A stretch of 64,000 nucleotides of DNA from Gemmatimonadota bacterium (GTDB taxonomy: Bacteria; Gemmatimonadota; Gemmatimonadetes; Palauibacterales; Palauibacteraceae): assembly GCA_046758745.1 (NCBI GenBank), contig JBHIAV010000008.1:28663-92662 (forward strand), in the 5' to 3' direction. The notes below the pieces were generated by a model, which worked only from the letters and a program-made list of their open reading frames with translations, did no database searches and had not been told where the DNA came from. The position numbers were made by a program, and so were the translations under genes. This document shows, piece after piece, positions 1 to 64,000 of this stretch. The first letter of the stretch is position 1. Each line of letters opens with the position of its first letter.

Positions 1-2
1 CC

Positions 3-1115
3 TACTTCTCGCCGTCCGGGGAAGGGGGCGCCGCGGCTCTGCTGCCCGATCACGCCGGCTATCTTCCGCTCGACACCCTGCGAGAGACGGGAGCGTCCAT
101 CGACGCGCTCCGACCGGCCGTGATCGTGTTCGCGAAGCTGGACGTGTGGCCCAATCTGACCCGAGCGGCCGCTCGTAGAGGCGTCCCGCTCGCCCTGGTG
201 AACGCGACTGTGCGCCCGGGGAGCTCGCGCCTCTCGCCGCTGGCCCGGCGCTTCCTGCAGCCTGCGTATGGCCGGCTGACCCGCGTCGGGGCGGTCTCCT
301 CCGAGGATGCGGAGCGCCTCGTGTCGCTCGGAGTGCGACGCGACGCGATCCGGGTGACCGGTGACGCGGCGTTCGATCGGGCCCTCGCAAGGGCCGAGCG
401 CGCGCCGGCCAGTTCAGCGGCCCTCCGGATGCCTCCGCGTGAGCCGGACGTGCCGCGTCTGGTCGCCGGCTCCACGTGGCCGGCGGACGAGGAGGTGCTC
501 CTTGACGCCGTCGCCGCCCTGAAAGCGTCGGGTCGACCGGTCGAGCTTGTCCTCGTGCCGCACCGACCCGAAGCCGCCGCGATCGCTCGCCTTGCCGGAC
601 GCTGCCGGAGGGCTCTCGGCGCCGCCCCCCGGCTTTGGACGGCCCCGCCCGGCCCGGCACCGGGCGGATCGCCAGTCGCGGAGGACCCTCCCGGAGAGCG
701 TCCGGCCGACGGCGCGGCCCCTCCCGCGGGCGGCGCGCCGGCCCCGCCGCCGCTCATCGTCGACGTGGTCGGCGTCCTCGCCGATCTGTACGCCGTAGCC
801 GACATCGCATACGTGGGCGGGGGGTTCGGACACGCGGGACTCCATTCGGTCATCGAGCCCGCCGCCGCCGGCCTGCCGGTGCTGGTGGGTCCCCGGCATG
901 ACCGGCGCGAGGCCGCCGCCCTCCTCGCGTGCGGTGGTGCAGTCGAGATCACGGCCGAGAACGCGCGCTCCGTCCTCGAGCACTTCGTGGAGGATGCGGC
1001 GGCGCGCCGCGCCGCCGGGAGAGAAGCGCGGGACTACGTGCTGGCGGGGGTGGGAGCCGCCTGGGCCGGGGCCGAGATCATCACGGAAATTCTGACGTGG
1101 GCGGACGACCGGTGA
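3..1115 (+). CDS. waaA: 3-deoxy-D-manno-octulosonic acid (Kdo) transferase, 5'-partial
   Basis: Frame is open from position 3 (YFSPSG...YLPLD...). KdtA-type motifs: VWPNL, LVNA, VTGD, AGSTW, LVPH, LYAVADIAYVGGGF, HSVIEPAA.G.PVLVGP. Confidence 0.88.
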   Translation, partial: YFSPSGEGGAAALLPDHAGYLPLDTLRETGASIDALRPAVIVFAKLDVWPNLTRAAARRGVPLALVNATVRPGSSRLSPLARRFLQPAYGRLTRVGAVSSEDAERLVSLGVRRDAIRVTGDAAFDRALARAERAPASSAALRMPPREPDVPRLVAGSTWPADEEVLLDAVAALKASGRPVELVLVPHRPEAAAIARLAGRCRRALGAAPRLWTAPPGPAPGGSPVAEDPPGERPADGAAPPAGGAPAPPPLIVDVVGVLADLYAVADIAYVGGGFGHAGLHSVIEPAAAGLPVLVGPRHDRREAAALLACGGAVEITAENARSVLEHFVEDAAARRAAGREARDYVLAGVGAAWAGAEIITEILTWADDR

Positions 1116-1320
1116 GGCGCGGTCTGGGGCCGAGATTGTACCAGAGGAGGATGCCGATGATCGGGCAAAGGATGACGATGACGCTCCACCACGCTTTCTC
1201 CCGCTTCGCTGCGCGGGAAGAGAGGATCATCCCGATGGCCCAGACATCCAGGAGGAGGAGGAAGACGACGAGGGCCACGCGCATGTCGATCCCGGCCGCC
1301 GCTCGGAAGAGCCGGCTCAT
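1081..1320 (-). CDS. Small membrane protein, PLDc N-terminal domain-like
   Basis: Two hydrophobic segments with the pattern 'LDVWAI..I..S....EKAWWSVIVILCPIIGILLWY.LGP'. Start overlaps the ABC exporter stop; an alternative start is MRVAL. Confidence 0.65.
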   Translation of the reverse strand: MSRLFRAAAGIDMRVALVVFLLLLDVWAIGMILSSRAAKREKAWWSVIVILCPIIGILLWYNLGPRPRLTGRPPTSEFP

Positions 1321-3257
1321 GCGGCGGTCGCCTGGAACTGGAGCCGATACAGGCGGGCGTACAGGCCGCCCATCTCCAACAGCTCGGTGTGCGTTCCCGT
1401 CTCACGGATCTCCCCGCGATGCAGCACGAGGATCCGGTGGGCGTTCTGGATCGTCGACAGGCGGTGCGCGACGACGAGGCTCGTGCGACCCTTCATCAGC
1501 TCGTCCAGCGCCCGCTCGATCTGTCCCTCGATCTCCGAGTCCACGGAGCTGGTCGCCTCGTCGAGGAGGAGAATCCTCGGGTCGCCCGCCAGAGCGCGCG
1601 CGAAGCTGACCAGCTGCCGCTCCCCGACGCTGAGGCTGCTTCCCCTCTCACCCAAGGCTTGGGAGAAGCCCTCGGGCAGCCGCTCGATGTACCGCTCCAC
1701 CCCGACGCGGCGGGCCGCCCGGCGGACCCGCTCGTCGGTGACGTGCGGCCGATCCATCGAGATGTTCTGCCCCGCGCTGCCCGAGAAGAGGTAGATGTCC
1801 TGCAGGACGAGGCCCATCACGGAACGGAGCTCGGGCACCGGGAGCGAGCGGATGTCGATCCCGTCGAGGAGGATCCGTCCGCGCTGTGGCTCGTAGAAGC
1901 GCATCAGCAGGTTGATGATCGTGGTCTTGCCGGCACCGGTGGCCCCGACGATGGCCACGCGCCGGCCCGGCTCGACCGTGAAGCTCACGCCGCGCAGCAC
2001 CCACTCGGGCTGCTCGGCGGAGTCGTCGCTCGCCCTGGAGCCATCCCGCTTCGGTACGTCGTAGTGGAACCACACGTCCTCGAAATCGATCCGTCCCCGG
2101 ACGTCTGGACCCACGTGGACCGGGGTGGCCGGATCGCTAATCGACGGCTCTTCGTCGAGGAGGCGGAAGATTCGCTCCGAGCTCGCCATCGCGCCCTGCA
2201 GGATGTTGTACTTCTCGGAGAGGTCCTGGATGGGCCGGAAGAACCGTCTGGCGTACTGCAGAAAGGCGGCGATCACGCCGATGGTCAGCGTGCCGCGCAA
2301 CGCCGCGTTGCCACCGTACCAGATGATGAGCGCCAGCGCGATGGCGGCCAGGAGCTCGATGACCGGGAAGAAGAGGGCGTAGTACGTGATGGACCGCAGG
2401 TGCGCCCGCAGATGGTCGTCGTTGATGTCACGGAAGCGCCGGTCAGTCGCGGCTTCCTGCCCGAAGAGATGCACCACGGACATGCCGCTGATTCGCTCCT
2501 GCAGGAAGGCGTTGATCCGGGCGAGGCGTACCCGGATGTCGCGATACGCTCGGCGCACGCGGGAACGGAACATCCACGCGGCGAGGAAGACGAGCGGCAG
2601 GACCGTGAAGGTGACGAGCGCCAGCCGCCAATCCAGGGCGAGCATGGCGGCCACGATGAAGATGACGGTGAAGATGTCCCCGAACACCGACACCACCCCC
2701 GCCGTGAACATCTCGTTCAGGACCTCCACGTCGCTGGTCACCCGCGTCATCAGTCGCCCGACGGGATTGCGATCGAAGAACGCAAGGCTGAGCTGCTGCA
2801 GATGCGAGAAGATCCGATTTCGCAGGTCGAGCATCACCTTCTGCCCGATCCACGTCGTGAGGAGGGTACGCGCGTATTCGAGCCCGGCCGCCAGGACCAT
2901 CGAGCCGGCGTAGGCGAGCCCCAGGACACCCAGAAACGAGAGGTCAGCGGCCGGGATCGCCCGGTCGATGGCGATCTTCGTGAGCCATGGGCCGACCAGC
3001 TCCACGGCGGATGCCGCGATGAGCATCACGATCGCGGCGACGACGTGCCAGCGGTACGGCCGGAGGTACGCGAGGAGGCGGCGCATCAGTCGTGCGTCGT
3101 ACGCCTTCCCCAGCGCCTCCTCCTCGTGGATCGGCCCTTCGGGCGCGATGTTCAGTGGTCCGTGCCTCCTTCGAGCGTATGCATCCTCTCCCCCTGCGGA
3201 CCCGGCCGCCGCCGACCAGAGCGATCGATCCGGTGGCTCGGATCGGTTGGACCGCAA
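1317..3257 (-). CDS. ABC exporter, fused TMD-NBD (MsbA/multidrug-like)
   Basis: N-terminal multi-TM domain, Walker A GATGAGKT, signature LSVGERQ, Walker B ILLLDEATS, H-loop VAHRLST. Start position uncertain. Confidence 0.92.
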   Translation of the reverse strand: MRSNRSEPPDRSLWSAAAGSAGGEDAYARRRHGPLNIAPEGPIHEEEALGKAYDARLMRRLLAYLRPYRWHVVAAIVMLIAASAVELVGPWLTKIAIDRAIPAADLSFLGVLGLAYAGSMVLAAGLEYARTLLTTWIGQKVMLDLRNRIFSHLQQLSLAFFDRNPVGRLMTRVTSDVEVLNEMFTAGVVSVFGDIFTVIFIVAAMLALDWRLALVTFTVLPLVFLAAWMFRSRVRRAYRDIRVRLARINAFLQERISGMSVVHLFGQEAATDRRFRDINDDHLRAHLRSITYYALFFPVIELLAAIALALIIWYGGNAALRGTLTIGVIAAFLQYARRFFRPIQDLSEKYNILQGAMASSERIFRLLDEEPSISDPATPVHVGPDVRGRIDFEDVWFHYDVPKRDGSRASDDSAEQPEWVLRGVSFTVEPGRRVAIVGATGAGKTTIINLLMRFYEPQRGRILLDGIDIRSLPVPELRSVMGLVLQDIYLFSGSAGQNISMDRPHVTDERVRRAARRVGVERYIERLPEGFSQALGERGSSLSVGERQLVSFARALAGDPRILLLDEATSSVDSEIEGQIERALDELMKGRTSLVVAHRLSTIQNAHRILVLHRGEIRETGTHTELLEMGGLYARLYRLQFQATAA

Positions 3258-3440
3258 CCGGGCGGGATCCCCCGACGGCAGCTCGCATCAATCGAACCGC
3301 GCGCGGACAGATGGCGGCCCCCGCCGGGCGAGTGACGCCAAAAGATACCGGGGCTCCGGGGTCCGTTCCACTCCATGCACGGCGGATCGACGCCGGGACC
3401 GCGGCGCGATCCTCCGCGCCCGGCCGCGCTTCGTCCCGAC

Positions 3441-3475
3441 TCGTCATCCACCGCGCGCTCGGGTAGACTGAGGGC
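3441..3475 (+). promoter_or_regulatory. Putative sigma70 promoter of uvrA, probably leaderless
   Basis: TCGTCA (3441-3446), 17 bp, TAGACT (3464-3469), then 6 nt to the ATG at 3476. Confidence 0.45.
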
Positions 3476-6400
3476 ATGAAGGCGGTGATCCGCGTCCGAG
3501 GCGCCCGACAGAACAACCTGAAAGGGATCGACCTCTCGATCCCCCGGCGGGCGCTCACCGTTCTCACCGGCCCTTCCGGCTCCGGGAAGTCGAGCCTAGC
3601 GTTCGACACCATCTACGCGGAGGGCCAACGCCGCTACATCGAGTCCCTCTCGACCTACGCGAAGCAATTCCTGGAGCGGATGCGGAAGCCGGCCGTGGAG
3701 TGGATCGACGGCGTGAGCCCATCCGTTGCCATCGACCAGCGGAACACGATCCATTCGAGCCGTTCCACCGTCGGCACGGTGACCGAGGCGTACGACTACA
3801 TGCGCGTGCTGTGGGCACGCGTCGGGCACACGATCTGCCCCGAATGCGGCGTGCGCGTCCTTCCCGACACCGTTCAGTCCGCCGCAGACCGGCTGCTCGA
3901 GCTGGAGCGGGGCACCCGGCTGTACGTGACCTTCCCCCTTCGATTGAGCGCCGAGATCACACACGCGGTGACCGTGGCGAACCTGCGCTCGCAGGGATAC
4001 CTGCGGGTGCTCGCCGACGGACGGGAGTGGCACCTCGACGACCTGGAGAAGGCCGCCGGGGCGTCCGTGCCGACCGAAGATCCGCAGGCGCGGGTCACCG
4101 CGCTCTCCGCCGGTCGGGCAACGGGCGGCGGGCGCGGCGCCGCGGCCGGGGGGAGAAGGCGCCGGGAGAGCCGAGCCCGGCCGGCACCGGACCTCACGCG
4201 GGCGAAGGAGCTGCTCGTCGTCAGCGACCGACTCGCGGTGGACGCGGACGACCGGGAGCGGCTGACCGACTCCCTGGCGGCGGCCTTCGCTGAGGGGGAG
4301 GGTCACGCCGTAGTCGTCCGCGCGGAGCTGGACGAGAACGGCGAGGCGCGGATCACCGAGCGCTTCTCCTTCACCGAGTCGTTCCGCTGCTCCGGATGCG
4401 GCCGGGACTTTCCGGAGCCGAGGCCCGTGCTGTTCAGCTTCAACCATCCCACCGGGGCGTGCCCCCGGTGCAACGGCTTCGGCGCCACGCTGGAGTACGA
4501 CGTCGATCTGATCGTCCCCGATCAGGGAAGGTCCCTCGCCGATGGGGCCCTCGATCCGTTGGAGAAGCCTCGCTACCATCGGGAGCGGGCCGCGCTTCGC
4601 CGCTTCGCGGTTGCGCGCGGCATCGATGTCGAGGCGCCGTGGCGGGAGCTTCCCGAGGCGGTTCGGGAGGAGCTGCTCCACGGGAGCGACGACTTCCTCG
4701 GCGTCCTTCCCTTCCTGCGCTCCCGGGAGCGCAAACGTTACAAGCGGTACATCCGTGTCTTCCTACGCCAGTATCAACGACCGCGCACGTGTCCCCGCTG
4801 CGGCGGCGCCCGGCTGCGCCGCGAGGCGCTCGACGTCCGGGTCGGAGGACTCACCATCTCGGAGGCGACGGCCCTCACGGTCGACGCTTTCGGTCCCTGG
4901 CTGGCCTCGCTCGAGCTGGCTCCGTTCGAGGAGAAGGTGGCCGCTACGGTCCTGCGCGAGCTTCGCGACCGGATCTCTTTTCTCGAGCGGGTCGGGCTCG
5001 GCTACCTGACGCTCGACCGCGTGGCCCGCACCCTCTCCGGCGGCGAGATGCAGCGGATCCGCCTCGCGAGCAGCCTGGGCAGTCACCTCGTCGACACCCT
5101 GTACGTGCTGGACGAGCCGACGATCGGCCTCCACGCGCGCGATGTCGACCGGTTCCTGAACGTGCTGGAGGAGCTGCGGGACCGGGGAAACACGGTTCTG
5201 GTGGTGGAGCACGAGACGGCGGTCCTGCGTCGGGCCGACCGGATCGTGGAACTCGGCCCCGGCTCCGGGGAGAAGGGTGGGGAGGTGGTGTTCGAGGGCA
5301 GGTGGGAGGAGCTGGTTCGTTCCGACACGGCGACCGGGCGGGCGCTGGCCTCCGTGGGCGCGGCCGCCCCACCGGGGCCCGCCCGGCGACGGCGAGGATC
5401 CGGTGACAACCGCCGCAGGGCCGGTGGCGGCGCCTCGGTGCCGCGCGGGTTGACGGGCGCCTGGCAGGGGGGGGCGGTGCTTCGCCTGCGCGGGGCACGT
5501 CTCCACAACCTGCGCGGGGTGGACGTCGAGATCCCGCTTCGGACCCTCACCGCGGTCACCGGCGTCTCGGGATCCGGGAAGTCGACGCTGGTGCACGACG
5601 TCCTCTATCGCGGGCTCGAGCGGGCGCTCCGGGGGGAGACCACGGCGAAGGAGCACCTCGGCGAGCAGACGGGGAGGTACGACGCGATCGACGGACTGGG
5701 CGCGCTCGACGACGTGGTGTTGGTGGACCAGAGTCCGATCGGCCGAACTCCGCGCTCGAACCCGGTCACCTACATCAAGGCGTTCGACGAGATCCGCCGG
5801 CTGTTCGCCGAGCAGCCGCTCGCCCGACGCCGCCGGTACGAGCCACGCCACTTCAGCTTCAACGTCGAGGGGGGCCGCTGCGAGGAGTGCAAGGGAGCGG
5901 GAATCGAGCTGATCGAGATGGTGTTCATGGCCGACATCTCGGTCCCCTGCGACGCGTGCGGTGGGAAGCGCTTCCGGCCGGAAATACTCGAGGTGCGCTA
6001 CCGAGGGCTGAACATCGACGAGGTGCTGCAGCTCACCGTGGACGAGGCGATCCGCTTCTTCATACGCCGGGACCGCCTCGGCGAAGCGCTGTGGCAGCTC
6101 CAGCGGGTGGGGCTCGGCTATCTCCGGCTCGGGCAGCCCGCCACCACCCTCTCCGGGGGCGAGGCTCAGCGGCTCAAGATCGCCCGCGAGCTCTCCCGGA
6201 TGGTCGGTGCCGGGCGTCGCCTCTACATGCTGGACGAGCCCACGGTGGGGCTCGGGCTCGGGGAGATCGGCAGGCTGGTCGATGTGCTCCGGCAGCTCGT
6301 GACGGCGGGGAACACGGTTGTGGTGATCGAGCACAACCTGGAGGTGATTCGGCGCGCCGACTGGGTGATCGACCTCGGTCCGGAGGCGGCGGAGCGGGGG

Positions 6401-6532
6401 GGCAGGGTGGTCGCCGTCGGGACCCCCGCTGACATCATGGCGGCGACGGGATCGCACACCGGAGCGTACCTCCGGCGGTATCTCGAAGGTCACGAGACCA
6501 GCGCCGCGGCCGGAGCGGCGCCAGCGGGTTGA
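3476..6532 (+). CDS. uvrA: Excinuclease ABC subunit UvrA
   Basis: 'GARQNNLKGIDL', two Walker A motifs (GPSGSGKSS, GVSGSGKST), two LSGGE signatures, LDEPT Walker B motifs, CxxC zinc fingers, 'SPIGRTPRSNP'. Confidence 0.95.
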   Translation: MKAVIRVRGARQNNLKGIDLSIPRRALTVLTGPSGSGKSSLAFDTIYAEGQRRYIESLSTYAKQFLERMRKPAVEWIDGVSPSVAIDQRNTIHSSRSTVGTVTEAYDYMRVLWARVGHTICPECGVRVLPDTVQSAADRLLELERGTRLYVTFPLRLSAEITHAVTVANLRSQGYLRVLADGREWHLDDLEKAAGASVPTEDPQARVTALSAGRATGGGRGAAAGGRRRRESRARPAPDLTRAKELLVVSDRLAVDADDRERLTDSLAAAFAEGEGHAVVVRAELDENGEARITERFSFTESFRCSGCGRDFPEPRPVLFSFNHPTGACPRCNGFGATLEYDVDLIVPDQGRSLADGALDPLEKPRYHRERAALRRFAVARGIDVEAPWRELPEAVREELLHGSDDFLGVLPFLRSRERKRYKRYIRVFLRQYQRPRTCPRCGGARLRREALDVRVGGLTISEATALTVDAFGPWLASLELAPFEEKVAATVLRELRDRISFLERVGLGYLTLDRVARTLSGGEMQRIRLASSLGSHLVDTLYVLDEPTIGLHARDVDRFLNVLEELRDRGNTVLVVEHETAVLRRADRIVELGPGSGEKGGEVVFEGRWEELVRSDTATGRALASVGAAAPPGPARRRRGSGDNRRRAGGGASVPRGLTGAWQGGAVLRLRGARLHNLRGVDVEIPLRTLTAVTGVSGSGKSTLVHDVLYRGLERALRGETTAKEHLGEQTGRYDAIDGLGALDDVVLVDQSPIGRTPRSNPVTYIKAFDEIRRLFAEQPLARRRRYEPRHFSFNVEGGRCEECKGAGIELIEMVFMADISVPCDACGGKRFRPEILEVRYRGLNIDEVLQLTVDEAIRFFIRRDRLGEALWQLQRVGLGYLRLGQPATTLSGGEAQRLKIARELSRMVGAGRRLYMLDEPTVGLGLGEIGRLVDVLRQLVTAGNTVVVIEHNLEVIRRADWVIDLGPEAAERGGRVVAVGTPADIMAATGSHTGAYLRRYLEGHETSAAAGAAPAG

Positions 6533-7545
6533 ACGGAGCCGATCCCGGCGTCTCCGTCCTCCTGCCGTGCCGCGACGCGGCCGTGACCCTACCCGACTGC
6601 ATCGCCAGTTTGCGGGCGCAGACCTTCAGCAACTTCGAGGTGGTGGCCGTGGATGACGGCTCCACCGATGCGACGCCCGCCCTCCTCGCCGAGTGGGCGG
6701 AGCGAGACGGGCGCGTGCGGGTGATGGACGGGGCCGGCCGGGGGCTGGTGCCCGCCCTCCGCCTGGCCGCTGCGAATGCGCTGGCCCCCCTGCTGGCCCG
6801 CATGGACGCGGACGACATCGCGCACCCGGAGCGGTTGGACCGACAGAAGGAGCTCCTCACGCGGAGATCGGAGCTGGCGGCATGCGGCACGGGCGTCGCC
6901 CTGTTCCCCCGGGAAGCGCTCCGCTCGGGCTACCGAAGGTACGAGGAGTGGCTCAATTCCCTCCGCACCCCCGGCGAGCTGCTGCGCGACCTCTTCGTGG
7001 AGTGCCCGATCGCGCACCCGACGCTGATGATCCGGGCCTCCGCGCTCCGGGGTCTCGGTGGGTACCGAGACATGGGCTGGCCGGAGGACTATGATCTGAT
7101 TCTCCGGCTGCACCTGGCGGGGATGCGGGCCGCCAACGTCGAGGGCTGCCTGGTCCGCTGGCGCGTCACTCCCGGTCGGGCTTCGACCAGCTCTCCATCG
7201 TACGGGCCGGCGGCGTTCCGCCGGTGCAAGGTCCATTTCCTCCGCCATGGCGTGCTGCCGACCCGACGTCCCCTGGTGGTGTGGGGTGCCGGCAGAGTAG
7301 GGAAGGCTTTCGCCCGCGAGCTTCTCCGACAGGGCCTCCCGGTGTCGGCGTTCGTGGACCTCGATCGGCGGAAGATCGGGCAGATGATCCATGGCGCCCC
7401 GGTGCTCGACCCGGCGGGCTTCGCTCCGCGGCGGGAGGCGTTCGTGCTCGTCGCCGTCGGCTCCCCGGGAGCGCGCGACGAGATCCGGCTCGCTCTCAAC
7501 GCGCTCGGACGCCGGGAGCTTGAGGACTTTCGAGTCGTCGCTTGA
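6529..7545 (+). CDS. Glycosyltransferase family 2 with C-terminal Rossmann-like segment
   Basis: 'VSVLLP', 'VDDGSTD', 'RMDADD', 'EDY', C-terminal 'VWGAGRVGK'. TTG start overlaps the uvrA stop. Confidence 0.88.
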   Translation: MNGADPGVSVLLPCRDAAVTLPDCIASLRAQTFSNFEVVAVDDGSTDATPALLAEWAERDGRVRVMDGAGRGLVPALRLAAANALAPLLARMDADDIAHPERLDRQKELLTRRSELAACGTGVALFPREALRSGYRRYEEWLNSLRTPGELLRDLFVECPIAHPTLMIRASALRGLGGYRDMGWPEDYDLILRLHLAGMRAANVEGCLVRWRVTPGRASTSSPSYGPAAFRRCKVHFLRHGVLPTRRPLVVWGAGRVGKAFARELLRQGLPVSAFVDLDRRKIGQMIHGAPVLDPAGFAPRREAFVLVAVGSPGARDEIRLALNALGRRELEDFRVVA

Positions 7546-7630
7546 CCGCTCGAGATCTGCAACCGGACCGGGGCGGGCCCAAGCGCTGTGCACGGCGCGT
7601 CGGCGTCCCGGTGGGCTCCTCTCGCCGTCA

Positions 7631-7713
7631 TCTCCGGCGGTGGGGCGAGCGAGCGCGCCCTCGGCGGGGCGGGAGCGCGTCTCCGCAGTTGGGCGGGCGA
7701 GCGCCCCAACGGC
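7631..7713. repeat. Imperfect ~35 bp direct repeat (2 copies); second copy hairpin-forming
   Basis: tctccggcggtggggcgagcgagcgcgccctcggc (7631-7665) versus tctccgcagttgggcgggcgagcgccccaacggc (7680-7713), in the intergenic gap before gyrA. Confidence 0.35.
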
Positions 7714-7930
7714 TCTGCCGAAGGGGTGCATGGGCCGTCGCGCCGGGGCTTTTTTCAGGCTAAATTTATTCGGTGGGCTGAGGTCCGACGTGACCCCATC
7801 CAGCCAGTCCCGCCGGCCCGCGAAGAACCTGTCCGCGAGGCGCTGAAGCCGTCGGATCCCCGGCGGTCACCCGTGCCCCGGTTGGCGGCCGCGAGTCACC
7901 GCCGTACTGGCGTAACGGTTGCGGAAGAGC

Positions 7931-10447
7931 ATGGAGACGATCGACAGAAACGAGCGCGTACAGCCGCGCCTGCTGGAAGACGAGATGCGCGAGTCGTTCA
8001 TCGACTACTCGATGAGCGTGATCGTGCAGCGCGCCCTCCCGGATGTCCGGGATGGGCTCAAACCGGTGCACCGGCGGATCCTGTATGCGATGCAGGAGGC
8101 CGGGCTCCTCCCCAACCGACCGTACAAGAAGAGCGCCACCGTCGTGGGCGACGTGCTCGGGAAGTACCACCCGCACGGCGATGCCGCCGTGTACGACTCG
8201 CTGGTCCGCATGGTACAGGGCTTCTCGCTCCGCTATCCGCTGATCGACGGGCAGGGGAACTTCGGCTCCGTCGACGGGGACAGCGCGGCCGCGTACCGGT
8301 ACACCGAGACGCGCCTGGCCCCCGTGGCAACGGAGATGCTGGCGGACATCGACAAGGAGACGGTCGACTTCGTACCCAACTTCGACGACCGGCTGCAAGA
8401 GCCGACGGTGCTCCCGGCGCGGCTCCCCAACCTGCTGGTCAACGGGTCCTCCGGAATCGCCGTCGGGATGGCGACGAACATCCCCCCGCACAACCTGCCC
8501 GAGGTGGTGGCCGCCTGTCAGCGACTCATCGACGACCCGGACGTGACTCTGGATGACCTGCTGCAGGAGGTCCGGGGTCCCGATTTTCCCACCGGAGGTC
8601 TCGTGTACGGGGAGGGCGGGATCACGGAAGCCTACCGGAGTGGGCGCGGGCGCGTCGTCATGCGGGCGAGGGCGCACATCGAGGAGCGTGAGCGCGGCGG
8701 CGAGCGGATCGTCGTCACGGAGATCCCGTTCATGGTCAACAAGTCGCGGCTGATCGAGCAGATCGCTCAACTCGTACGCGATCGCAGAATCGATGGCATC
8801 TCGGATCTGCGCGATGAGTCGGACCGTGACGGGATCCGCCTCGTGATCGAGCTGAAGCGGGATGCCATCCCAAACATCGTGCTCAACCAGCTGTACCGGC
8901 ACACCCAGATGCAGTCGACGTTCGGGGTGATCATGCTCGCCCTCGTCGGCGGCGTGCCGCAGGTGATGGATCTGAAGGCTGTCCTGCGGCACTTCCTGGA
9001 CCATCGTCACGACGTGGTGGTCCGCCGGAGCGAGTTCGACCTGCGGGTCGCCCGCGACCGCGAGCACGTCCTGGAGGGACTCAAAGTCGCCGTCGACAAC
9101 ATCGACGAAGTGATCGCGATCATCCGCGGCTCGAAGGACACGGAGCAGGCCGGGGCGCGGCTGCGCGATCGCTTCGAGCTCACGGAGCGGCAGGCCGAGG
9201 CGATCCTGAACATGCGCCTCGCCCGCCTCACCGGCCTCGAGGTCGAGAAGCTGGAGGAGGAGCTGGCCGGGGTACGGGCGGAGGTGAAGCGGCTCGGCGA
9301 GATCCTCGGTTCGCGAGAGCTGCGGATGCGGATCATCCGAAACGAGCTGGGCGAGCTCGCCGAAAAATACGGCGACAAGCGCCGGACCGAGATCATACCC
9401 GACGTGGCCGACTTCAGATATGAGGACCTGATCGCCGAGCAACGAATGGTGATCACGGTCAGCCACGAGGGCTACGTGAAGCGCATCGCCCCCAACGTGT
9501 ATCGGCAGCAGCGCCGGGGCGGGCGCGGCGTGGCGGGGATGGACACGAAGGAGGAGGACTGGGTCCAGCACCTCTTCCTCGCCTCCACCCACGACTACCT
9601 GATGGTGTTCACGGCGGCCGGGCAGTGCTACTGGCTGAAGGTGCACGAGATCCCGCCCGGTGGCCGGACGGCTCGAGGCAAGCCGGTGGTGAACCTGCTC
9701 AACATCGGGTCGGCGGAGAAGATCGCGTCGATCGTCCCTGTGCGTGAGTTCGCCAGCGACAGCTACCTGGTCTTCGCCACGCGGGGCGGACTCGTGAAGA
9801 AGACGAGCCTCGCCGCCTATTCCAACATCCGGTCGTCCGGGATCAACGCGATCAGGGTCTTGGAAGGAGACAGGCTCATCGACGTCCGGCTTACCGACGG
9901 TGACAACGACATCATCTTGGCCACCCGCCGGGGGATGGCGATCCACTTCTCGGAGCGCGACGTGCGCGAGATGGGCCGGACGACGCAGGGAGTGCGGGGC
10001 ATCAGCCTCGAGGCGGACGACGAGGTCGTTGGCATGGTCGCGCTGAAACGGAGTGGGAGCCTCCTCACCGCCACGGCGCGCGGGATGGGGAAGCGAAGCG
10101 CGGTGGAGGATTACCGCGTGCAGCGACGCGGCGGAAAGGGCCTCATCAACCTCAAAGTGACGGCGAGGACCGGTGAGGTCGTGGCCGTGAAGGAAGTGAC
10201 TGACGAAGACGAGCTCATGCTTGTCACGCGTCAGGGGGTGGTAAACCGCCAGCACGCCCGCGAGATTCGGGTGATCGGCCGCAACACTCAGGGCGTGCGG
10301 CTGGTGGCCCTCGACGAGGGCGATGAGCTCGTCGATGTGGCCCGGGTGATTCTCGACGCGCCGGAGGAGGAGCCTGAGGCGGCCGGCGTCGCCTCAGCCT
10401 GCGGCTCGCCGGAGGAGGAACACGGCGGGAGCGAGGTCCCGGAGTGA
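7931..10447 (+). CDS. gyrA: DNA gyrase subunit A
   Basis: '[17 protein letters not shown]', 'KYHPHGD', catalytic 'AYRYTE', GyrA-box 'QRRGGRG', beta-pinwheel repeats, acidic tail. ATG 7931 chosen as start. Confidence 0.97.
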
Positions 10448-11613
10448 GGCGGCACGGGCCCGTGCCCGCCGGCGAGCCGGCCGGATCGGCGGGGCCCCGG
10501 GAGCCGGCCCGATTCACGGCCCCTCGGAACGCGGCAGTGTCGGCGAGCCGCGGGGAGCCGGCGCGGCCCCGAGACGTCCGCCGGGCTGCACAGCTGGTAG
10601 GGCTCGAGGCGATCCGGGAGGCTGCCGAGCGCATTCGCGGGGTGGCGCTGCGTACGCCCCTGCTTCCCGCGCCCGTCCCGACGGCGGGGGAGCCGGCGGC
10701 CATCTCCGCGGGGCGCGGGCCGCGCCGCCCCACCGCTGAGGCAGCGCGGCTGTGGCTGAAGTGCGAGAGCTTCCAGCCCGTCGGGGCGTTCAAGCTGCGG
10801 GGCGCGTACAACTTCATCGCTTCGCTCGACGCCGACACGCGGGAGAGCGGGGTCCTCACCTTCTCCTCCGGCAACCACGCCCGGGCCGTGGCGTACGCCG
10901 CCCGTCGCCTGGGAATCCCTGCCAGCGTGGTGATGCCGGTCGACGCGCCACGGGTGAAGCTGGAGGCGACCCGGGCGCTCGGAGCGCACGTGGAGCAGGT
11001 GGGTACCACGACCGTGGAGCGGCAGCGGCGGGCGGAGGAGCTGCAGCGCGAGCGCGGCGGCACAATGGTCCCGCCCTTCGATCATCCGGCGATCATTGCC
11101 GGTCAGGGAACGGTGGGGCTGGAGATCGTGCGGCAGATGGCCGCACCGGAGGGCGATCCCGCCCTCGTGCTCGTGCCGGTCGGTGGCGGGGGGCTGATCT
11201 CCGGTGTGGCGGCCGCTCTCCGTGCCCTCGTGCCCGGGGTTCGGATCGTGGGCGTGGAGCCCGTGGGGGCGGCCAAGATGAGCCGGTCGCTCGCCGAAGG
11301 CCGCCCGGTGAGCCTGGAGCAGATCGACACGATCGCGGATGGCCTGAAGCCCGCCCGCCCGGGCGATCTGACCTTCGCCCACTGCCGCGCTCTGGTGGAT
11401 GAGGTGGTCACCGTGTCCGATGACGCCCTCCGGGCCGGGGTGCTCTGGTGCTTCCGGCAGCGCCTGGTGGTCGAGCCGAGCGGGGCGGCGGGGGTCGCGG
11501 CGCTCCTGACCGGTCGCGTCCGGCCCGCCCCCTCCCGGGAGGGGGCGACCGTCGTCGTCCTGTCCGGCGGCAACATCGATCCGGGGCTCCTGTGCGGGTG
11601 GCTTACCTCGTGA
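10444..11613 (+). CDS. PLP-dependent threonine/serine dehydratase (catabolic type, no ACT domain)
   Basis: '[17 protein letters not shown]', 'SSGNHA', '[10 protein letters not shown]', 'VVEPSGA', 'SGGN'. GTGA overlap with gyrA. Confidence 0.9.
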
Positions 11614-12347
11614 GGCCACGCATCTTCATCGCTGTCACCGCACCGGTTCGGGAGAGCGACATCGGCCTCCCGCGCGTGGTTCTCGAGGAGGGGTACCAGC
11701 GGGCCGTGAGGGTGGCGGGCGCCCTCCCCCTCATCCTCTCCCCCCTTCTGGACGAGGAGGCGCTGGGTCGACTCTTCGACGCGGCGGGCGGACTGATGCT
11801 CACGGGCGGGGAGGACGTGGACCCATCCCGCTACGGCGAGAAGATGAACGGATCGCGCCGCGTCTCCTCCCAACGGGACGCGATGGAGATCTCCCTCGCC
11901 GAGGCGGCCATCGAGCGGGGGATGCCGATCCTGGCAATCTGCCGCGGGATGCAGCTCCTCAACGTGGTTCTCGGGGGGACCCTGTACCAGGACCTCGAGA
12001 CGTATTGGGGAACGGAGATCGATCACGACCGGTACCGGGAGTTCGATGCCCCGATACACACGATCCGTGCCGAGCGCACGAGGCGGCTCGACGGTGTGGT
12101 CTCCGCGCGCGTGTTCGAGCAGAACTCTGCCCACCACCAGGGGATACGCGACCTGGCAGCCGGCCTCACGGCGGTCGCCTGGGCACCCGACGGACTCGTG
12201 GAGGGCGTCGAATACCACCAGAGCGCGGGCTGGACCGTGGGCGTGCAGTGGCACCCCGAGCGCCGGCTGGCGGATGGGACGAACCGCCGGCTTCTCGAGC
12301 GGTTCGGAGAGGAGGTGCGCCGGTCGGCCGGCGGGCGTGTCGGGTAG
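11610..12347 (+). CDS. Gamma-glutamyl-gamma-aminobutyrate hydrolase family (peptidase C26, class I GATase)
   Basis: 'LTGGEDVDP', nucleophile elbow 'AICRGMQ', 'HHQG', 'VQWHPE'. GTG 11610 overlaps the upstream stop. Confidence 0.88.
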   Translation: MRPRIFIAVTAPVRESDIGLPRVVLEEGYQRAVRVAGALPLILSPLLDEEALGRLFDAAGGLMLTGGEDVDPSRYGEKMNGSRRVSSQRDAMEISLAEAAIERGMPILAICRGMQLLNVVLGGTLYQDLETYWGTEIDHDRYREFDAPIHTIRAERTRRLDGVVSARVFEQNSAHHQGIRDLAAGLTAVAWAPDGLVEGVEYHQSAGWTVGVQWHPERRLADGTNRRLLERFGEEVRRSAGGRVG

Positions 12348-12371
12348 CGGAGCGGTAGGAGTGGGCGGGGG

Positions 12372-13364
12372 ATGGCGTTGGCCGTCACGCGCGATCGCGC
12401 GGACCGTGCGGTGAACCGCACCCTCACCGCGATCCCGGGAATCGCCGTCGGACACGCGCACGACACCGCAGCGGCCACCGGGTGCACTGCCGTGCTCGGA
12501 CCCTTCGTCGCGGCGGCGGACGTTCGCGGCCTGGCAACCGGGACGCGGGAGATGGATGCGCTGTCGCCCCTCCACATCACGACGCGGTGCGACGCGATCC
12601 TCCTCGGCGGCGGGTCGGCGTTCGGGCTGGCGGCGGCCGACGGGGTGAGCCGGTGGCTGGAGGAGCGGGGCCGGGGCTTCCCTACCCGCGGCGGCGTCGT
12701 CCCGATCGTGCCCGCCGCCGTGATCTACGATCTCGGGACCGGGCGGGCGGATGTCCGGCCGGATTCCGGCATGGGGCGTGCAGCGGCGGCAACCGCCTCC
12801 ACCGATCCGGTTGCGGAGGGGCGCGTGGGGGCCGGGGCGGGAGCCACGGTCGGGAAGCTGCACGGCGGCGAGGCGTCGGAGCCGGCAGGTCTGGGTGGTT
12901 GGGCGGAGCGCTTCGCGGAGGGGACGGTCGCCGCGCTCGTGGTGGTCAACGCATTCGGAGACGTGCTCGATGCAGAGGGACGGATCATCGCCGGTACACG
13001 CGGCGCGGACGGTGGCTTCCTCGACACGGCGCGCGCGATCCGCAGCTCGGCTCCCCGCGAAGGCTTCGGAGCGCCGGGTGAAAGCACGACCCTGGCCGTG
13101 GTGGCCACGGACGCGCCGCTCGGCAAGCGGGAGCTCCAGATCATCGCTCGCCTGGCAATGAACGGGATCGTGCGACGGATCTCGCCGTCCAACACGCCAT
13201 TCGACGGCGACGTGGTGTTCGCGGTCTCGCCGAATGGTCCCCCCGGCGCGGAGCCGGAACCGGGAGAGGTGATGGCCATCGGGCTTCGAGCGCAGGCCGT
13301 GCTGGAGCACGCGATCGAGCGGGCGGCCCTGCTGGGCGGCGGCGAGCCCCCGGGAGAGGGGTAG
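12372..13364 (+). CDS. P1/DmpA-family (S58) aminopeptidase
   Basis: 'GIAVGH', 'TGCT', 'GTRE', 'GGSAFGL.AADGV', 'VPIVP', 'GAGAGA', 'TTLAVVATDA', 'FDGD'. Confidence 0.88.
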   Translation: MALAVTRDRADRAVNRTLTAIPGIAVGHAHDTAAATGCTAVLGPFVAAADVRGLATGTREMDALSPLHITTRCDAILLGGGSAFGLAAADGVSRWLEERGRGFPTRGGVVPIVPAAVIYDLGTGRADVRPDSGMGRAAAATASTDPVAEGRVGAGAGATVGKLHGGEASEPAGLGGWAERFAEGTVAALVVVNAFGDVLDAEGRIIAGTRGADGGFLDTARAIRSSAPREGFGAPGESTTLAVVATDAPLGKRELQIIARLAMNGIVRRISPSNTPFDGDVVFAVSPNGPPGAEPEPGEVMAIGLRAQAVLEHAIERAALLGGGEPPGEG

Positions 13365-13366
13365 GC

Positions 13367-14053
13367 GTGCGGCGGCTCCTCCTCTTCGATATAGACGGCA
13401 CACTGCTGGACACAAGCGGGGCGGGCCGGTCGGCCCTTCGCACGGCAATGCTCACCGTGTACGGTGAGACGGGTCCCATCGACGGGTTCGACTTCCATGG
13501 ACAGACGGACCCCGCCATCGTGCGAGGTCTGCTACGCTCGGCCGGCCGCGACGCATGGATCGAAGCGCGGTTCGACGTCCTGTGGGAGGAATACTACGCG
13601 AGGCTGGCTGAAGAGCTGGCACGGCGCTCGGGCCGGATCTCCGCCCATCCGGGGGTCGTCACACTGCTCGAGCAACTCGGGGCCGACGGTCGATTCGCCG
13701 TCGGTCTGGTCACCGGCAACATGGAGCGGGGAGCGTGCCAGAAGCTACGCTCGTGCGGCCTGGGCGGGCGCTTCGCCTTCGGGGCTTTCGGGTCGGACTC
13801 CGAGCGCCGGGAGGAGCTTCCGCCTGTGGCCCGCCGCCGGGCGGAGGCGGCGCTCGGCCGGCCGTTTCGCCTTGAACAGGCGGTCCTCATCGGCGACACC
13901 CCGGAGGACGTGCGGTGTGCCCGCGCGTGCGGCGCTCGTGCGGTGGCGGTGGCGACCGGACGCCACGCGGCCGGAGATTTGCAGGCGTACGCTCCAGACC
14001 ACGTGCTACCGGATCTCACGGACACCGAGGCCGTCGTTCGAGCGTTGGCATGA
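13367..14053 (+). CDS. HAD-superfamily hydrolase
   Basis: Motif I 'FDIDGTL', 'VTGN', 'IGDTPED'. Confidence 0.9.
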   Translation: MRRLLLFDIDGTLLDTSGAGRSALRTAMLTVYGETGPIDGFDFHGQTDPAIVRGLLRSAGRDAWIEARFDVLWEEYYARLAEELARRSGRISAHPGVVTLLEQLGADGRFAVGLVTGNMERGACQKLRSCGLGGRFAFGAFGSDSERREELPPVARRRAEAALGRPFRLEQAVLIGDTPEDVRCARACGARAVAVATGRHAAGDLQAYAPDHVLPDLTDTEAVVRALA

Positions 14054-15450
14054 CAGACGGGAAGGCCACCCGGTTCGAGCTGGACGTGTTCGTCCAGGGC
14101 AGCGGCGTGCGGCGGGGAGTCGGCGTCGAAGTGGGGGATGGGCGGCTCGTCTCCGGCGACATCAACGTCCCGTTCTCGTCCGTCTTCTGGATGGGCCGAA
14201 GGGCTGGACTCCTCCTCCTGTTCGCCCGCCACACCAGCGTGGCCCTGAAGGGAGACGGCCGCCAACTGGACGCGGTGGCACGGACGATCGTGGAAGCGGT
14301 GGATGCGACGGAGTGGCGTCGACAGCTCTTTCGCTACCTGGGATCGGAGGTCGTGCTGTTCGCGGCCGAGTGCGCGGTGGCCGGCACCGTCGTCGGGGAG
14401 CCGGTCCGGGGGCTCTGCGTGGCCGCCTTCACGAAGCGGGGCGCCCATCTCTTCTCGGGTGAGCGCCAGTGGTCGATCGGCTGGCCGGCCGAGGTCGCCG
14501 AGACCCGGACCGGCCGCGCCAATGGTGGGGGAGAGGCGCTCTTCCTGAAGCGGGGAGACGTTTCGTTGAGCCTCCTCTACCTGCATCCGGAGGAGATCGA
14601 GTCCGTGCTGAAGGTGGCCCTTGCCCCGCCGGAGGAGGAGCCCGAGGAGTTCCTGGAGCTGTTCACCCGCGGACAGGTGGCGCCGCCTCCCCCGCCGCGG
14701 CTGCCCGAGTTCTCACTCGCCGCCGGGTCGTTACAAGCGATCGCCGAGGAGGCGGCCGCACGCGTGCCGAGGGATCTGCAGACCCGGGCCGAGCTGGGAG
14801 CGTATTTCTTCGAGACCCATTTCCTCGAGCTCGGCGAGATCGCCCTCGGTCCTCTGCTGTTGCGGAAGTCCGCCGCCTCGAGCGCCCGTGGGCTCGGGCG
14901 CGCCGTACGGGCCATGAGCGCGGATGACATGCAGCGCGATACGCAGGCGGCCGTCGCGACGGCGGCGGATCGGTTGGCCGCAGTGTATGACCACGAGCTG
15001 GAGAGGTTGCTGAGGGAGCGGAAGGTGCCGTTCCGACTCGAGCGAGAGCTCGTTCTCTCGCAGTCGGAGTTCGACGACATCGGCACCCGGATGCAGCTTC
15101 CCTTCGACCGCCTCTCCGAGCTGTTCGGCGAGCTGGCCGGTCAGGAGGCGGAGCTCGTGGACCGCCTCGCGGCGCTCGATGAGGGACCACCCGGGGCGGC
15201 GGAGGAGGTGGTGGAGGAGACGGCCACGGAGTGGCGTGCCACGCTGGAGCGGCTGGACCGGGCTTACGAACTCGCCTGGCGGGAGCTCGTGACGGAGATC
15301 GAGGGCACCTGGTCCGGCCTTCTCCTGCCGCGGCTGGCGCGGGTCGGGGCGCTGAGGACGAGACGGTTTCCGGAGTGGGTACAGCTGGCGATCATCGCGG
15401 CCATCACCGTACTCGTGGTCGCTGCGCTCGGCATCGTGCTGTTCGCGTGA
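14050..15450 (+). CDS. Hypothetical protein: beta-rich N-terminus, coiled coil, C-terminal TM anchor
   Basis: ATGA overlap with the HAD stop, protein-like composition, E/L/A-rich helical region, hydrophobic C-terminus 'LAIIAAITVLVVAALGIVLFA'. Confidence 0.75.
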   Translation: MTDGKATRFELDVFVQGSGVRRGVGVEVGDGRLVSGDINVPFSSVFWMGRRAGLLLLFARHTSVALKGDGRQLDAVARTIVEAVDATEWRRQLFRYLGSEVVLFAAECAVAGTVVGEPVRGLCVAAFTKRGAHLFSGERQWSIGWPAEVAETRTGRANGGGEALFLKRGDVSLSLLYLHPEEIESVLKVALAPPEEEPEEFLELFTRGQVAPPPPPRLPEFSLAAGSLQAIAEEAAARVPRDLQTRAELGAYFFETHFLELGEIALGPLLLRKSAASSARGLGRAVRAMSADDMQRDTQAAVATAADRLAAVYDHELERLLRERKVPFRLERELVLSQSEFDDIGTRMQLPFDRLSELFGELAGQEAELVDRLAALDEGPPGAAEEVVEETATEWRATLERLDRAYELAWRELVTEIEGTWSGLLLPRLARVGALRTRRFPEWVQLAIIAAITVLVVAALGIVLFA

Positions 15451-15507
15451 AACGCCGACGGACGGTGCGTGTAGTCTCGTAGTCCCCACACTGGGAGGAG
15501 TGAAGAC

Positions 15508-16236
15508 TTGGCGAGGAAGAGAGCGCAGGTGAAGGGGCGTGGCGCCGCCGGGAGCGGCCCCGGCAAGGCGTTCTACCTCGGGCTTGGATTGGTCGCGCTC
15601 GTCGGAGTCGGTGCGCTCGTGCTGGCTCGCTCGTCGGGGTCGGAGCCGATCACCCGTCCTCTCTCGGTGGCCGAGCTGAGCGCTGGGGCGGACCCTTCGG
15701 TGGGCGTGACGATGGGACCGGAGGAGGCTCCGCTGACGATCATGGAGTTCACCGACTTCCAGTGCCCGGTGTGCAAACAGTTCAACGCGCTCACCGGTAG
15801 GCTGCTCAGACAGAACTACGCCGGGCCGTCGGGGCCGGTTCGCTGGATCGCGTACGACTTCCCGCTGGACCAGCACGCGAACGCGGTGCCCGCCGCCCTG
15901 GCCGCGCGGTGCGGCGAGGCGCAGGGCCGGTTCTGGCAGATGCACGATCTGCTGCTCGCCCGGCAGGAGAACTGGGCGACCGACCGGTCGCCGGCGGGCC
16001 GGTTCTCCGACTACGCGAAGGAGCTCGGCCTCGATGTCGGCGAATTCGACCGCTGTCTCACCGAGCGCCAGCACATCTCCGAGGTCGTCGCCTCCATGCG
16101 GTACGGCGAGCAGCTCGGGGTCCGCGGCACGCCGACCGTCTTCCTCAACGGCGAGCCGCTGGAGAACCGCTCGTACCGCTACATAGAGCAGCGGATCCAG
16201 GAAGCCGTCGGGGGTGGTGCGGGACGGGGCGAATAG
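15508..16236 (+). CDS. Membrane-anchored DsbA-family thiol-disulfide oxidoreductase
   Basis: GGAGG RBS and TTG start, N-terminal TM, 'EFTDFQCPVC', 'FPL', cis-Pro loop 'GTPT'. Confidence 0.9.
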   Translation: MARKRAQVKGRGAAGSGPGKAFYLGLGLVALVGVGALVLARSSGSEPITRPLSVAELSAGADPSVGVTMGPEEAPLTIMEFTDFQCPVCKQFNALTGRLLRQNYAGPSGPVRWIAYDFPLDQHANAVPAALAARCGEAQGRFWQMHDLLLARQENWATDRSPAGRFSDYAKELGLDVGEFDRCLTERQHISEVVASMRYGEQLGVRGTPTVFLNGEPLENRSYRYIEQRIQEAVGGGAGRGE

Positions 16237-16308
16237 GGTCGCCCGAAGCCGGACCCGGGGTGGTGGGGAGGGATGGTGGACCCGCCCGGGCGGGCCGGAA
16301 GGAGCGGC

Positions 16309-16776
16309 GTGAACGACGGACGACGGAAGCTGGTGGCCGTCCTGGCGCTGGCCGGCTTCTTCCTCTCGAGCTATCTGCTTCTCTACGCACTAGGCTTCTA
16401 CGGCGATGTGGTGTGCGGGCAGAGCGGCTCCTGCGAGGCCGTGCAGACCTCCAGATACGCCCGTTTCCTGGGCGTTCCGGTGGCGGGCTGGGGCACTGCG
16501 TGGTACCTGGCCGTGTTCGCCGTGGCGATCGCCGCCCTGCAGCCGGGAGCGGCGGGAAAGAGATGGCCGGACCGCGGGCTCGCCGTTTTGGCGGCCGGTG
16601 GCCTGGCCTTCTCGCTCTGGCTGACCTACGCGGAACTCTTCCTCATCCGGGCGATCTGCCGCTTGTGCGTGGCGAGCGCGGCTCTCACCGTGCTGATCTT
16701 CGCCGCGACGCTTCCCTTGGGGCGCGCCTCAAGCGGTGGCGGTCCAGAAGCCCTCGAGGGACGATCCGTGAGGTGA
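16309..16776 (+). CDS. Vitamin K epoxide reductase (VKOR) family protein
   Basis: AAGGAG RBS before GTG 16309, loop cysteines 'CGQSGSC', 'VQTSRYA.FLGVPVA', active site 'AICRLC'. Confidence 0.9.
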   Translation: MNDGRRKLVAVLALAGFFLSSYLLLYALGFYGDVVCGQSGSCEAVQTSRYARFLGVPVAGWGTAWYLAVFAVAIAALQPGAAGKRWPDRGLAVLAAGGLAFSLWLTYAELFLIRAICRLCVASAALTVLIFAATLPLGRASSGGGPEALEGRSVR

Positions 16777-17592
16777 CTGGCGCAGCTTGTCGAAGGCGCG
16801 GTTGCGGATCTGGCGGATCCGCTCGCGCGTGACGCCGAGCAGCTCGCCTATCTGCTCCAGCGTCATCTCCTCCCCGTCGTCGAGCCCGTAGTACAGGACG
16901 AGGATCTTGCGCTCACGCTCGGTCAGGTACGTCTCGAACATCTTCTCGAGGAACTCACGCCGCGCCTGCGCCTCCACGTCCACCTCGATATCGGCCTCAT
17001 CCATTCCGGAGAAACGCTCCCCGAAGGAGGCGCTGTCGCGGTCCGACTTGTCGAGCGGGGCATCCAGGCTCAGCTCCGCGGAGGCGACTCGGCGCAGGGC
17101 CCGAACCGTCTCTACCGGCTCCTTCATCTCCTCGGCGATCTCGCGGTCCGTCGGCGAGCGACCGAGCTTCTGGGTGAGCGCGGTCTCCGTCCGCGACAGC
17201 TTCACCAGGTTGGAGTTCTGGTTCAGCGGGATGCGGACCGATCTTGTCTGCTCGGCCAGGGCCTGAAGAACCGTCTGGCGGATCCACCACACGGCGTACG
17301 AGATGAACTTCACGCCCTTGTCGGGATCGAACTTCTTGACAGCCTTGAGCAGGCCCTCGTTCCCGATGCACACGAGCTCGGCCAGGTTCAGCCCCCGGCC
17401 TTGATATTTCTTCACGTACGAGATCACGAAGCGTAGGTTCGCCGTGACCAGACGCTCGGCCGCCTCTCGGTCGCCCAGACGGGCGCGTCGGGCGATCTCT
17501 CGCTCCTCGGCGGGATCCTCGATGAGCGGGTAGCGCTCCACGTCCTGCAGGTACTGGTCGAACGAATCCAGCGCACGCGAGTCGAAGAACAT
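16729..17592 (-). CDS. RpoD/SigA-family sigma70 factor, short form lacking region 1.1
   Basis: 'ANLRFVIS', 'GNEGLLKAVKKFD', 'FISYAVWWIRQ', 'RSVRIP', 'TLEQIG..LGVTRERIRQI'. GGAGG RBS before ATG 17592 (alternative 17607). Confidence 0.93.
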   Translation of the reverse strand: MFFDSRALDSFDQYLQDVERYPLIEDPAEEREIARRARLGDREAAERLVTANLRFVISYVKKYQGRGLNLAELVCIGNEGLLKAVKKFDPDKGVKFISYAVWWIRQTVLQALAEQTRSVRIPLNQNSNLVKLSRTETALTQKLGRSPTDREIAEEMKEPVETVRALRRVASAELSLDAPLDKSDRDSASFGERFSGMDEADIEVDVEAQARREFLEKMFETYLTERERKILVLYYGLDDGEEMTLEQIGELLGVTRERIRQIRNRAFDKLRQSPHGSSLEGFWTATA

Positions 17593-17693
17593 TTGCCTCC
17601 GATCCATTCGGCTCCCAGTGTGGCCGACAACAGAATAAAGAGCGAGCCGGCAGCCCCACCCGCGCCGCCGACCCGTTCTCCGAATAACTTACC

Positions 17694-18467
17694 TCATACC
17701 TGGCTTCTCTTCCACTTGTTCCCAGGCCCCCTCCCCCGCACGGCCTCCTCCAGCCAGCGTCGGTCCTCCGGCGTCAGCCGGTCGTACGTCGTCGTCCCGC
17801 CGCCGGCCACCGGAGCGCCGCTCCCCGGCGGTGCGATGCTCTCCCCTCTCTTCGGACCGGCGGGCCGAGCGGCCCAGCGGCGCAGGCGCCGGTAGAGGAA
17901 GATCGCCCCGCCGAAAGTGGCCACCGCCGGAAGCAGGTACACGAGCAGATTCAAGCCCCGGGCCTCCGGCTTGAGGAGGATCCACTCGCCGTATCGGCTG
18001 ACGAAGTAGGCCCTTACTTGCTCCGGTGTTTCCCCGGCCGCCAGCCGTTCCCGGATCACCGACTGCATCTCTCGAGCGAGCTCGGCCGAGGACTCGAGCA
18101 CCGACTGGTTGCGGCACACCGGGCAGCGAAGCTGCGCGGCGACCCGGGCCGTGAGGGCGTCCAGCTCCGCCGGCTCGAGCGCTGCCCCGGCTCCTCCGCT
18201 CCCCGGCTGCCGCTCGGGGCTCGCCTCCCTCTCTCCGGGTCCCCCTGCCGGCTCCGCGCTCCGCGCCTCCTCCGCCACCCCGGCCTCTTGAGTCGCGGCT
18301 CCGGGCACCATGCGTCCCCCGGCTCCGGGCCGCTCCTCCTCCGTGACCCCCCCCGCCGGCGTCTCGGCCACACCCACGCCTCCGGCCACGGCTGCCAGCG
18401 CGACCACGAGCCACACGAGCCGCACGGGGCCGCCCGCCCCCGCTTGCCGGCGCGCGCCGAGGGTCAT
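17694..18467 (-). CDS. ccmH: Cytochrome c biogenesis protein CcmH/CcmL
   Basis: 'LRCPVC.NQSV.ES', 'YFVSRYGEWILL.P', downstream TM. ATGA overlap with ccmG. Confidence 0.88.
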   Translation of the reverse strand: MTLGARRQAGAGGPVRLVWLVVALAAVAGGVGVAETPAGGVTEEERPGAGGRMVPGAATQEAGVAEEARSAEPAGGPGEREASPERQPGSGGAGAALEPAELDALTARVAAQLRCPVCRNQSVLESSAELAREMQSVIRERLAAGETPEQVRAYFVSRYGEWILLKPEARGLNLLVYLLPAVATFGGAIFLYRRLRRWAARPAGPKRGESIAPPGSGAPVAGGGTTTYDRLTPEDRRWLEEAVRGRGPGNKWKRSQV

Positions 18468-19012
18468 CCGCCAGCCGCCTCGCGCCCGCCCCACCCCGCG
18501 AGAAGCGAGTCCACCCTGGCGCTCACGATCTCCCACGTCAGCGGTCCCACCTGCTTGTATGCCACCCGTCCCTCCCGGTCGAGGAAGAACGTCTCGGGCA
18601 CACCGTACACCCCGTAGTCGATGGCCGTGCGTGTTGCCGGGTCGAGGACGCTGGTCCACCCTCCGCCGAGCTGCTCGAGGAACCGGCGCGCGTTCACACG
18701 GCTGTCCTGATAAACCACCCCGACGATCCGCACGTCCCGCCCGGCGTACTCCTCCTCGGCCCGGCGAAGGACATCGTGCTCGCCCCGGCAGGGAAGGCAC
18801 CAGGAGGCCCAGAAGTTGAGCACCACCACCTGGCCGCGCAGCTCCTCGAGGGCGAGCGAGTCGCCGTCCAGCGTCTCGAGGTGAAACGCCGGCGCAGCCT
18901 CGCCGATGAGGGGCGTGGGCAGCACGAAGGTGTCCCGCGTGAGCCCGAACGCGAGCAGCGCCAGGAAGGGGAGCGCCAGGAGAGGCAGCAGCCAGCGAAC
19001 ACCCCTCCTCAT
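18464..19012 (-). CDS. ccmG: Thioredoxin-like CcmG/TlpA
   Basis: N-terminal TM, 'NFWASWCLPC', 'YGVYGVPETF'. Located in the ccm operon. Confidence 0.88.
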   Translation of the reverse strand: MRRGVRWLLPLLALPFLALLAFGLTRDTFVLPTPLIGEAAPAFHLETLDGDSLALEELRGQVVVLNFWASWCLPCRGEHDVLRRAEEEYAGRDVRIVGVVYQDSRVNARRFLEQLGGGWTSVLDPATRTAIDYGVYGVPETFFLDREGRVAYKQVGPLTWEIVSARVDSLLAGWGGREAAGG

Positions 19013-21039
19013 ACGGCCACCGGCTCCGGCTCCTCTCGCTCCGCCTCCTCCCTTCCCCGTACGGGCGGTGTGGCCTGGACGGGCGGACGACGAGCGCCGC
19101 GCAGCGGAAGGATGGCGAGAAGTGCCCCGATCGCCACGATCATCCCCCCGATCCACAACCATGGCACGGCCGGGTTCACGATCGCCCGCACGGTGGCATG
19201 CCGGCCCTCCTCCGCGTCGAAGGCCATGAGGGTGAGGTAGAGATCCTCCCGCAGGGAGGAGCGCACCGCCGGCGTGGCGATCGGCTGCTCCGAGTTCGGG
19301 TAGAAGTTCATCCGCGGCTCGAGCCTCCGGATCGGCTCGCCGCGGCGGAAGATCGAGAACGCGGCCGCGACGACGAACCGCTGCGGTTCCTGCCGTCCCC
19401 ACACCTCCTCAAGACGTATCGCGTAATCGCCGATCACCATCTCCTCTCCCGTTGCGAGCGTGACCTCCCGCTCGAAGCGCCACGAGCCCGAGATGGCGAG
19501 CGCCACGATGATCACCACGATCCCGGCGTGCACGATGTAGCCGCCGTACCTCCGGTTGTTGCGGACGAGCAGCTGCGCGAGGGCGCGTGGCACGGAGGCG
19601 TCCGAGAGCCGCCGGCGCGCCCAGACCCCCTTCCGGAACTCTTCGAAGATCGTGGTCATCACGAAGCCGGCAAAGGCGAAGGTCAGCAGCGGGTATAGGG
19701 AGCGCACGCCGAGGGCGAGGAAGATCACCAGCGCCCCCCCCCCGACCGCCGCCGGCAGCCAGAAGGCCCGCCGCAGCCTCTCGCGCGTGGATCGGCGCCA
19801 CGGGAGAGCGGGGCCGACGCCCATGAGAAAGAGCAGAGCCAGACCGATCGGCACGGTGACAATGTCGAAGTAAGGCGGCCCGACGCTCACCCGCTGCCCG
19901 TTCATCGCCTCCACGAGGAGGGGAAAGGTCGTGCCGAGCAGCACCGTAAAGGTGAACGCCACGAAGAGCAGGTTGTTGACGATGAAGGCGCTCTCCCGCG
20001 AAGCGACCGCGTCCAGGCTGCCCTCCGCGTGCAACCGGTCGCTCCGCCACGCGATGAGCGCCAGGGAGGCGAGGACGATGAAGGCGATGAACGCCAGGAA
20101 GAGCGGCCCGATCACCCCCTCGGTGAACGCATGCACGGAGTCGAGGATCCCGGATCGGGTGAGGAAAGTGCCGAACAGGGTGAGGAGAAACGTGCCGATG
20201 ATGAGGCTGAGGTTCCAGGTCTTCAGCATCCCGCGACGTTCCTGGACCATCACGGAGTGCAGGAAGGCCGTCGCGCAGAGCCACGGGAGGAAGGAGGCGT
20301 TCTCCACCGGGTCCCACGCCCAGTAGCCGCCCCAACCGAGCACCTCGTAGGACCACCACGCCCCCGCCACGATGCCGACCGAGAGGAAGGCCCACGGCGC
20401 GATCGTCCAGCGCCGCGTGGCCCGGATCCACTCTTCGTCGAGCTTCCCGCTCAACAGCGCCGCCCCCGCGAAAGCGAACGGGACGGTGAGCCCGACGTAG
20501 CCGAAGTACAGCATCGGCGGATGGAGCCCCATGAGGGGGTGGTTCTGCAGCAGCGGGTTCGGGCCGGGCCCGTTCGCCGGCGCCGGATGGAGGGTCCCGA
20601 ACGGGCTGGCCGGACCGACGAGGAGGGCGAAGAAGAAGGCCCCCACCAGCATGACGACCCCGCTGACGAAGGGCATCAACCGCGGGTAGGTCCGGCGGCC
20701 CGTGAACGCCACCAGCGCCCCGTACCCCGCCAGGATCCACCCCCAGAAGAGGATCGATCCGTCGAGGCTGCTCCACAGGGAGATCGCAGTGTAATACGCC
20801 GGCGTTTCCCTACTCCCCACCCGCGCCACGTACTCCACGCTGAAGTCGTGGGTGAGCAGAGCCACCTCCATCGTGACGACGGCCGCGGTGATACAGGCGA
20901 ACACGAAGTAGCTGCCGAGTCGCGCCGCGGTCACCAGGTCTGGACGCCGCCGGAAGCCGCCGAGCAGGCCACAGGCCGCGACCACGATCGAGCCGAAGAG
21001 AGCGGCGAGGACGGCCGCCGAGCCGATCGTGCTCAGCAC
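19009..21039 (-). CDS. ccmF: Heme lyase CcmF
   Basis: 'PLLQNH', 'HPPMLY.GY', WWD domain 'WSYEVLGWGGYWAWDPVENAS', 'FLTRSG..SVHAF'. Confidence 0.96.
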   Translation of the reverse strand: MLSTIGSAAVLAALFGSIVVAACGLLGGFRRRPDLVTAARLGSYFVFACITAAVVTMEVALLTHDFSVEYVARVGSRETPAYYTAISLWSSLDGSILFWGWILAGYGALVAFTGRRTYPRLMPFVSGVVMLVGAFFFALLVGPASPFGTLHPAPANGPGPNPLLQNHPLMGLHPPMLYFGYVGLTVPFAFAGAALLSGKLDEEWIRATRRWTIAPWAFLSVGIVAGAWWSYEVLGWGGYWAWDPVENASFLPWLCATAFLHSVMVQERRGMLKTWNLSLIIGTFLLTLFGTFLTRSGILDSVHAFTEGVIGPLFLAFIAFIVLASLALIAWRSDRLHAEGSLDAVASRESAFIVNNLLFVAFTFTVLLGTTFPLLVEAMNGQRVSVGPPYFDIVTVPIGLALLFLMGVGPALPWRRSTRERLRRAFWLPAAVGGGALVIFLALGVRSLYPLLTFAFAGFVMTTIFEEFRKGVWARRRLSDASVPRALAQLLVRNNRRYGGYIVHAGIVVIIVALAISGSWRFEREVTLATGEEMVIGDYAIRLEEVWGRQEPQRFVVAAAFSIFRRGEPIRRLEPRMNFYPNSEQPIATPAVRSSLREDLYLTLMAFDAEEGRHATVRAIVNPAVPWLWIGGMIVAIGALLAILPLRGARRPPVQATPPVRGREEAEREEPEPVAV

Positions 21040-21148
21040 GCGGCCTCCCCGCTCCCCCCGACGCCCCCGTCTGCCGTGCCGCGGCCGCCCGCGCCGCGCT
21101 GCCAGATCGCACGTCGGCCCGGAGGTCCGGGATCTCCGCGGCGCGCTC

Positions 21149-21613
21149 TCAACGCCCCTCCGGGCGGATGAGGCTGCGGTACATCTCCTTCGGCGTCTCG
21201 TTCCCGTGTGGGGGCTTGTACTCGTTCGAGTGTTTCACCATGAGATTGGTAGACTCGAACACGCCGTGTGGCCGATAGCGACCCTCCACCACCACGCCCA
21301 TCCCCTCCCGGAACATGGCCGGCGGCGCTCCCGCGCTGTGTACGACGACCTCCGCCGCGCTGTCGGCGATCACGAAGCGAAGGTCCCGGGACTCGGCATC
21401 CCACAGGACCGACTTCGGCTTCACCTGGCCGCCCAGCCGGAGCGGAGCGTCATAGATCTCCGGGCCGCGAGCATGAAGCTCGCTCGGCGTAAGGAAGAAG
21501 ACGACGTTCTCCCGCAGGCTCCCGACTACCAGAAGTCCCACGGCGCCGGCGATCGCCGCCAGCCCGAGGCCGACCCACAGGCGTCTGCTGCCCCTACTCC
21601 CGCTCGTCCTCAT
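21149..21613 (-). CDS. ccmE: Heme chaperone CcmE
   Basis: N-terminal TM, 'FFLTPSE', 'LRLGG.V', 'FREG.GVVVEG', heme motif HxxxY (KHSNEY). Confidence 0.93.
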   Translation of the reverse strand: MRTSGSRGSRRLWVGLGLAAIAGAVGLLVVGSLRENVVFFLTPSELHARGPEIYDAPLRLGGQVKPKSVLWDAESRDLRFVIADSAAEVVVHSAGAPPAMFREGMGVVVEGRYRPHGVFESTNLMVKHSNEYKPPHGNETPKEMYRSLIRPEGR

Positions 21614-21637
21614 TCCCGTGGCGCTTGCATGATTCCG

Positions 21638-21808
21638 TCACCCCCGCGCTTCGCCCGCCGTCCCGGCTGCGGCCTCCGGCTCCTCGCGGAGCTCTTCGAG
21701 GGCGCGCGTCGCGGCCTTCACCCGCCGGCTCAGCCGCAAGGCGTACCACCCCAACACCACCCAGGTGAGCGCGTATCCCGCGGCCAGAAACCCGATGTCA
21801 TCGCCCAT
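21638..21808 (-). CDS. ccmD: CcmD-like small membrane protein
   Basis: 56 aa with one TM 'FLAAGYALTWVVLGWY' and a charged tail, lying between ccmC and ccmE. Confidence 0.7.
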   Translation of the reverse strand: MGDDIGFLAAGYALTWVVLGWYALRLSRRVKAATRALEELREEPEAAAGTAGEARG

Positions 21809-22484
21809 AATACGCCACGCTCTTCTCCAGTTTCCGTTCCAGGTGGGCGAGCCGGTATCGCCGGACCATGAAGTAAACATACAGCAAGGTGAAGGCGCCG
21901 ACGTTCAGCACGAGGGCGGCCAGCAGCTGTGGGGCGATCGAGCGCGGGCTGGACGGGGGCTGGTGCAGCGTGCGCCACCACACGACGGAGAGGTACACGA
22001 TGGGCACGTTGATGAAGCCGACGATTCCGACGATGGCGGACCAACGCGCTCGCTTCTCCGGGTCGTCGGCGAACGAGCGCACGGCCAGGTAGCCCACGTA
22101 GATGGCCAGCATGATCGCCGTGGTGGTGAGGCGGGGCTCCCAGGTCCACCACACGCCCCAGGTAGGCTTCCCCCACAAAGATCCGAGCGCCAGGGTGAGG
22201 GCGGTGAACACGACGCCGATCTCCGCCGAGCTCGCCGCCACCAGATCCCACCGAGCGTCCCGTTGCACGACGTAAAGCACGCTCATCACGAACACGACGA
22301 AGAACGCGAGCATCGCCAGCCACGCCGATGGCACATGCACATACATGAGGCGTTGCACCTCTCCCTGCACCGCGTCCGCCGGCACGACGAACAGCCCGAC
22401 GACGCTCCCGCCCAACAGTACGGTGAGCGCCAGGAGGCCCAGCAGGCGAGGGCTTCGCGCCAGGCGGCGGTCGGCCTCCGTCAC
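21798..22484 (-). CDS. ccmC: Heme exporter protein CcmC
   Basis: 'MYVHVPSAW', WWD-like 'WGKPTWGVWWTWEPRLT', 'WWRTLHQ'. GTG overlaps the ccmB stop. Confidence 0.93.
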   Translation of the reverse strand: MTEADRRLARSPRLLGLLALTVLLGGSVVGLFVVPADAVQGEVQRLMYVHVPSAWLAMLAFFVVFVMSVLYVVQRDARWDLVAASSAEIGVVFTALTLALGSLWGKPTWGVWWTWEPRLTTTAIMLAIYVGYLAVRSFADDPEKRARWSAIVGIVGFINVPIVYLSVVWWRTLHQPPSSPRSIAPQLLAALVLNVGAFTLLYVYFMVRRYRLAHLERKLEKSVAYYGR

Positions 22485-23157
22485 TCCTCCAGGGCGATCG
22501 GAAAGATCCACGTGCACACCACGAAGAATATGATGTCGAACGAGACGAGGAGGCGAATCCACACTCCCAGCTCTCTCAGCGGGTCGCCCTGCAGGGTCAG
22601 CGTGGTGGCCTTCACCGAGCCGAGCAGCACCGGGACGAGCACGGGGAAGAGCAGCAGGGGGAGCATGATCTCGCGCGCACGAAGGTGTACCGTCAGTGCG
22701 GCGTAGAAGGTCCCGACCACCGAGAACCCGAAGGTGCCGAGCAGCGCGATCCCGACCAGGGCAACAGCATGTCGCCACAGGTCGATCTGGAAGAGGATTC
22801 CCGCGGCGGGGATGAGGATCGCCTCCACCAGCAGGAGCACTGCCAGGTTCCCGAGCAACTTGCCCAGGTACACGGCACGTACATTGCCGGGATAGAGCCG
22901 AAGTCCCTCCAGGCCCCCGCTCGTCTCCTCGCTCTGGTAGGTTCGGCTCAGGGACAGCATGCCGGTGAACGCGATCCCCACCCACAACAGACCGCCCGCC
23001 ACCTGCCGGAGCAGAGCGGTATCCGGGCCGATCGCGAAGCTGAAGATGAAGAGGACGAGCGCGGCGAAGAAGACCATCGCGTTGAAGCTCTGCTTGGTGC
23101 GGGCCTCGATGAGGAGGTCCTTCCACACGATAGCCCATGCGCGGACCGCCATGGCTC

Positions 23158-23161
<4 letters not shown>
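22481..23161 (-). CDS. ccmB: Heme exporter protein CcmB
   Basis: 'WKDLLIE.R', 'LGKLLGN', 'LPLLLFPVLVPVL', multi-TM. Confidence 0.9.
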
Positions 23162-23886
<725 letters not shown>

Positions 23887-23923
23887 CGCGCGGCACTCCC
23901 GTCGCTCAGACGGGACGGTCGGC

Positions 23924-24439
23924 CTACCCGCCGAGCCTCCGTTCGATCCCCGCGACCACCGTCTCGACGTATCCCCACGCGGGGTGCGCGGAGGGAACGG
24001 GTCGGAGACGGGACCACATCACCGGCTCGGAGGGGTGGTCCGAGGGGTTGAAGAGCACCTCCATGAAGAGTGCCGTCCCGCCGCGGTTCGGCTTGGCCCA
24101 GAAGAGTATCTTGACCCACCTCTCGGCCTCCCGCAGCGAGCCGAACACGGCGGTGGGAAAGACCCTCGGGACGTAGATCCAATCGGACTCCATGTAGGCC
24201 ACATTCGTCGTGTCGCTCGGCTCGCGCTGGAAAGAGCGCGCCAGGACGCCGTCATTGCGCAGCGTCACCCAGGCCAGCTGGATGACCGTATCGGGCGGGG
24301 CGGCGTAGCGGCTGACCACGGCCGAGCTGGACGGGCCGCGGGCGATCCCCTGGCTGCCCGTAGCGGGACCGCCGCACCCCGCCAGCCCGGAGGCCACCAC
24401 CGAGCATACGAGAGCGCCCGGCTTCCAACCCTTGCGCAT
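23924..24439 (-). CDS. Hypothetical lipoprotein
   Basis: AGGAG RBS, ATG 24439, signal 'MRKGWKPGALVCSVVASGLAGC' with lipobox LAGC. Confidence 0.7.
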   Translation of the reverse strand: MRKGWKPGALVCSVVASGLAGCGGPATGSQGIARGPSSSAVVSRYAAPPDTVIQLAWVTLRNDGVLARSFQREPSDTTNVAYMESDWIYVPRVFPTAVFGSLREAERWVKILFWAKPNRGGTALFMEVLFNPSDHPSEPVMWSRLRPVPSAHPAWGYVETVVAGIERRLGG

Positions 24440-24732
24440 CGGTAACTCCTGGCATACGGGATAGCCGCCGCGGCGGGACCCGGACATCCCCACCGTCGCT
24501 CCCCGGGGCCGGAGATGCCCATGGTCGTGCGACGGGTTCCGTTCCGGTACGCCCACCGTCGCGTGCGCCGTCCTCGGCAACGGGGGAGATGTCATCCCGG
24601 CGGGCTTTCCGCAAGCGGCGCGTGGGTGCCTCCCCGCGTCTTTCGCCTGGAAAGGGCTACCCCTCCGGGGTACCTTCAGGCCCGCTGAGGCGGCCCGCGC
24701 TCCCCAGGCGGATTGCCAAACGGAGGAGCTCC

Positions 24733-25938
24733 TTGAAACTGACCGATCTCGCGGCCCTGGCGCAGCCCTCAGGCGAGAAGATCGTCCTGCTCGTCCTGGA
24801 CGGCCTTGGCGGGCTTCCGATGAAGCCGGGGGGACGAACCGAGCTGGAGGCGGCCCGCACTCCGAATCTGGACGAGCTGGCCCGCGAGGGCGGCTGCGGG
24901 CTCCACGAGCCCGTCGCACCGGGCGTCACCCCGGGGAGCGGGCCCGGGCACCTCTCGCTCTTCGGCTTCGACCCTCTCCACTACCGCATCGGCCGCGGAG
25001 TTCTCGAGGCGCTTGGAATCGAGTTCAACCTCGAACCGGGGGACATCGCGGCTCGCGGCAACTTCTGCACCGTGGACGGGAACGGGGCCGTCACGGATCG
25101 CCGGGCCGGGCGCCTCCCTACCGAGGAGTCGGCCCGCCTGTGTGATCTCCTCACCGCGATCCGGCTGCCCGGTGCCGAGCTGTTCGTGCGGCCGGTCAAG
25201 GAACACCGGTTCCTCTTCGTCATCCGCTCCGACGAGCCGTCCGCATCCGCGATCGCCGACACCGATCCGGAGAGGGAAGGGACCGCGCCGCTCGACGTTC
25301 GAGCCGCGACACCGGAGTCCGAGCCGGCGGCCCGCATCGCGCGTGCCTGGGTCGAAGGAGCCAGGGAGGCCCTCGCCGGGGAGCCGCGCGCCAACATGGT
25401 GCTGCTGCGCGGCTTCGCGTCGCTTCCCGATTGGCCGCGGTTCCCCGAGGTGTTCCGCCTACGGCCGCTCGCCGCGGCCGCCTATCCGATGTACCGCGGC
25501 GTGGCCCGACTGGTGGGGATGGAGGCCGTGTCGGTGGATGACACGCCCGAAGCGCTGGTGACCGAGCTGCAGCAGCGCTACGACGACTTCGACTTCTTCT
25601 TTCTTCACATCAAGGGGACGGACAAGGCCGGCGAGGATGGAGATTTCGAACACAAGGTTCGGGTGATCGAATCCGTCGACGCCGTGATCCCGCGTCTGCG
25701 CGAAGCCGGTGCCGGCGTTCTCCTGGTGACCGGGGACCACTCCACTCCGGCCCGCCTGCGCAGCCACAGCTGGCACCCGGTTCCCTTCCTGGTCCATGGG
25801 GGAGCCGGTCGGACGGAGTGCGCGGCCGGCTTCGGGGAGTCGGAGTGCGCCAGGGGCACCCTCGGGCTGCGCCGCGGGTGTGACCTCATGCCCCTGGCCA
25901 TGGCGAGGGCCGGCCGCCTCGGGAGGTTCGGGGCGTGA
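24733..25938 (+). CDS. apgM: 2,3-bisphosphoglycerate-independent phosphoglycerate mutase, ApgM type
   Basis: GGAGG RBS and TTG start, 'LDGLGG', 'PGSGPGHLSLFG', 'ARGNF', 'HIKGTDKAGEDG', 'TGDHSTP', 'HSWHPVP'. Confidence 0.9.
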   Translation: MKLTDLAALAQPSGEKIVLLVLDGLGGLPMKPGGRTELEAARTPNLDELAREGGCGLHEPVAPGVTPGSGPGHLSLFGFDPLHYRIGRGVLEALGIEFNLEPGDIAARGNFCTVDGNGAVTDRRAGRLPTEESARLCDLLTAIRLPGAELFVRPVKEHRFLFVIRSDEPSASAIADTDPEREGTAPLDVRAATPESEPAARIARAWVEGAREALAGEPRANMVLLRGFASLPDWPRFPEVFRLRPLAAAAYPMYRGVARLVGMEAVSVDDTPEALVTELQQRYDDFDFFFLHIKGTDKAGEDGDFEHKVRVIESVDAVIPRLREAGAGVLLVTGDHSTPARLRSHSWHPVPFLVHGGAGRTECAAGFGESECARGTLGLRRGCDLMPLAMARAGRLGRFGA

Positions 25939-26756
25939 GCGCACCTCGGCACTGTCCCGGCTGCGGACGGCCGGCGTCCGGCAACTTCTGCTCGCAGTGC
26001 GGCACGCCCCTGGCCAACGGGTCCCGGTGTCGGAACTGCACCGCCGCCCTGCACGCGGGAGCGCTCTTCTGCCCCGAATGCGGCGCACCCACCGGGGCGC
26101 GTCCCGGGAAACCGGTGGCCGCCTACCTGCCCTGGATCCTCTCCGGACTCGCCCTGGTCGCCTTCTCCGTCGCGATCACCCTCTTCATCCGCGGGCAAGT
26201 CTCGGTGCGGGAGCCGGGGATGCCGCCGACGGGAGGGATCCTCTCCCCGCAGGGAAACGCCTCCACCGGGGGAGCAGGCGTGGATACGTCCCCCTCGGGT
26301 GGGATGCCCACCGCGGCGGAGCTGGCCGCCATGCCGCCGCGCGAGGCGGCGGACCGCCTCTTCGATCGGGCGATGAGCACACGAGAAGCCGGTGACACGG
26401 AGCGCGCCGCCTTCTTCGCCCGCATGGCGGTCGAGGCCTACCGTCGCGTTCCGCCCGCCGAGCTCGATGAGGATGCCCACTTCCACATCGGGCTCCTCCA
26501 CCTGGCAGTCGACGACCCGGTGGCGGCCAGGAGCGAGGCGGAGGCCATCCTGAAGGCCGCACCGGACCATCTCCTCGGCCTCATCCTGTCGGCACGCGCC
26601 GCGAGCGCGGCGGGCGACCCGACCGCGGCCCAGGAGAGCTACGCCCACTTTCTTCGCGTCCTGGCGGCCGAGCAAGAGTCGGGTCGGGTGGAGTACGGGG
26701 CGCACGAAGAGCTGATCGCGCGGGAGGCCGAAGCGGCCCGAGCCTCCACCGGCTGA
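25935..26756 (+). CDS. Double zinc-ribbon + TM + TPR-like protein
   Basis: Four CxxC motifs (CPGC, CSQC, CRNC, CPEC), TM 'LPWILSGLALVAFSVAITLFI', helical TPR-like C-terminus. Confidence 0.78.
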   Translation: MSAPRHCPGCGRPASGNFCSQCGTPLANGSRCRNCTAALHAGALFCPECGAPTGARPGKPVAAYLPWILSGLALVAFSVAITLFIRGQVSVREPGMPPTGGILSPQGNASTGGAGVDTSPSGGMPTAAELAAMPPREAADRLFDRAMSTREAGDTERAAFFARMAVEAYRRVPPAELDEDAHFHIGLLHLAVDDPVAARSEAEAILKAAPDHLLGLILSARAASAAGDPTAAQESYAHFLRVLAAEQESGRVEYGAHEELIAREAEAARASTG

Positions 26757-26812
26757 TTCCTGCGGCCGGCGAGCCGGCCGCGGTCGAGGCGGACCGGGCT
26801 TCGGTCCCGGGT

Positions 26813-29194
26813 CTAGTGGGAGCGGGGCTCGAGCGGCTCGATGCGAGCCTGCCGCAGCCGGTTGGCGTTCAGCACGACGGTGACCGAGCTTCCGGCCATC
26901 GCCGCCTCCGCCATCACCGGGTGCAGCAGGCCGAGGATGGCGATCGGGATCGCTACGGTGTTGTAAAAGTAGGCCCAGAAGAGGTTCTGCCGGATCTTCC
27001 GGAAGGTGGCGCGAGCCAGTCGGACGGCTCGCACGACTGCCGATAGCTCGCCCGCAACCAGGGTCAGGTCTCCTGCCTCGATCGCGATGTCGGTCCCGGT
27101 GCCGATGGCGATTCCGACATCCGCCTGGGTGAGGGATGGCGCATCGTTGATGCCGTCCCCCACCATGGCTACGACTTTTCCGTCGTCCTGGAGCTCCCGG
27201 ATGAGGGCGAGCTTCTGATCGGGCAGCAGCCCCGCGTGCACGGTCTCGATGCCGACGCTCCGCGCGACCGCGGCCGCCGTACGGCGGTTGTCCCCCGTGA
27301 GCATCACGGGGTCCAGCCCGAGCCGCCGGAGCTCCCCGATCGCTTCGCGGGCCCCCTTCTTCACCCGGTCGGCGATCGCGATCACCCCTGCACTGCGACC
27401 GTCCACGGCCACGAGGATCACCGTGCGCGCCTCCGCTTCGAGCCGGTCAGCAGCGTCGCGGAGCTCCCCGGCGTCGATCCCCAGCTCGGCGAGCAGCTTC
27501 TCGCTTCCGGCCACGACTCGACGTCCGGAGACGCGGCCGCTCACGCCCCTCCCGGTGTGCGATTCGAAATCCGAAACGACGTGCGGAGCCAGGCCTCGCT
27601 CGTCGGCCGCTTTCGCCACGGCCTCTCCCAGCGGGTGCTCGGATTCCCGCTCCACCGAAGCGGCGAGCCGCAGGAGATCGTCCGCCGACCAGCCATCGGC
27701 GGGGACCACATCGGTCACCGACGGCTCACCGGCGGTCAGGGTGCCGGTCTTGTCGAAGGCGATGACGTCGGCCTCGTCCAGGGTCTGGATCGCCGCGCCG
27801 TCCCGGATGAGAATCCCGTGCTCGGCTCCCATCCCCGTGCCGACCATGAGCGCGGTCGGCGTCGCGAGCCCCAGCGCGCACGGGCATGCGATGACGAGGA
27901 CCGCCAGCGTGGCGAACACGGCCAGCGACACCCGTCCGACTTCGGGCATGAGCCACGGGAGCGCCGCCGAGGCGCGCTCCACGACGCCCCCGAAGAAGGA
28001 GGGGAAGATGAGCCAGGCCAGAAGCGTCACCAGCGCGACGGCAAGGACGGTCGGAACGAAGATCGCCGTCACGCGGTCGGCGAACTCCTGGATCGGGACC
28101 TTGCTTCCCTGAGCCTCCTCTACCATGCGGACCACGCCCGCGAGGAAGGTGTCCTCCCCCACGCCGGTCGCGCGCACGCGCAGCACTCCCTGTCGGTTGA
28201 TGGTGGCGCCGATCACCCTGGCTCCCGGCCCCTTCTCCACCGGCATCGACTCCCCCGTGGCAAGGGACTCGTCGACGGCGCTACTTCCCGATTCGACTAT
28301 GCCGTCGGTAGGGATCTTCTCGCCCGGCCGAACGACCATGAGGTCCCCCACCACGACCTCGGAGATCGGCACCTCCACCTCCTGACCGTCCCGGACGACC
28401 CGGGCGACCCGCGCCTCGAGCGAGAGCAGCTTCTGGATCGCCGCCGAGGTGCGTCCGCGCGCCTTGGTCTCCACGTACCGGCCCGTCAGGTGAATGGCCA
28501 TGATCATCGCGCCGATCCCTGCGTAGTTCATGAGCACCGGAAGGACATAGAGGTGCCCCAGGACCGCGACGGCGCCCGTGACGAGGGCGGCCCCGCTGCC
28601 GAGGGCGATCAGCGCGTCCATGTTGGGGCGGCGTCGGAGCGAAGACCGGAGACCGCTCGACAGCGTCTCACGCCCCGGCCCGAAGAGGACGGGGGCCGCG
28701 AGCGCGAGGAGCCCGAGGTCGAAGGCGAGCGGCCCGGGCCACTTCACGCCCCAGAACATCTCGGGGAGCATCCAGGCCATGCTGGGGGCCGTGAGGAACC
28801 ACGCCGCCTGCATCCGGCGTCGGGCGGTCGCCACCCGCCGGGCATCCCGATCGAGCCGATCGCGCTCTCGGCTCGCCCGATCTTCTGCACGCTCGGGAGG
28901 CTCGATAAGGGCATAGCCGGCGGCGGCCACGGCATCCCGCAGGAGCTCGAAGCCGACACGCTCCGCCGGATAGCTCACCGTGGCGGTCTCGGCGGGAAGG
29001 CTGACGGACGCCTCGACGCCTTCGATTTCGTTGAGGGCTCGCTCCACCGACGCGCTGCACCCGGCGCAGTGCATCCCTTCGACGCGGAAGACCCGACGCC
29101 TCGCGGCCGTGGCGGTTACCGAGTGCGAGGCGACGCTCGCCGGCGTCCCGGCGCCGCGTTCCTCTCGCGACTCCGTCGTGGTGTCCTTCGTCAT
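26813..29194 (-). CDS. copA: Copper-translocating P1B-1 ATPase
   Basis: HMA motif 'GMHCAGC', TGES, CPC, DKTGT, HP, 'GDGINDAP', 'YN' and 'MAGSS' Cu+ signature. ATG 29194 chosen as start. Confidence 0.92.
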
Positions 29195-29366
29195 GCGCTT
29201 CAACTCCGCTGGACGTGCCCGGCCGCCCGCCCCGCCCGGCCCCTCCCGGCCGAATAGACGGGCGGCGGGGCGACGTGCCACGAAACGCTTCTTCCGCCGC
29301 CTTAGATCATAATACCCCGGCGGTTCCGGCGGCCCCCCTCCGGGGAGTCGGCCCCCTCGCCGCGGG

Positions 29367-29402
29367 TGGACGCGGTCCGCCGCCTCCCGTTAAACTGGCC
29401 GC
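29367..29402 (+). promoter_or_regulatory. Putative sigma70 promoter of the pspA-like gene, probably leaderless
   Basis: TGGACG (29367-29372), 18 bp, TAAACT (29391-29396), then 6 nt to ATG 29403. No SD sequence. Confidence 0.5.
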
Positions 29403-30086
29403 ATGCTGGATCGTCTGAAGCGGGCGCTGGACGCGGCGCTCACGGCGCTGGAAGCGCGGTCGGGTCACGGACCTGAAGAGGAGATCGACGAGCTCCTGCG
29501 GGCGATGCGGGAGGAGCTCATCGCGGCGCGGGCGCGGCTCCCCGAGCTCGAGGGCGTGATCCGGAAGCATGAAAGGGCCGTGGAGCTGGAGACGCGAAAA
29601 GCGGAGGAGTGCGCTCGCCGGGCCCGACAGGCGGCGGCGATCGACGACGGAGAGACGGCTGAGGTGGCGCTCCGCTTCGAAGAGCGGCACCGCTCCCGGG
29701 CCGGGGTGCTGGAACAGAAGCTCAAGGCCGCGCGCGCCGAGTTCGAGCTCCAGAAGCGCACCGTCTCGGAGATGACCGAGCAGCTCAAGGGAGCGATCGC
29801 GCGGCGGGATGCCGTGGCGGCGCGGGCACGTCGCGCGCGGGCGACCGGGAAAGTGCGGGGAGGCCGCCCCGGAGTGCTCGACGAGTTCGATCGCCTCGTG
29901 GAGCGCGTGGAACGGGCCGGGGATGTCGGCGCGGCGTCGCGGGAGCTGGACGAGGAACTCGGCCCGGGGAGTGGTGGGGGGGACGCGGATGTCTCGCCCG
30001 TGGATCGGGAGGAGCTGGCGGAGCTCCAGCTCGAGGAGCTCAAGCGCCGAATGGCCGCCGAGGAAGGGAAGCGGGGGGAAAGCTAG
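29403..30086 (+). CDS. PspA/IM30-family coiled-coil protein
   Basis: Amphipathic N-terminus 'MLDRLKRAL', long coiled coil with 'ARQAAAIDD.ETAEVAL', 'EFDRLVERVE', C-terminal 'QLEELKRRM'. Confidence 0.75.
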   Translation: MLDRLKRALDAALTALEARSGHGPEEEIDELLRAMREELIAARARLPELEGVIRKHERAVELETRKAEECARRARQAAAIDDGETAEVALRFEERHRSRAGVLEQKLKAARAEFELQKRTVSEMTEQLKGAIARRDAVAARARRARATGKVRGGRPGVLDEFDRLVERVERAGDVGAASRELDEELGPGSGGGDADVSPVDREELAELQLEELKRRMAAEEGKRGES

Positions 30087-30088
30087 GC

Positions 30089-30847
30089 CTACGCGTCCGC
30101 CGTGTCGGACGCCGCGAAGGCGCGTTCGTACACGAGGCGGGTCCGCCACCGGAACCTGCGGGTATCCGTGGCAGGGTTGTCTCGGCGCGGTGCCGGGATC
30201 GAGGCGGCAAGCATGGCTGCCTGCCGCTCCGAAACGTCGGAGACGGGGATCCCGAAGTAATGGCGGGATGCCGCTTCGACACCGAACAATCCCGGGCCGA
30301 GCTCGATCACGTTGAGGTAGAGCTCCAGGATCCTCCTCTTCTCGAGCTGCCTTTCCAGTCGCCGCGCGATTAAAGCCTCCCGCAGCTTGCGCAGGTAGCT
30401 CCGGTCGGAGGAGAGGTACAGGTTTCGGGCGAGCTGTTGGGTGATCGTGCTGGCTCCACGTGGGGCCTCCTTCCGCTCCCATGCCCGCCGGATCGCGTCC
30501 CGCAGCTCGTACCAATCGAACCCGTGGTGGTCGTAGAAGGCGGCGTCCTCCGCGACACGAACCGCCCGCTGCACGCTCTTCGGGATGGCGGAGAGCCGCA
30601 CCGGCCGGTAGCCGAGGCGAAGCGTCTCGCCCCCCTCCTTCGCCTCCTGGATCCGCTGCTTCATGTACGAGGTCTGAGCGGGCCAGCCGCTGCGAAGCGT
30701 CCGCACGTCGGGGAGGCTGATCCACACGAAGAAGCCGATGAGCAACCCGGCGCTCAGCAGCGCGCCGAGCGCCAGGCTCCACATCGGGTGCCCGGCGACG
30801 CGGCGCAGATCGGATCCCGCACCGCGCCGGCCGACCCGCCGACTCAC
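30089..30847 (-). CDS. mtgA: Monofunctional peptidoglycan transglycosylase (GT51)
   Basis: 'AEDAAFYDHHGFD', 'RGASTITQQLARNL', 'RKLREA', 'KRRILELYLN', N-terminal TM. Confidence 0.92.
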   Translation of the reverse strand: MSRRVGRRGAGSDLRRVAGHPMWSLALGALLSAGLLIGFFVWISLPDVRTLRSGWPAQTSYMKQRIQEAKEGGETLRLGYRPVRLSAIPKSVQRAVRVAEDAAFYDHHGFDWYELRDAIRRAWERKEAPRGASTITQQLARNLYLSSDRSYLRKLREALIARRLERQLEKRRILELYLNVIELGPGLFGVEAASRHYFGIPVSDVSERQAAMLAASIPAPRRDNPATDTRRFRWRTRLVYERAFAASDTADA

Positions 30848-30854
30848 CGGATCG

Positions 30855-31466
30855 TCACGCGCTCACCGTGCGCCGCAGCGCGTCGACCTGATCGGGCCGG
30901 CCGAGGACGATGAGCACATCCTCGCCCAGGATACGCTCCTGCGGGCCGGGGCTGTACACGAGCTTGCCGTCGCCCCTGTGGCCGGCGCGGCGAACCGCGA
31001 TCACGATCAGTCCCGTCTTCTGCGGTATGCGGCAGTCCGCCAGACTGAGGTCCGCGAGCGGGGAGCCGACGGGCACGGTGACCTCCTCGAGGTAGCGCCA
31101 GGCCCTCCCCGCGCGTCACCACATCCAGGAAGCTCATAACCTCCGGACGGAGCAGCACGGACGCCATGCGGATCCCGCCCGTGATGTTCGGCTCACCACG
31201 TGGTCGGCGCCCGCCTTGTAGAGCTTCTGCATCGGGTCCTCGTCGTGCGCCCGCGCCACGATGGTGAGGTTCGGCTGCAGGTCCCGTGCGCTCAGACACA
31301 CGAAGAGGTTGTCCGTGTCCGCGCTCAGTGATGCCACGAGTCCCCGGGCGAGGCCGATGCGCGCCTGCACGAGCGTCTCATCCCTGGTGGCATCGGCCTC
31401 GAGAATGGGGGCCTCGGGGAAGAGCTGACGGATGGCCTCGGCATCGGCGTCGCGGGCCCTTTTCAT
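30855..31466 (-). pseudogene. TrkA/RCK-domain K+ channel remnant: 5'-truncated, two frameshifts
   Basis: TrkA-N part 'ADATRDETL..A.I..ARGLV.SL.ADTDNLFVCLSARDL.P.L.IVARA...KAGADHVVS'. Shift near 31190 to 'PNITGGIRMASVLLRPEVMSFLD'. Shift near 31092 to TrkA-C 'LEEVTVP.GSPL...IPQKTGLIVIAVRR'. No GxGxxG motif or channel domain. Confidence 0.8.
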
Positions 31467-31467
31467 C

Positions 31468-31496
31468 TTGACGCTTCCGGACCGGAAAGGTACTCT
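31468..31496 (+). promoter_or_regulatory. Sigma70 promoter of the HU gene, with palindromic spacer
   Basis: TTGACG (31468-31473), 17 bp, TACTCT (31491-31496). The spacer contains TTCCGG-A-CCGGAA. Confidence 0.65.
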
Positions 31497-31554
31497 TGGG
31501 CAGGCCTCAAGCCGCCTCTCGCCTGCGTTTTCTCAACTTACCGAAGGAGCCAAC

Positions 31555-31839
31555 GTGAACAAGACCGAACTCATCGAAGGGCTCGCCGACGCGACGGGGA
31601 TGACCAAGGCGGACTCGCAGCGCGCCGTCGACGCGCTGTTTGACGCCGAGAGTGGCCTGATAGCCGCGGCGATGAAGCGGAACCAGAAGGTTCAGATCAC
31701 GGGTTTCGGCACGTTCGAGCCGCGTCAGCGGAAGGAGCGAATGGGGCGGAACCCCCGCACCGGTGAGCAGATTCGGATCGCGGCCAGCACTTCTGTCAGC
31801 TTTCGGGCCGGCAAGAGCCTGAAGGACGCGGTCAGCTAG
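31555..31839 (+). CDS. hup: DNA-binding protein HU
   Basis: AAGGAG RBS and GTG start, 'NKTELI', 'VQITGFGTF', 'GRNPRTGE.I.I.AS', 'F.AGK.LKDAV'. Confidence 0.95.
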   Translation: MNKTELIEGLADATGMTKADSQRAVDALFDAESGLIAAAMKRNQKVQITGFGTFEPRQRKERMGRNPRTGEQIRIAASTSVSFRAGKSLKDAVS

Positions 31840-32018
31840 CTTCGTCGCGAAAGGAACTGCGCCTTCCTCCCGGTGGCGAGACGGCTGCTCCATCGGTTCC
31901 GGGAGGGATCGGCCAACAAGTCGAAGCGCTTGCTCTCCGACGCCCTCGGGTCCGGGGATGCGACACCGGCTCTCTTCTGCGCCGGCGGCAGACGGGAGCG
32001 TCGCCGGATCCCGTCCTT

Positions 32019-33590
32019 TCAGGCTCCGCGCTCCAGCCGCACGGCTACCTCGCGCCCTCGGATCATCGCGCCGTTCAGCTTCCGAATCACCTCGTCGACG
32101 ACCTGAGAGTCGATGTCGACCAGAGAGAAGCTTCCGCGTATCTCGATCTTGCCGATCTGAGCCCCGACGAGACCCGCCTCCCCGGTGATCGCTCCCACCA
32201 GATCCGCGGGCCGCACGGAGTCTCTCTTGCCGGAGGCGATGTGTATCCGGGTCCAGGCCGGACGCACCCCTCGCTCCGGCCGGCGGGCCGGCGAGGGGGC
32301 AACACCAAGGCCTGAGGCGGCCTCGACGTCGGCCCACGGGCGCACGGGACTCGCGGCTTCCTCGCGCCGGCGAAGAAGAGCCGACAGCGCCGCGGCCACC
32401 CGATCGGAGCCGAACTCCGATAGGAGCGGCTCGAGCACGAGCAGCTCGGCCGATGCGCTCTCGCGCTCGATCTGGCCACGAACGCGGCGGCGAAAGTGGA
32501 GGATCGCCTCGAACGCGTCGTCGGGAGCGAAACCGGAGCAGGGCTGAAGGGTCCAGCCGGCCCGTCGCGCCATTAGCTCAAGCTGTCGGACGTGTAGGGA
32601 CGGGAGGATCACGCACAGCCTCTTCGCTCCCTCCCAGGCGCGGCGCACTTCCTCGAGGCTGAGCGGGAGCCCGTACAGGATGGTCGCCTCGGCTCGATCT
32701 CCGACCCCCGCCGTCACGGTACGCTCGCCCGTCAGGCTGGCGGAACTCCCCCGGGTCTCGAGAGCGACCGCCACCCGCCTCGCAGTCTTCCCGTCCATGC
32801 AGTGCACGAGGACAGCGTCCGCATCACCGGGGGCCATCTCGTGCACCATGCCGTCCAGGAGGTCGAGGCGGCCGGCCTCGCTCACCGCACTGCCATACAA
32901 GACGGTGGGCGGCTCGGTTCGGGTCGAGCCCGCCCCGCTCCCCCCCTCGTCCTCCCGGTCGTGCTTGAAAAGCTCCGTGGGCCAGCGGCGCGCCCGGTGG
33001 AGCCGTCGCACGAGGAGCTCTTCCAGTCGTTCGTCGACGCGGTCCGACACGACGATCTTCTGCGCGTCCGCCGGGAGCGTGTCGAGGAGCGCCTCGACGG
33101 AGGCCCACTGCTCCAGAGCCGCGATGTCCGCGACGCCGTCCACGATGAGGAGCCTGAGGCTTGCCAGGCCGAGTCGCCCGGCCCGGACCTCGGATAGGAT
33201 GACCACCGGTCGGCCGGCGATGCAGTGCGGGGGTTTTCCGCCCGCCGCCGTCTCGACACTCCGCTCCGCTCCTTCCGACTGGGCGAGGGCGCGGAGGTCA
33301 CGCGGCAAGCCCAACTCCCGCGCGGCCACGGCAGCGCGACACGCCGTCTCCCGGGTGGGCGCGAGCACCAGCGCCTGCACGGCATCGATCGCGGGGTCAC
33401 ACCGCTCCCCGATCGCGATGCCGTACAGCGTCTCCTTGCCCGAGCCTTCAGCCGCGATCGCCGCCACGTGATGGCCTCTGCGGACGGCCGTCAGGAGGGC
33501 CTCGACGATCTCGGGCGTGTGGGGAAAGCCGAGACGTCGGAGCGCGCTTGCCTGCTCCTCCGAAAGGGCCTGCTGTTCCGCGGTCTGCAT
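32019..33590 (-). CDS. Degenerate DEAD-box-like protein with C-terminal DbpA RNA-binding domain
   Basis: 'GSGKET', 'ALVLAPTRE', motif II replaced by 'IVDGVAD', C-terminal 'GKRDSVRPADLVGAITGEAG....IGKIEI...FSLVDI'. Alternative starts up to 33623. Confidence 0.8.
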   Translation of the reverse strand: MQTAEQQALSEEQASALRRLGFPHTPEIVEALLTAVRRGHHVAAIAAEGSGKETLYGIAIGERCDPAIDAVQALVLAPTRETACRAAVAARELGLPRDLRALAQSEGAERSVETAAGGKPPHCIAGRPVVILSEVRAGRLGLASLRLLIVDGVADIAALEQWASVEALLDTLPADAQKIVVSDRVDERLEELLVRRLHRARRWPTELFKHDREDEGGSGAGSTRTEPPTVLYGSAVSEAGRLDLLDGMVHEMAPGDADAVLVHCMDGKTARRVAVALETRGSSASLTGERTVTAGVGDRAEATILYGLPLSLEEVRRAWEGAKRLCVILPSLHVRQLELMARRAGWTLQPCSGFAPDDAFEAILHFRRRVRGQIERESASAELLVLEPLLSEFGSDRVAAALSALLRRREEAASPVRPWADVEAASGLGVAPSPARRPERGVRPAWTRIHIASGKRDSVRPADLVGAITGEAGLVGAQIGKIEIRGSFSLVDIDSQVVDEVIRKLNGAMIRGREVAVRLERGA

Positions 33591-33627
33591 GCTCGAGTCC
33601 TCGTCCATTCGGGATCCGGCCATCGAG

Positions 33628-33657
33628 TTGACGCCCTCGCCTCCCAGCGTCTAACCT
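33628..33657 (+). promoter_or_regulatory. Putative sigma70 promoter of the symporter gene
   Basis: TTGACG (33628-33633), 18 bp, TAACCT (33652-33657). Confidence 0.5.
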
Positions 33658-33702
33658 GTGCGCTTCACTGCCTTCCAGAACCCCCTCACCGGGCGGACGA
33701 TC

Positions 33703-35145
33703 ATGACGCTGATTCACGCTGCGCTGGCGCTCGCCCAGGAAACCGGTTCGAGAGGAGCCATGGAGCTCCTCGCGAGAGTCCAGTCCGCAGTGTGGGGCAC
33801 TCCGCTGATCGTCCTGCTCGTCGGCACCGGGCTATATCTAACCCTCCTGCTTCGGGGGCTGCAATTCCGGCGTCTCGGCCGCTCCCTGGTTCTGGCGTTC
33901 ATCAAGCGGCGGGAGGAAAGCGCCGAGGGAGACATCTCCCACTTCCAGGCGCTGATGACCGCCCTCGCCGCGACGGTGGGGACGGGCAACATCGTGGGCG
34001 TGGCCACGGCGATCGCATCGGGCGGGCCGGGGGCGCTCTTCTGGATGTGGGTCACCGGCCTGGTCGGGATGGCCACCAAGTACTCCGAGGCGGTGCTCGG
34101 CGTCCGCTTCCGCGAGACGGATGCTCGGGGGGAGAAGTCAGGTGGCCCGATGTACTACCTCGAGAACGGGATTCGGTGGGGCCGACTCGGCCGGGCGCTC
34201 GCTCTCGCCTTCGCTCTCTTCGCCGCTCTGGCCGCCTTCGGGATCGGCAACGGGGTCCAGTCCCAGGCCGTGGCCTCCGCCATCCACCGCTCGTTCGGCG
34301 TGCCGCAGGGGATCGTGGGGTTGGTGACGGCGTCGCTCGCCGCTTTCGTGATCCTGGGCGGCATCAGGTCGATCGGCCGCTTCACGGCCATCTTCGTCCC
34401 GCTCATGATCGCGCTGTACATGGGTGGGGCCGGTCTCATCATCCTCCTCAACCTGGACGGCGTCCCGGAGGCGTTCCGGCTGGTGTTCAAAGGCGCGTTC
34501 ACAAGCTCCGCGGTCGGTGGCGGCGCGCTCGGCTACACGGTCGCACAGGCGATCCGATTCGGGGTGGCGCGCGGCGTCTTCTCGAACGAGTCGGGGCTCG
34601 GGACGGGCGGCATCGCCGCGGCGGCCGCCCAGACGAAGGAGCCCGTCCGCCAGGCGCTCATCTCGATGACCCAGACCTTCATCGACACCATCGTGGTGTG
34701 CAGCTTCACCGGGATCGCGATCCTCAGCACGGGCGCGTGGGAGAGCGGCCTGGATGGGGCGAACCTCACCCAGCTCGCGTTTCACACCGGTCTCCCCGGC
34801 GAATACGGCGGGTGGATCGTGGCGATCAGCCTCTCCTTCTTCGCGTTCAGCACGATGCTGGGGTGGTCGTACTACGGGGAGCGCAACCTCGAGTACCTGG
34901 TGGGCGTGCGCGCGATCCTCCCCTACCGCCTCCTCTTCGTCGCCGTCATCGCGGTCGCCGCCGTGGCCAGGCTCGACGTGGTGTGGCTCGTCTCCGACAC
35001 GATGAACGGCCTTATGGCGTTCCCCAACCTGGTCGGGCTGCTGCTACTGTCGGGAATCGTGCTCCGCGAGACGCGAGCCTACTTCGCCAAGTACGTGACG
35101 GAGAGCTCGGCCGAAGAGCAGCGGCTCCCGATGCGCCGGCTCTGA
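33703..35145 (+). CDS. Sodium:alanine/glycine symporter (AGCS family)
   Basis: '[24 protein letters not shown]', 'GGPMYY', '[11 protein letters not shown]', 'FIDT', 'WSYYGE', 'LMAFPNL'. Confidence 0.95.
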
Positions 35146-35213
35146 GCACCCGGCACGCGGCGCGCCTCGGTTACGCGGGCCGAGAAGGCGGGTCCCGGCC
35201 GGATCGAACGCCG

Positions 35214-35837
35214 TCAGCCCCGGAAGCGACGATAGTGGCCGAGGTCGTACGCGCGGATCGAGAGGATCTCTCGCGGCCGCATCCCCAGCTCCTCGAGGGT
35301 GATGGACTCGTCCGGTATTCGCTGCTCCGCGTACTCGACATAGAAGTCGTCCGGATCGTCGGTCGTTCGCAGCAGCATCGCGCGCAGCCCTCTGCGCTTC
35401 GCCTCTTCGACCGTGATCCGGAGTGGGAGTTCCTCCACCTGCTCGAGCCACCGGTCCGGCATCGCCAGCCGGACCGTGACGGTCCCGCCAATCGCGGCGT
35501 CGGGGCCGATCTCGGAGGACGCGCCGCCCTCGGCGAAACCCATGCCCGCACGCCGCTCATGCGCGCCCGAGGTCGCGGTTACGTGTCCCAGGGTGTAGAG
35601 GAACCGCTTGGTGAGATCGGTGACGTCGAGGCCGACGACCCGGTCCGTCACCGCGTGCACGTTCGTATGGCCGCCCTCCCGGTCGACACGGAGCCTGGCG
35701 CTGCCCATCTCGCCGGAGAAGACGATCGAGCACGCTGTCTCTTCCTGTACCGTCAGGTGGGAGTGCTCGGAGAAAAACCTCTTGGCCCGTTCGAGGACCT
35801 CCTCCGGCGACAGCTCGGTGAACACCACGTAGCGCAT
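35214..35837 (-). CDS. Hypothetical two-domain protein with ubiquitin-like (beta-grasp)-looking C-terminal domain
   Basis: 207 aa ORF from ATG 35837 (GGGAG upstream). Two globular segments joined by a G/A/S linker, with an internal ATG at 35543. Confidence 0.65.
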   Translation of the reverse strand: MRYVVFTELSPEEVLERAKRFFSEHSHLTVQEETACSIVFSGEMGSARLRVDREGGHTNVHAVTDRVVGLDVTDLTKRFLYTLGHVTATSGAHERRAGMGFAEGGASSEIGPDAAIGGTVTVRLAMPDRWLEQVEELPLRITVEEAKRRGLRAMLLRTTDDPDDFYVEYAEQRIPDESITLEELGMRPREILSIRAYDLGHYRRFRG

Positions 35838-35869
35838 GGGGCGACGGACGCTCCCGCAGTCGTTGTGGG

Positions 35870-35891
35870 GCCGACCCCGGTCGGGGTCGGC
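35870..35891. other. Perfect 9-bp GC hairpin in a divergent intergenic region
   Basis: gccgacccc-ggtc-ggggtcggc. No U-tract. Confidence 0.5.
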
Positions 35892-36103
35892 GCGCGAGCC
35901 CGTGCCGCCCGCGCTCCACGTGGCGCGCCGGGCAGGGCGGACGTCAACTTCGACGCCGGCCCCCGGATCGTCAACCGGCTCGCCCGCCGGCCGCGGGTGA
36001 GAAGGGGGACCGTCCCATCGTCGGTGGGCGACCTCGGCGCACGGAGTGCTCGCCGGGCGGTGGATTTGGCCAGCGGAAGACACACCCTCCGGCTCGCCCC
36101 GGA

Positions 36104-37627
36104 ATGAGCGCGGGCCGGGGCGCCGGACAGCTGATCGTTGCCGGGGCTGCCCTAGCGGTCGCCACCGGCCTGGCGTGGAGCCGGGTGGAGCCGTTCCGCG
36201 GATGGTATTACCAGCTCGCCTGGTATCCGACCCTGTTGGCCGTGGACGGGGCTCTCGCCCGTCGGGAAGGAAAGCCCCCACTCCTCGGACAGCCGCGCTT
36301 CGCGGTCTCCCTCTTTCTGTGGTCGATCCCCGCTTGGCTTCTCTTCGAGCTCATCAACTTCCGGCTCGCGAACTGGTATTACGTCCTCCTCCCGGACCAT
36401 CGACTTCTCCGCTGGGGTGGGGCGGCGGCGGCGTTCGCCACCGTGCTTCCCGCCCTGTATCTGGCCTATCTGTGGATGGAGCGCCTGGATCTGGCCGAGG
36501 GTTGGCGGCGCCCGTGTTTCGAGGTGCGGCCGGTCCATCGCCGCCTCCTCTTCGCGCTCGGATGCCTCTTCGTTCTGCTGGCCGGGTGGAAGCCCGACGC
36601 CTTCTTCCCCCTTCTGTGGGGGTCGATGACGCTCCTCCTCGAGCCGTTCAACCACCGGTGGGCTCCGGAGCGTTCCCTGCTCGGCGATCTCGCCCGGGGG
36701 AGCTACACGCGTCCGGTGCGTCTGCTGGCGGCCGGCGCTGCGGTCGGCCTCGTGTGGGAGCTCTTCAACTCGCTGGCCGGGTCGCGGTGGATTTACACGG
36801 TCCCGGGGCTCGAGGATTGGAAGCTGTTCGAGATGCCGCTTCCCGGATTCCTGGGGTTCCCGGTCTTCGCCCTCGACTGCTTCGTCTTCTACCAGTCGCT
36901 GGTGCGCCTTGGAGTGGCGCAGCCCGGCTGGCACCGACCGACCGAGCCGCTTGAAGGGGCGCTCCCGCGTCCGGTTCGCCGGCGGGCGTCCCCTTCGGGC
37001 AGGCGGCGACTCGCTTCTCCGGCCCACCGTTCGCTCGCTGCCACGACCGCAGCCGCGGCCGCCAGCCTGCTCGTGCTGGCGGGCATCGATCGCTGGACGG
37101 TGGACTCCGTGCGCGCTCCGCTCGAAGCGGTGTCGGGTGTGGATGCCGCGGCAGGCAAGGCGCTGAAGGCTGCCGGGATCCGGAGGCTCGAGCAACTGGC
37201 CGAGGCGGACTCCGCCGGACTGGTGGACCGTGTCGGTCTGGAGGCGGGCGCGGTGGGGGAGATGCTGGAGGAAGCCCGGCTGGCCGCCCTCCGAGGGATC
37301 GGAGCGCTCAACGCGTCGGCCCTGCGGCGCGCGGGGATCCGCTCCGTATGCGAGCTGGCGAGAGCGGATCCGCAGGAGATCTCCCGCGCCATCCGAAGGG
37401 TGCGGGCGGATCCTCATGCGGGTCGGTCGGCCCGGGTGCGCGTGTGGCTGCGGGCCGCGCGGCGCAGCTGCGGCAAGGAGGCTCACGCACCGGGGAGTCC
37501 TGCCCGCGGCGGGGCGGGGACGCGCGGGCGACGCGCCTCGACGCGCCTCGCGCCGCCCGGTTGCCGTGTCGGGTCGAAGGACGGATCTTCCCGCTGCACC
37601 GAACGCTCGCAGGAGACGATCGCGTGA
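36104..37627 (+). CDS. Multi-TM membrane protein with C-terminal helix-hairpin-helix (DUF4332-like) region
   Basis: W-rich TM region ('FELINFRLANWYY', 'WELFN...RWIYTVP', 'LFEMPLPGFLGFP'), then HhH-like 'LEAVSGVD...LKAAGI' and 'LRGIG..NA.AL.RAGIRSV.ELA'. Confidence 0.7.
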   Translation: MSAGRGAGQLIVAGAALAVATGLAWSRVEPFRGWYYQLAWYPTLLAVDGALARREGKPPLLGQPRFAVSLFLWSIPAWLLFELINFRLANWYYVLLPDHRLLRWGGAAAAFATVLPALYLAYLWMERLDLAEGWRRPCFEVRPVHRRLLFALGCLFVLLAGWKPDAFFPLLWGSMTLLLEPFNHRWAPERSLLGDLARGSYTRPVRLLAAGAAVGLVWELFNSLAGSRWIYTVPGLEDWKLFEMPLPGFLGFPVFALDCFVFYQSLVRLGVAQPGWHRPTEPLEGALPRPVRRRASPSGRRRLASPAHRSLAATTAAAAASLLVLAGIDRWTVDSVRAPLEAVSGVDAAAGKALKAAGIRRLEQLAEADSAGLVDRVGLEAGAVGEMLEEARLAALRGIGALNASALRRAGIRSVCELARADPQEISRAIRRVRADPHAGRSARVRVWLRAARRSCGKEAHAPGSPARGGAGTRGRRASTRLAPPGCRVGSKDGSSRCTERSQETIA

Positions 37628-38799
37628 GTCCCACCGGCTCCGCAGGCGCCACAAGGGAGGAGGACCGCGCCGCCGCGGACGAGACAGGGCCGACGGCGTT
37701 CGGCCGCTTCTTCCTCCCCGGCCCGACCGAGGTTCGGCCGGAGGTGCTCGAGGCGATGCGGCGGCCGATCATCGGTCACCGGGGCCCGGAGATGCAGGAG
37801 CTGCTGGGCGGCATAGATCCGGCCCTCCGCTCCCTCTTCCGCACCGAGCGGCCCGTGTACATCTCCACCTCATCCGCCTCCGGCCTCATGGAGGCCGCGA
37901 TCACCAACCTCACCCGGCGTCGGGTCCTGTGTCTGGTGTGCGGGGCGTTCGGAGAGCGGTTCTTCGAGATCGCGCGTGCGTGCGGCCGCCCCGCCGATGC
38001 CCTTCGCGTCGAGTGGGGCGATCCCAACCTCCCGGATGCGTTGCACGAGACGCTGAGCCGCGAGCCCGCCCGATACGACCTGGTGACGGTCGTTCACTCG
38101 GAGACCTCCACCGGCGTGCTCAATCCGGTTCGGGAGATCGCCGGAGTCGTACGTCGGTACGACGACCTCCTCCTCGCGGTCGATGGGGTCTCCTCGGTGG
38201 GCGGGGCGCCGCTGGAGTTCGACGGGTGGGGGCTCGGCTTCCTCCTCACGGGGTCGCAGAAGGCGCTCGCCCTCCCGCCGGGTCTGGCGCTGGCGGCCGC
38301 GTCGGAGCGTGCCTTGCAACGGGCCGAGGAGGTGCCGGCGCGCGGCTACTACTTCGATCTCCTGGAGTTCGAGCGGCGGGCAAGCGAGCACCAGCCGACC
38401 AATACGCCGGCCGTCTCCCTGCTCTTCGCCCTCCGCCATCAGCTGGACCGGATCGAAGGAGAGGGGCTGGAGGCGCGCTGGGATCGGCACCGCGCGATGG
38501 CGGAACGGACGCACGCGTGGGTCGAGGAGATGGGCCGACGGACCGGCCTCCCGTATCGAGTCCTGCCTCCGGTCGGCTACCGCTCGCCGACGGTGACGAC
38601 GATCTGCTTGCCCGAGACGGTGAGCGGCCGAGCGGTCGTGCGGGAGGTCCGAGCGCGCGGCTTCACCATCGCGGCCGGGTACGGGAGGCTGAAGGACGAG
38701 ACGATCCGCATCGGGCACATGGGCGACCACACGCCGGAGGAGCTCGAGGCGCTGCTGGCCGCTCTCACACAGGTGTTGGAGGGAGCGTATGCCCACTGA
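37624..38799 (+). CDS. Class V PLP aminotransferase (AGT/serine-pyruvate/SerC-like)
   Basis: 'FLPGPT', 'HR', 'VHSETSTG', 'VDGVSS', PLP lysine 'GSQKAL.LPPG', 'RIGHMG'. AGGAG RBS before GTG 37624. Confidence 0.9.
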   Translation: MSPTGSAGATREEDRAAADETGPTAFGRFFLPGPTEVRPEVLEAMRRPIIGHRGPEMQELLGGIDPALRSLFRTERPVYISTSSASGLMEAAITNLTRRRVLCLVCGAFGERFFEIARACGRPADALRVEWGDPNLPDALHETLSREPARYDLVTVVHSETSTGVLNPVREIAGVVRRYDDLLLAVDGVSSVGGAPLEFDGWGLGFLLTGSQKALALPPGLALAAASERALQRAEEVPARGYYFDLLEFERRASEHQPTNTPAVSLLFALRHQLDRIEGEGLEARWDRHRAMAERTHAWVEEMGRRTGLPYRVLPPVGYRSPTVTTICLPETVSGRAVVREVRARGFTIAAGYGRLKDETIRIGHMGDHTPEELEALLAALTQVLEGAYAH

Positions 38800-40435
38800 G
38801 GTGGTGGAGACGCGGCTACCGGGAGCACGAGGACGGCTTCGCGCCGGGGAGCGAAAGAGGCTCGTGATCGCCGATGCCCTCTCCCCCGAGGGAGTACAGA
38901 TCCTGGCCGGAGCGGACGGCCTCGAGGTCGATGACCGGTCGGGACGCTCTCGGGAGGAGGTGCGGGACGCCCTGGCCGGGGCGGCGGCCCTCATCGTGCG
39001 AAGCGCGACCCAGGTCGATGAGGATCTCCTCGCGCGCGCCGATACCCTCGAGGTGATCGGTCGGGCCGGCGTCGGGGTGGACAACATCGACGTGGAGGCG
39101 GCGACCCGGCGCGGCATCGCCGTGCTGAATGCGCCAGGGGGCAACACGGTCTCCACCGCCGAGCTGACCTTCGGTCTCATGCTGGCGGTGGCGCGGCGGA
39201 TCGTGGAGGCGGACCGCGCGGTGCGGGCAGGCTCCTGGCCCCGCACCGAGCTGCATGGCTCTCAGCTCCGGGGCAAGGTGCTCGGAGTGATCGGCGCGGG
39301 TAGGATCGGGTCGGAGGTGGTGCGACGTGGCCGGGCGTTCGGCATGCACGTGCTGGTGACCGATCCCTACCTCACGACGGAGCGAGCCCGCGACCTCTCG
39401 GCCGAGTCTGTGGAGCTCGAGGAGCTCCTTGCCCGCGCGGACTTCGTGTCGATCCACGCGCCGCTCACCGAGAGCAGCCGGGGGATGGTCGGCGAGGCCG
39501 AGTTCCGGCTCATGAAGCCCGAGGCGGTCCTCGTCAACGCGGCGCGGGGAGGAATCGTGGACGAGGATGCGCTCGCCGCGGCGCTCCGAGAGGGACAGCT
39601 TGGCGGTGCCGCCCTGGATGTGTTCGAGGTCGAGCCACTCCCGGCGGATCACCCGCTGCGGTCCGCACCCCGCCTGGTGATCACTCCCCACCTCGGCGCG
39701 GCCACGGCGGAAGCGCAGCGGGAGGTGGCGATGGAGATCGCGGCCGCCGTCCGCGATGCGCTCCTGGCCGGCGACCTTCGGGCCGCCGTCAACGCCCCAC
39801 GCGTGGATCCGGATCTGCGCGCAGAGTTCGAACCGCTGCTGGAGCTCGCCCGCCGGCTCGGCGTCCTCGCCTACGAGCTCACCGGGGGACGTTGCGAGCG
39901 GGTGGATCTCCGATACGCAGGGCCGTTCGAGGATGTGCTCCGCGCCCTGGCGGCCGGAGCGATGGAGGGGTACCTGCGGCGCACGGTCGACCGGCCTCTC
40001 AACCTGGTCAACTCTCTCGTGCTGGCGGCGGAGCGGGGAATCCGGGTCGGCCGCGTGCGGACCGGAGATTCCGCGGCCTACCTGCACTACGTGGAGCTGT
40101 CGGTGAGAGATGGGAACGATCTGGTGGCGGGCGGCGCGTTCCTCGGCGAAGGACATGCCCGGCTGGTGCGCATCGGGAGGTACCGCATCAGCACGGTCCC
40201 GAGCGGCACGCTGGTCATCCTCCGGAATCGTGACGTGCCCGGCGTGATCGGGGAGGTGGGCACGCGCCTCGGAGCGGCCGGGATAAACATCGCCGAGTAC
40301 CATCAGAGCCGCCAGGAGGTCGGAGGCGAAGCGCTGGCCATGATCACCGTAGACGATCCGCTCGGTCCCGGCCTTCTGGCCGAGCTCCGCTCCCTGCCCA
40401 GCGTCTCCGAGGTGCGGCAGGTCTCCTTCGACTAA
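38789..40435 (+). CDS. serA: D-3-phosphoglycerate dehydrogenase, type I (ASB and ACT domains)
   Basis: 'IVRSAT', 'GRAGVGVDNID', 'GAGRIG', 'NAARGG', 'TPHLGA', ACT-domain 'NRDVPGVIG'. Confidence 0.93.
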   Translation: MPTEVVETRLPGARGRLRAGERKRLVIADALSPEGVQILAGADGLEVDDRSGRSREEVRDALAGAAALIVRSATQVDEDLLARADTLEVIGRAGVGVDNIDVEAATRRGIAVLNAPGGNTVSTAELTFGLMLAVARRIVEADRAVRAGSWPRTELHGSQLRGKVLGVIGAGRIGSEVVRRGRAFGMHVLVTDPYLTTERARDLSAESVELEELLARADFVSIHAPLTESSRGMVGEAEFRLMKPEAVLVNAARGGIVDEDALAAALREGQLGGAALDVFEVEPLPADHPLRSAPRLVITPHLGAATAEAQREVAMEIAAAVRDALLAGDLRAAVNAPRVDPDLRAEFEPLLELARRLGVLAYELTGGRCERVDLRYAGPFEDVLRALAAGAMEGYLRRTVDRPLNLVNSLVLAAERGIRVGRVRTGDSAAYLHYVELSVRDGNDLVAGGAFLGEGHARLVRIGRYRISTVPSGTLVILRNRDVPGVIGEVGTRLGAAGINIAEYHQSRQEVGGEALAMITVDDPLGPGLLAELRSLPSVSEVRQVSFD

Positions 40436-40460
40436 CGAGGAAACCGGCCGAAGACCGCGC

Positions 40461-41459
40461 CTACGTGGCTGTGGTCGCCTCACGCCGCTCCGCCGGCGAC
40501 CACGGCTCGGCGGTGCCGGGAGGGGGAGGGGGCGCGAGGGCCGGGTGAAGGAGGCCGGCCAGGATCTCCACGCCGGTGACGACGCGCGGCCCGGAGCGGT
40601 TGAAGTAGGAGGAGCCATCGACGACGAACGCGCGTCCGTCCTCGATGGCGCGCGGCGCGATCCCGAGTAACTCCCGCCCGAACCGATCCGCATCCCGTCG
40701 CGAGGCCTCGAGGCCGTATCCACACGGCATGACGATGAGCACGTCGGGGTCGAGCTCGGCGAGATCGCCCCACCTCGCCTCGCGCGATGGAGCACCGGCC
40801 TCTCCGGCCAGGCACACGCCGGCCGCGAGCTCGATCATCTGCGGCACCCAGTGTCCGGGCGTGAACGGCGGATCGAGCCACTCGATCGACAGGACACGGG
40901 GCCGCGGAGCCTCGCCGACGACGCGCGCCACGGCCTCCAGGCGTGCCTCCCAGGCGGCCCGCAGCTCGGCCGCCCGCCGGCCCGCGCCCGCCGCCGTCCC
41001 GATGGCCTCGATCGATTCCACGATCTCCTCGAGCGTGTGCGCGTCCAACGAGAGGATGCGGGTCGCGAGCCCGGCGTCTCGCACGATCTCCCGCACCCCG
41101 GCGGTCGGCACGGCGCACACCTCGCACGCCGCCTGGGTGAGGATGAGGTCGGGCGCCAGTCGGGCCAGCGCATCCGCGTCGATCTCGTACACGCTCCGGT
41201 GCTCGGCCATCGCATCCCGCACGGCGCGGTCGAGCTCGCCGCTGGTGAGCCGGGCCGGGTCGAAACGCGGCCGGCTGAGCCGGGGGCGGTCCAGGATGCG
41301 GGCGGGGTGGTCGCACTCGTGCGAGATTCCCACCAGCCGGTCTTCAAGCCCGAGGTCGCACACGATCTCGGTCGCGCTCGCCAGGAGGGATACGATGCGC
41401 CCGCCCGCCTCCGGCTCCCGGATGTGCCTCGCGTCGGCCGGGGTGATGTCCGCCCTCAC
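40461..41459 (-). CDS. BtuF/Fe-siderophore-type substrate-binding family protein without signal peptide
   Basis: 'RIVSLL.SATEIV..LG..D.LVG.SHECD.P', 'PDLILTQ..CEVC', 'EWLDP', 'GHWVP.MI', 'FNRSGPR'. GTGA overlap with the cupin gene. Confidence 0.8.
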   Translation of the reverse strand: MRADITPADARHIREPEAGGRIVSLLASATEIVCDLGLEDRLVGISHECDHPARILDRPRLSRPRFDPARLTSGELDRAVRDAMAEHRSVYEIDADALARLAPDLILTQAACEVCAVPTAGVREIVRDAGLATRILSLDAHTLEEIVESIEAIGTAAGAGRRAAELRAAWEARLEAVARVVGEAPRPRVLSIEWLDPPFTPGHWVPQMIELAAGVCLAGEAGAPSREARWGDLAELDPDVLIVMPCGYGLEASRRDADRFGRELLGIAPRAIEDGRAFVVDGSSYFNRSGPRVVTGVEILAGLLHPALAPPPPPGTAEPWSPAERREATTAT

Positions 41460-41776
41460 GGCGCCGGAGCGATCGCCGTGAGGACGATGAGGCGCTCCTT
41501 CCGACCGTTCACGATGCCGTGCGGAACGCCGGCCGGCGCGAAGATCACCCATCCCCGTCCCACCTCGCGCGTCTCGTCGCCGACGGTGAAGGCGCCCTGT
41601 CCGTCCAGCACGATGTAGCACTTGTCGCGCCCCGGGTGGTCGTGCAGGTCCTGAACCTGCCCGGGCTGGAAGCAGTTCAGGCCGACGAAGAGGTACTCGC
41701 CCGCCGCCACATCGATCTTCGTGTACCGCTCGTCCGAGAAGCGAACCCGGTCCTCGGCGGGGATGAAGTAGCTCAA
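41456..41776 (-). CDS. Cupin domain protein
   Basis: 'PGQ.Q.LH.H', 'YIVLDG.G', 'APAGVPHG'. Confidence 0.85.
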   Translation of the reverse strand: MSYFIPAEDRVRFSDERYTKIDVAAGEYLFVGLNCFQPGQVQDLHDHPGRDKCYIVLDGQGAFTVGDETREVGRGWVIFAPAGVPHGIVNGRKERLIVLTAIAPAP

Positions 41777-41836
41777 TACGTCGTCATCCCCGGGTCGTGC
41801 GCGCCCGCCCGCCCGCGGTGCCGCGTCGCAGGTCCC

Positions 41837-42517
41837 TCACACCTCAGCCATGATCGATCGTCGGATCGCCTTGTAGTTCTCGGCGATCGTGCCGGGACCC
41901 CGGAACACGGAGGAGCCGGCCACCAGCACGTTGGCGCCCGAGCGCACGGCCACCGGCGCCGTCTCGGCATCGACCCCACCGTCGACCTCGACCTTGAGGG
42001 CGGAGAGCCCGAGCTCCGCGGCCATGGTCCGCACCCGATCCACCTTGCGGAGCGCCGCATGGATGAAGGACTGTCCGGCGAAGCCCGGATTGACCGTCAT
42101 CACCAGAACCAGGTCGACGAAGGGGAGGGTCTCGTGCAGCGTCGCCACCGGGGTGGCCGGGTTGATCGCCACCCCGACCCGCGCGCCGAGCCGCCGGATC
42201 TCGTGCACGTCGCGGTGGAGGTGCGTGGACGCCTCCTGGTGGATCGTGATGAGGTCGGCCCCCGCCCGCGCGAACGGCTCCAGCATGACGGCCGGGTTGT
42301 CGATCATGAGGTGCACGTCGAGGAAGGAGTCCGTCACCTTGCGCAGGGCCTCCAGGACGGGGATGCCGATCGAGATGTTCGGCACGAAGTGCCCGTCCAT
42401 CACGTCGAAGTGGAGCCACTCGGCGCCAGCCTCCTCCGCTTCCCGGACCTCCTCCGCGAGCCGCGCGAAGTCGGCCGAGAGGAGGGAAGGGGCGAGGACG
42501 ATCCCTTCGTCCCTCAC
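41837..42517 (-). CDS. rpe: Ribulose-phosphate 3-epimerase
   Basis: 'APSLLSADF', 'HFDVMDGHFVPN', 'DVHLMI', 'MTVNPGF', 'EVDGG', 'VAGS'. Confidence 0.96.
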   Translation of the reverse strand: MRDEGIVLAPSLLSADFARLAEEVREAEEAGAEWLHFDVMDGHFVPNISIGIPVLEALRKVTDSFLDVHLMIDNPAVMLEPFARAGADLITIHQEASTHLHRDVHEIRRLGARVGVAINPATPVATLHETLPFVDLVLVMTVNPGFAGQSFIHAALRKVDRVRTMAAELGLSALKVEVDGGVDAETAPVAVRSGANVLVAGSSVFRGPGTIAENYKAIRRSIMAEV

Positions 42518-43434
42518 GCCCCGTAGCGGGCGAGGATCTCACGCACCCGACCGGTGATCGCCAGCGCGTCCTCCATCGGGCGCTGCCACATGTTCCGCCC
42601 GAAGATGAGGCCCGTCGCCCCGGCCTCCATGGCCAGCTTCGCCTTGTCGAGCAGGTCCTCGTCGCTGATCTTGCTGCCGCCCGAAAAGAGAACCATCGTG
42701 TTCTGCGCCGACCTCACCACCCGCTCCGCCCCCTCGAGGTAGTCCCACTCCATCTCCCGGTACGCCTTCGGCTGGTCGGCGTCCTTGTCGCTATGCTTGG
42801 GGACATTGAGCTTCACCACGTCCGCTCCCATCTCCATCGCCACGCGCGCCGCGTAGTCCACCGCATACAGCGAGTCGCGGCCGCCCTTCTTCTCCACCGC
42901 CGCGCCGCGCGGATAGGACCACACGATCAGCGGGAGCCCGTAGCGTATGCAGTCGTTTCGCACGCGGTTCAGCTCCGCGTGATGCAGCGACTGGGCGGGC
43001 GAGCCCACGTAGAGCGTGTACCCGATCGCGCTCGCCCCGAGCCGCACGCCATCCTCGACCGTCGCGTTGAGGGGCGAGTGCGCCTCCTCGTCCGAGGGGA
43101 CGTTCGTCTTCCCGTTCACCTTCAGGATGAGCGGGATCTGGCCCGCGAATTTCGGGAAGTACTTCTCGGCAAACCCGATCTGGCAGGCGATCCCGTTGAA
43201 CTCGCCGCGGATCCCCAACTCGAACTGGTACTCCGGGTCGGCGGAGGCGGGGTTGGGGAGGAAGTCGACCGGTCCGTGCTCGAGCCCCTGGTCGATTGGC
43301 AGAAAGAGCGCCGTGCCGTTCTTCAGCCCGTGCCTGAAGAGCATGTCGTAGAGCCGGGCCTTCTTGCCCGGCGACAGGCCGAGGTCGTGGATCGTGGGAC
43401 GCTTGACCGCGGCCGGGGCCGGTGTCGTAGCCAT
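42514..43434 (-). CDS. fbaB: Class I fructose-bisphosphate aldolase (DhnA family)
   Basis: AGGAGG RBS and ATG 43434, 'LPIDQGLEHGP', 'WSYPRG', Schiff-base lysine 'GADVVK', 'SGG', 'FGRN'. Confidence 0.88.
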   Translation of the reverse strand: MATTPAPAAVKRPTIHDLGLSPGKKARLYDMLFRHGLKNGTALFLPIDQGLEHGPVDFLPNPASADPEYQFELGIRGEFNGIACQIGFAEKYFPKFAGQIPLILKVNGKTNVPSDEEAHSPLNATVEDGVRLGASAIGYTLYVGSPAQSLHHAELNRVRNDCIRYGLPLIVWSYPRGAAVEKKGGRDSLYAVDYAARVAMEMGADVVKLNVPKHSDKDADQPKAYREMEWDYLEGAERVVRSAQNTMVLFSGGSKISDEDLLDKAKLAMEAGATGLIFGRNMWQRPMEDALAITGRVREILARYGA

Positions 43435-43693
43435 CTTCGGAACCTCCTGTGGAAGCGAGTTTTCAAGCCGCACAATACGGGCCTGATCGGCCGGAGGACA
43501 GACGCCGCCGCCCCGCAACTCCGCCTCCGACGGGCTCCTCCGGCGGTTACCGCGCGTCCGTCTTCGGGATCCGCCCGCCCCCGCCCTGGCGAACCGGCGG
43601 CATACCGCGCCGGGTCGATCGGGCTCCCCCCCTCCCCCTCCATGATCTGCGAGGGACGCCGGCGAGAGTGGCCCGTCTACCCGGCCGCCCGCA

Positions 43694-44881
43694 TCAGATC
43701 ACGCCCAGCCGGCGTCCGACCTTCTCCAGGGCTCCCAGCGCCCGGTCCAGGTGCTCCCGCCGGTGGGCTGCCGAGATCTGACACCGGACACGGGCCACCC
43801 CGTGCGGGACCACGGGGTAGCCGAAGCCGATGACGAACGCTCCCTCGTCGAGGAGCTGGGTGCTCATGGCGATCGCATCCGACGTGTCGCCGATGATGAC
43901 CGGGACGATCGGCGTCTCCCCCTCGATCGGGCGGAAGCCGAGCCCCATCAGCTCCTGGCGGAAGTAGGACGTGTTGTCCCGGAGCCGCGTCACCAGCTCC
44001 GGGTGCTCCTCGAGGTGGCCGATCGCCGCCAGGGCGCCGCACGCGGAGTGCGGGGGTACGGCGTTGGTGAACAGCTGGGTGCGGGAGCGCTGCACCAGGT
44101 ACTCCACCACCGGCCGGCTGCTCGCCACGAAGCCGCCGGCCATGCCACCGAGCGCTTTCCCGAGGGTCGAGGTCACGATGTCCACTTCGCCGTGCATCCC
44201 GTAGTGCTCCGGGGTCCCGCGCCCCGTGTCCCCGAGGACTCCGGTCGCATGGGAGTCGTCGATCGCCATGATGGCATCGTACCGGTCGCACAGCTCTCGA
44301 ATCTCCGGGAGCGGCGCGATCTCCCCCTCCATGCTGAACACGCCGTCCGTGATGACCAGCCGGTGCCGGGCGTCCGCCGTCTCCTTCAGCGCGTCCTCGA
44401 GGGCGTTCATGTCCCTGTGCCTGAAAATCTTCCGGCGCGCCTTGCACAGCCGGATGCCGTCGATGATCGAGGCGTGGTTCAGCTCGTCGCTGATGAGCGC
44501 GTCCTCCTCTCCCAGGAGGGGTGCGAACAATCCCTCGTTGGCGTTCCAGCACGAGGTGTAGGTGAGGGCGGCCTCGGTCCCCATGAAGTCGGCGATCCGC
44601 TCCTCGAGCTCGCGGTGGATGTCGAAGGTGCCGCAGATGAACCGGACCGAGGAGGTGCCGGCCCCGTAACGATCCGTCCCTTCCTTCACAGCGGCAGCCA
44701 CCGCCGGCTCGTCGCACAGGCCGAGGTAGTTGTTGGAGCACAGGTTCACCACCTCGCCGTATCCCTCGAGCTCCACGACCGCGCCCTGCGGGCCCGTGAT
44801 GTGCTGAAGCACCTTGAAGACACCCTGTTTGTGCATCTCCTCGAGCTCGGCGGCGAGTCGTCGATTCAGTCCAGCGTTCAC
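43694..44881 (-). CDS. kbl: Glycine C-acetyltransferase (2-amino-3-ketobutyrate CoA ligase)
   Basis: 'CSNNYLGL', 'SVRFICGT', 'NHASIIDG', 'TDGVFSM', 'DDSH', 'TLGKALGG'. GGAGG before GTG 44881 gives 395 aa. tdh lies nearby. Confidence 0.93.
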   Translation of the reverse strand: MNAGLNRRLAAELEEMHKQGVFKVLQHITGPQGAVVELEGYGEVVNLCSNNYLGLCDEPAVAAAVKEGTDRYGAGTSSVRFICGTFDIHRELEERIADFMGTEAALTYTSCWNANEGLFAPLLGEEDALISDELNHASIIDGIRLCKARRKIFRHRDMNALEDALKETADARHRLVITDGVFSMEGEIAPLPEIRELCDRYDAIMAIDDSHATGVLGDTGRGTPEHYGMHGEVDIVTSTLGKALGGMAGGFVASSRPVVEYLVQRSRTQLFTNAVPPHSACGALAAIGHLEEHPELVTRLRDNTSYFRQELMGLGFRPIEGETPIVPVIIGDTSDAIAMSTQLLDEGAFVIGFGYPVVPHGVARVRCQISAAHRREHLDRALGALEKVGRRLGVI

Positions 44882-44994
44882 GTTGCCCTCCATCACGTCG
44901 CTCTCCGCGTACAGTACCATGTCCGCTCCCTCGGGCCGCGAACTCTCGCCTGGTTTCGGCGGCCGCGCGCTCCGCCGCCGCCGCGGCTTCGCGC

Positions 44995-45729
44995 TCAGTA
45001 GTAGTCCGCGACCGAGCGGTCCGTTACCCACGCCGTGTCGACCCGGATGAGCGGCCGCGAGCCGAAGGAGCCGCACAGGGTGAAGCCGGCGAGCCGTCCT
45101 TCCACCCGGACAACTCGATCCGTCCCGGATGCCGCGGCCACCTCCCCCGGCACGCCCCGCAGCGCGAAGGGACGCTGGTTGCCGAGCCAGCCCGGCCCGA
45201 AGAGTCGACAGCCACCGGCCTCACCGATCGTCCCCTCCCCGACCGCCGACATGCCGGAGAAGACGCCGGACTCGAGCGCCACGAGCTCACCGAGGCGCAG
45301 GCCCTCTCGGGTCCGCACCGAATACCGGCCCGGGCGTTCGATGCGGAGCGAGCGTGCCTCGTAAAAACTGACCCGCTCCTTCGAGCACAGCGCGTCATAC
45401 ACGCTCCGCCTCCCCGAGAGCTCGATCACCGAGTTTCGGATCTCCACCACGGCCGTGTCGAGGCGCCCGCACGTGTTCGCATTGACCGGCCCCGCGAACT
45501 CGAAGGAGAAGACCTCGCCGACGAGGACGGTCTCCGGGTACGCCGCCCACGTCACGCGCGCGCTGCTCTCGGTCGGCTCTCCGATCCGCCAGCACGCGGT
45601 CGGGAGGAGCGCGAGCCCCGCCAGGGCGAGGCTGACGCGGCGCGATCGCGGAAGCCCCCCATCGCGCGTCGCGCGAGGTGGCCTGGTACGAATGCCGAGA
45701 GCGGAGCCGGGCCACCGTGGAGACTTCAT
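44995..45729 (-). CDS. Hypothetical lipoprotein
   Basis: Hydrophobic segment and lipobox-like 'LALAGLALLPTAC', beta-rich mature part with 4 further Cys. Start uncertain. Confidence 0.6.
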   Translation of the reverse strand: MKSPRWPGSALGIRTRPPRATRDGGLPRSRRVSLALAGLALLPTACWRIGEPTESSARVTWAAYPETVLVGEVFSFEFAGPVNANTCGRLDTAVVEIRNSVIELSGRRSVYDALCSKERVSFYEARSLRIERPGRYSVRTREGLRLGELVALESGVFSGMSAVGEGTIGEAGGCRLFGPGWLGNQRPFALRGVPGEVAAASGTDRVVRVEGRLAGFTLCGSFGSRPLIRVDTAWVTDRSVADYY

Positions 45730-45769
45730 GCGCGCCTGGGTGGCGTGGACACCAGCGCCCGCGAGGGCT

Positions 45770-46801
45770 TCACGCGAGTGCCAGCACCACCTTCGCCGCC
45801 TCGCCATCCGCCATCGCCTGGATCCCGTCCTCGAACCTCGCGAGCGGCAGTCGATGGGTGATCACCGGCTCGATGTCGAGAAGTCCCGCGGAAAGGAAGT
45901 TCCGCATCTGGATCCACGTATCGTACATGCGCCGACCGATAACGCCGTATACGTGCAATCCTTTGAAGATCACATCCTTCGCCAGGTCGATCGGGACCTG
46001 ATCCCTCGGCAGGCCGAGGAGCTGCACATGTCCGGCGTTCCGGCAGATGCGAAAGGCCGCTCGGATCCCGTCGGAGTGACCGCTCATCTCACAAACCACA
46101 TCGGCTCCGTAGCCGCGTGTACGCTCGCGGAGGACGTCCTCGTACCCTTCCTCCTCCGGGCTCAGCAGCACGTCGGCACCCATCCGACGCGCGATCTCCA
46201 GTCGGTCACGTGCCGGCTCGATGGCCATCACCGTGGCCGCGCCGGCCGCCCGGGCGATGCCCACCCCGAACAGCCCGATCGGCCCGCAACCGATGATCGC
46301 AACGACCTTCCCAGCGACGTCCGTGTGCAGCACGGTGTGGAAGGCGTTGCCGAGAGGATCGAACACCGCTGCATGGTCGTCACAGATCGAGTCGGGGATA
46401 GGGATGAGGTTGGTGGCCGGGAGGGCGACGTACTCGGCGAAGGCGCCGTCGCGATCGATGCCGATGATGGAAGTCGCGCGACACACGTGGGCGTTGCCTG
46501 TACGGCACAGCTCGCAGTGCCCGCAGACGATGTGGCCTTCCGCCGAGACGCGCTGCCCGACCCGGACGTTCTCGACCAGGCGCCCGAGTTCCGCCACCTC
46601 TCCCATGAACTCGTGGCCCAGCACGACAGGTGGACGGATGCGCTCCTGCGACCACCGGTCCCAGTTGTAGATGTGCAGGTCCGTCCCACAGATGCCCGCT
46701 CTGCGAACGCGAACGAGTACCTCGTTGGGCTGGATCTCGGGCTCCGGGACCTCGCCCAGCTCGAGACCCCGGGCAGGCCTCGTCTTCAGGATGGCCTTCA
46801 T
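45770..46801 (-). CDS. tdh: L-threonine 3-dehydrogenase
   Basis: 'GICGTDLHIY.WD.W', 'GHE', 'EGHIVCGHC..C..G..HVC', 'DPLGNA.HT', 'GCGPIG'. Confidence 0.95.
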   Translation of the reverse strand: MKAILKTRPARGLELGEVPEPEIQPNEVLVRVRRAGICGTDLHIYNWDRWSQERIRPPVVLGHEFMGEVAELGRLVENVRVGQRVSAEGHIVCGHCELCRTGNAHVCRATSIIGIDRDGAFAEYVALPATNLIPIPDSICDDHAAVFDPLGNAFHTVLHTDVAGKVVAIIGCGPIGLFGVGIARAAGAATVMAIEPARDRLEIARRMGADVLLSPEEEGYEDVLRERTRGYGADVVCEMSGHSDGIRAAFRICRNAGHVQLLGLPRDQVPIDLAKDVIFKGLHVYGVIGRRMYDTWIQMRNFLSAGLLDIEPVITHRLPLARFEDGIQAMADGEAAKVVLALA

Positions 46802-47017
46802 GAGTCGTGCGCTGGCTCCGCGTGGCTGACCGGATGGTCGCCCGCCCGGCGGGGCGGGGGCAATCTGTCGGCGCTCACACGGCCCCGGCAAGCGGCACGG
46901 AGCTCCGGGAACCTACGCCCCTCGCCGGAGATACAACTACGCATTCGAAGGAAGGGGCGGGGAGACGGCGTCGCGCCCGTCGAGGGACACCACAGAGACC
47001 CGAGGGGGAAAACCGGC

Positions 47018-47692
47018 TTGAGAGGCTCGTTCAACGCGTCCTCGGACCGCAGCTCTGGCCGTTACCGCCGAACCCTGGTGGTGGGCATGCTCGCCTCCGT
47101 TGGGCTCCACGCGGCGGTCCTGGCGCTGTGGCGAGGCGACCTCTGGCCGTTCCCGTTCACGGTGGCCGCCGGACCGCGCGCAGGGGATGCCGTGGCCGCC
47201 CCCGGGGGCGGGATCATGGAAGTGATCCGCTACGCGCCGCTCCGTCAGATAGAGATCCCTCCGCCGCCGGCCACGACGCCGTCGCTCGAGGTGCCGGAGG
47301 TGGAGACTCGGATTCCCCAGGATCGCCCCCTCTCCGCCGCGGCGAGGTTCGGCTCGCTCTCGTCCGCGCCCGGTCCCGGTCTGTTCGGCCAACAGGGACT
47401 CGGCGACGGCGGAGAGGACGTGGCCGGGAAGTTCCGGGTCACCGCTCCCGAGCCTCGCGTGATCATCCCGGAGTGGAACGCCCCGAAGGAAGTGAAGGGG
47501 ATGCAGGTGATGGTGCGCGTCCTGGTCGACCGGTGGGGCCGGCCTACCGGGGAGGTGGAGCTCCGTCCGATTACTCCGAACAGGAAGTTCAACGACCGGT
47601 TGGTCGAGAAAGTACTCAGGATGGAGTACAAGCCCGCATACCGCTACGGACGTCCGGTGGCCGCGTGGGCGGAGATGACCTTCGTGTTCTGA
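47018..47692 (+). CDS. TonB-like energy transducer
   Basis: N-terminal TM with SxxxH ('ASVGLHAAVL'), Pro-rich linker, C-terminal 'V.VRVLVD..G' and 'YKPAYRYGRPVAAW'. Start TTG 47018 is tentative. Confidence 0.7.
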   Translation: MRGSFNASSDRSSGRYRRTLVVGMLASVGLHAAVLALWRGDLWPFPFTVAAGPRAGDAVAAPGGGIMEVIRYAPLRQIEIPPPPATTPSLEVPEVETRIPQDRPLSAAARFGSLSSAPGPGLFGQQGLGDGGEDVAGKFRVTAPEPRVIIPEWNAPKEVKGMQVMVRVLVDRWGRPTGEVELRPITPNRKFNDRLVEKVLRMEYKPAYRYGRPVAAWAEMTFVF

Positions 47693-47779
47693 TCCGTCCT
47701 GGCCGACGGAACGCCCCGCCCCGAACCCGTCCCGTCCGATTCCGACCCCCTGCGCTTCGAGGCGGCGTGCCCCCCGCGG

Positions 47780-49531
47780 CTAGTCCGTCTCGTACACGAG
47801 CTGCCCGTCCACGATGGTGAGGTCGGGAGAGGCTTCGAGTAGCTCCTCCGGGGAGACCGACATGAGGTCTCGGTCCCACACCACGAGATCGGCGAGCATC
47901 CCCGGCTCGAGAGTTCCCTTGCGCTCCTCCTCGAACTCCGCGTACGCCGAGCCCGCCGTGTAGAGCCGGATCGCCTCCGCCACGGAGAGGCGCTGTGCCG
48001 GGATCCATCCCCCGGCCGGCGTCCCCGGCTCCTCGCGGGACTGCCGGGTGACGGCCGAGTATATCCCTTCGATGGGCGCAAGCGGCTCGACGGCGAAGTC
48101 GGTCCCGAAGGCGATCGCCGCTCCTGCGTCGAGCAGCGATCGCCAGGCGTAGGCACCCTCCTCGGCCCGCTCCCGCCCGATGAGGGTCTCTGCCCACCGC
48201 ATGTCGCTCGTGGCATGCGTGGGCTGCATGGAGGCGATCACGCCCAGGCGGGCGAAGCGAGGGATGTCCGCCCGGTCGAGGATCTGAGCGTGCTCGATCC
48301 TGTGCCGTCGCGTCCGCTCCGCTCCCGCTGCGACCAGCGAAGCGAAGGCATCGAGCACGGCGCGGTTCGCCGCGTCGCCGATGGCGTGCACGGTGACCTG
48401 GAGCCCAGCCTCATCCGCTTCTCGGATCAACCCCTCGAGCTCCGAGAGAGGTACCGTGACGATGCCCCGCGTCGAGGGGTCGTCCGTGTAGGGCTCGAGC
48501 ATCCATGCCGTTCGCGAGCCGAGCGTCCCGTCCGAGTAGCCCTTCAGCATGCCCACACGGAGCCAGGCGTCGCCGAACCCGGCGGTGATCCCGTCCCTCC
48601 GGTACGCGGCGATGTTCTCGGCGGTGAGCGGCAGCCAGGCGTACACTCGGGCGGTGAGCTCGCCTTTCCCGAGCAGCTCGCGGTACATCCGGATCTCGCG
48701 CCGCGTAGCGCTCGTCTGTACGCTCGTCACACCCGTGCGGCGCGCGAGGTCCAGCACGGCTCGGATCGCTCGCCGAACCGTGGCGTCCGACGGCTCCGGG
48801 ATCACCCTTGCCACGAGCTCCTCTGCCGTCTCCTTGAGGATCCCGGTCGGTGCGCCGGTCGCCGGATCCAGGATGATCTCTCCGCCGGGCGGGTCGGGCG
48901 TGTCAGGCCCGATCCCGGCCAGCCGCAGGGCGGCGCTGTTGACCCACGCCGTGTGCCCGTCGACCCGTCTGAGGTAGACCGGGTTGTCCGGAGCCGCGCG
49001 ATCGAGCGCCTCCTTCGTCGGCCACCCTCCCGGGCCCAGCTCCTCGGGCGCGAGCCGTGTGTGGTCCCAGCCGCGTCCCTCGATCCACTCGCCCGGGGCA
49101 GCCGCCGAGACCGCCTCAGCGACCCGCGCTTCGATCTCGGCGAGGGACGATGTGCCTTGCAGTCGCAGGTTGAGCAGGCTGAGCCCCCCGGAGCCGATGT
49201 GCGAGTGAGCGTCGTTCATTCCGGGGGTCACGAGCCGTCCGTTCAGCTCCACCACGCGGGTTCCGGGGCCGATGGTGGCCTCGATCTCCGAGAGAGAGCC
49301 CGCGGCCAGCACGGTGTTGTCCCGGAGGGCGATTGCTCGTGCTACGGTCCCGGCCGAGTCCGCGAGAAAGACCGGCCCGCCGCGGAGTACGAGGTCCGCT
49401 CGCCGGCCGCCCCTCCCACTCCGGCCGCAGGCGGCGCACGGGAGCGCGAGCCACACGAGGCAGAGGGCGGCGAGCCGCCGCCCCCCCGCCGAACCGGGTC
49501 CGGTCATCGGGGGTCTCCTCTCCCTCGGCAT
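47780..49531 (-). CDS. Amidohydrolase_3 (YtcJ-like), probably exported or a lipoprotein
   Basis: 'PG.NDAHSH', 'K.YSDG.LGSRTA', 'HAIGD', 'RIEHAQ', 'SMQP.H', 'GTD', 'GTLEPGMLADLVV'. N-terminal hydrophobic segment ending 'AAC'. Confidence 0.9.
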   Translation of the reverse strand: MPRERRPPMTGPGSAGGRRLAALCLVWLALPCAACGRSGRGGRRADLVLRGGPVFLADSAGTVARAIALRDNTVLAAGSLSEIEATIGPGTRVVELNGRLVTPGMNDAHSHIGSGGLSLLNLRLQGTSSLAEIEARVAEAVSAAAPGEWIEGRGWDHTRLAPEELGPGGWPTKEALDRAAPDNPVYLRRVDGHTAWVNSAALRLAGIGPDTPDPPGGEIILDPATGAPTGILKETAEELVARVIPEPSDATVRRAIRAVLDLARRTGVTSVQTSATRREIRMYRELLGKGELTARVYAWLPLTAENIAAYRRDGITAGFGDAWLRVGMLKGYSDGTLGSRTAWMLEPYTDDPSTRGIVTVPLSELEGLIREADEAGLQVTVHAIGDAANRAVLDAFASLVAAGAERTRRHRIEHAQILDRADIPRFARLGVIASMQPTHATSDMRWAETLIGRERAEEGAYAWRSLLDAGAAIAFGTDFAVEPLAPIEGIYSAVTRQSREEPGTPAGGWIPAQRLSVAEAIRLYTAGSAYAEFEEERKGTLEPGMLADLVVWDRDLMSVSPEELLEASPDLTIVDGQLVYETD

Positions 49532-49544
49532 CGGCGCGCCGGGC

Positions 49545-50165
49545 TCACGCGGGACCGGGCGGCGCCAGGCCGGCGATCGCTACACGACCCCGGCCCAGCC
49601 AGCGGATCGCTCGCAAGTCACCGTTCTTCACCTCGATCTCCTGGTATCTGGAGAGCGGCTCCGAGAGCGCGGCGAGCCACAGCACACGGATGAGGGCCAG
49701 ATGCGTGACGACGACGACAGGTCGTTCAGGCTCGGAGAGCTCGGCGTGCGCGATTCGGTCCACCGCATCCAATGCCCTCCGCTGCACGTCCAGCAGGGAC
49801 TCCCTCCCCTCCAGGGAGAACCGGTGCGCCGCCGCCTTCCACTCCGCGTACTCCGCCGGCCAGCGCGCCTTCACCTCTCCCTCCGTGAGATCCTTCCACG
49901 GGCCGACCTCGATCTCGCGCAGGTCGTGAACGGTGCGAACGTCGGCTCCGATCTCCGCGGAGAGGAACTCGGCCGTCTCCACGGCGCGGCGGACGGGGCT
50001 GGTGTACACCCGGCGAACCCGGAACGGCCGCAGACGCGCCGCGAGGGAGAACGTCTGCTCCCTTCCGCGGGCATTGAGGCGGTCGTCGTTCCAGCCGGCG
50101 TACCGGGCCTCGAGGTTAGAATCCGTCTCCCCGTGCCGGACCAGCAGCAGCTCTGGTCTCTCCAC
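49545..50165 (-). CDS. Histidine phosphatase family protein
   Basis: 'LVRHGET', 'SP..RA.ETA', 'LREI', 'ES', 'VTH'. GTG 50165 chosen as start. Confidence 0.88.
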   Translation of the reverse strand: MERPELLLVRHGETDSNLEARYAGWNDDRLNARGREQTFSLAARLRPFRVRRVYTSPVRRAVETAEFLSAEIGADVRTVHDLREIEVGPWKDLTEGEVKARWPAEYAEWKAAAHRFSLEGRESLLDVQRRALDAVDRIAHAELSEPERPVVVVTHLALIRVLWLAALSEPLSRYQEIEVKNGDLRAIRWLGRGRVAIAGLAPPGPA

Positions 50166-50287
50166 TGGCGATTCATCCGTGGGTGGCCGCGTGACGGCGG
50201 CGTGAAGCTCGGTGTTCGGGCCGCATGGGGCTGGGCCCTCGCTCGGCGGCCGGCGCCCGTCCAGCCCCTCGTGCGTCACCTTTGTAG

Positions 50288-53200
50288 GTGACCGAACGTT
50301 CCATATATTGGCTCGGTTCATCCAGGGGGGAAGCCCGTTTCGATTCGCTCATCAGCTGGACCACGTGCGAGGGTATCGTTCGGCGGGGAGATCGGGGCGG
50401 CCCGGCGACGTCGAGGGCCGCTAGGCTGACTCGTCTCGCTGCGTCGCAGCGCGGCCGCGGCCCGTCCTCCCCCCTCCGCGTCGACCGGTCGATCCGGCTC
50501 CGATTTCCGTTCCAGGCGGCGGTGGCGTTCCTCTCCGTCTTCCTCCCAGCCGCGACCGCCGTGCAGGCACAGGATCCGGCTCCGGTGGCCGACAGCGTCG
50601 CGTCTGAAGACGTGGCGAAGGGGCGAACGCCGGCGCTGGAGGCGCCCGCACGAGACGCCGAGGCGGCCGCGGTGGACACGCCCTCACCCCCTCCCGACAC
50701 GGTCCCCACGGGACTCCGCCTTGGACTGGGTCGGGTTCCCCTCGTCTGGCCTCACGATCTCGGCACGCCCGAGCCGCGGCCCGGGCCCCTCTCGCCCGCT
50801 TCCCCGCTCGGCGCCACGGAATGGCTTGAGCGGGCCCTCGCGCGGCGGGACACGCTGTTGGCGGCCCACCGGGATACGCTGTGGCTCGCCAGCCTCTTCC
50901 TCGACAAGCTGTCCGGCACGCCCCTGCGACGTATGGGCCCGGTCGGGCCCGACACGACAGGTGAACTGGTCGGGGCCCGCCGGGATGCCGCCCGAGCGCC
51001 GCAGATCCTGCCCGATGCCCTGAGCCGCTACGCGGACCTCGACCTACAGGTGGGAGGGTCCGGTCAGCTGAGGGCGCGGTGGGAGACCTTCTCGCCCTGT
51101 GTCGTGGGTTTCGGGGTGAACTGCAACGCGGGGGCCGTCCCGGACATCTCTCCCGAGTTCCAGCTGCAGGCCGTAGCCCGGGGCACGATCTCGGAGCGCG
51201 TCCACGTGGACGTCGACTTCGATCAAACCCGTGAGTTCAACGCCGTCAACAACATCAGCGTGTTCTACCTCGGGCGGCCGGACGAGATCGTGCGAAAGAT
51301 CGAGCTGGGCGAGGTCACCATGCCTCTGCCGCGGTCCCGATTCATCTCCCGCGGAATTCCGGCGGGCAACTTCGGTGTCCGCGGCGAGCTACGGCTCGGG
51401 GCTCTCGAGCTGCAGGCCGTGGTCGCCGAGCAGGGAGGGAACATTCAGGACCGCGAGATCACCCTGGACGTGAGCGGTGGCGAGCAGGGGGTCCTGCAGG
51501 ACCTTGAGGTTGTCCTGGACGACGCGGGATACCAGGGCGGGCAGTTCTACTTCACAGTCGATCCGCGGCGCATCGCCGGCTATCCGCTGATCGACGTGCT
51601 CAACCTCCAGGGAACCGAGGTCCCGGACAGCCTGCGCCCCTTCTCCAGCGTCAAGCTGTACCGCCGCGAATCGTCGATCGGGACGCAGGTGCAGAACACC
51701 GAATCGGGCGTGATCCAGGCCCGTGCCGTCGCCGTGCGGCCGCCGGGGGCGGATCCGACCCTCCCCGACAGCACGGAGTTCCGAGGCTTCTTCCGGCCGC
51801 TGGTCGAGGGGGAGGACTTCATCGTGCACCGCAGCGGCCTGTGGGTGGTGGTGCGCTCCCGCATACTCCGCGACGAGGCGCTCGCGGCCGCGTACATCTC
51901 GGTGACGGGTGGGTCGATCGGCGACTTCGATGCCGAGGAGAAGTTCCGTCAGCTCTCCAACACCGGCCAGGGGGAGCTGCCGCGTCTCGTCCTCCTCAAC
52001 GACCCGGAGACGCATCGCCCGGGCGGGCTCACCTGGGAGCGGGAGATGCACCACATCTACCGCATCTCGGGCTCGGAGGATGTGGAGCCCGGCAGCGTCC
52101 AGCTGACCATCTCGCAGGGCGCGATCGAGTCCGGGCCGATCATACGCTCGTTCGAGGGGATCGACTTCACCTTCCTCGAGATCTTCGGGCTCGATGATCA
52201 GCCGCGGGACGACCGTCTGGACGAAGGCCGCATCTGGCGACCGCGCAACGCCGGCGATTTCAGCGGCAACACGGTGATCGCAGGGAGCTACCTTGTCTTC
52301 CCCGCCCTGGAGCCGTTCCAGGATCCTCCTGTGCTTCGTGCGTCGCGCGTCCCCTCGCTGCAGGGGCAACCGTTCCCGCTCACCGAAGGCGACCGCAACC
52401 GCACCATCTACGAGGATCCGATCGACCAGACGCGGAACAGCAGTTCCCTGTATCGACTCAACTTCCGCTACCGGTCGCGCAGCACGGGTCGAGCCAGCTC
52501 CTTCTCGCTCGGTGCCATCGGCATACGTGACGGCAGCGAGCGCGTCACCCTGAACGGTCGAGACCTCGTCCGCGGAGAGGACTACACGATCGACTACGAA
52601 ATCGGGCGGCTGACCCTGATTCGTTCCGACGAGCTTTTCAGCGGGGTGGCGAAGCCGGCGCTGTCGGTGCGGTTCGAGCAGAAGCCCCTCTTCGAGGTGG
52701 CACGGAAATCGATCATCGGCCTCACCGGGACCTATCGTCTCGGCGAGTGGGGCCGGTTGGGTTTCGTCGGACTGTCCCAGAGCGAGAGCACGGTGCTCAC
52801 GCGTCCCGAGCTGGGGCTCGAGCCCGGCGGCATGAAGCTCGGAGGCGTCACGGCCGACGTGAATCTGAACGCCCCGTTCCTCACCCGCGCCATGAACGCC
52901 CTGCCCGGGGTCAGCACCGACCGCGCGAGCTGGATACAGCTGGACGGCGAGCTGGCAGGCTCGGTGCCCACCACGAATCGCTTCGGCACCACCTTCGTGG
53001 ACGACTTCGAGGGCGCCACCGGATTGGCGGTCCCGCTGGTGACCCGGGCGTGGCGGCACGGCTCGCTCCTCTCCCGTCCCGAGGAGGACGGCCTTCAGAA
53101 CTTTCTCCCGGATCCTCCCGACGGGACGAACCAGCTGCAGGCGACATGGCAGTCGCAGTGGCTGGATCAAACCCTGGTTCGGGGCCCGCTCCTCACCCTA

Positions 53201-56200
53201 CAGGTCGATCCGGCTCTGCGGGTCCTGAACCCGACTGCGCAGGAGACCGTGCTGTGGATCAGCCTGGCGGATGCGCCGCCGGGGGGCGGCAAGGGGTGGG
53301 CGGCCATCACGCACGTTCTCTCCCAGACCGGGCTCGACCTGACGACCTCGGAGTTTCTTGAGTTCTACGCCAGCACGCTCGGGAACGAGTCGCCGGAACT
53401 GGCGCTGATCATCGATGTGGGCGTCGTTTCCGAGGATGCATTTGTGCGGGACTCGCTCGGCTTGGTGTCCGGCCGGGGGTTGCTCGATCAGGAGGCCGAC
53501 CCGGCCGTCGGCGTGTGGGGCATCCGGGATGACACGGGGCTGTGGGGCCAGGGGTGCCGCTCCCAGCCCAACACGACAGCCTTCCCTCTCGGGGATGAGC
53601 GGGCGAACTGCACCGACAACAATGGGTTCGAGGACACGGAAGACCTAAACCGGGACAACTTCCTCAACACGGATGAGCGATTCTTTCGCTACATCGTCCC
53701 GCTGAATCTGCCTTCCCGCTACCTCAACCGTGCCACCGGGGGCGAGTTCCGCTTCAGCCTGTACAAGATCCCGCTCCGCGATCCGGACCTCAGAGAGGGC
53801 CTCACGGATCAGGGGCTGCAGAGCATCCGACACATACGGATCACGCTCACGGCCGACGCACCTGCACGGGTGCTCCTCAGCCGGATGGACTTCACGGGAT
53901 CGCCGTGGCTGAAACGGGCGGGCACGGGGAGCGCGGGCGGCCTTGCCGGCTCCGTCCCGGGCTCGGCCGGGACCGTCACGGTCGGCTCGATATCAACGCG
54001 GGAAGCCAGCTACGTCTCGCCACCGGGCGTAGTGGAGCAACAGGCGGATCGAACGGACGAGATCGCCCTTACCGCCACACAGTTCAACGAGCAGTCGCTG
54101 CGCGTCACGTTCTCCGACATCCCGCCCGGTGAGCGGATCGAGGTGTTTCGCCGCTTCGCCGAGACGACCCGCAACTTCCTCCGGTACCGACGGATGCGCG
54201 CATGGGTGCTTCCGGTTCGGGGCGAGTGGGGACAGATGTCGCCCCTCCGCTTCTCCGTTCGCGTCGGTTTCGATGAGAACAACTTCTATCTGTACCGCAC
54301 GCCCCGTCCGGCCGTGCCGGAAACCCCCACCTCCCAGGATTGGCGCCCGGAGATTCGCATAGAGATGGAGCGGTGGGTTCGGCTGCGAGCCGCAGCGGAA
54401 CAGCGCATCCTGGCGAGCCGGGGAGGGCTCCCCGGCGACAGCGCGCTCGTGGTGTGGGATGTGGATGTGCTGCCGGATGGGGACAGCACGTACGCGGTGG
54501 TGATCAACGATCGCTCTCGTGCCCCGAACCTCGCGGCGATCCGGGAGATGGCCATCGGGATCGAGAACATCGGCACGGAGGCGTTAGGGGGAGGAGAGAT
54601 CTGGGTCAACGATCTCCGCCTCGACCAGGCGGCCGACGACACCGGCGTCGCGGCACGGGGAGCGCTGGATCTCCGCGCGGCGGACATCCTCTCCCTGCAG
54701 GCAGACTACGACAGGCAGAATCCGTTCTTCCGGCAGCTCGGGCAGGGGCCGAGCTTCGAGTCGAGCTGGGGGTTCAACTCGCGCGCCCGCCTGCAATTCG
54801 GCCGGTTCCTTCCGGCTCGATGGGGCCTGGCCGTCCCCCTCGAGCTTCAGCACGCTCGCTCGAGCAACGACCCCTTCTTCCTTCCCTCGACGGATGTTCG
54901 GGCGAGCGAGATCGCGGGGCTGCGGACCGGTGAGAGCGAGCTGACGCGGTTCAACGTGTCCCTGTCGAGGCAGGGCCGCTCGGCCAGCCCGATTCTCCGA
55001 TCGACGATCGATGGGCTGCGCATCGGCTACTCGCGCGGCTGGTCCAGCCGGGTCACCACTCAGAGCGCAACGTCGGGGTGGAGCTGGAACCTGGGGGTCG
55101 ACTGGGGCCGCAACGTGACCGACCAGTCGATCCGCGTCCTGCCCGGCTTCCTGCGGGGCTTCATCGATCTTCTTCCGGACTTCATCAGCGAGTCCCAGCT
55201 TCTGAAGAACCTCAAGGATCTGCGTTTCCGCTGGACCCCACGGGCGCTGAGGCTCGGCGCCACTCTGGCGCAATCGGAAGACCGGATCCGCCGTTTCCAG
55301 AGCACGGTCCGCCGGCCGGCTGACGGCTCGGTCCAGCCGTCTATCAGACGGGACCGTCCCCTTCGCCCCGCCGCCGGGATCGACCTGCAACCATTCCCCT
55401 CTCTCACGGCGAGCCTGGATTTCAGCTCTACACGGGACCTCGTTCCGGCCTTGCTGCGAGTCAAGGGCGCCACTTCCCGACAGCTCCTGAGGAACGAGAG
55501 ACGGGAGCTCCTGGGGATGAACATCGGCTGGGAGACGTCCCGCACGATCACCACGCGCCTCTCCTACCGGCCGAGGCTCGCGAGCTGGTTCGAGCCTGCT
55601 CTCACCGTGACCACGGGATTCACCACGAACCGCTCCGAGTCGTATATACAGACGCTCGGCGAAGACACCACCCTGGTGCGTGACATGCGCACCGACCGCC
55701 AGACGCGACTCAACCTCAGCGTGCACCCGGACCGGTTCCTAACCGCGTTCGGTGTGCCGGAGCGATCCGAGGCCGGCGGAGCCGTCAGGGCGATCCGGTC
55801 CGTGTGGGACCGGATCAAACCGATCCGGTTCGACTGGAACCGACGTGTCAACGCCTCCTTCGACCGGGCGGAAGTCGCCCCGGCGTTCAGCGATCAGTTC
55901 GTCACCGCGAGGCTCGACAACCTCAGAATCGCGGGCACGGACACGGCTTCCTCGGCCGGAGCCAGCGAGCGCTGGTCCCTCGAGGGCGGCTACCGCTTTC
56001 CGGCCAGCCTGGAGGGAACGCTGCGTTATGCGGTCGTCGAGGGCCGCACGTTCACGCTACTCAGCGAGCGCCGCAGAAGGGAGATCGAATGGCCGAGCCT
56101 GACCGTTCGGTGGCGACGAGTCCCGCTCCCGAAGGGGCTGCGGGGGGTCATCAACAACCTGAGCCTCAACAGCGGGTTCGTACAACGTGAGCGCCTGACC

Positions 56201-56734
56201 AACACGGTGACCGGTCAGGACCTGGGCGACGACCAGACCGGGATCACGGTCGGCGGCATCCTCACGTTCGGCAACGGCTTCAACCTCAGCTACCAATATG
56301 AGAAGACCACGACCGAGCGCAGGGACGCCACGGGGTCGAGCGACACCAACCGCGGCTCGCACGACGTGCGGGCGACCGGCACCCTCCAACCGCCGGACTC
56401 ATGGCGCTTCCTCAGGCGACCCATTCGCCTGTCGCTCGCCTACAGCCGCAACGGAAACTTCGAGTGCCGCGAGATCGGCGGCGCCGGGTTCGCGGGGTTC
56501 GGCGGAACCGGGCTGCTGGTGGGGGAGGATTGCGTCTCGCACGTGGACCAGACGACGCAGAACGTCAGCTTCACGCTGGACACCGACTTCACTGGCTACT
56601 CCCTGGGGATCCAGCTGACCTGGGTGCAGCGCGCGAGCGAAGTGGGGCGTCAGCTTCGGACCAATCAGTACAACTTGAACATCTTCGGCCGCTTCTTCTT
56701 CCGCACCGAAACGGAGGCCGAGGTCCGCCCCTGA
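50288..56734 (+). CDS. sprA: SprA/Sov-like giant outer-membrane beta-barrel (T9SS translocon homolog)
   Basis: ~2100 aa, signal-like 'AAVAFLSVFLPAATAVQA|QD'. SprA-type motifs 'GEDYTIDY', 'FVDDFEG', 'EFLEF', 'DTEDLNRDN', 'FNEQSL', 'IWVNDLRL', and alternating amphipathic beta-strands. The true start is probably between 50426 and 50522. Confidence 0.8.
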   Translation: MTERSIYWLGSSRGEARFDSLISWTTCEGIVRRGDRGGPATSRAARLTRLAASQRGRGPSSPLRVDRSIRLRFPFQAAVAFLSVFLPAATAVQAQDPAPVADSVASEDVAKGRTPALEAPARDAEAAAVDTPSPPPDTVPTGLRLGLGRVPLVWPHDLGTPEPRPGPLSPASPLGATEWLERALARRDTLLAAHRDTLWLASLFLDKLSGTPLRRMGPVGPDTTGELVGARRDAARAPQILPDALSRYADLDLQVGGSGQLRARWETFSPCVVGFGVNCNAGAVPDISPEFQLQAVARGTISERVHVDVDFDQTREFNAVNNISVFYLGRPDEIVRKIELGEVTMPLPRSRFISRGIPAGNFGVRGELRLGALELQAVVAEQGGNIQDREITLDVSGGEQGVLQDLEVVLDDAGYQGGQFYFTVDPRRIAGYPLIDVLNLQGTEVPDSLRPFSSVKLYRRESSIGTQVQNTESGVIQARAVAVRPPGADPTLPDSTEFRGFFRPLVEGEDFIVHRSGLWVVVRSRILRDEALAAAYISVTGGSIGDFDAEEKFRQLSNTGQGELPRLVLLNDPETHRPGGLTWEREMHHIYRISGSEDVEPGSVQLTISQGAIESGPIIRSFEGIDFTFLEIFGLDDQPRDDRLDEGRIWRPRNAGDFSGNTVIAGSYLVFPALEPFQDPPVLRASRVPSLQGQPFPLTEGDRNRTIYEDPIDQTRNSSSLYRLNFRYRSRSTGRASSFSLGAIGIRDGSERVTLNGRDLVRGEDYTIDYEIGRLTLIRSDELFSGVAKPALSVRFEQKPLFEVARKSIIGLTGTYRLGEWGRLGFVGLSQSESTVLTRPELGLEPGGMKLGGVTADVNLNAPFLTRAMNALPGVSTDRASWIQLDGELAGSVPTTNRFGTTFVDDFEGATGLAVPLVTRAWRHGSLLSRPEEDGLQNFLPDPPDGTNQLQATWQSQWLDQTLVRGPLLTLQVDPALRVLNPTAQETVLWISLADAPPGGGKGWAAITHVLSQTGLDLTTSEFLEFYASTLGNESPELALIIDVGVVSEDAFVRDSLGLVSGRGLLDQEADPAVGVWGIRDDTGLWGQGCRSQPNTTAFPLGDERANCTDNNGFEDTEDLNRDNFLNTDERFFRYIVPLNLPSRYLNRATGGEFRFSLYKIPLRDPDLREGLTDQGLQSIRHIRITLTADAPARVLLSRMDFTGSPWLKRAGTGSAGGLAGSVPGSAGTVTVGSISTREASYVSPPGVVEQQADRTDEIALTATQFNEQSLRVTFSDIPPGERIEVFRRFAETTRNFLRYRRMRAWVLPVRGEWGQMSPLRFSVRVGFDENNFYLYRTPRPAVPETPTSQDWRPEIRIEMERWVRLRAAAEQRILASRGGLPGDSALVVWDVDVLPDGDSTYAVVINDRSRAPNLAAIREMAIGIENIGTEALGGGEIWVNDLRLDQAADDTGVAARGALDLRAADILSLQADYDRQNPFFRQLGQGPSFESSWGFNSRARLQFGRFLPARWGLAVPLELQHARSSNDPFFLPSTDVRASEIAGLRTGESELTRFNVSLSRQGRSASPILRSTIDGLRIGYSRGWSSRVTTQSATSGWSWNLGVDWGRNVTDQSIRVLPGFLRGFIDLLPDFISESQLLKNLKDLRFRWTPRALRLGATLAQSEDRIRRFQSTVRRPADGSVQPSIRRDRPLRPAAGIDLQPFPSLTASLDFSSTRDLVPALLRVKGATSRQLLRNERRELLGMNIGWETSRTITTRLSYRPRLASWFEPALTVTTGFTTNRSESYIQTLGEDTTLVRDMRTDRQTRLNLSVHPDRFLTAFGVPERSEAGGAVRAIRSVWDRIKPIRFDWNRRVNASFDRAEVAPAFSDQFVTARLDNLRIAGTDTASSAGASERWSLEGGYRFPASLEGTLRYAVVEGRTFTLLSERRRREIEWPSLTVRWRRVPLPKGLRGVINNLSLNSGFVQRERLTNTVTGQDLGDDQTGITVGGILTFGNGFNLSYQYEKTTTERRDATGSSDTNRGSHDVRATGTLQPPDSWRFLRRPIRLSLAYSRNGNFECREIGGAGFAGFGGTGLLVGEDCVSHVDQTTQNVSFTLDTDFTGYSLGIQLTWVQRASEVGRQLRTNQYNLNIFGRFFFRTETEAEVRP

Positions 56735-56867
56735 TGCTCGGGCGGCGCGTTCGCCGAGGTCCCCCGTCCGCCGGCGCGGGGCGGTGGGAGCTGCCCCCGC
56801 CCCTCTCGTTGATCCGTCGTTGATTCCCGGTCGGAACGCTCCGATCGGGAGAAGGGGAGGTGCGGGC

Positions 56868-57578
56868 GTGCTGGATCTGAATCGGACGGAGAGACGGACC
56901 CTCCTGCTGGGTACCATGCTGGTCGCGCTCGGTGCGGCCGTGCGACTCGGTGTAGGTCCGGGAGAAGCGGCGTACTCCTGGCGGCCGGTCACGGGAACGG
57001 ATTCCGTACCGGACGCGGCGGCCGTTCGACGCGCGGTGCGAGCGGGAGTCGCCCGGGCCGCCCATGCCGCCCGGCCGCTCGCGCCGGGGGAACGGGTCGA
57101 CCCCAACACGGCGCCGGCCGTGGAGCTGGAGCGGCTCCCCGGCGTGGGGCCGGCGCGCGCCCAGGCGATCGTGGACGATCGGGGCCGCTCCGGGCCCTTC
57201 GCCAGCCTCGAAGAGCTGGCCCGCGTCCCGGGGATCGGCTCGGCCACGCTCCGCCGGCTGGCTCCGTACGTGACCCTGGCTCCCCGCCCGGCGGAGCGCG
57301 CACGCCTCCCCGCCCGCGTCGCCTCCCCTCCGGGCAGGAACCGGCCACCGGGCTCGGCGGGCGAGCGGCGACCCGGGGGGCGCGCGCCGGTGAATCTCAA
57401 CCGTGCGAGCGCCGAGGAGCTGCAGGCCCTCCCCGGGATCGGTCCCGTTCTCGCGGCACGCATCCTTCATCTGCGGGCCTCCCGAGGTCGCTTGCGCGCC
57501 GTGGAGGAACTGCTGGACGTTCCGGGTATAGGCCCGCGCAGGCTGGAGGTCCTTCGCCCGCTGGTCACGGCACCCTGA
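56868..57578 (+). CDS. comEA: ComEA-family DNA-binding protein with two HhH domains
   Basis: GGAGG RBS and GTG start, N-terminal TM, twice '(V)xxNxA...ELxxLPGxGP.xA..I...R...G.(F/L)..xEELxxVPGIG'. Confidence 0.88.
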   Translation: MLDLNRTERRTLLLGTMLVALGAAVRLGVGPGEAAYSWRPVTGTDSVPDAAAVRRAVRAGVARAAHAARPLAPGERVDPNTAPAVELERLPGVGPARAQAIVDDRGRSGPFASLEELARVPGIGSATLRRLAPYVTLAPRPAERARLPARVASPPGRNRPPGSAGERRPGGRAPVNLNRASAEELQALPGIGPVLAARILHLRASRGRLRAVEELLDVPGIGPRRLEVLRPLVTAP

Positions 57579-57744
57579 CCGGAGGAGGTGTGGCCGGCGA
57601 GGTCCGCACCCCGGCGGCACGTACCTTGCTCCGCCCTTCGCGCGCCGCCGGGCCGCTCGCGCCGGGTCGAACTCTCCTGCGCGATCCGCCCGTCGGCGTC
57701 GAGCGTCTAGGCCCGGCCGGTGTAACCCTTGCGTACGGCGGAAG

Positions 57745-59457
57745 ATGGCTTCCACGTCGCTGGCCCAAGATCAGATCGGCGAGCTGCTGCTCCGAGAGCA
57801 CCTGATCACGCGCGAGCAGCTCGATAAAGCGTTGGCGGAGCAGCGTCAGAACGGAACGCGGCTCGGCTTCAGCCTTGTCTCGATGGGATTCGTTTCCGAG
57901 CAGAACCTCACACGCCTCCTCTCCCGACAATACCGTGTCCCTGCGGTCGATCTCTCCGAGGTGGACGTCGATCCGAAAATCCTCAAGCTCGTCCCGGCCG
58001 AGTTCGCCACCAAGCATCTCGTCCTCCCGCTCCGCCGGGTGGGCCGCACGCTCACCGTGGCGATGATGAGCCCGACGGACCTCAGCGTCATCGACGACCT
58101 CAAGTTCATTACGCGCTTCGACATCGATGCGGTGGTGGCCGGCGAGTACTCGCTGCGCACGGCGATCGAGAAGTACTACGAGGTCATCACCGACCGGCTC
58201 GGCGAGCTCCTCGAGGAGCTGGAGGAGCAGGAGGTCCAGGTCGTCGAGGACCGCGACGAGGACTTCTCGGCCTCGCAGCTCGCCGCGCAGGTCGAAGAGG
58301 CTCCGGTCGTCAAACTGATCAACGGGATCCTCACCGACGCGGTGCGCCGGGGCGCCTCCGATATTCACATCGAGCCGTACGAGAGGGAGCTCCGAGTTCG
58401 CTATCGGATCGACGGCGCCCTGCAGGAGATCATGAAGCCGCCGTATCGCATGAGGGCGGCCCTCATGTCCCGTGTGAAGATCCTCGCCGACCTGAACATC
58501 GCCGAAAGGCGCATCCCGCAGGACGGACGCATCAAGCTGAAGATCGGGGATCGGGTGATCGACTTCCGCGTCTCGACGCTGCCGGTGCTGTTCGGCGAGA
58601 AGATCGTGCTCCGCATCCTGGACAAGGGGAACCTGACGCTGGACCTCGAGACGTTCGGAATGGAGAAGAAGGCGGAGCAAGATTTCCTCGAGGCGATCGG
58701 CAAGCCGTACGGGATGGTGCTGGTGACCGGCCCGACCGGATCCGGGAAGACGACGACGCTGTACGCCGCCCTGAGTCGGATCAACACATCGGAGGTCAAC
58801 ATCATGACCGCCGAGGACCCCGTCGAGTACAACCTGCACGGGATCAACCAGGTACAGGTGCGCACCGAGGTAGGGATGACGTTCGCCACCGCCCTGCGAG
58901 CGTTCCTGCGACAGGACCCGAACATCATCATGGTGGGAGAGATCCGTGACCTGGAGACCGGCGGGATCGCCGTGAAGGCCGCCCTCACCGGCCACCTGGT
59001 GCTCTCCACTCTTCACACGAACGATGCCGCGTCGACGATGACCCGCATGGTGGACATGGGGATCGAACCGTTCAACGTCGCATCGGCGGTGAACCTGATC
59101 ACAGCGCAGCGGCTGGTTCGTCGCATCTGCAGCAACTGCCAGGTGGAAGCCCACTACGTTCCGGAGATCCTACGCGCCGCCGGCCTCACGGAAGAGGAGG
59201 CGGCGAGCACGACATTCTTCAAGGGCGAGGGGTGCGATGCGTGCGGCGACTCGGGGTACTCGGGGCGCCAGGGGCTGTACGAAGTGATGCCGATGAGCGC
59301 GACGCTCCGGCGCATGGTCCTGCAGGGCGCCTCGGCGGCCGAGCTGCAGGAGCAGGCGATCGAGGAGGGGATGATCACGCTCCGCCAGGACGGGCTGATA
59401 AAGGTCAAGCGGGGCATCACCAGCCTCGAGGAGGTCCTCAAAGAGACGGCGGCGTAG
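57745..59457 (+). CDS. pilB: Type IV pilus assembly ATPase PilB
   Basis: MshEN-like N-terminus, 'ASDIHIEP', 'ERRIPQDGR', 'GPTGSGKTTT', 'EDPVE', 'RQDP..IMVGEIRD', 'STLHTN', Zn motif CxxC...CxxC. Confidence 0.93.
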   Translation: MASTSLAQDQIGELLLREHLITREQLDKALAEQRQNGTRLGFSLVSMGFVSEQNLTRLLSRQYRVPAVDLSEVDVDPKILKLVPAEFATKHLVLPLRRVGRTLTVAMMSPTDLSVIDDLKFITRFDIDAVVAGEYSLRTAIEKYYEVITDRLGELLEELEEQEVQVVEDRDEDFSASQLAAQVEEAPVVKLINGILTDAVRRGASDIHIEPYERELRVRYRIDGALQEIMKPPYRMRAALMSRVKILADLNIAERRIPQDGRIKLKIGDRVIDFRVSTLPVLFGEKIVLRILDKGNLTLDLETFGMEKKAEQDFLEAIGKPYGMVLVTGPTGSGKTTTLYAALSRINTSEVNIMTAEDPVEYNLHGINQVQVRTEVGMTFATALRAFLRQDPNIIMVGEIRDLETGGIAVKAALTGHLVLSTLHTNDAASTMTRMVDMGIEPFNVASAVNLITAQRLVRRICSNCQVEAHYVPEILRAAGLTEEEAASTTFFKGEGCDACGDSGYSGRQGLYEVMPMSATLRRMVLQGASAAELQEQAIEEGMITLRQDGLIKVKRGITSLEEVLKETAA

Positions 59458-59763
59458 CGTTCCGCAACGGCGTGTGCGTTTTGCGACTGTGCGGGCGCTC
59501 CTCCTCCTCCCCAAGTCGCGGCCCTCATCCCGAGACGGCCGCAGGAAAGGGCGGAAGCGGGGGCTTCTCTCCGTCGGGCCCGGGATGATCCGGGGCACCC
59601 GGCTTGCTCCGAGCGGCTCGGAATGTGACCGGCAGGGCCCCATCCGCGAGGCGCACGGGGAGCGGGCCGCGGCCTCCCTGTCGGGCAGATCCGCTTCCGC
59701 GAAGGCCGATGAGCCGGTTGGACGAACTCTCAGTGCGGGTAAGGCCATGCGAGCAGGCGACCG

Positions 59764-60861
59764 ATGAGCGAGCGCGCGCCCCCAACTCTCAGGAGCCTCC
59801 TCGAGGAGATGATCGAGCGAGGGGCCTCCGACATGCACCTGTCGGCCGGCGAGCGACCCAAGATGCGGATCGACGGCTCGCTGGCGAGCAGCGCGCTCGA
59901 TCTGGTGCTGACCCCGAAGGACACCCAGGCGCTCGCGTATTCGGTGCTCACGGAGCAGCAAAAGAAGCGCTTCGAGCAGAACGACGAGCTGGACCTGTCC
60001 TTCGCCGTGGCCAACCTCTCGCGCTTCCGCGGCAACGTATACCGCCAGCGGGGGACGGTGGCGATGGCGATACGACAGATCCCGTTCGAGATCCTCGGAT
60101 TCCGCGAGCTGGGTCTGCCTCCGCTCGTGGCACGTCTCGCCGAGCGGCCCCGCGGGCTCGTGCTGGTCACGGGCCCGACCGGGTCGGGGAAGTCGACCAC
60201 CCTGGCGGCGATGATCGACAAGATCAACCGCGAACGGCGTGGACACATCGTCACGGTCGAGGATCCGATCGAGTTCGTGCACCGGCACAAAGGCTGTCTG
60301 GTGAACCAGCGCGAGGTAGGGAGCGACACGGGCTCCTTCGCGGCGGCGCTCAAGTACGTCCTCCGACAGGACCCGGACGTGATCCTCATCGGCGAGATGC
60401 GTGATCTGGAGACGATCCAGGCGGCGCTGACGATCGCCGAGACGGGACACCTGGCGCTTGCCACGCTGCACACGAACTCGGCCGCCGAGTCGATCAACCG
60501 GATCATCGACGTGTTCCCGGCCCACCAGCAAGAGCAGGTGCGGGCGCAGCTAGCCTTCGTGCTGGAGGGCGTGATCACACAGATGCTGATCCGCCGGGCC
60601 GGAGGGACGGGCCGCGTCGTGGCGTGCGAGATCCTGATCGCCACGCAGGCGATCCGATCGATGATTCGCGACGACAAGGTGCACCAGATCTACTCCGCCA
60701 TGCAGTCGGGCAAGAAGCACGGCATGCAGACGATGAACGACGCGCTGTATTCGCTGTACATGCGCGACGAGGTGAAGCTCAACGAGATCCTGCGACTGAG
60801 CAGTGATCCGGTCGAGCTTCGCCGGATGCTGGGAGAGCCGGAGGCCGCCGCCGCGAGCTGA
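59764..60861 (+). CDS. pilT: Type IV pilus retraction ATPase PilT
   Basis: 'ASDMHL', 'RFRGN', 'GPTGSGKSTTLAA', 'EDPIE', 'QREVG.DT', 'AETGHL', 'TLHT', AIRNLIRE-like 'AIRSMIRD', 'GMQT'. Confidence 0.94.
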   Translation: MSERAPPTLRSLLEEMIERGASDMHLSAGERPKMRIDGSLASSALDLVLTPKDTQALAYSVLTEQQKKRFEQNDELDLSFAVANLSRFRGNVYRQRGTVAMAIRQIPFEILGFRELGLPPLVARLAERPRGLVLVTGPTGSGKSTTLAAMIDKINRERRGHIVTVEDPIEFVHRHKGCLVNQREVGSDTGSFAAALKYVLRQDPDVILIGEMRDLETIQAALTIAETGHLALATLHTNSAAESINRIIDVFPAHQQEQVRAQLAFVLEGVITQMLIRRAGGTGRVVACEILIATQAIRSMIRDDKVHQIYSAMQSGKKHGMQTMNDALYSLYMRDEVKLNEILRLSSDPVELRRMLGEPEAAAAS

Positions 60862-60977
60862 GCAGGGCGCCTGGGCCGAGGGGTCGCACGGCCCGGCGGT
60901 CGGTGAGCGATGAGTCGCCGTTGAGCTCGCTGGCCGCGCGTGTCGGGGCAGCGACGCCGGGCGATTCGGACAGGAGA

Positions 60978-60989
60978 AGAGAGAGAGAG
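60978..60989. repeat. (AG)6 dinucleotide tract upstream of pilC
   Basis: agagagagagag ends 16 nt before the pilC ATG. Confidence 0.6.
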
Positions 60990-61005
60990 CAGCGTAGGAC
61001 GAAGA

Positions 61006-62205
61006 ATGCCAGTCTGGGTCTACAGTGCGCGCACGGTCGCCGGGGAGCTGAAGCGGGATCAGATCGAGGTTCCCTCGCGAGAGGACGTCGTCGCCTACCT
61101 GCGGCGTCGGAAGCTGATCCCGGTCTCCGTGCGGGAGAAGCCGAGAGAGTTCTATTTCCGGAGCAGGGGGCGGGTCAAGACACGCGACATCGTCATCCTG
61201 ACCCGGCAGTTCGCCACGATGATCAACGCCGGCCTGCCCCTCGTGCAGGCGCTGGACATCCTGGCGAAGCAGTCGGACAACAAGACGATCAAGAGCACGG
61301 TGGAGGCCGTGCTGCACGACGTGGAGTCGGGGAACACCCTGGCCGATGCGCTCCGGGAGCACCCGAAGGTCTTCTCTACCCTGTACGTAAACATGGTCGC
61401 CGCCGGCGAGACGGGGGGCATCCTCGACACGATCCTCCTCCGTCTGGCGACCTTCCTGGAGAAGAACGAGGCGCTGTTGAGGAAGGTGAAGGGGGCCCTG
61501 ATCTACCCGGCCGTCATCACCGTGGTCTCGATGCTGGCGATCGTGATCCTCCTCCTCTTCGTGATCCCGACCTTCCAGGGGATGTTCGAGAGCTTCAACC
61601 AGGTGCTGCCCCTCCCGACGCGGATCGTGATCGCGGCGTCGAACTTCCTACAGGGCTACTGGGCGGCCCTCGGGGCCGGCCTGTTCGCGGCCGGGTTCCT
61701 GTTCAGGCGATGGGTGGCGACCCCCTCCGGACGCCTGAGGTTCGACCGGTTCCTGTTGCGGGTACCGGTCATCGGGACGCTGGCCCGCAAGAGCGCGGTG
61801 GCCCGTTTCACCCGCACGCTCGGCACGCTGCTCGGCTCGGGCGTCACCATCCTGGACGGCCTCGAGATCACCGCCCGCACGGCCGGGAACCGGGTCATCC
61901 ATGACGCCGTGATGGCCAGCCGAAGCTCCATCGCGGGAGGCGAGTCGATCGCCGAGCCGCTCCGCCACTCGGGGGTGTTTCCTCCGATGGTGACTCAGAT
62001 GATCGCGGTCGGTGAGGAGACCGGCGACCTGGACGGCATGCTTTCGAAGATCGCGGACTTCTTCGACGACGAGGTGGACGTCGCGGTCGAGGCGCTGCTG
62101 AAGGCCATGGAACCGGCCATGATCGTGGTTCTCGGGAGCATCGTGGGCGGCATGATCGTCGCCATGTATCTTCCGATCTTTGGCGTCATCAACGCGATCG
62201 GGTAG
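61006..62205 (+). CDS. pilC: Type IV pilus platform protein PilC (GspF family)
   Basis: 'TRQFATMINAGLPL', 'YVNMVAAGETGG.LD', 'YPA', 'FTRTL.TLL.SG', 'MIAVGEETG.LD.ML', 'AMYLPIF'. Confidence 0.94.
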   Translation: MPVWVYSARTVAGELKRDQIEVPSREDVVAYLRRRKLIPVSVREKPREFYFRSRGRVKTRDIVILTRQFATMINAGLPLVQALDILAKQSDNKTIKSTVEAVLHDVESGNTLADALREHPKVFSTLYVNMVAAGETGGILDTILLRLATFLEKNEALLRKVKGALIYPAVITVVSMLAIVILLLFVIPTFQGMFESFNQVLPLPTRIVIAASNFLQGYWAALGAGLFAAGFLFRRWVATPSGRLRFDRFLLRVPVIGTLARKSAVARFTRTLGTLLGSGVTILDGLEITARTAGNRVIHDAVMASRSSIAGGESIAEPLRHSGVFPPMVTQMIAVGEETGDLDGMLSKIADFFDDEVDVAVEALLKAMEPAMIVVLGSIVGGMIVAMYLPIFGVINAIG

Positions 62206-62389
62206 GCGGAGGCGGCGGCGTTCGATGCAACACATAGGCGCGCAGAACGTCGGGCGCGCGCCTACGACTCAGACGCCGGAAGCATCAATGCAAGCAGGAA
62301 GGCCGCGCCGGAGATCGCCGCCCGATGGCTCTCCCGCCCGGTGGCTCTCCCACCCGTTGCTCCTCGCTATCCAGAGGGTTAACTCCACA

Positions 62390-63818
<1,429 letters not shown>

Positions 63819-63820
63819 CG

Positions 63821-64000
63821 GTGCGCCCCTCCGATACGAAGACGCGTGGCGGAGGCGGGAGCGGGCCGGCCCCGCTGGAGGATCCCGAGTCGAAGGGAGG
63901 TAGCGCGCCGGACCTGCGCGACCTGGTCGGCTGGATCGGAGCGCCATGCGATGGCCTCCGCGAGGGGCTCGGCGAGCCCCTCGCCGACAGCACGGTCGGA
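63821..64000 (+). CDS. Possible 3'-truncated ORF following thiC
   Basis: GTG 2 nt after the thiC stop, with the frame open to the window end. No recognisable motif. Confidence 0.25.
   Translation, partial: MRPSDTKTRGGGGSGPAPLEDPESKGGSAPDLRDLVGWIGAPCDGLREGLGEPLADSTVG

Follow-up and report, generated by a model that had tools for sequence, protein, structure and literature searches.

The DNA analysed here, called the window, is a stretch of 64,000 nucleotides from a Gemmatimonadota bacterium (contig JBHIAV010000008.1, positions 28,663 to 92,662), in which a gene of the SprA/Sov family is followed by comEA, pilB, pilT and pilC (Table 1). An earlier note, made from the sequence alone, had described these five genes in this order on one strand, with two helix-hairpin-helix (HhH) domains in ComEA, and the profile matches agree with it at every gene. 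The gaps from sprA to pilC are 133, 166, 306 and 78 nt, if ComEA starts at the GTG at 56868. Thus, the spacing of about 130-310 bp given in that note is right for the first three gaps but not for PilT-PilC. This GTG is preceded by GGAGG and is probably the real start, giving a protein of 236 aa; with the longest ComEA ORF the first gap is 49 nt. The cluster ends at its 3' side with PilC, and a TPP riboswitch and thiC come next.

Table 1. Genes of the cluster and markers of its boundaries (positions in the window).
Feature	Coordinates	Strand	Remarks
Histidine phosphatase gene, divergent (boundary marker)	49545..50321	-	PF00300 161.2 bits
SprA/Sov-family outer-membrane translocon	50288..56734	+	2148 aa, longest ORF; TIGR04189, PF14349, PDB 6h3i
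ComEA-like	56784..57578	+	N-terminal membrane anchor, two HhH DNA-binding domains
PilB, type IVa pilus extension ATPase	57745..59457	+	TIGR02538; N-terminal MshEN / c-di-GMP-binding-type domain
PilT, pilus retraction ATPase	59764..60861	+	TIGR01420
PilC, inner-membrane platform protein	60940..62205	+	PF00482 T2SSF x2
TPP riboswitch before thiC (boundary marker, outside the system)	62388..62488	+	RF00059 67.7 bits, gathering score 54.3
thiC	62478-63818		PF01964 620.5 bits

In a Pfam scan, 47 other ORFs of the window matched housekeeping and metabolic families only and included no further T9SS or pilus gene; as had been stated before, no porKLMN/gldKLMN, porV, pilQ or pilin gene is among them. 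The claim that there is no other T9SS gene is correct for the window but not for the genome, where genes for a barrel of the PorV/PorQ family and for a CTD-only protein lie elsewhere and track SprA. The genome assembly is 87.4% complete in 130 contigs, and its PorV-family, secretin and ComEC matches are all outside the contig of the window. Consensus scans found no sigma-70-like promoter and four terminator-like sites against 4.2 expected, all of them within SprA or PilC and none intergenic. RNA folding gave no structure signal in the SprA-ComEA spacer (z -1.03) or in the 306-nt PilB-PilT spacer (z +2.16), and the TPP riboswitch was the sole match in an Rfam search.

The hallmark of SprA/Sov proteins is a giant 36-strand beta-barrel fold. 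The protein encoded in the window matches TIGR04189 with 512.9 bits (cut-off 200) in three stretches within model positions 135-1817 of 2319, PF14349 with 74.6 bits, and the solved SprA of Flavobacterium johnsoniae, 6h3i_A, in three stretches (E 1.1e-36, 128.8 bits). Candidate starts range from 50288 to about 50522, and a signal-peptide-like hydrophobic stretch at residues about 70-94 is followed by Gln. Gln is the first polar residue past the N-terminal hydrophobic stretch in 94/583 proteins of the genome (16%) against a background share of 8%, which is suggestive only. The gene is single-copy in the genome, and its codon-position GC is like that of genuine genes in the window DNA. Judging from these matches, it is a genuine SprA/Sov-type homologue in a non-canonical setting. 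It belongs to the same family (TIGR04189) as SprA/Sov of the Bacteroidota T9SS (F. johnsoniae; PDB 6h3i, 6h3j and 8gl6, among others), and its length is similar to the 2403 aa of the F. johnsoniae protein. The proposal of a non-canonical T9SS-derived gene has held up, in that a true SprA homologue stands in a genome in which GldK/L/M/N, PorU and TIGR04183 CTD cargo were not detected.

ComEA gave 128.9 bits with PF12836 (HHH_3) in two stretches, 97.8 bits with TIGR00426 (cut-off 53.1), and 119.7 bits, under the cut-off of 152.35, with the full-length comE model TIGR01259; its N-terminus is Arg-rich and continues into a hydrophobic segment. PilB matches TIGR02538 with 757 bits (cut-off 675.65), PF00437 with 489, PF05157 with 80.6 and NF053729 with 64.5 bits, and PilT matches TIGR01420 with 488 bits (cut-off 319.1). 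PilC contains PF00482 T2SSF twice (220.3 bits) and is under the cut-offs of NF052606 (489.9 vs 700) and GspF (403.8 vs 424). ComEA and PilC are single-copy in the genome, PilB has no second full copy, and a second PilT/PilU-like copy with 45% identity is on contig C12. The type IVa pilus/competence set, composed of PilB, PilT, PilC, PilMNOPQ, ComEA and ComEC, has been studied in Thermus, Neisseria, Vibrio and Pseudomonas. Like that set, the motor genes of the window have PilM, PilO, PilQ, pilins and ComEC to go with them elsewhere in the genome. Four N_methyl/GspH pilins are encoded on contig C27, as are PilM (196.1 bits), PilO (57.5 bits) and a PilQ (135.8 bits) that has AMIN, Secretin_N and Secretin domains, and ComEC is on contig C1 (150.1 bits); the genome-wide search for pilQ and comEC that had been proposed thus found both. 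The C27 ORF at the position of PilP had no Pfam match. Downstream of the pilMNOPQ cluster are aroC and aroK, and in Pseudomonas too aro genes come after pilQ. Because the genome has no PilB or PilC besides those of the window, these must serve the pilus machine of C27. Unlike the usual type IVa pilus/competence genes, however, ComEA has two tandem HhH modules and the motor operon lies directly downstream of a T9SS translocon gene.

In most of the literature consulted, the T9SS is presented as a Bacteroidota system with SprA, PorV, PorU and a motor and ring of GldKLMN at its centre (PMC4793230, PMC10994853). A proposed genome-wide search for porV led to a PorV/PorQ-family gene at C23:757-1848, which gave 85.1 bits with NF033709, just under the cut-off of 90. 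Its orthologues give 85-92 bits in relatives, and other members of the class reach about 150 bits. The C23 barrel gave 23.8 bits with the PorV equivalog NF033710 (cut-off 250; no match in the genome-level search) and is also far below the PorQ equivalog cut-off; in being below both, it is unlike its counterpart in the Bacteroidota T9SS. The 101 genomes of the phylum were split in two ways, into 82 with and 19 without SprA, and into 82 of the window's class and 19 of other classes. A PorV-family match was found in 81/82 SprA-plus genomes, all with E <= 1.3e-20, the sole exception being G085. Among the 19 SprA-minus genomes, 11 had no PorV-family match, six had weak ones (E 7e-9 to 4e-14) and two had strong ones. 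The co-absences of SprA and the PorV-family gene are spread over at least nine genera and four families, and both are missing in a genome (G055) of which two other members of the genus keep both.

The CTD-only protein is encoded at C5:60504-60944 and consists of 147 aa with a signal peptide and a T9SS-type CTD. It has no NCBIfam or Pfam match and was detected with E 7.6e-12 by a CTD profile that was built from phylum sequences and included its G060 orthologue, which itself passes TIGR04183 (31.4 bits, cut-off 23). Orthologues are single-copy in 71/82 genomes of the window's class, and the protein is still present in 10/19 SprA-less genomes. Prediction of a complex between the PorV-like barrel and this mini-CTD protein gave a score of 0.76 against 0.02 for the best of three controls, a pass that signifies likeness and may stem from the memory of the predictor, since PorV-CTD complexes have already been solved. 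The 0.76 mark was reached by 116/157 solved complexes and 2/215 mismatched pairs, which is a rough calibration made with our own alignments. Contacts agree between the runs to at least 88%, and the pLDDT of the partner is at least 82. The co-occurrence of a PorV/PorQ-family barrel and the predicted docking of a CTD protein on it are thus features shared with the Bacteroidota T9SS. In contrast, the window genome has no TIGR04183 match, and its cargo would be the mini-CTD protein and perhaps one S8 protease on C1 (1026 aa), the C-terminus of which weakly matches the phylum CTD profile (E 0.021). TIGR04183 gave one or two weak matches each in 29/82 genomes of the window's class, whereas all 19 genomes of other classes had 13 to over 51.

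The class differs from the Bacteroidota T9SS also in the absence of PorU and of detectable GldK/L/M/N. PorU (NF033707) was not found in the window genome, and there was no real match in the 82 genomes of the class. Since PorU is above the cut-off in 18/19 genomes of other classes, where its gene adjoins a PorV-family gene, the search for PorU works in this phylum. Families f9-f11 of those classes share with the window SprA (24-26% identical in f9), a ComEA-like gene next to it and PorV-family genes, but differ in having full-length PorU beside PorV, 4-19 PorV-family copies per genome and the large numbers of CTD proteins given above. Judged by these profile comparisons, PorU and almost the entire cargo were lost in the window's class. 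Matters are otherwise with GldKLMN. For GldL/GldM, TIGR03513 was over the cut-off in 0/101 genomes, TIGR03517 gave a match in 0/101, and the Pfam GldM models PF12081 and PF12080 gave one in 0/5 each. For GldK/GldN, TIGR03525 gave only generic sulfatase-domain matches in the window genome (66.6 bits, cut-off 350) and nothing above the cut-off in five further genomes, and TIGR03523 was found in 0/101. These models matched nowhere, controls included, and the 14 control genomes, all without a T9SS, provide no positive control. Around the best GldK-like matches in two cargo-rich genomes (G010 and G006), no gldKLMN-like operon was recognised by ORF size and hydrophobic segments. The earlier note had counted a genome-wide absence of GldLM as support for its idea. 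None was indeed found; however, GldKLMN was missed equally in sister lineages with PorU, PorV, SprA and abundant CTD cargo, so its absence proves little.

The order of the cluster was compared in genome loci and in a metagenome scan of 78 loci. Where at least 2.5 kb of downstream DNA is available, ComEA comes after SprA in 15/16 genome loci and 28/29 metagenome loci; where at least 7 kb is available, PilB, PilT and PilC come next in 12/12 genome and 20/21 metagenome loci. The related genomes counted here are not independent samples, and every metagenome locus that reaches PilB has one 52-84% identical to that of the window. The sprA-comEA order is met again in several taxonomic orders, in genome as well as metagenome loci with SprA identities of 24-63%, and it is retained at 24-36%. 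At 4/4 loci of the most distant lineage, where SprA is 24-26% identical, SprA is followed by a small ComEA-like gene with a single HhH, and pilBTC is absent beside the pair. As for the flanks, ThiC follows the cluster in 0/24 related genome loci. The lptFG genes are divergently upstream of SprA in 12/20 genome and 37/47 metagenome loci with room, and lptF/lptG occupy the place of the histidine phosphatase in most other lineages; lptFG of the window genome itself is on contig C24. A glutaminyl cyclase gene lies between SprA and ComEA in 16/29 metagenome loci with room and is carried by 35 fetched loci, and G080 has peptidases and a TonB receptor there. SprA is without ComEA or a Pil gene within 6-8 kb in G065 and in metagenome locus L105. 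The linkage, for which synteny in relatives had been the suggested check, is conserved; the adjacency is not due to chance and extends phylum-wide. A literature search that covered few subscription journals gave no account of sprA adjoining comEA-pilBTC or of the function of SprA in Gemmatimonadota.

We propose, with a probability of about 0.6, that a reduced T9SS-like SprA-PorV module and an ordinary type IVa pilus/competence operon are neighbours in a synteny that is ancient yet separable. Two separable envelope systems would then adjoin each other in a gene order of ancient origin. In the window's class of Gemmatimonadota, SprA would be the central part of a pared-down T9SS-like export module, with the PorV/PorQ-family barrel of C23 as its partner, and would still export protein together with it, although the module would have no recognisable GldK/L/M/N motor or ring. 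The mini-CTD protein is a likely ligand or cargo of the module. As a PorU sortase is missing, the LPS-anchoring step would drop out, and any cargo would be either released or retained. ComEA would be the periplasmic DNA receptor of an ordinary type IVa pilus/competence machine, for which PilB, PilT and PilC would supply the motor and platform at the cytoplasmic membrane and other contigs the remaining parts (PilM/PilO/PilQ secretin, pilins and ComEC). Rather than one machine, the neighbourhood may reflect inherited order, with envelope genes perhaps under shared regulation. Inherited order leaves the long-lasting sprA-comEA adjacency unexplained, including the case of the most distant lineage, where pilBTC is absent.

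It had been supposed instead that the channel may be coupled to a type IV pilus motor or to DNA uptake. SprA would then be a T9SS-derived channel that works with its neighbours, either as an outer-membrane DNA route for ComEA or as a channel driven by or serving PilBTC. The block keeps its order where the flanks differ, and the SprA-ComEA pair persists without pilBTC in the most distant lineage. Moreover, because the class is without PorU and GldK/L/M/N and nearly without CTD cargo, retention of the pore needs explaining. However, PilQ, PilM/PilO and the pilins of C27 and ComEC of C1 form a full alternative route. PilB was found in 100/101 phylum genomes and is kept in 19/19 SprA-less genomes, comEA-pilBTC is intact in 4/4 fetched SprA-less loci, and G090, a SprA-less member of the same family, has the identical locus with the histidine phosphatase followed by ComEA, PilB, PilT and PilC. 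Losses of SprA go together with those of the PorV-family gene and not with losses of pilus genes; SprA tolerates intervening genes and, in G065 and L105, stands without these neighbours. The most cargo-rich T9SS lineages are likewise without detected GldKLMN, so this absence is not specific to the sprA-comEA-pilBTC arrangement. Pilus coupling of SprA is thus not supported by the comparison of gene contents, and a channel working with its neighbours is distinctly improbable. A SprA-PorV pore that lost its sortase and most cargo may also have been co-opted by the type IV pilus or by ComEA, in the latter case to take up or release DNA. Such co-option would explain the sprA-comEA adjacency down to 24% SprA identity, but we regard it as a long shot.

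An ordinary complete T9SS, of which GldKLMN and cargo are too divergent for models trained on Bacteroidota or are encoded in the 12.6% of the genome that the assembly lacks, is unlikely but deserves to be taken seriously. The blank results of the GldK/L/M/N models even in sister lineages rich in PorU, PorV, SprA and CTD proteins suggest a blind spot of the models or of the pipeline, for which the T9SS-less controls are no remedy, and the S8 protease of C1 could be a cargo. Nevertheless, PorU, readily detected in the sisters, is missing in 82/82 genomes of the class, many of them 96-100% complete, and canonical CTD matches fall from dozens to 0-2 per genome. The two Pfam GldM domains and the surroundings of the best GldK-like matches in the two cargo-rich genomes also gave nothing. 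It may even be that the entire phylum runs SprA/PorU/PorV/CTD secretion without a GldKLMN-type motor. A chance or lineage-specific adjacency without evolutionary meaning, to which the earlier note had given room, is scarcely credible: the signals at the operon level are uninformative, but the same order at 24-63% SprA identity in several orders, with the synteny counts above, rejects it.

In conclusion, a reduced SprA-PorV module beside a separable pilus/competence operon would mean that a whole class has been reduced to a translocon, a barrel like PorV and a CTD protein without cargo, while PorU, PorV and dozens of cargoes persist in its sister classes, and no motor was recognisable in any of these classes. 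If the neighbourhood is merely an inherited order, it is a useful note for annotation and nothing further. If the proposed reduction is true, the phylum would hold a series of reductive evolution, and the block of lptFG and sprA-(glutaminyl cyclase)-comEA-pilBTC would be a handle for genetics in culturable Gemmatimonadota. The class would then provide a natural minimal system in which to learn what SprA-PorV does alone and what its power source is.

The plus-strand span 50288-62205 of the window holds five genes. Models matched them to SprA, a ComEA-like protein, PilB, PilT and PilC, exactly as the earlier note had read them, and Pfam scans of 47 further ORFs in the window returned housekeeping families only. 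Contig C8, to which the window belongs, comes from an assembly of 3.08 Mb in 130 contigs, with a completeness of 87.4%. The GTG at 56868, which is preceded by GGAGG, is the likely start of the ComEA-like gene, and with this start the intergenic gaps are 133, 166, 306 and 78 nt. The PilB-PilT spacer (59458-59763), at 306 nt, is longer than the 12-209 nt measured across 24 genome loci with SprA (in locus L007, for example, PilB ends at 18627 and PilT starts at 18692), and showed neither an Rfam match nor a stable fold (z +2.16). Genes 5' of the cluster run in the opposite direction and are metabolic. A TPP riboswitch on the 3' side introduces thiC; because it overlaps the longest-ORF start of that gene, the real start is probably slightly downstream of 62478. 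Judging from the NCBIfam tool description, a PGAP-style annotation would give the window protein the name SprA, because its score clears the cut-off of the equivalog model that NCBI applies.

Features of the cluster and of related systems in the source genome (C-numbers are its contigs)
Feature	Position	Strand	Size, support and context
SprA	window, within 50288-62205	+	2148 aa; TIGR04189 512.9 bits (cut-off 200), PF14349, PDB 6h3i (E 1.1e-36)
ComEA-like protein	window, within 50288-62205	+	membrane anchor, two HHH_3 domains
PilB	window, within 50288-62205	+	TIGR02538 757 bits
PilT	window, within 50288-62205	+	TIGR01420 488 bits
PilC	window, within 50288-62205	+	T2SSF twice
TPP riboswitch	window 62388-62488		RF00059, 67.7 bits
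PorV/PorQ-family barrel	C23:757-1848		NF033709 85.1 bits (cut-off 90)
Mini-CTD protein	C5:60504-60944 (minus strand; fetched locus L085:9502-9945)		147 aa; E 7.6e-12 with a CTD profile built from the phylum
Pilus genes	C27		four pilin-like genes, PilM, PilO, PilQ (AMIN, Secretin_N, Secretin); then aroC, aroK, topA
ComEC	C1		
Tad/Flp-type pilus fragment	C117:75-2329 (fetched locus L045)		RcpC/CpaB and CpaC-type secretin; fills a 2.4-kb contig

The pilus/competence side of the source genome is ordinary. It encodes a secretin route for both pili and DNA. A tblastn search of the entire assembly with the window proteins found single copies of ComEA, PilB and PilC, and a PilT-like gene in addition to PilT. 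Since PilB and PilC are single-copy, those of the window must serve as motor for the machine encoded on C27. The Tad/Flp-type fragment means that the genome has a second pilus system.

Linkage of the five genes is conserved in relatives. Of 24 genome loci with SprA, 16 extend for 2.5 kb or more beyond it, and all of these but L025 (15/16) have a ComEA-like gene no more than 2 kb downstream; PilB follows in 13/13 loci that extend for 4.5 kb or more, and the three genes PilB, PilT and PilC are present in 12/12 that reach 7 kb or more. With the same room thresholds, 78 metagenome loci gave 28/29, 23/24 and 20/21, respectively, the miss being L105. SprA identity across these genome and metagenome loci falls from 63% to 28%. 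Chance adjacency of sprA and comEA-pilBTC is thus excluded. The flanks are variable: ThiC is downstream in none of the 24 genome loci, and lptF/lptG, which encode permeases for LPS export, are found upstream of sprA and divergent from it in 12/20 genome and 37/47 metagenome loci with room (e.g. L046:764-5521, L054, L056 and L057) but not in the window's clade, where a histidine phosphatase and an amidohydrolase occupy their position; the source genome has lptF/lptG at C24:25177-27574. In many lineages a glutaminyl cyclase of 305-350 aa and Bacteroidota type (PDB 6qro, E 2.9e-57; PF04389) is encoded between SprA and ComEA, in 16 of 29 metagenome loci with room and in 35 fetched loci in total (e.g. 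L160:14714-15628). No orthologue was found in the source genome, and none lies in the window between 56734 and 56784. In f9, the most distant class (SprA 24-26% identical), a small ComEA-like gene with a single HhH lies directly 3' of SprA in 4/4 loci; in the three loci with called ORFs, a sigma-54 regulator and further genes come next, and pilBTC is absent. Gene order across these lineages points to lptGF / sprA-(glutaminyl cyclase)-comEA-pilBTC as the likely ancestral block. SprA, the PorV-like barrels and the mini-CTD proteins share a Gln after their predicted signal peptides; according to the abstract of PMC5837995, the 'Q-rule' is valid for Bacteroidetes but does not extend to the FCB group as a whole. 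L006, a 4733-bp contig binned with an Akkermansiaceae (Verrucomicrobiota) MAG, codes for a SprA with 57% identity to that of the window and is probably a mis-binned Gemmatimonadota contig.

SprA and the pilus genes can be separated. In G090, a genome of the window's own family, the order at the same locus is histidine phosphatase, ComEA, PilB, PilT and PilC, with SprA cleanly missing. A further three genomes without SprA retain ComEA-PilBTC, with or without the cyclase gene, which remains beside comEA in SprA-less loci L051-L053. G065 has SprA and no ComEA or Pil genes nearby; in G080, two peptidases and a TonB receptor are inserted between SprA and ComEA. In the complete genome G068 (L055, G068:C1:4394000-4413000), the order is SprA-ComEA-PilT-PilC, PilB being absent between ComEA and PilT; the best match to the PilB model elsewhere in this genome has an E of about 1e-123, weak by the standards of the family. 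PilB was found in 100 of 101 phylum genomes regardless of SprA state. The pilus/competence operon therefore needs no adjacent SprA, nor SprA at all.

The T9SS side of the source genome is reduced, not absent. No protein exceeded the cut-offs of the GldM, GldL, GldK, PorV (equivalog), PorU and type A CTD models. Following up weak PorV matches in four relatives revealed signal-peptide-bearing barrels of 315-340 aa, a family whose scores against the PorV/PorQ model NF033709 are 85-92 bits (cut-off 90); the member on C23 has a housekeeping context (rnr, prfB, lysS, lolCDE). A PorV-family match is present in 81 of 82 SprA-plus genomes, all with E of at most 1.3e-20; in the 19 SprA-minus genomes it is absent from 11, only weak in 6 (E 7e-9 to 4e-14) and strong in 2, these counts coming from related, non-independent genomes. 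Genomes lacking both are spread across at least nine genera in four families, so several independent co-losses are likely. A signal peptide and a C-terminal domain of T9SS type make up the whole mini-CTD protein. Its gene lies downstream of recO-selB; orthologues occur in G002 and in G060, the latter in the same context and passing TIGR04183. A CTD without cargo is odd, and a ligand, a plug or a relic are candidate roles. The gene is single-copy in 71/82 genomes of the window's class, 61/63 with SprA and 10/19 without, a looser association than that of the PorV family. A complex prediction docked the mini-CTD on the PorV-like barrel with a score of 0.76 (best of three controls, 0.02), a value reached by 116/157 solved complexes and 2/215 mismatched pairs, a rough calibration since own alignments were used. 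The runs agreed in at least 88% of contacts, with partner pLDDT of at least 82. PorV-CTD complexes are already solved and the predictor may be reproducing them, so the predicted complex shows likeness, not binding. At its C-terminus, a 1026-aa S8 subtilase (C1:99801-102881; L086:4802-7882) weakly matches the phylum-derived CTD profile (E 0.021); the reduced system may have this protein as a second cargo.

We sampled 101 genomes, 82 of the window's class (f1-f8) and 19 of other classes (f9-f11); the unpublished G061 and G101 add one genome each to the tallies. SprA was found in 63/82 and 19/19, respectively, and the PorV/PorQ family in 70/82 and 19/19, the latter with 4-19 copies each. Real PorU was found in 0/82 (three weak matches covered the CTD part only) and over the cut-off in 18/19; the remaining one is split across contigs. 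PorU adjoins a PorV-family gene in the other classes (e.g. G016:C15:1106-5384 and G007:C31:20192-24459). The TIGR04183 CTD matched 29/82, with one or two weak matches each, and 19/19, with 13 to more than 51 each. Searches for PorU, PorV, CTD and SprA thus work in Gemmatimonadota, and the window's class has indeed lost PorU and nearly all canonical cargo. Several f9 genomes (G006, G009, G015, G024, G028 and others) carry ten to nineteen PorV/PorQ-family paralogues each, many of about 404 aa and 135-160 bits, a large expansion.

The earlier note proposed that genome-wide absence of GldLM, together with conserved linkage, would support a non-canonical channel. Without positive controls, the GldM and GldN models matched 0/101 genomes, GldL reached its cut-off in 0/101, and GldK stayed below its own cut-off in the five genomes tested, four of them cargo-rich. 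Because GldKLMN are undetected even where a cargo-rich T9SS is obvious, their absence from the source genome cannot be used in that way. In f9-f11, either the models are blind or the T9SS operates without the known motor and ring. A canonical T9SS hidden in the source genome is unlikely. The idea that SprA is coupled to the T4P motor or to DNA uptake draws on the stability of the sprA-comEA pair, which a reduced export module leaves unexplained; but the secretin on C27 and ComEC on C1 offer another route, the pilus operon is intact without SprA, and we consider such coupling very improbable.

A passage of a review (PMC11285876) states that T9SS may be present in Gemmatimonadetes; in a passage of Abby et al. 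(PMC4793230), T9SS is found only in Bacteroidetes, with Gemmatimonadetes genomes too few for the distribution figure. We found no published account of the sprA-comEA-pilBTC linkage, of a PorU-less, cargo-poor T9SS state or of missing GldKLMN in Gemmatimonadota. In conclusion, we favor, with a probability of about 0.6, a reduced SprA-PorV export module whose synteny with a standard T4a pilus/competence operon is ancient but separable.
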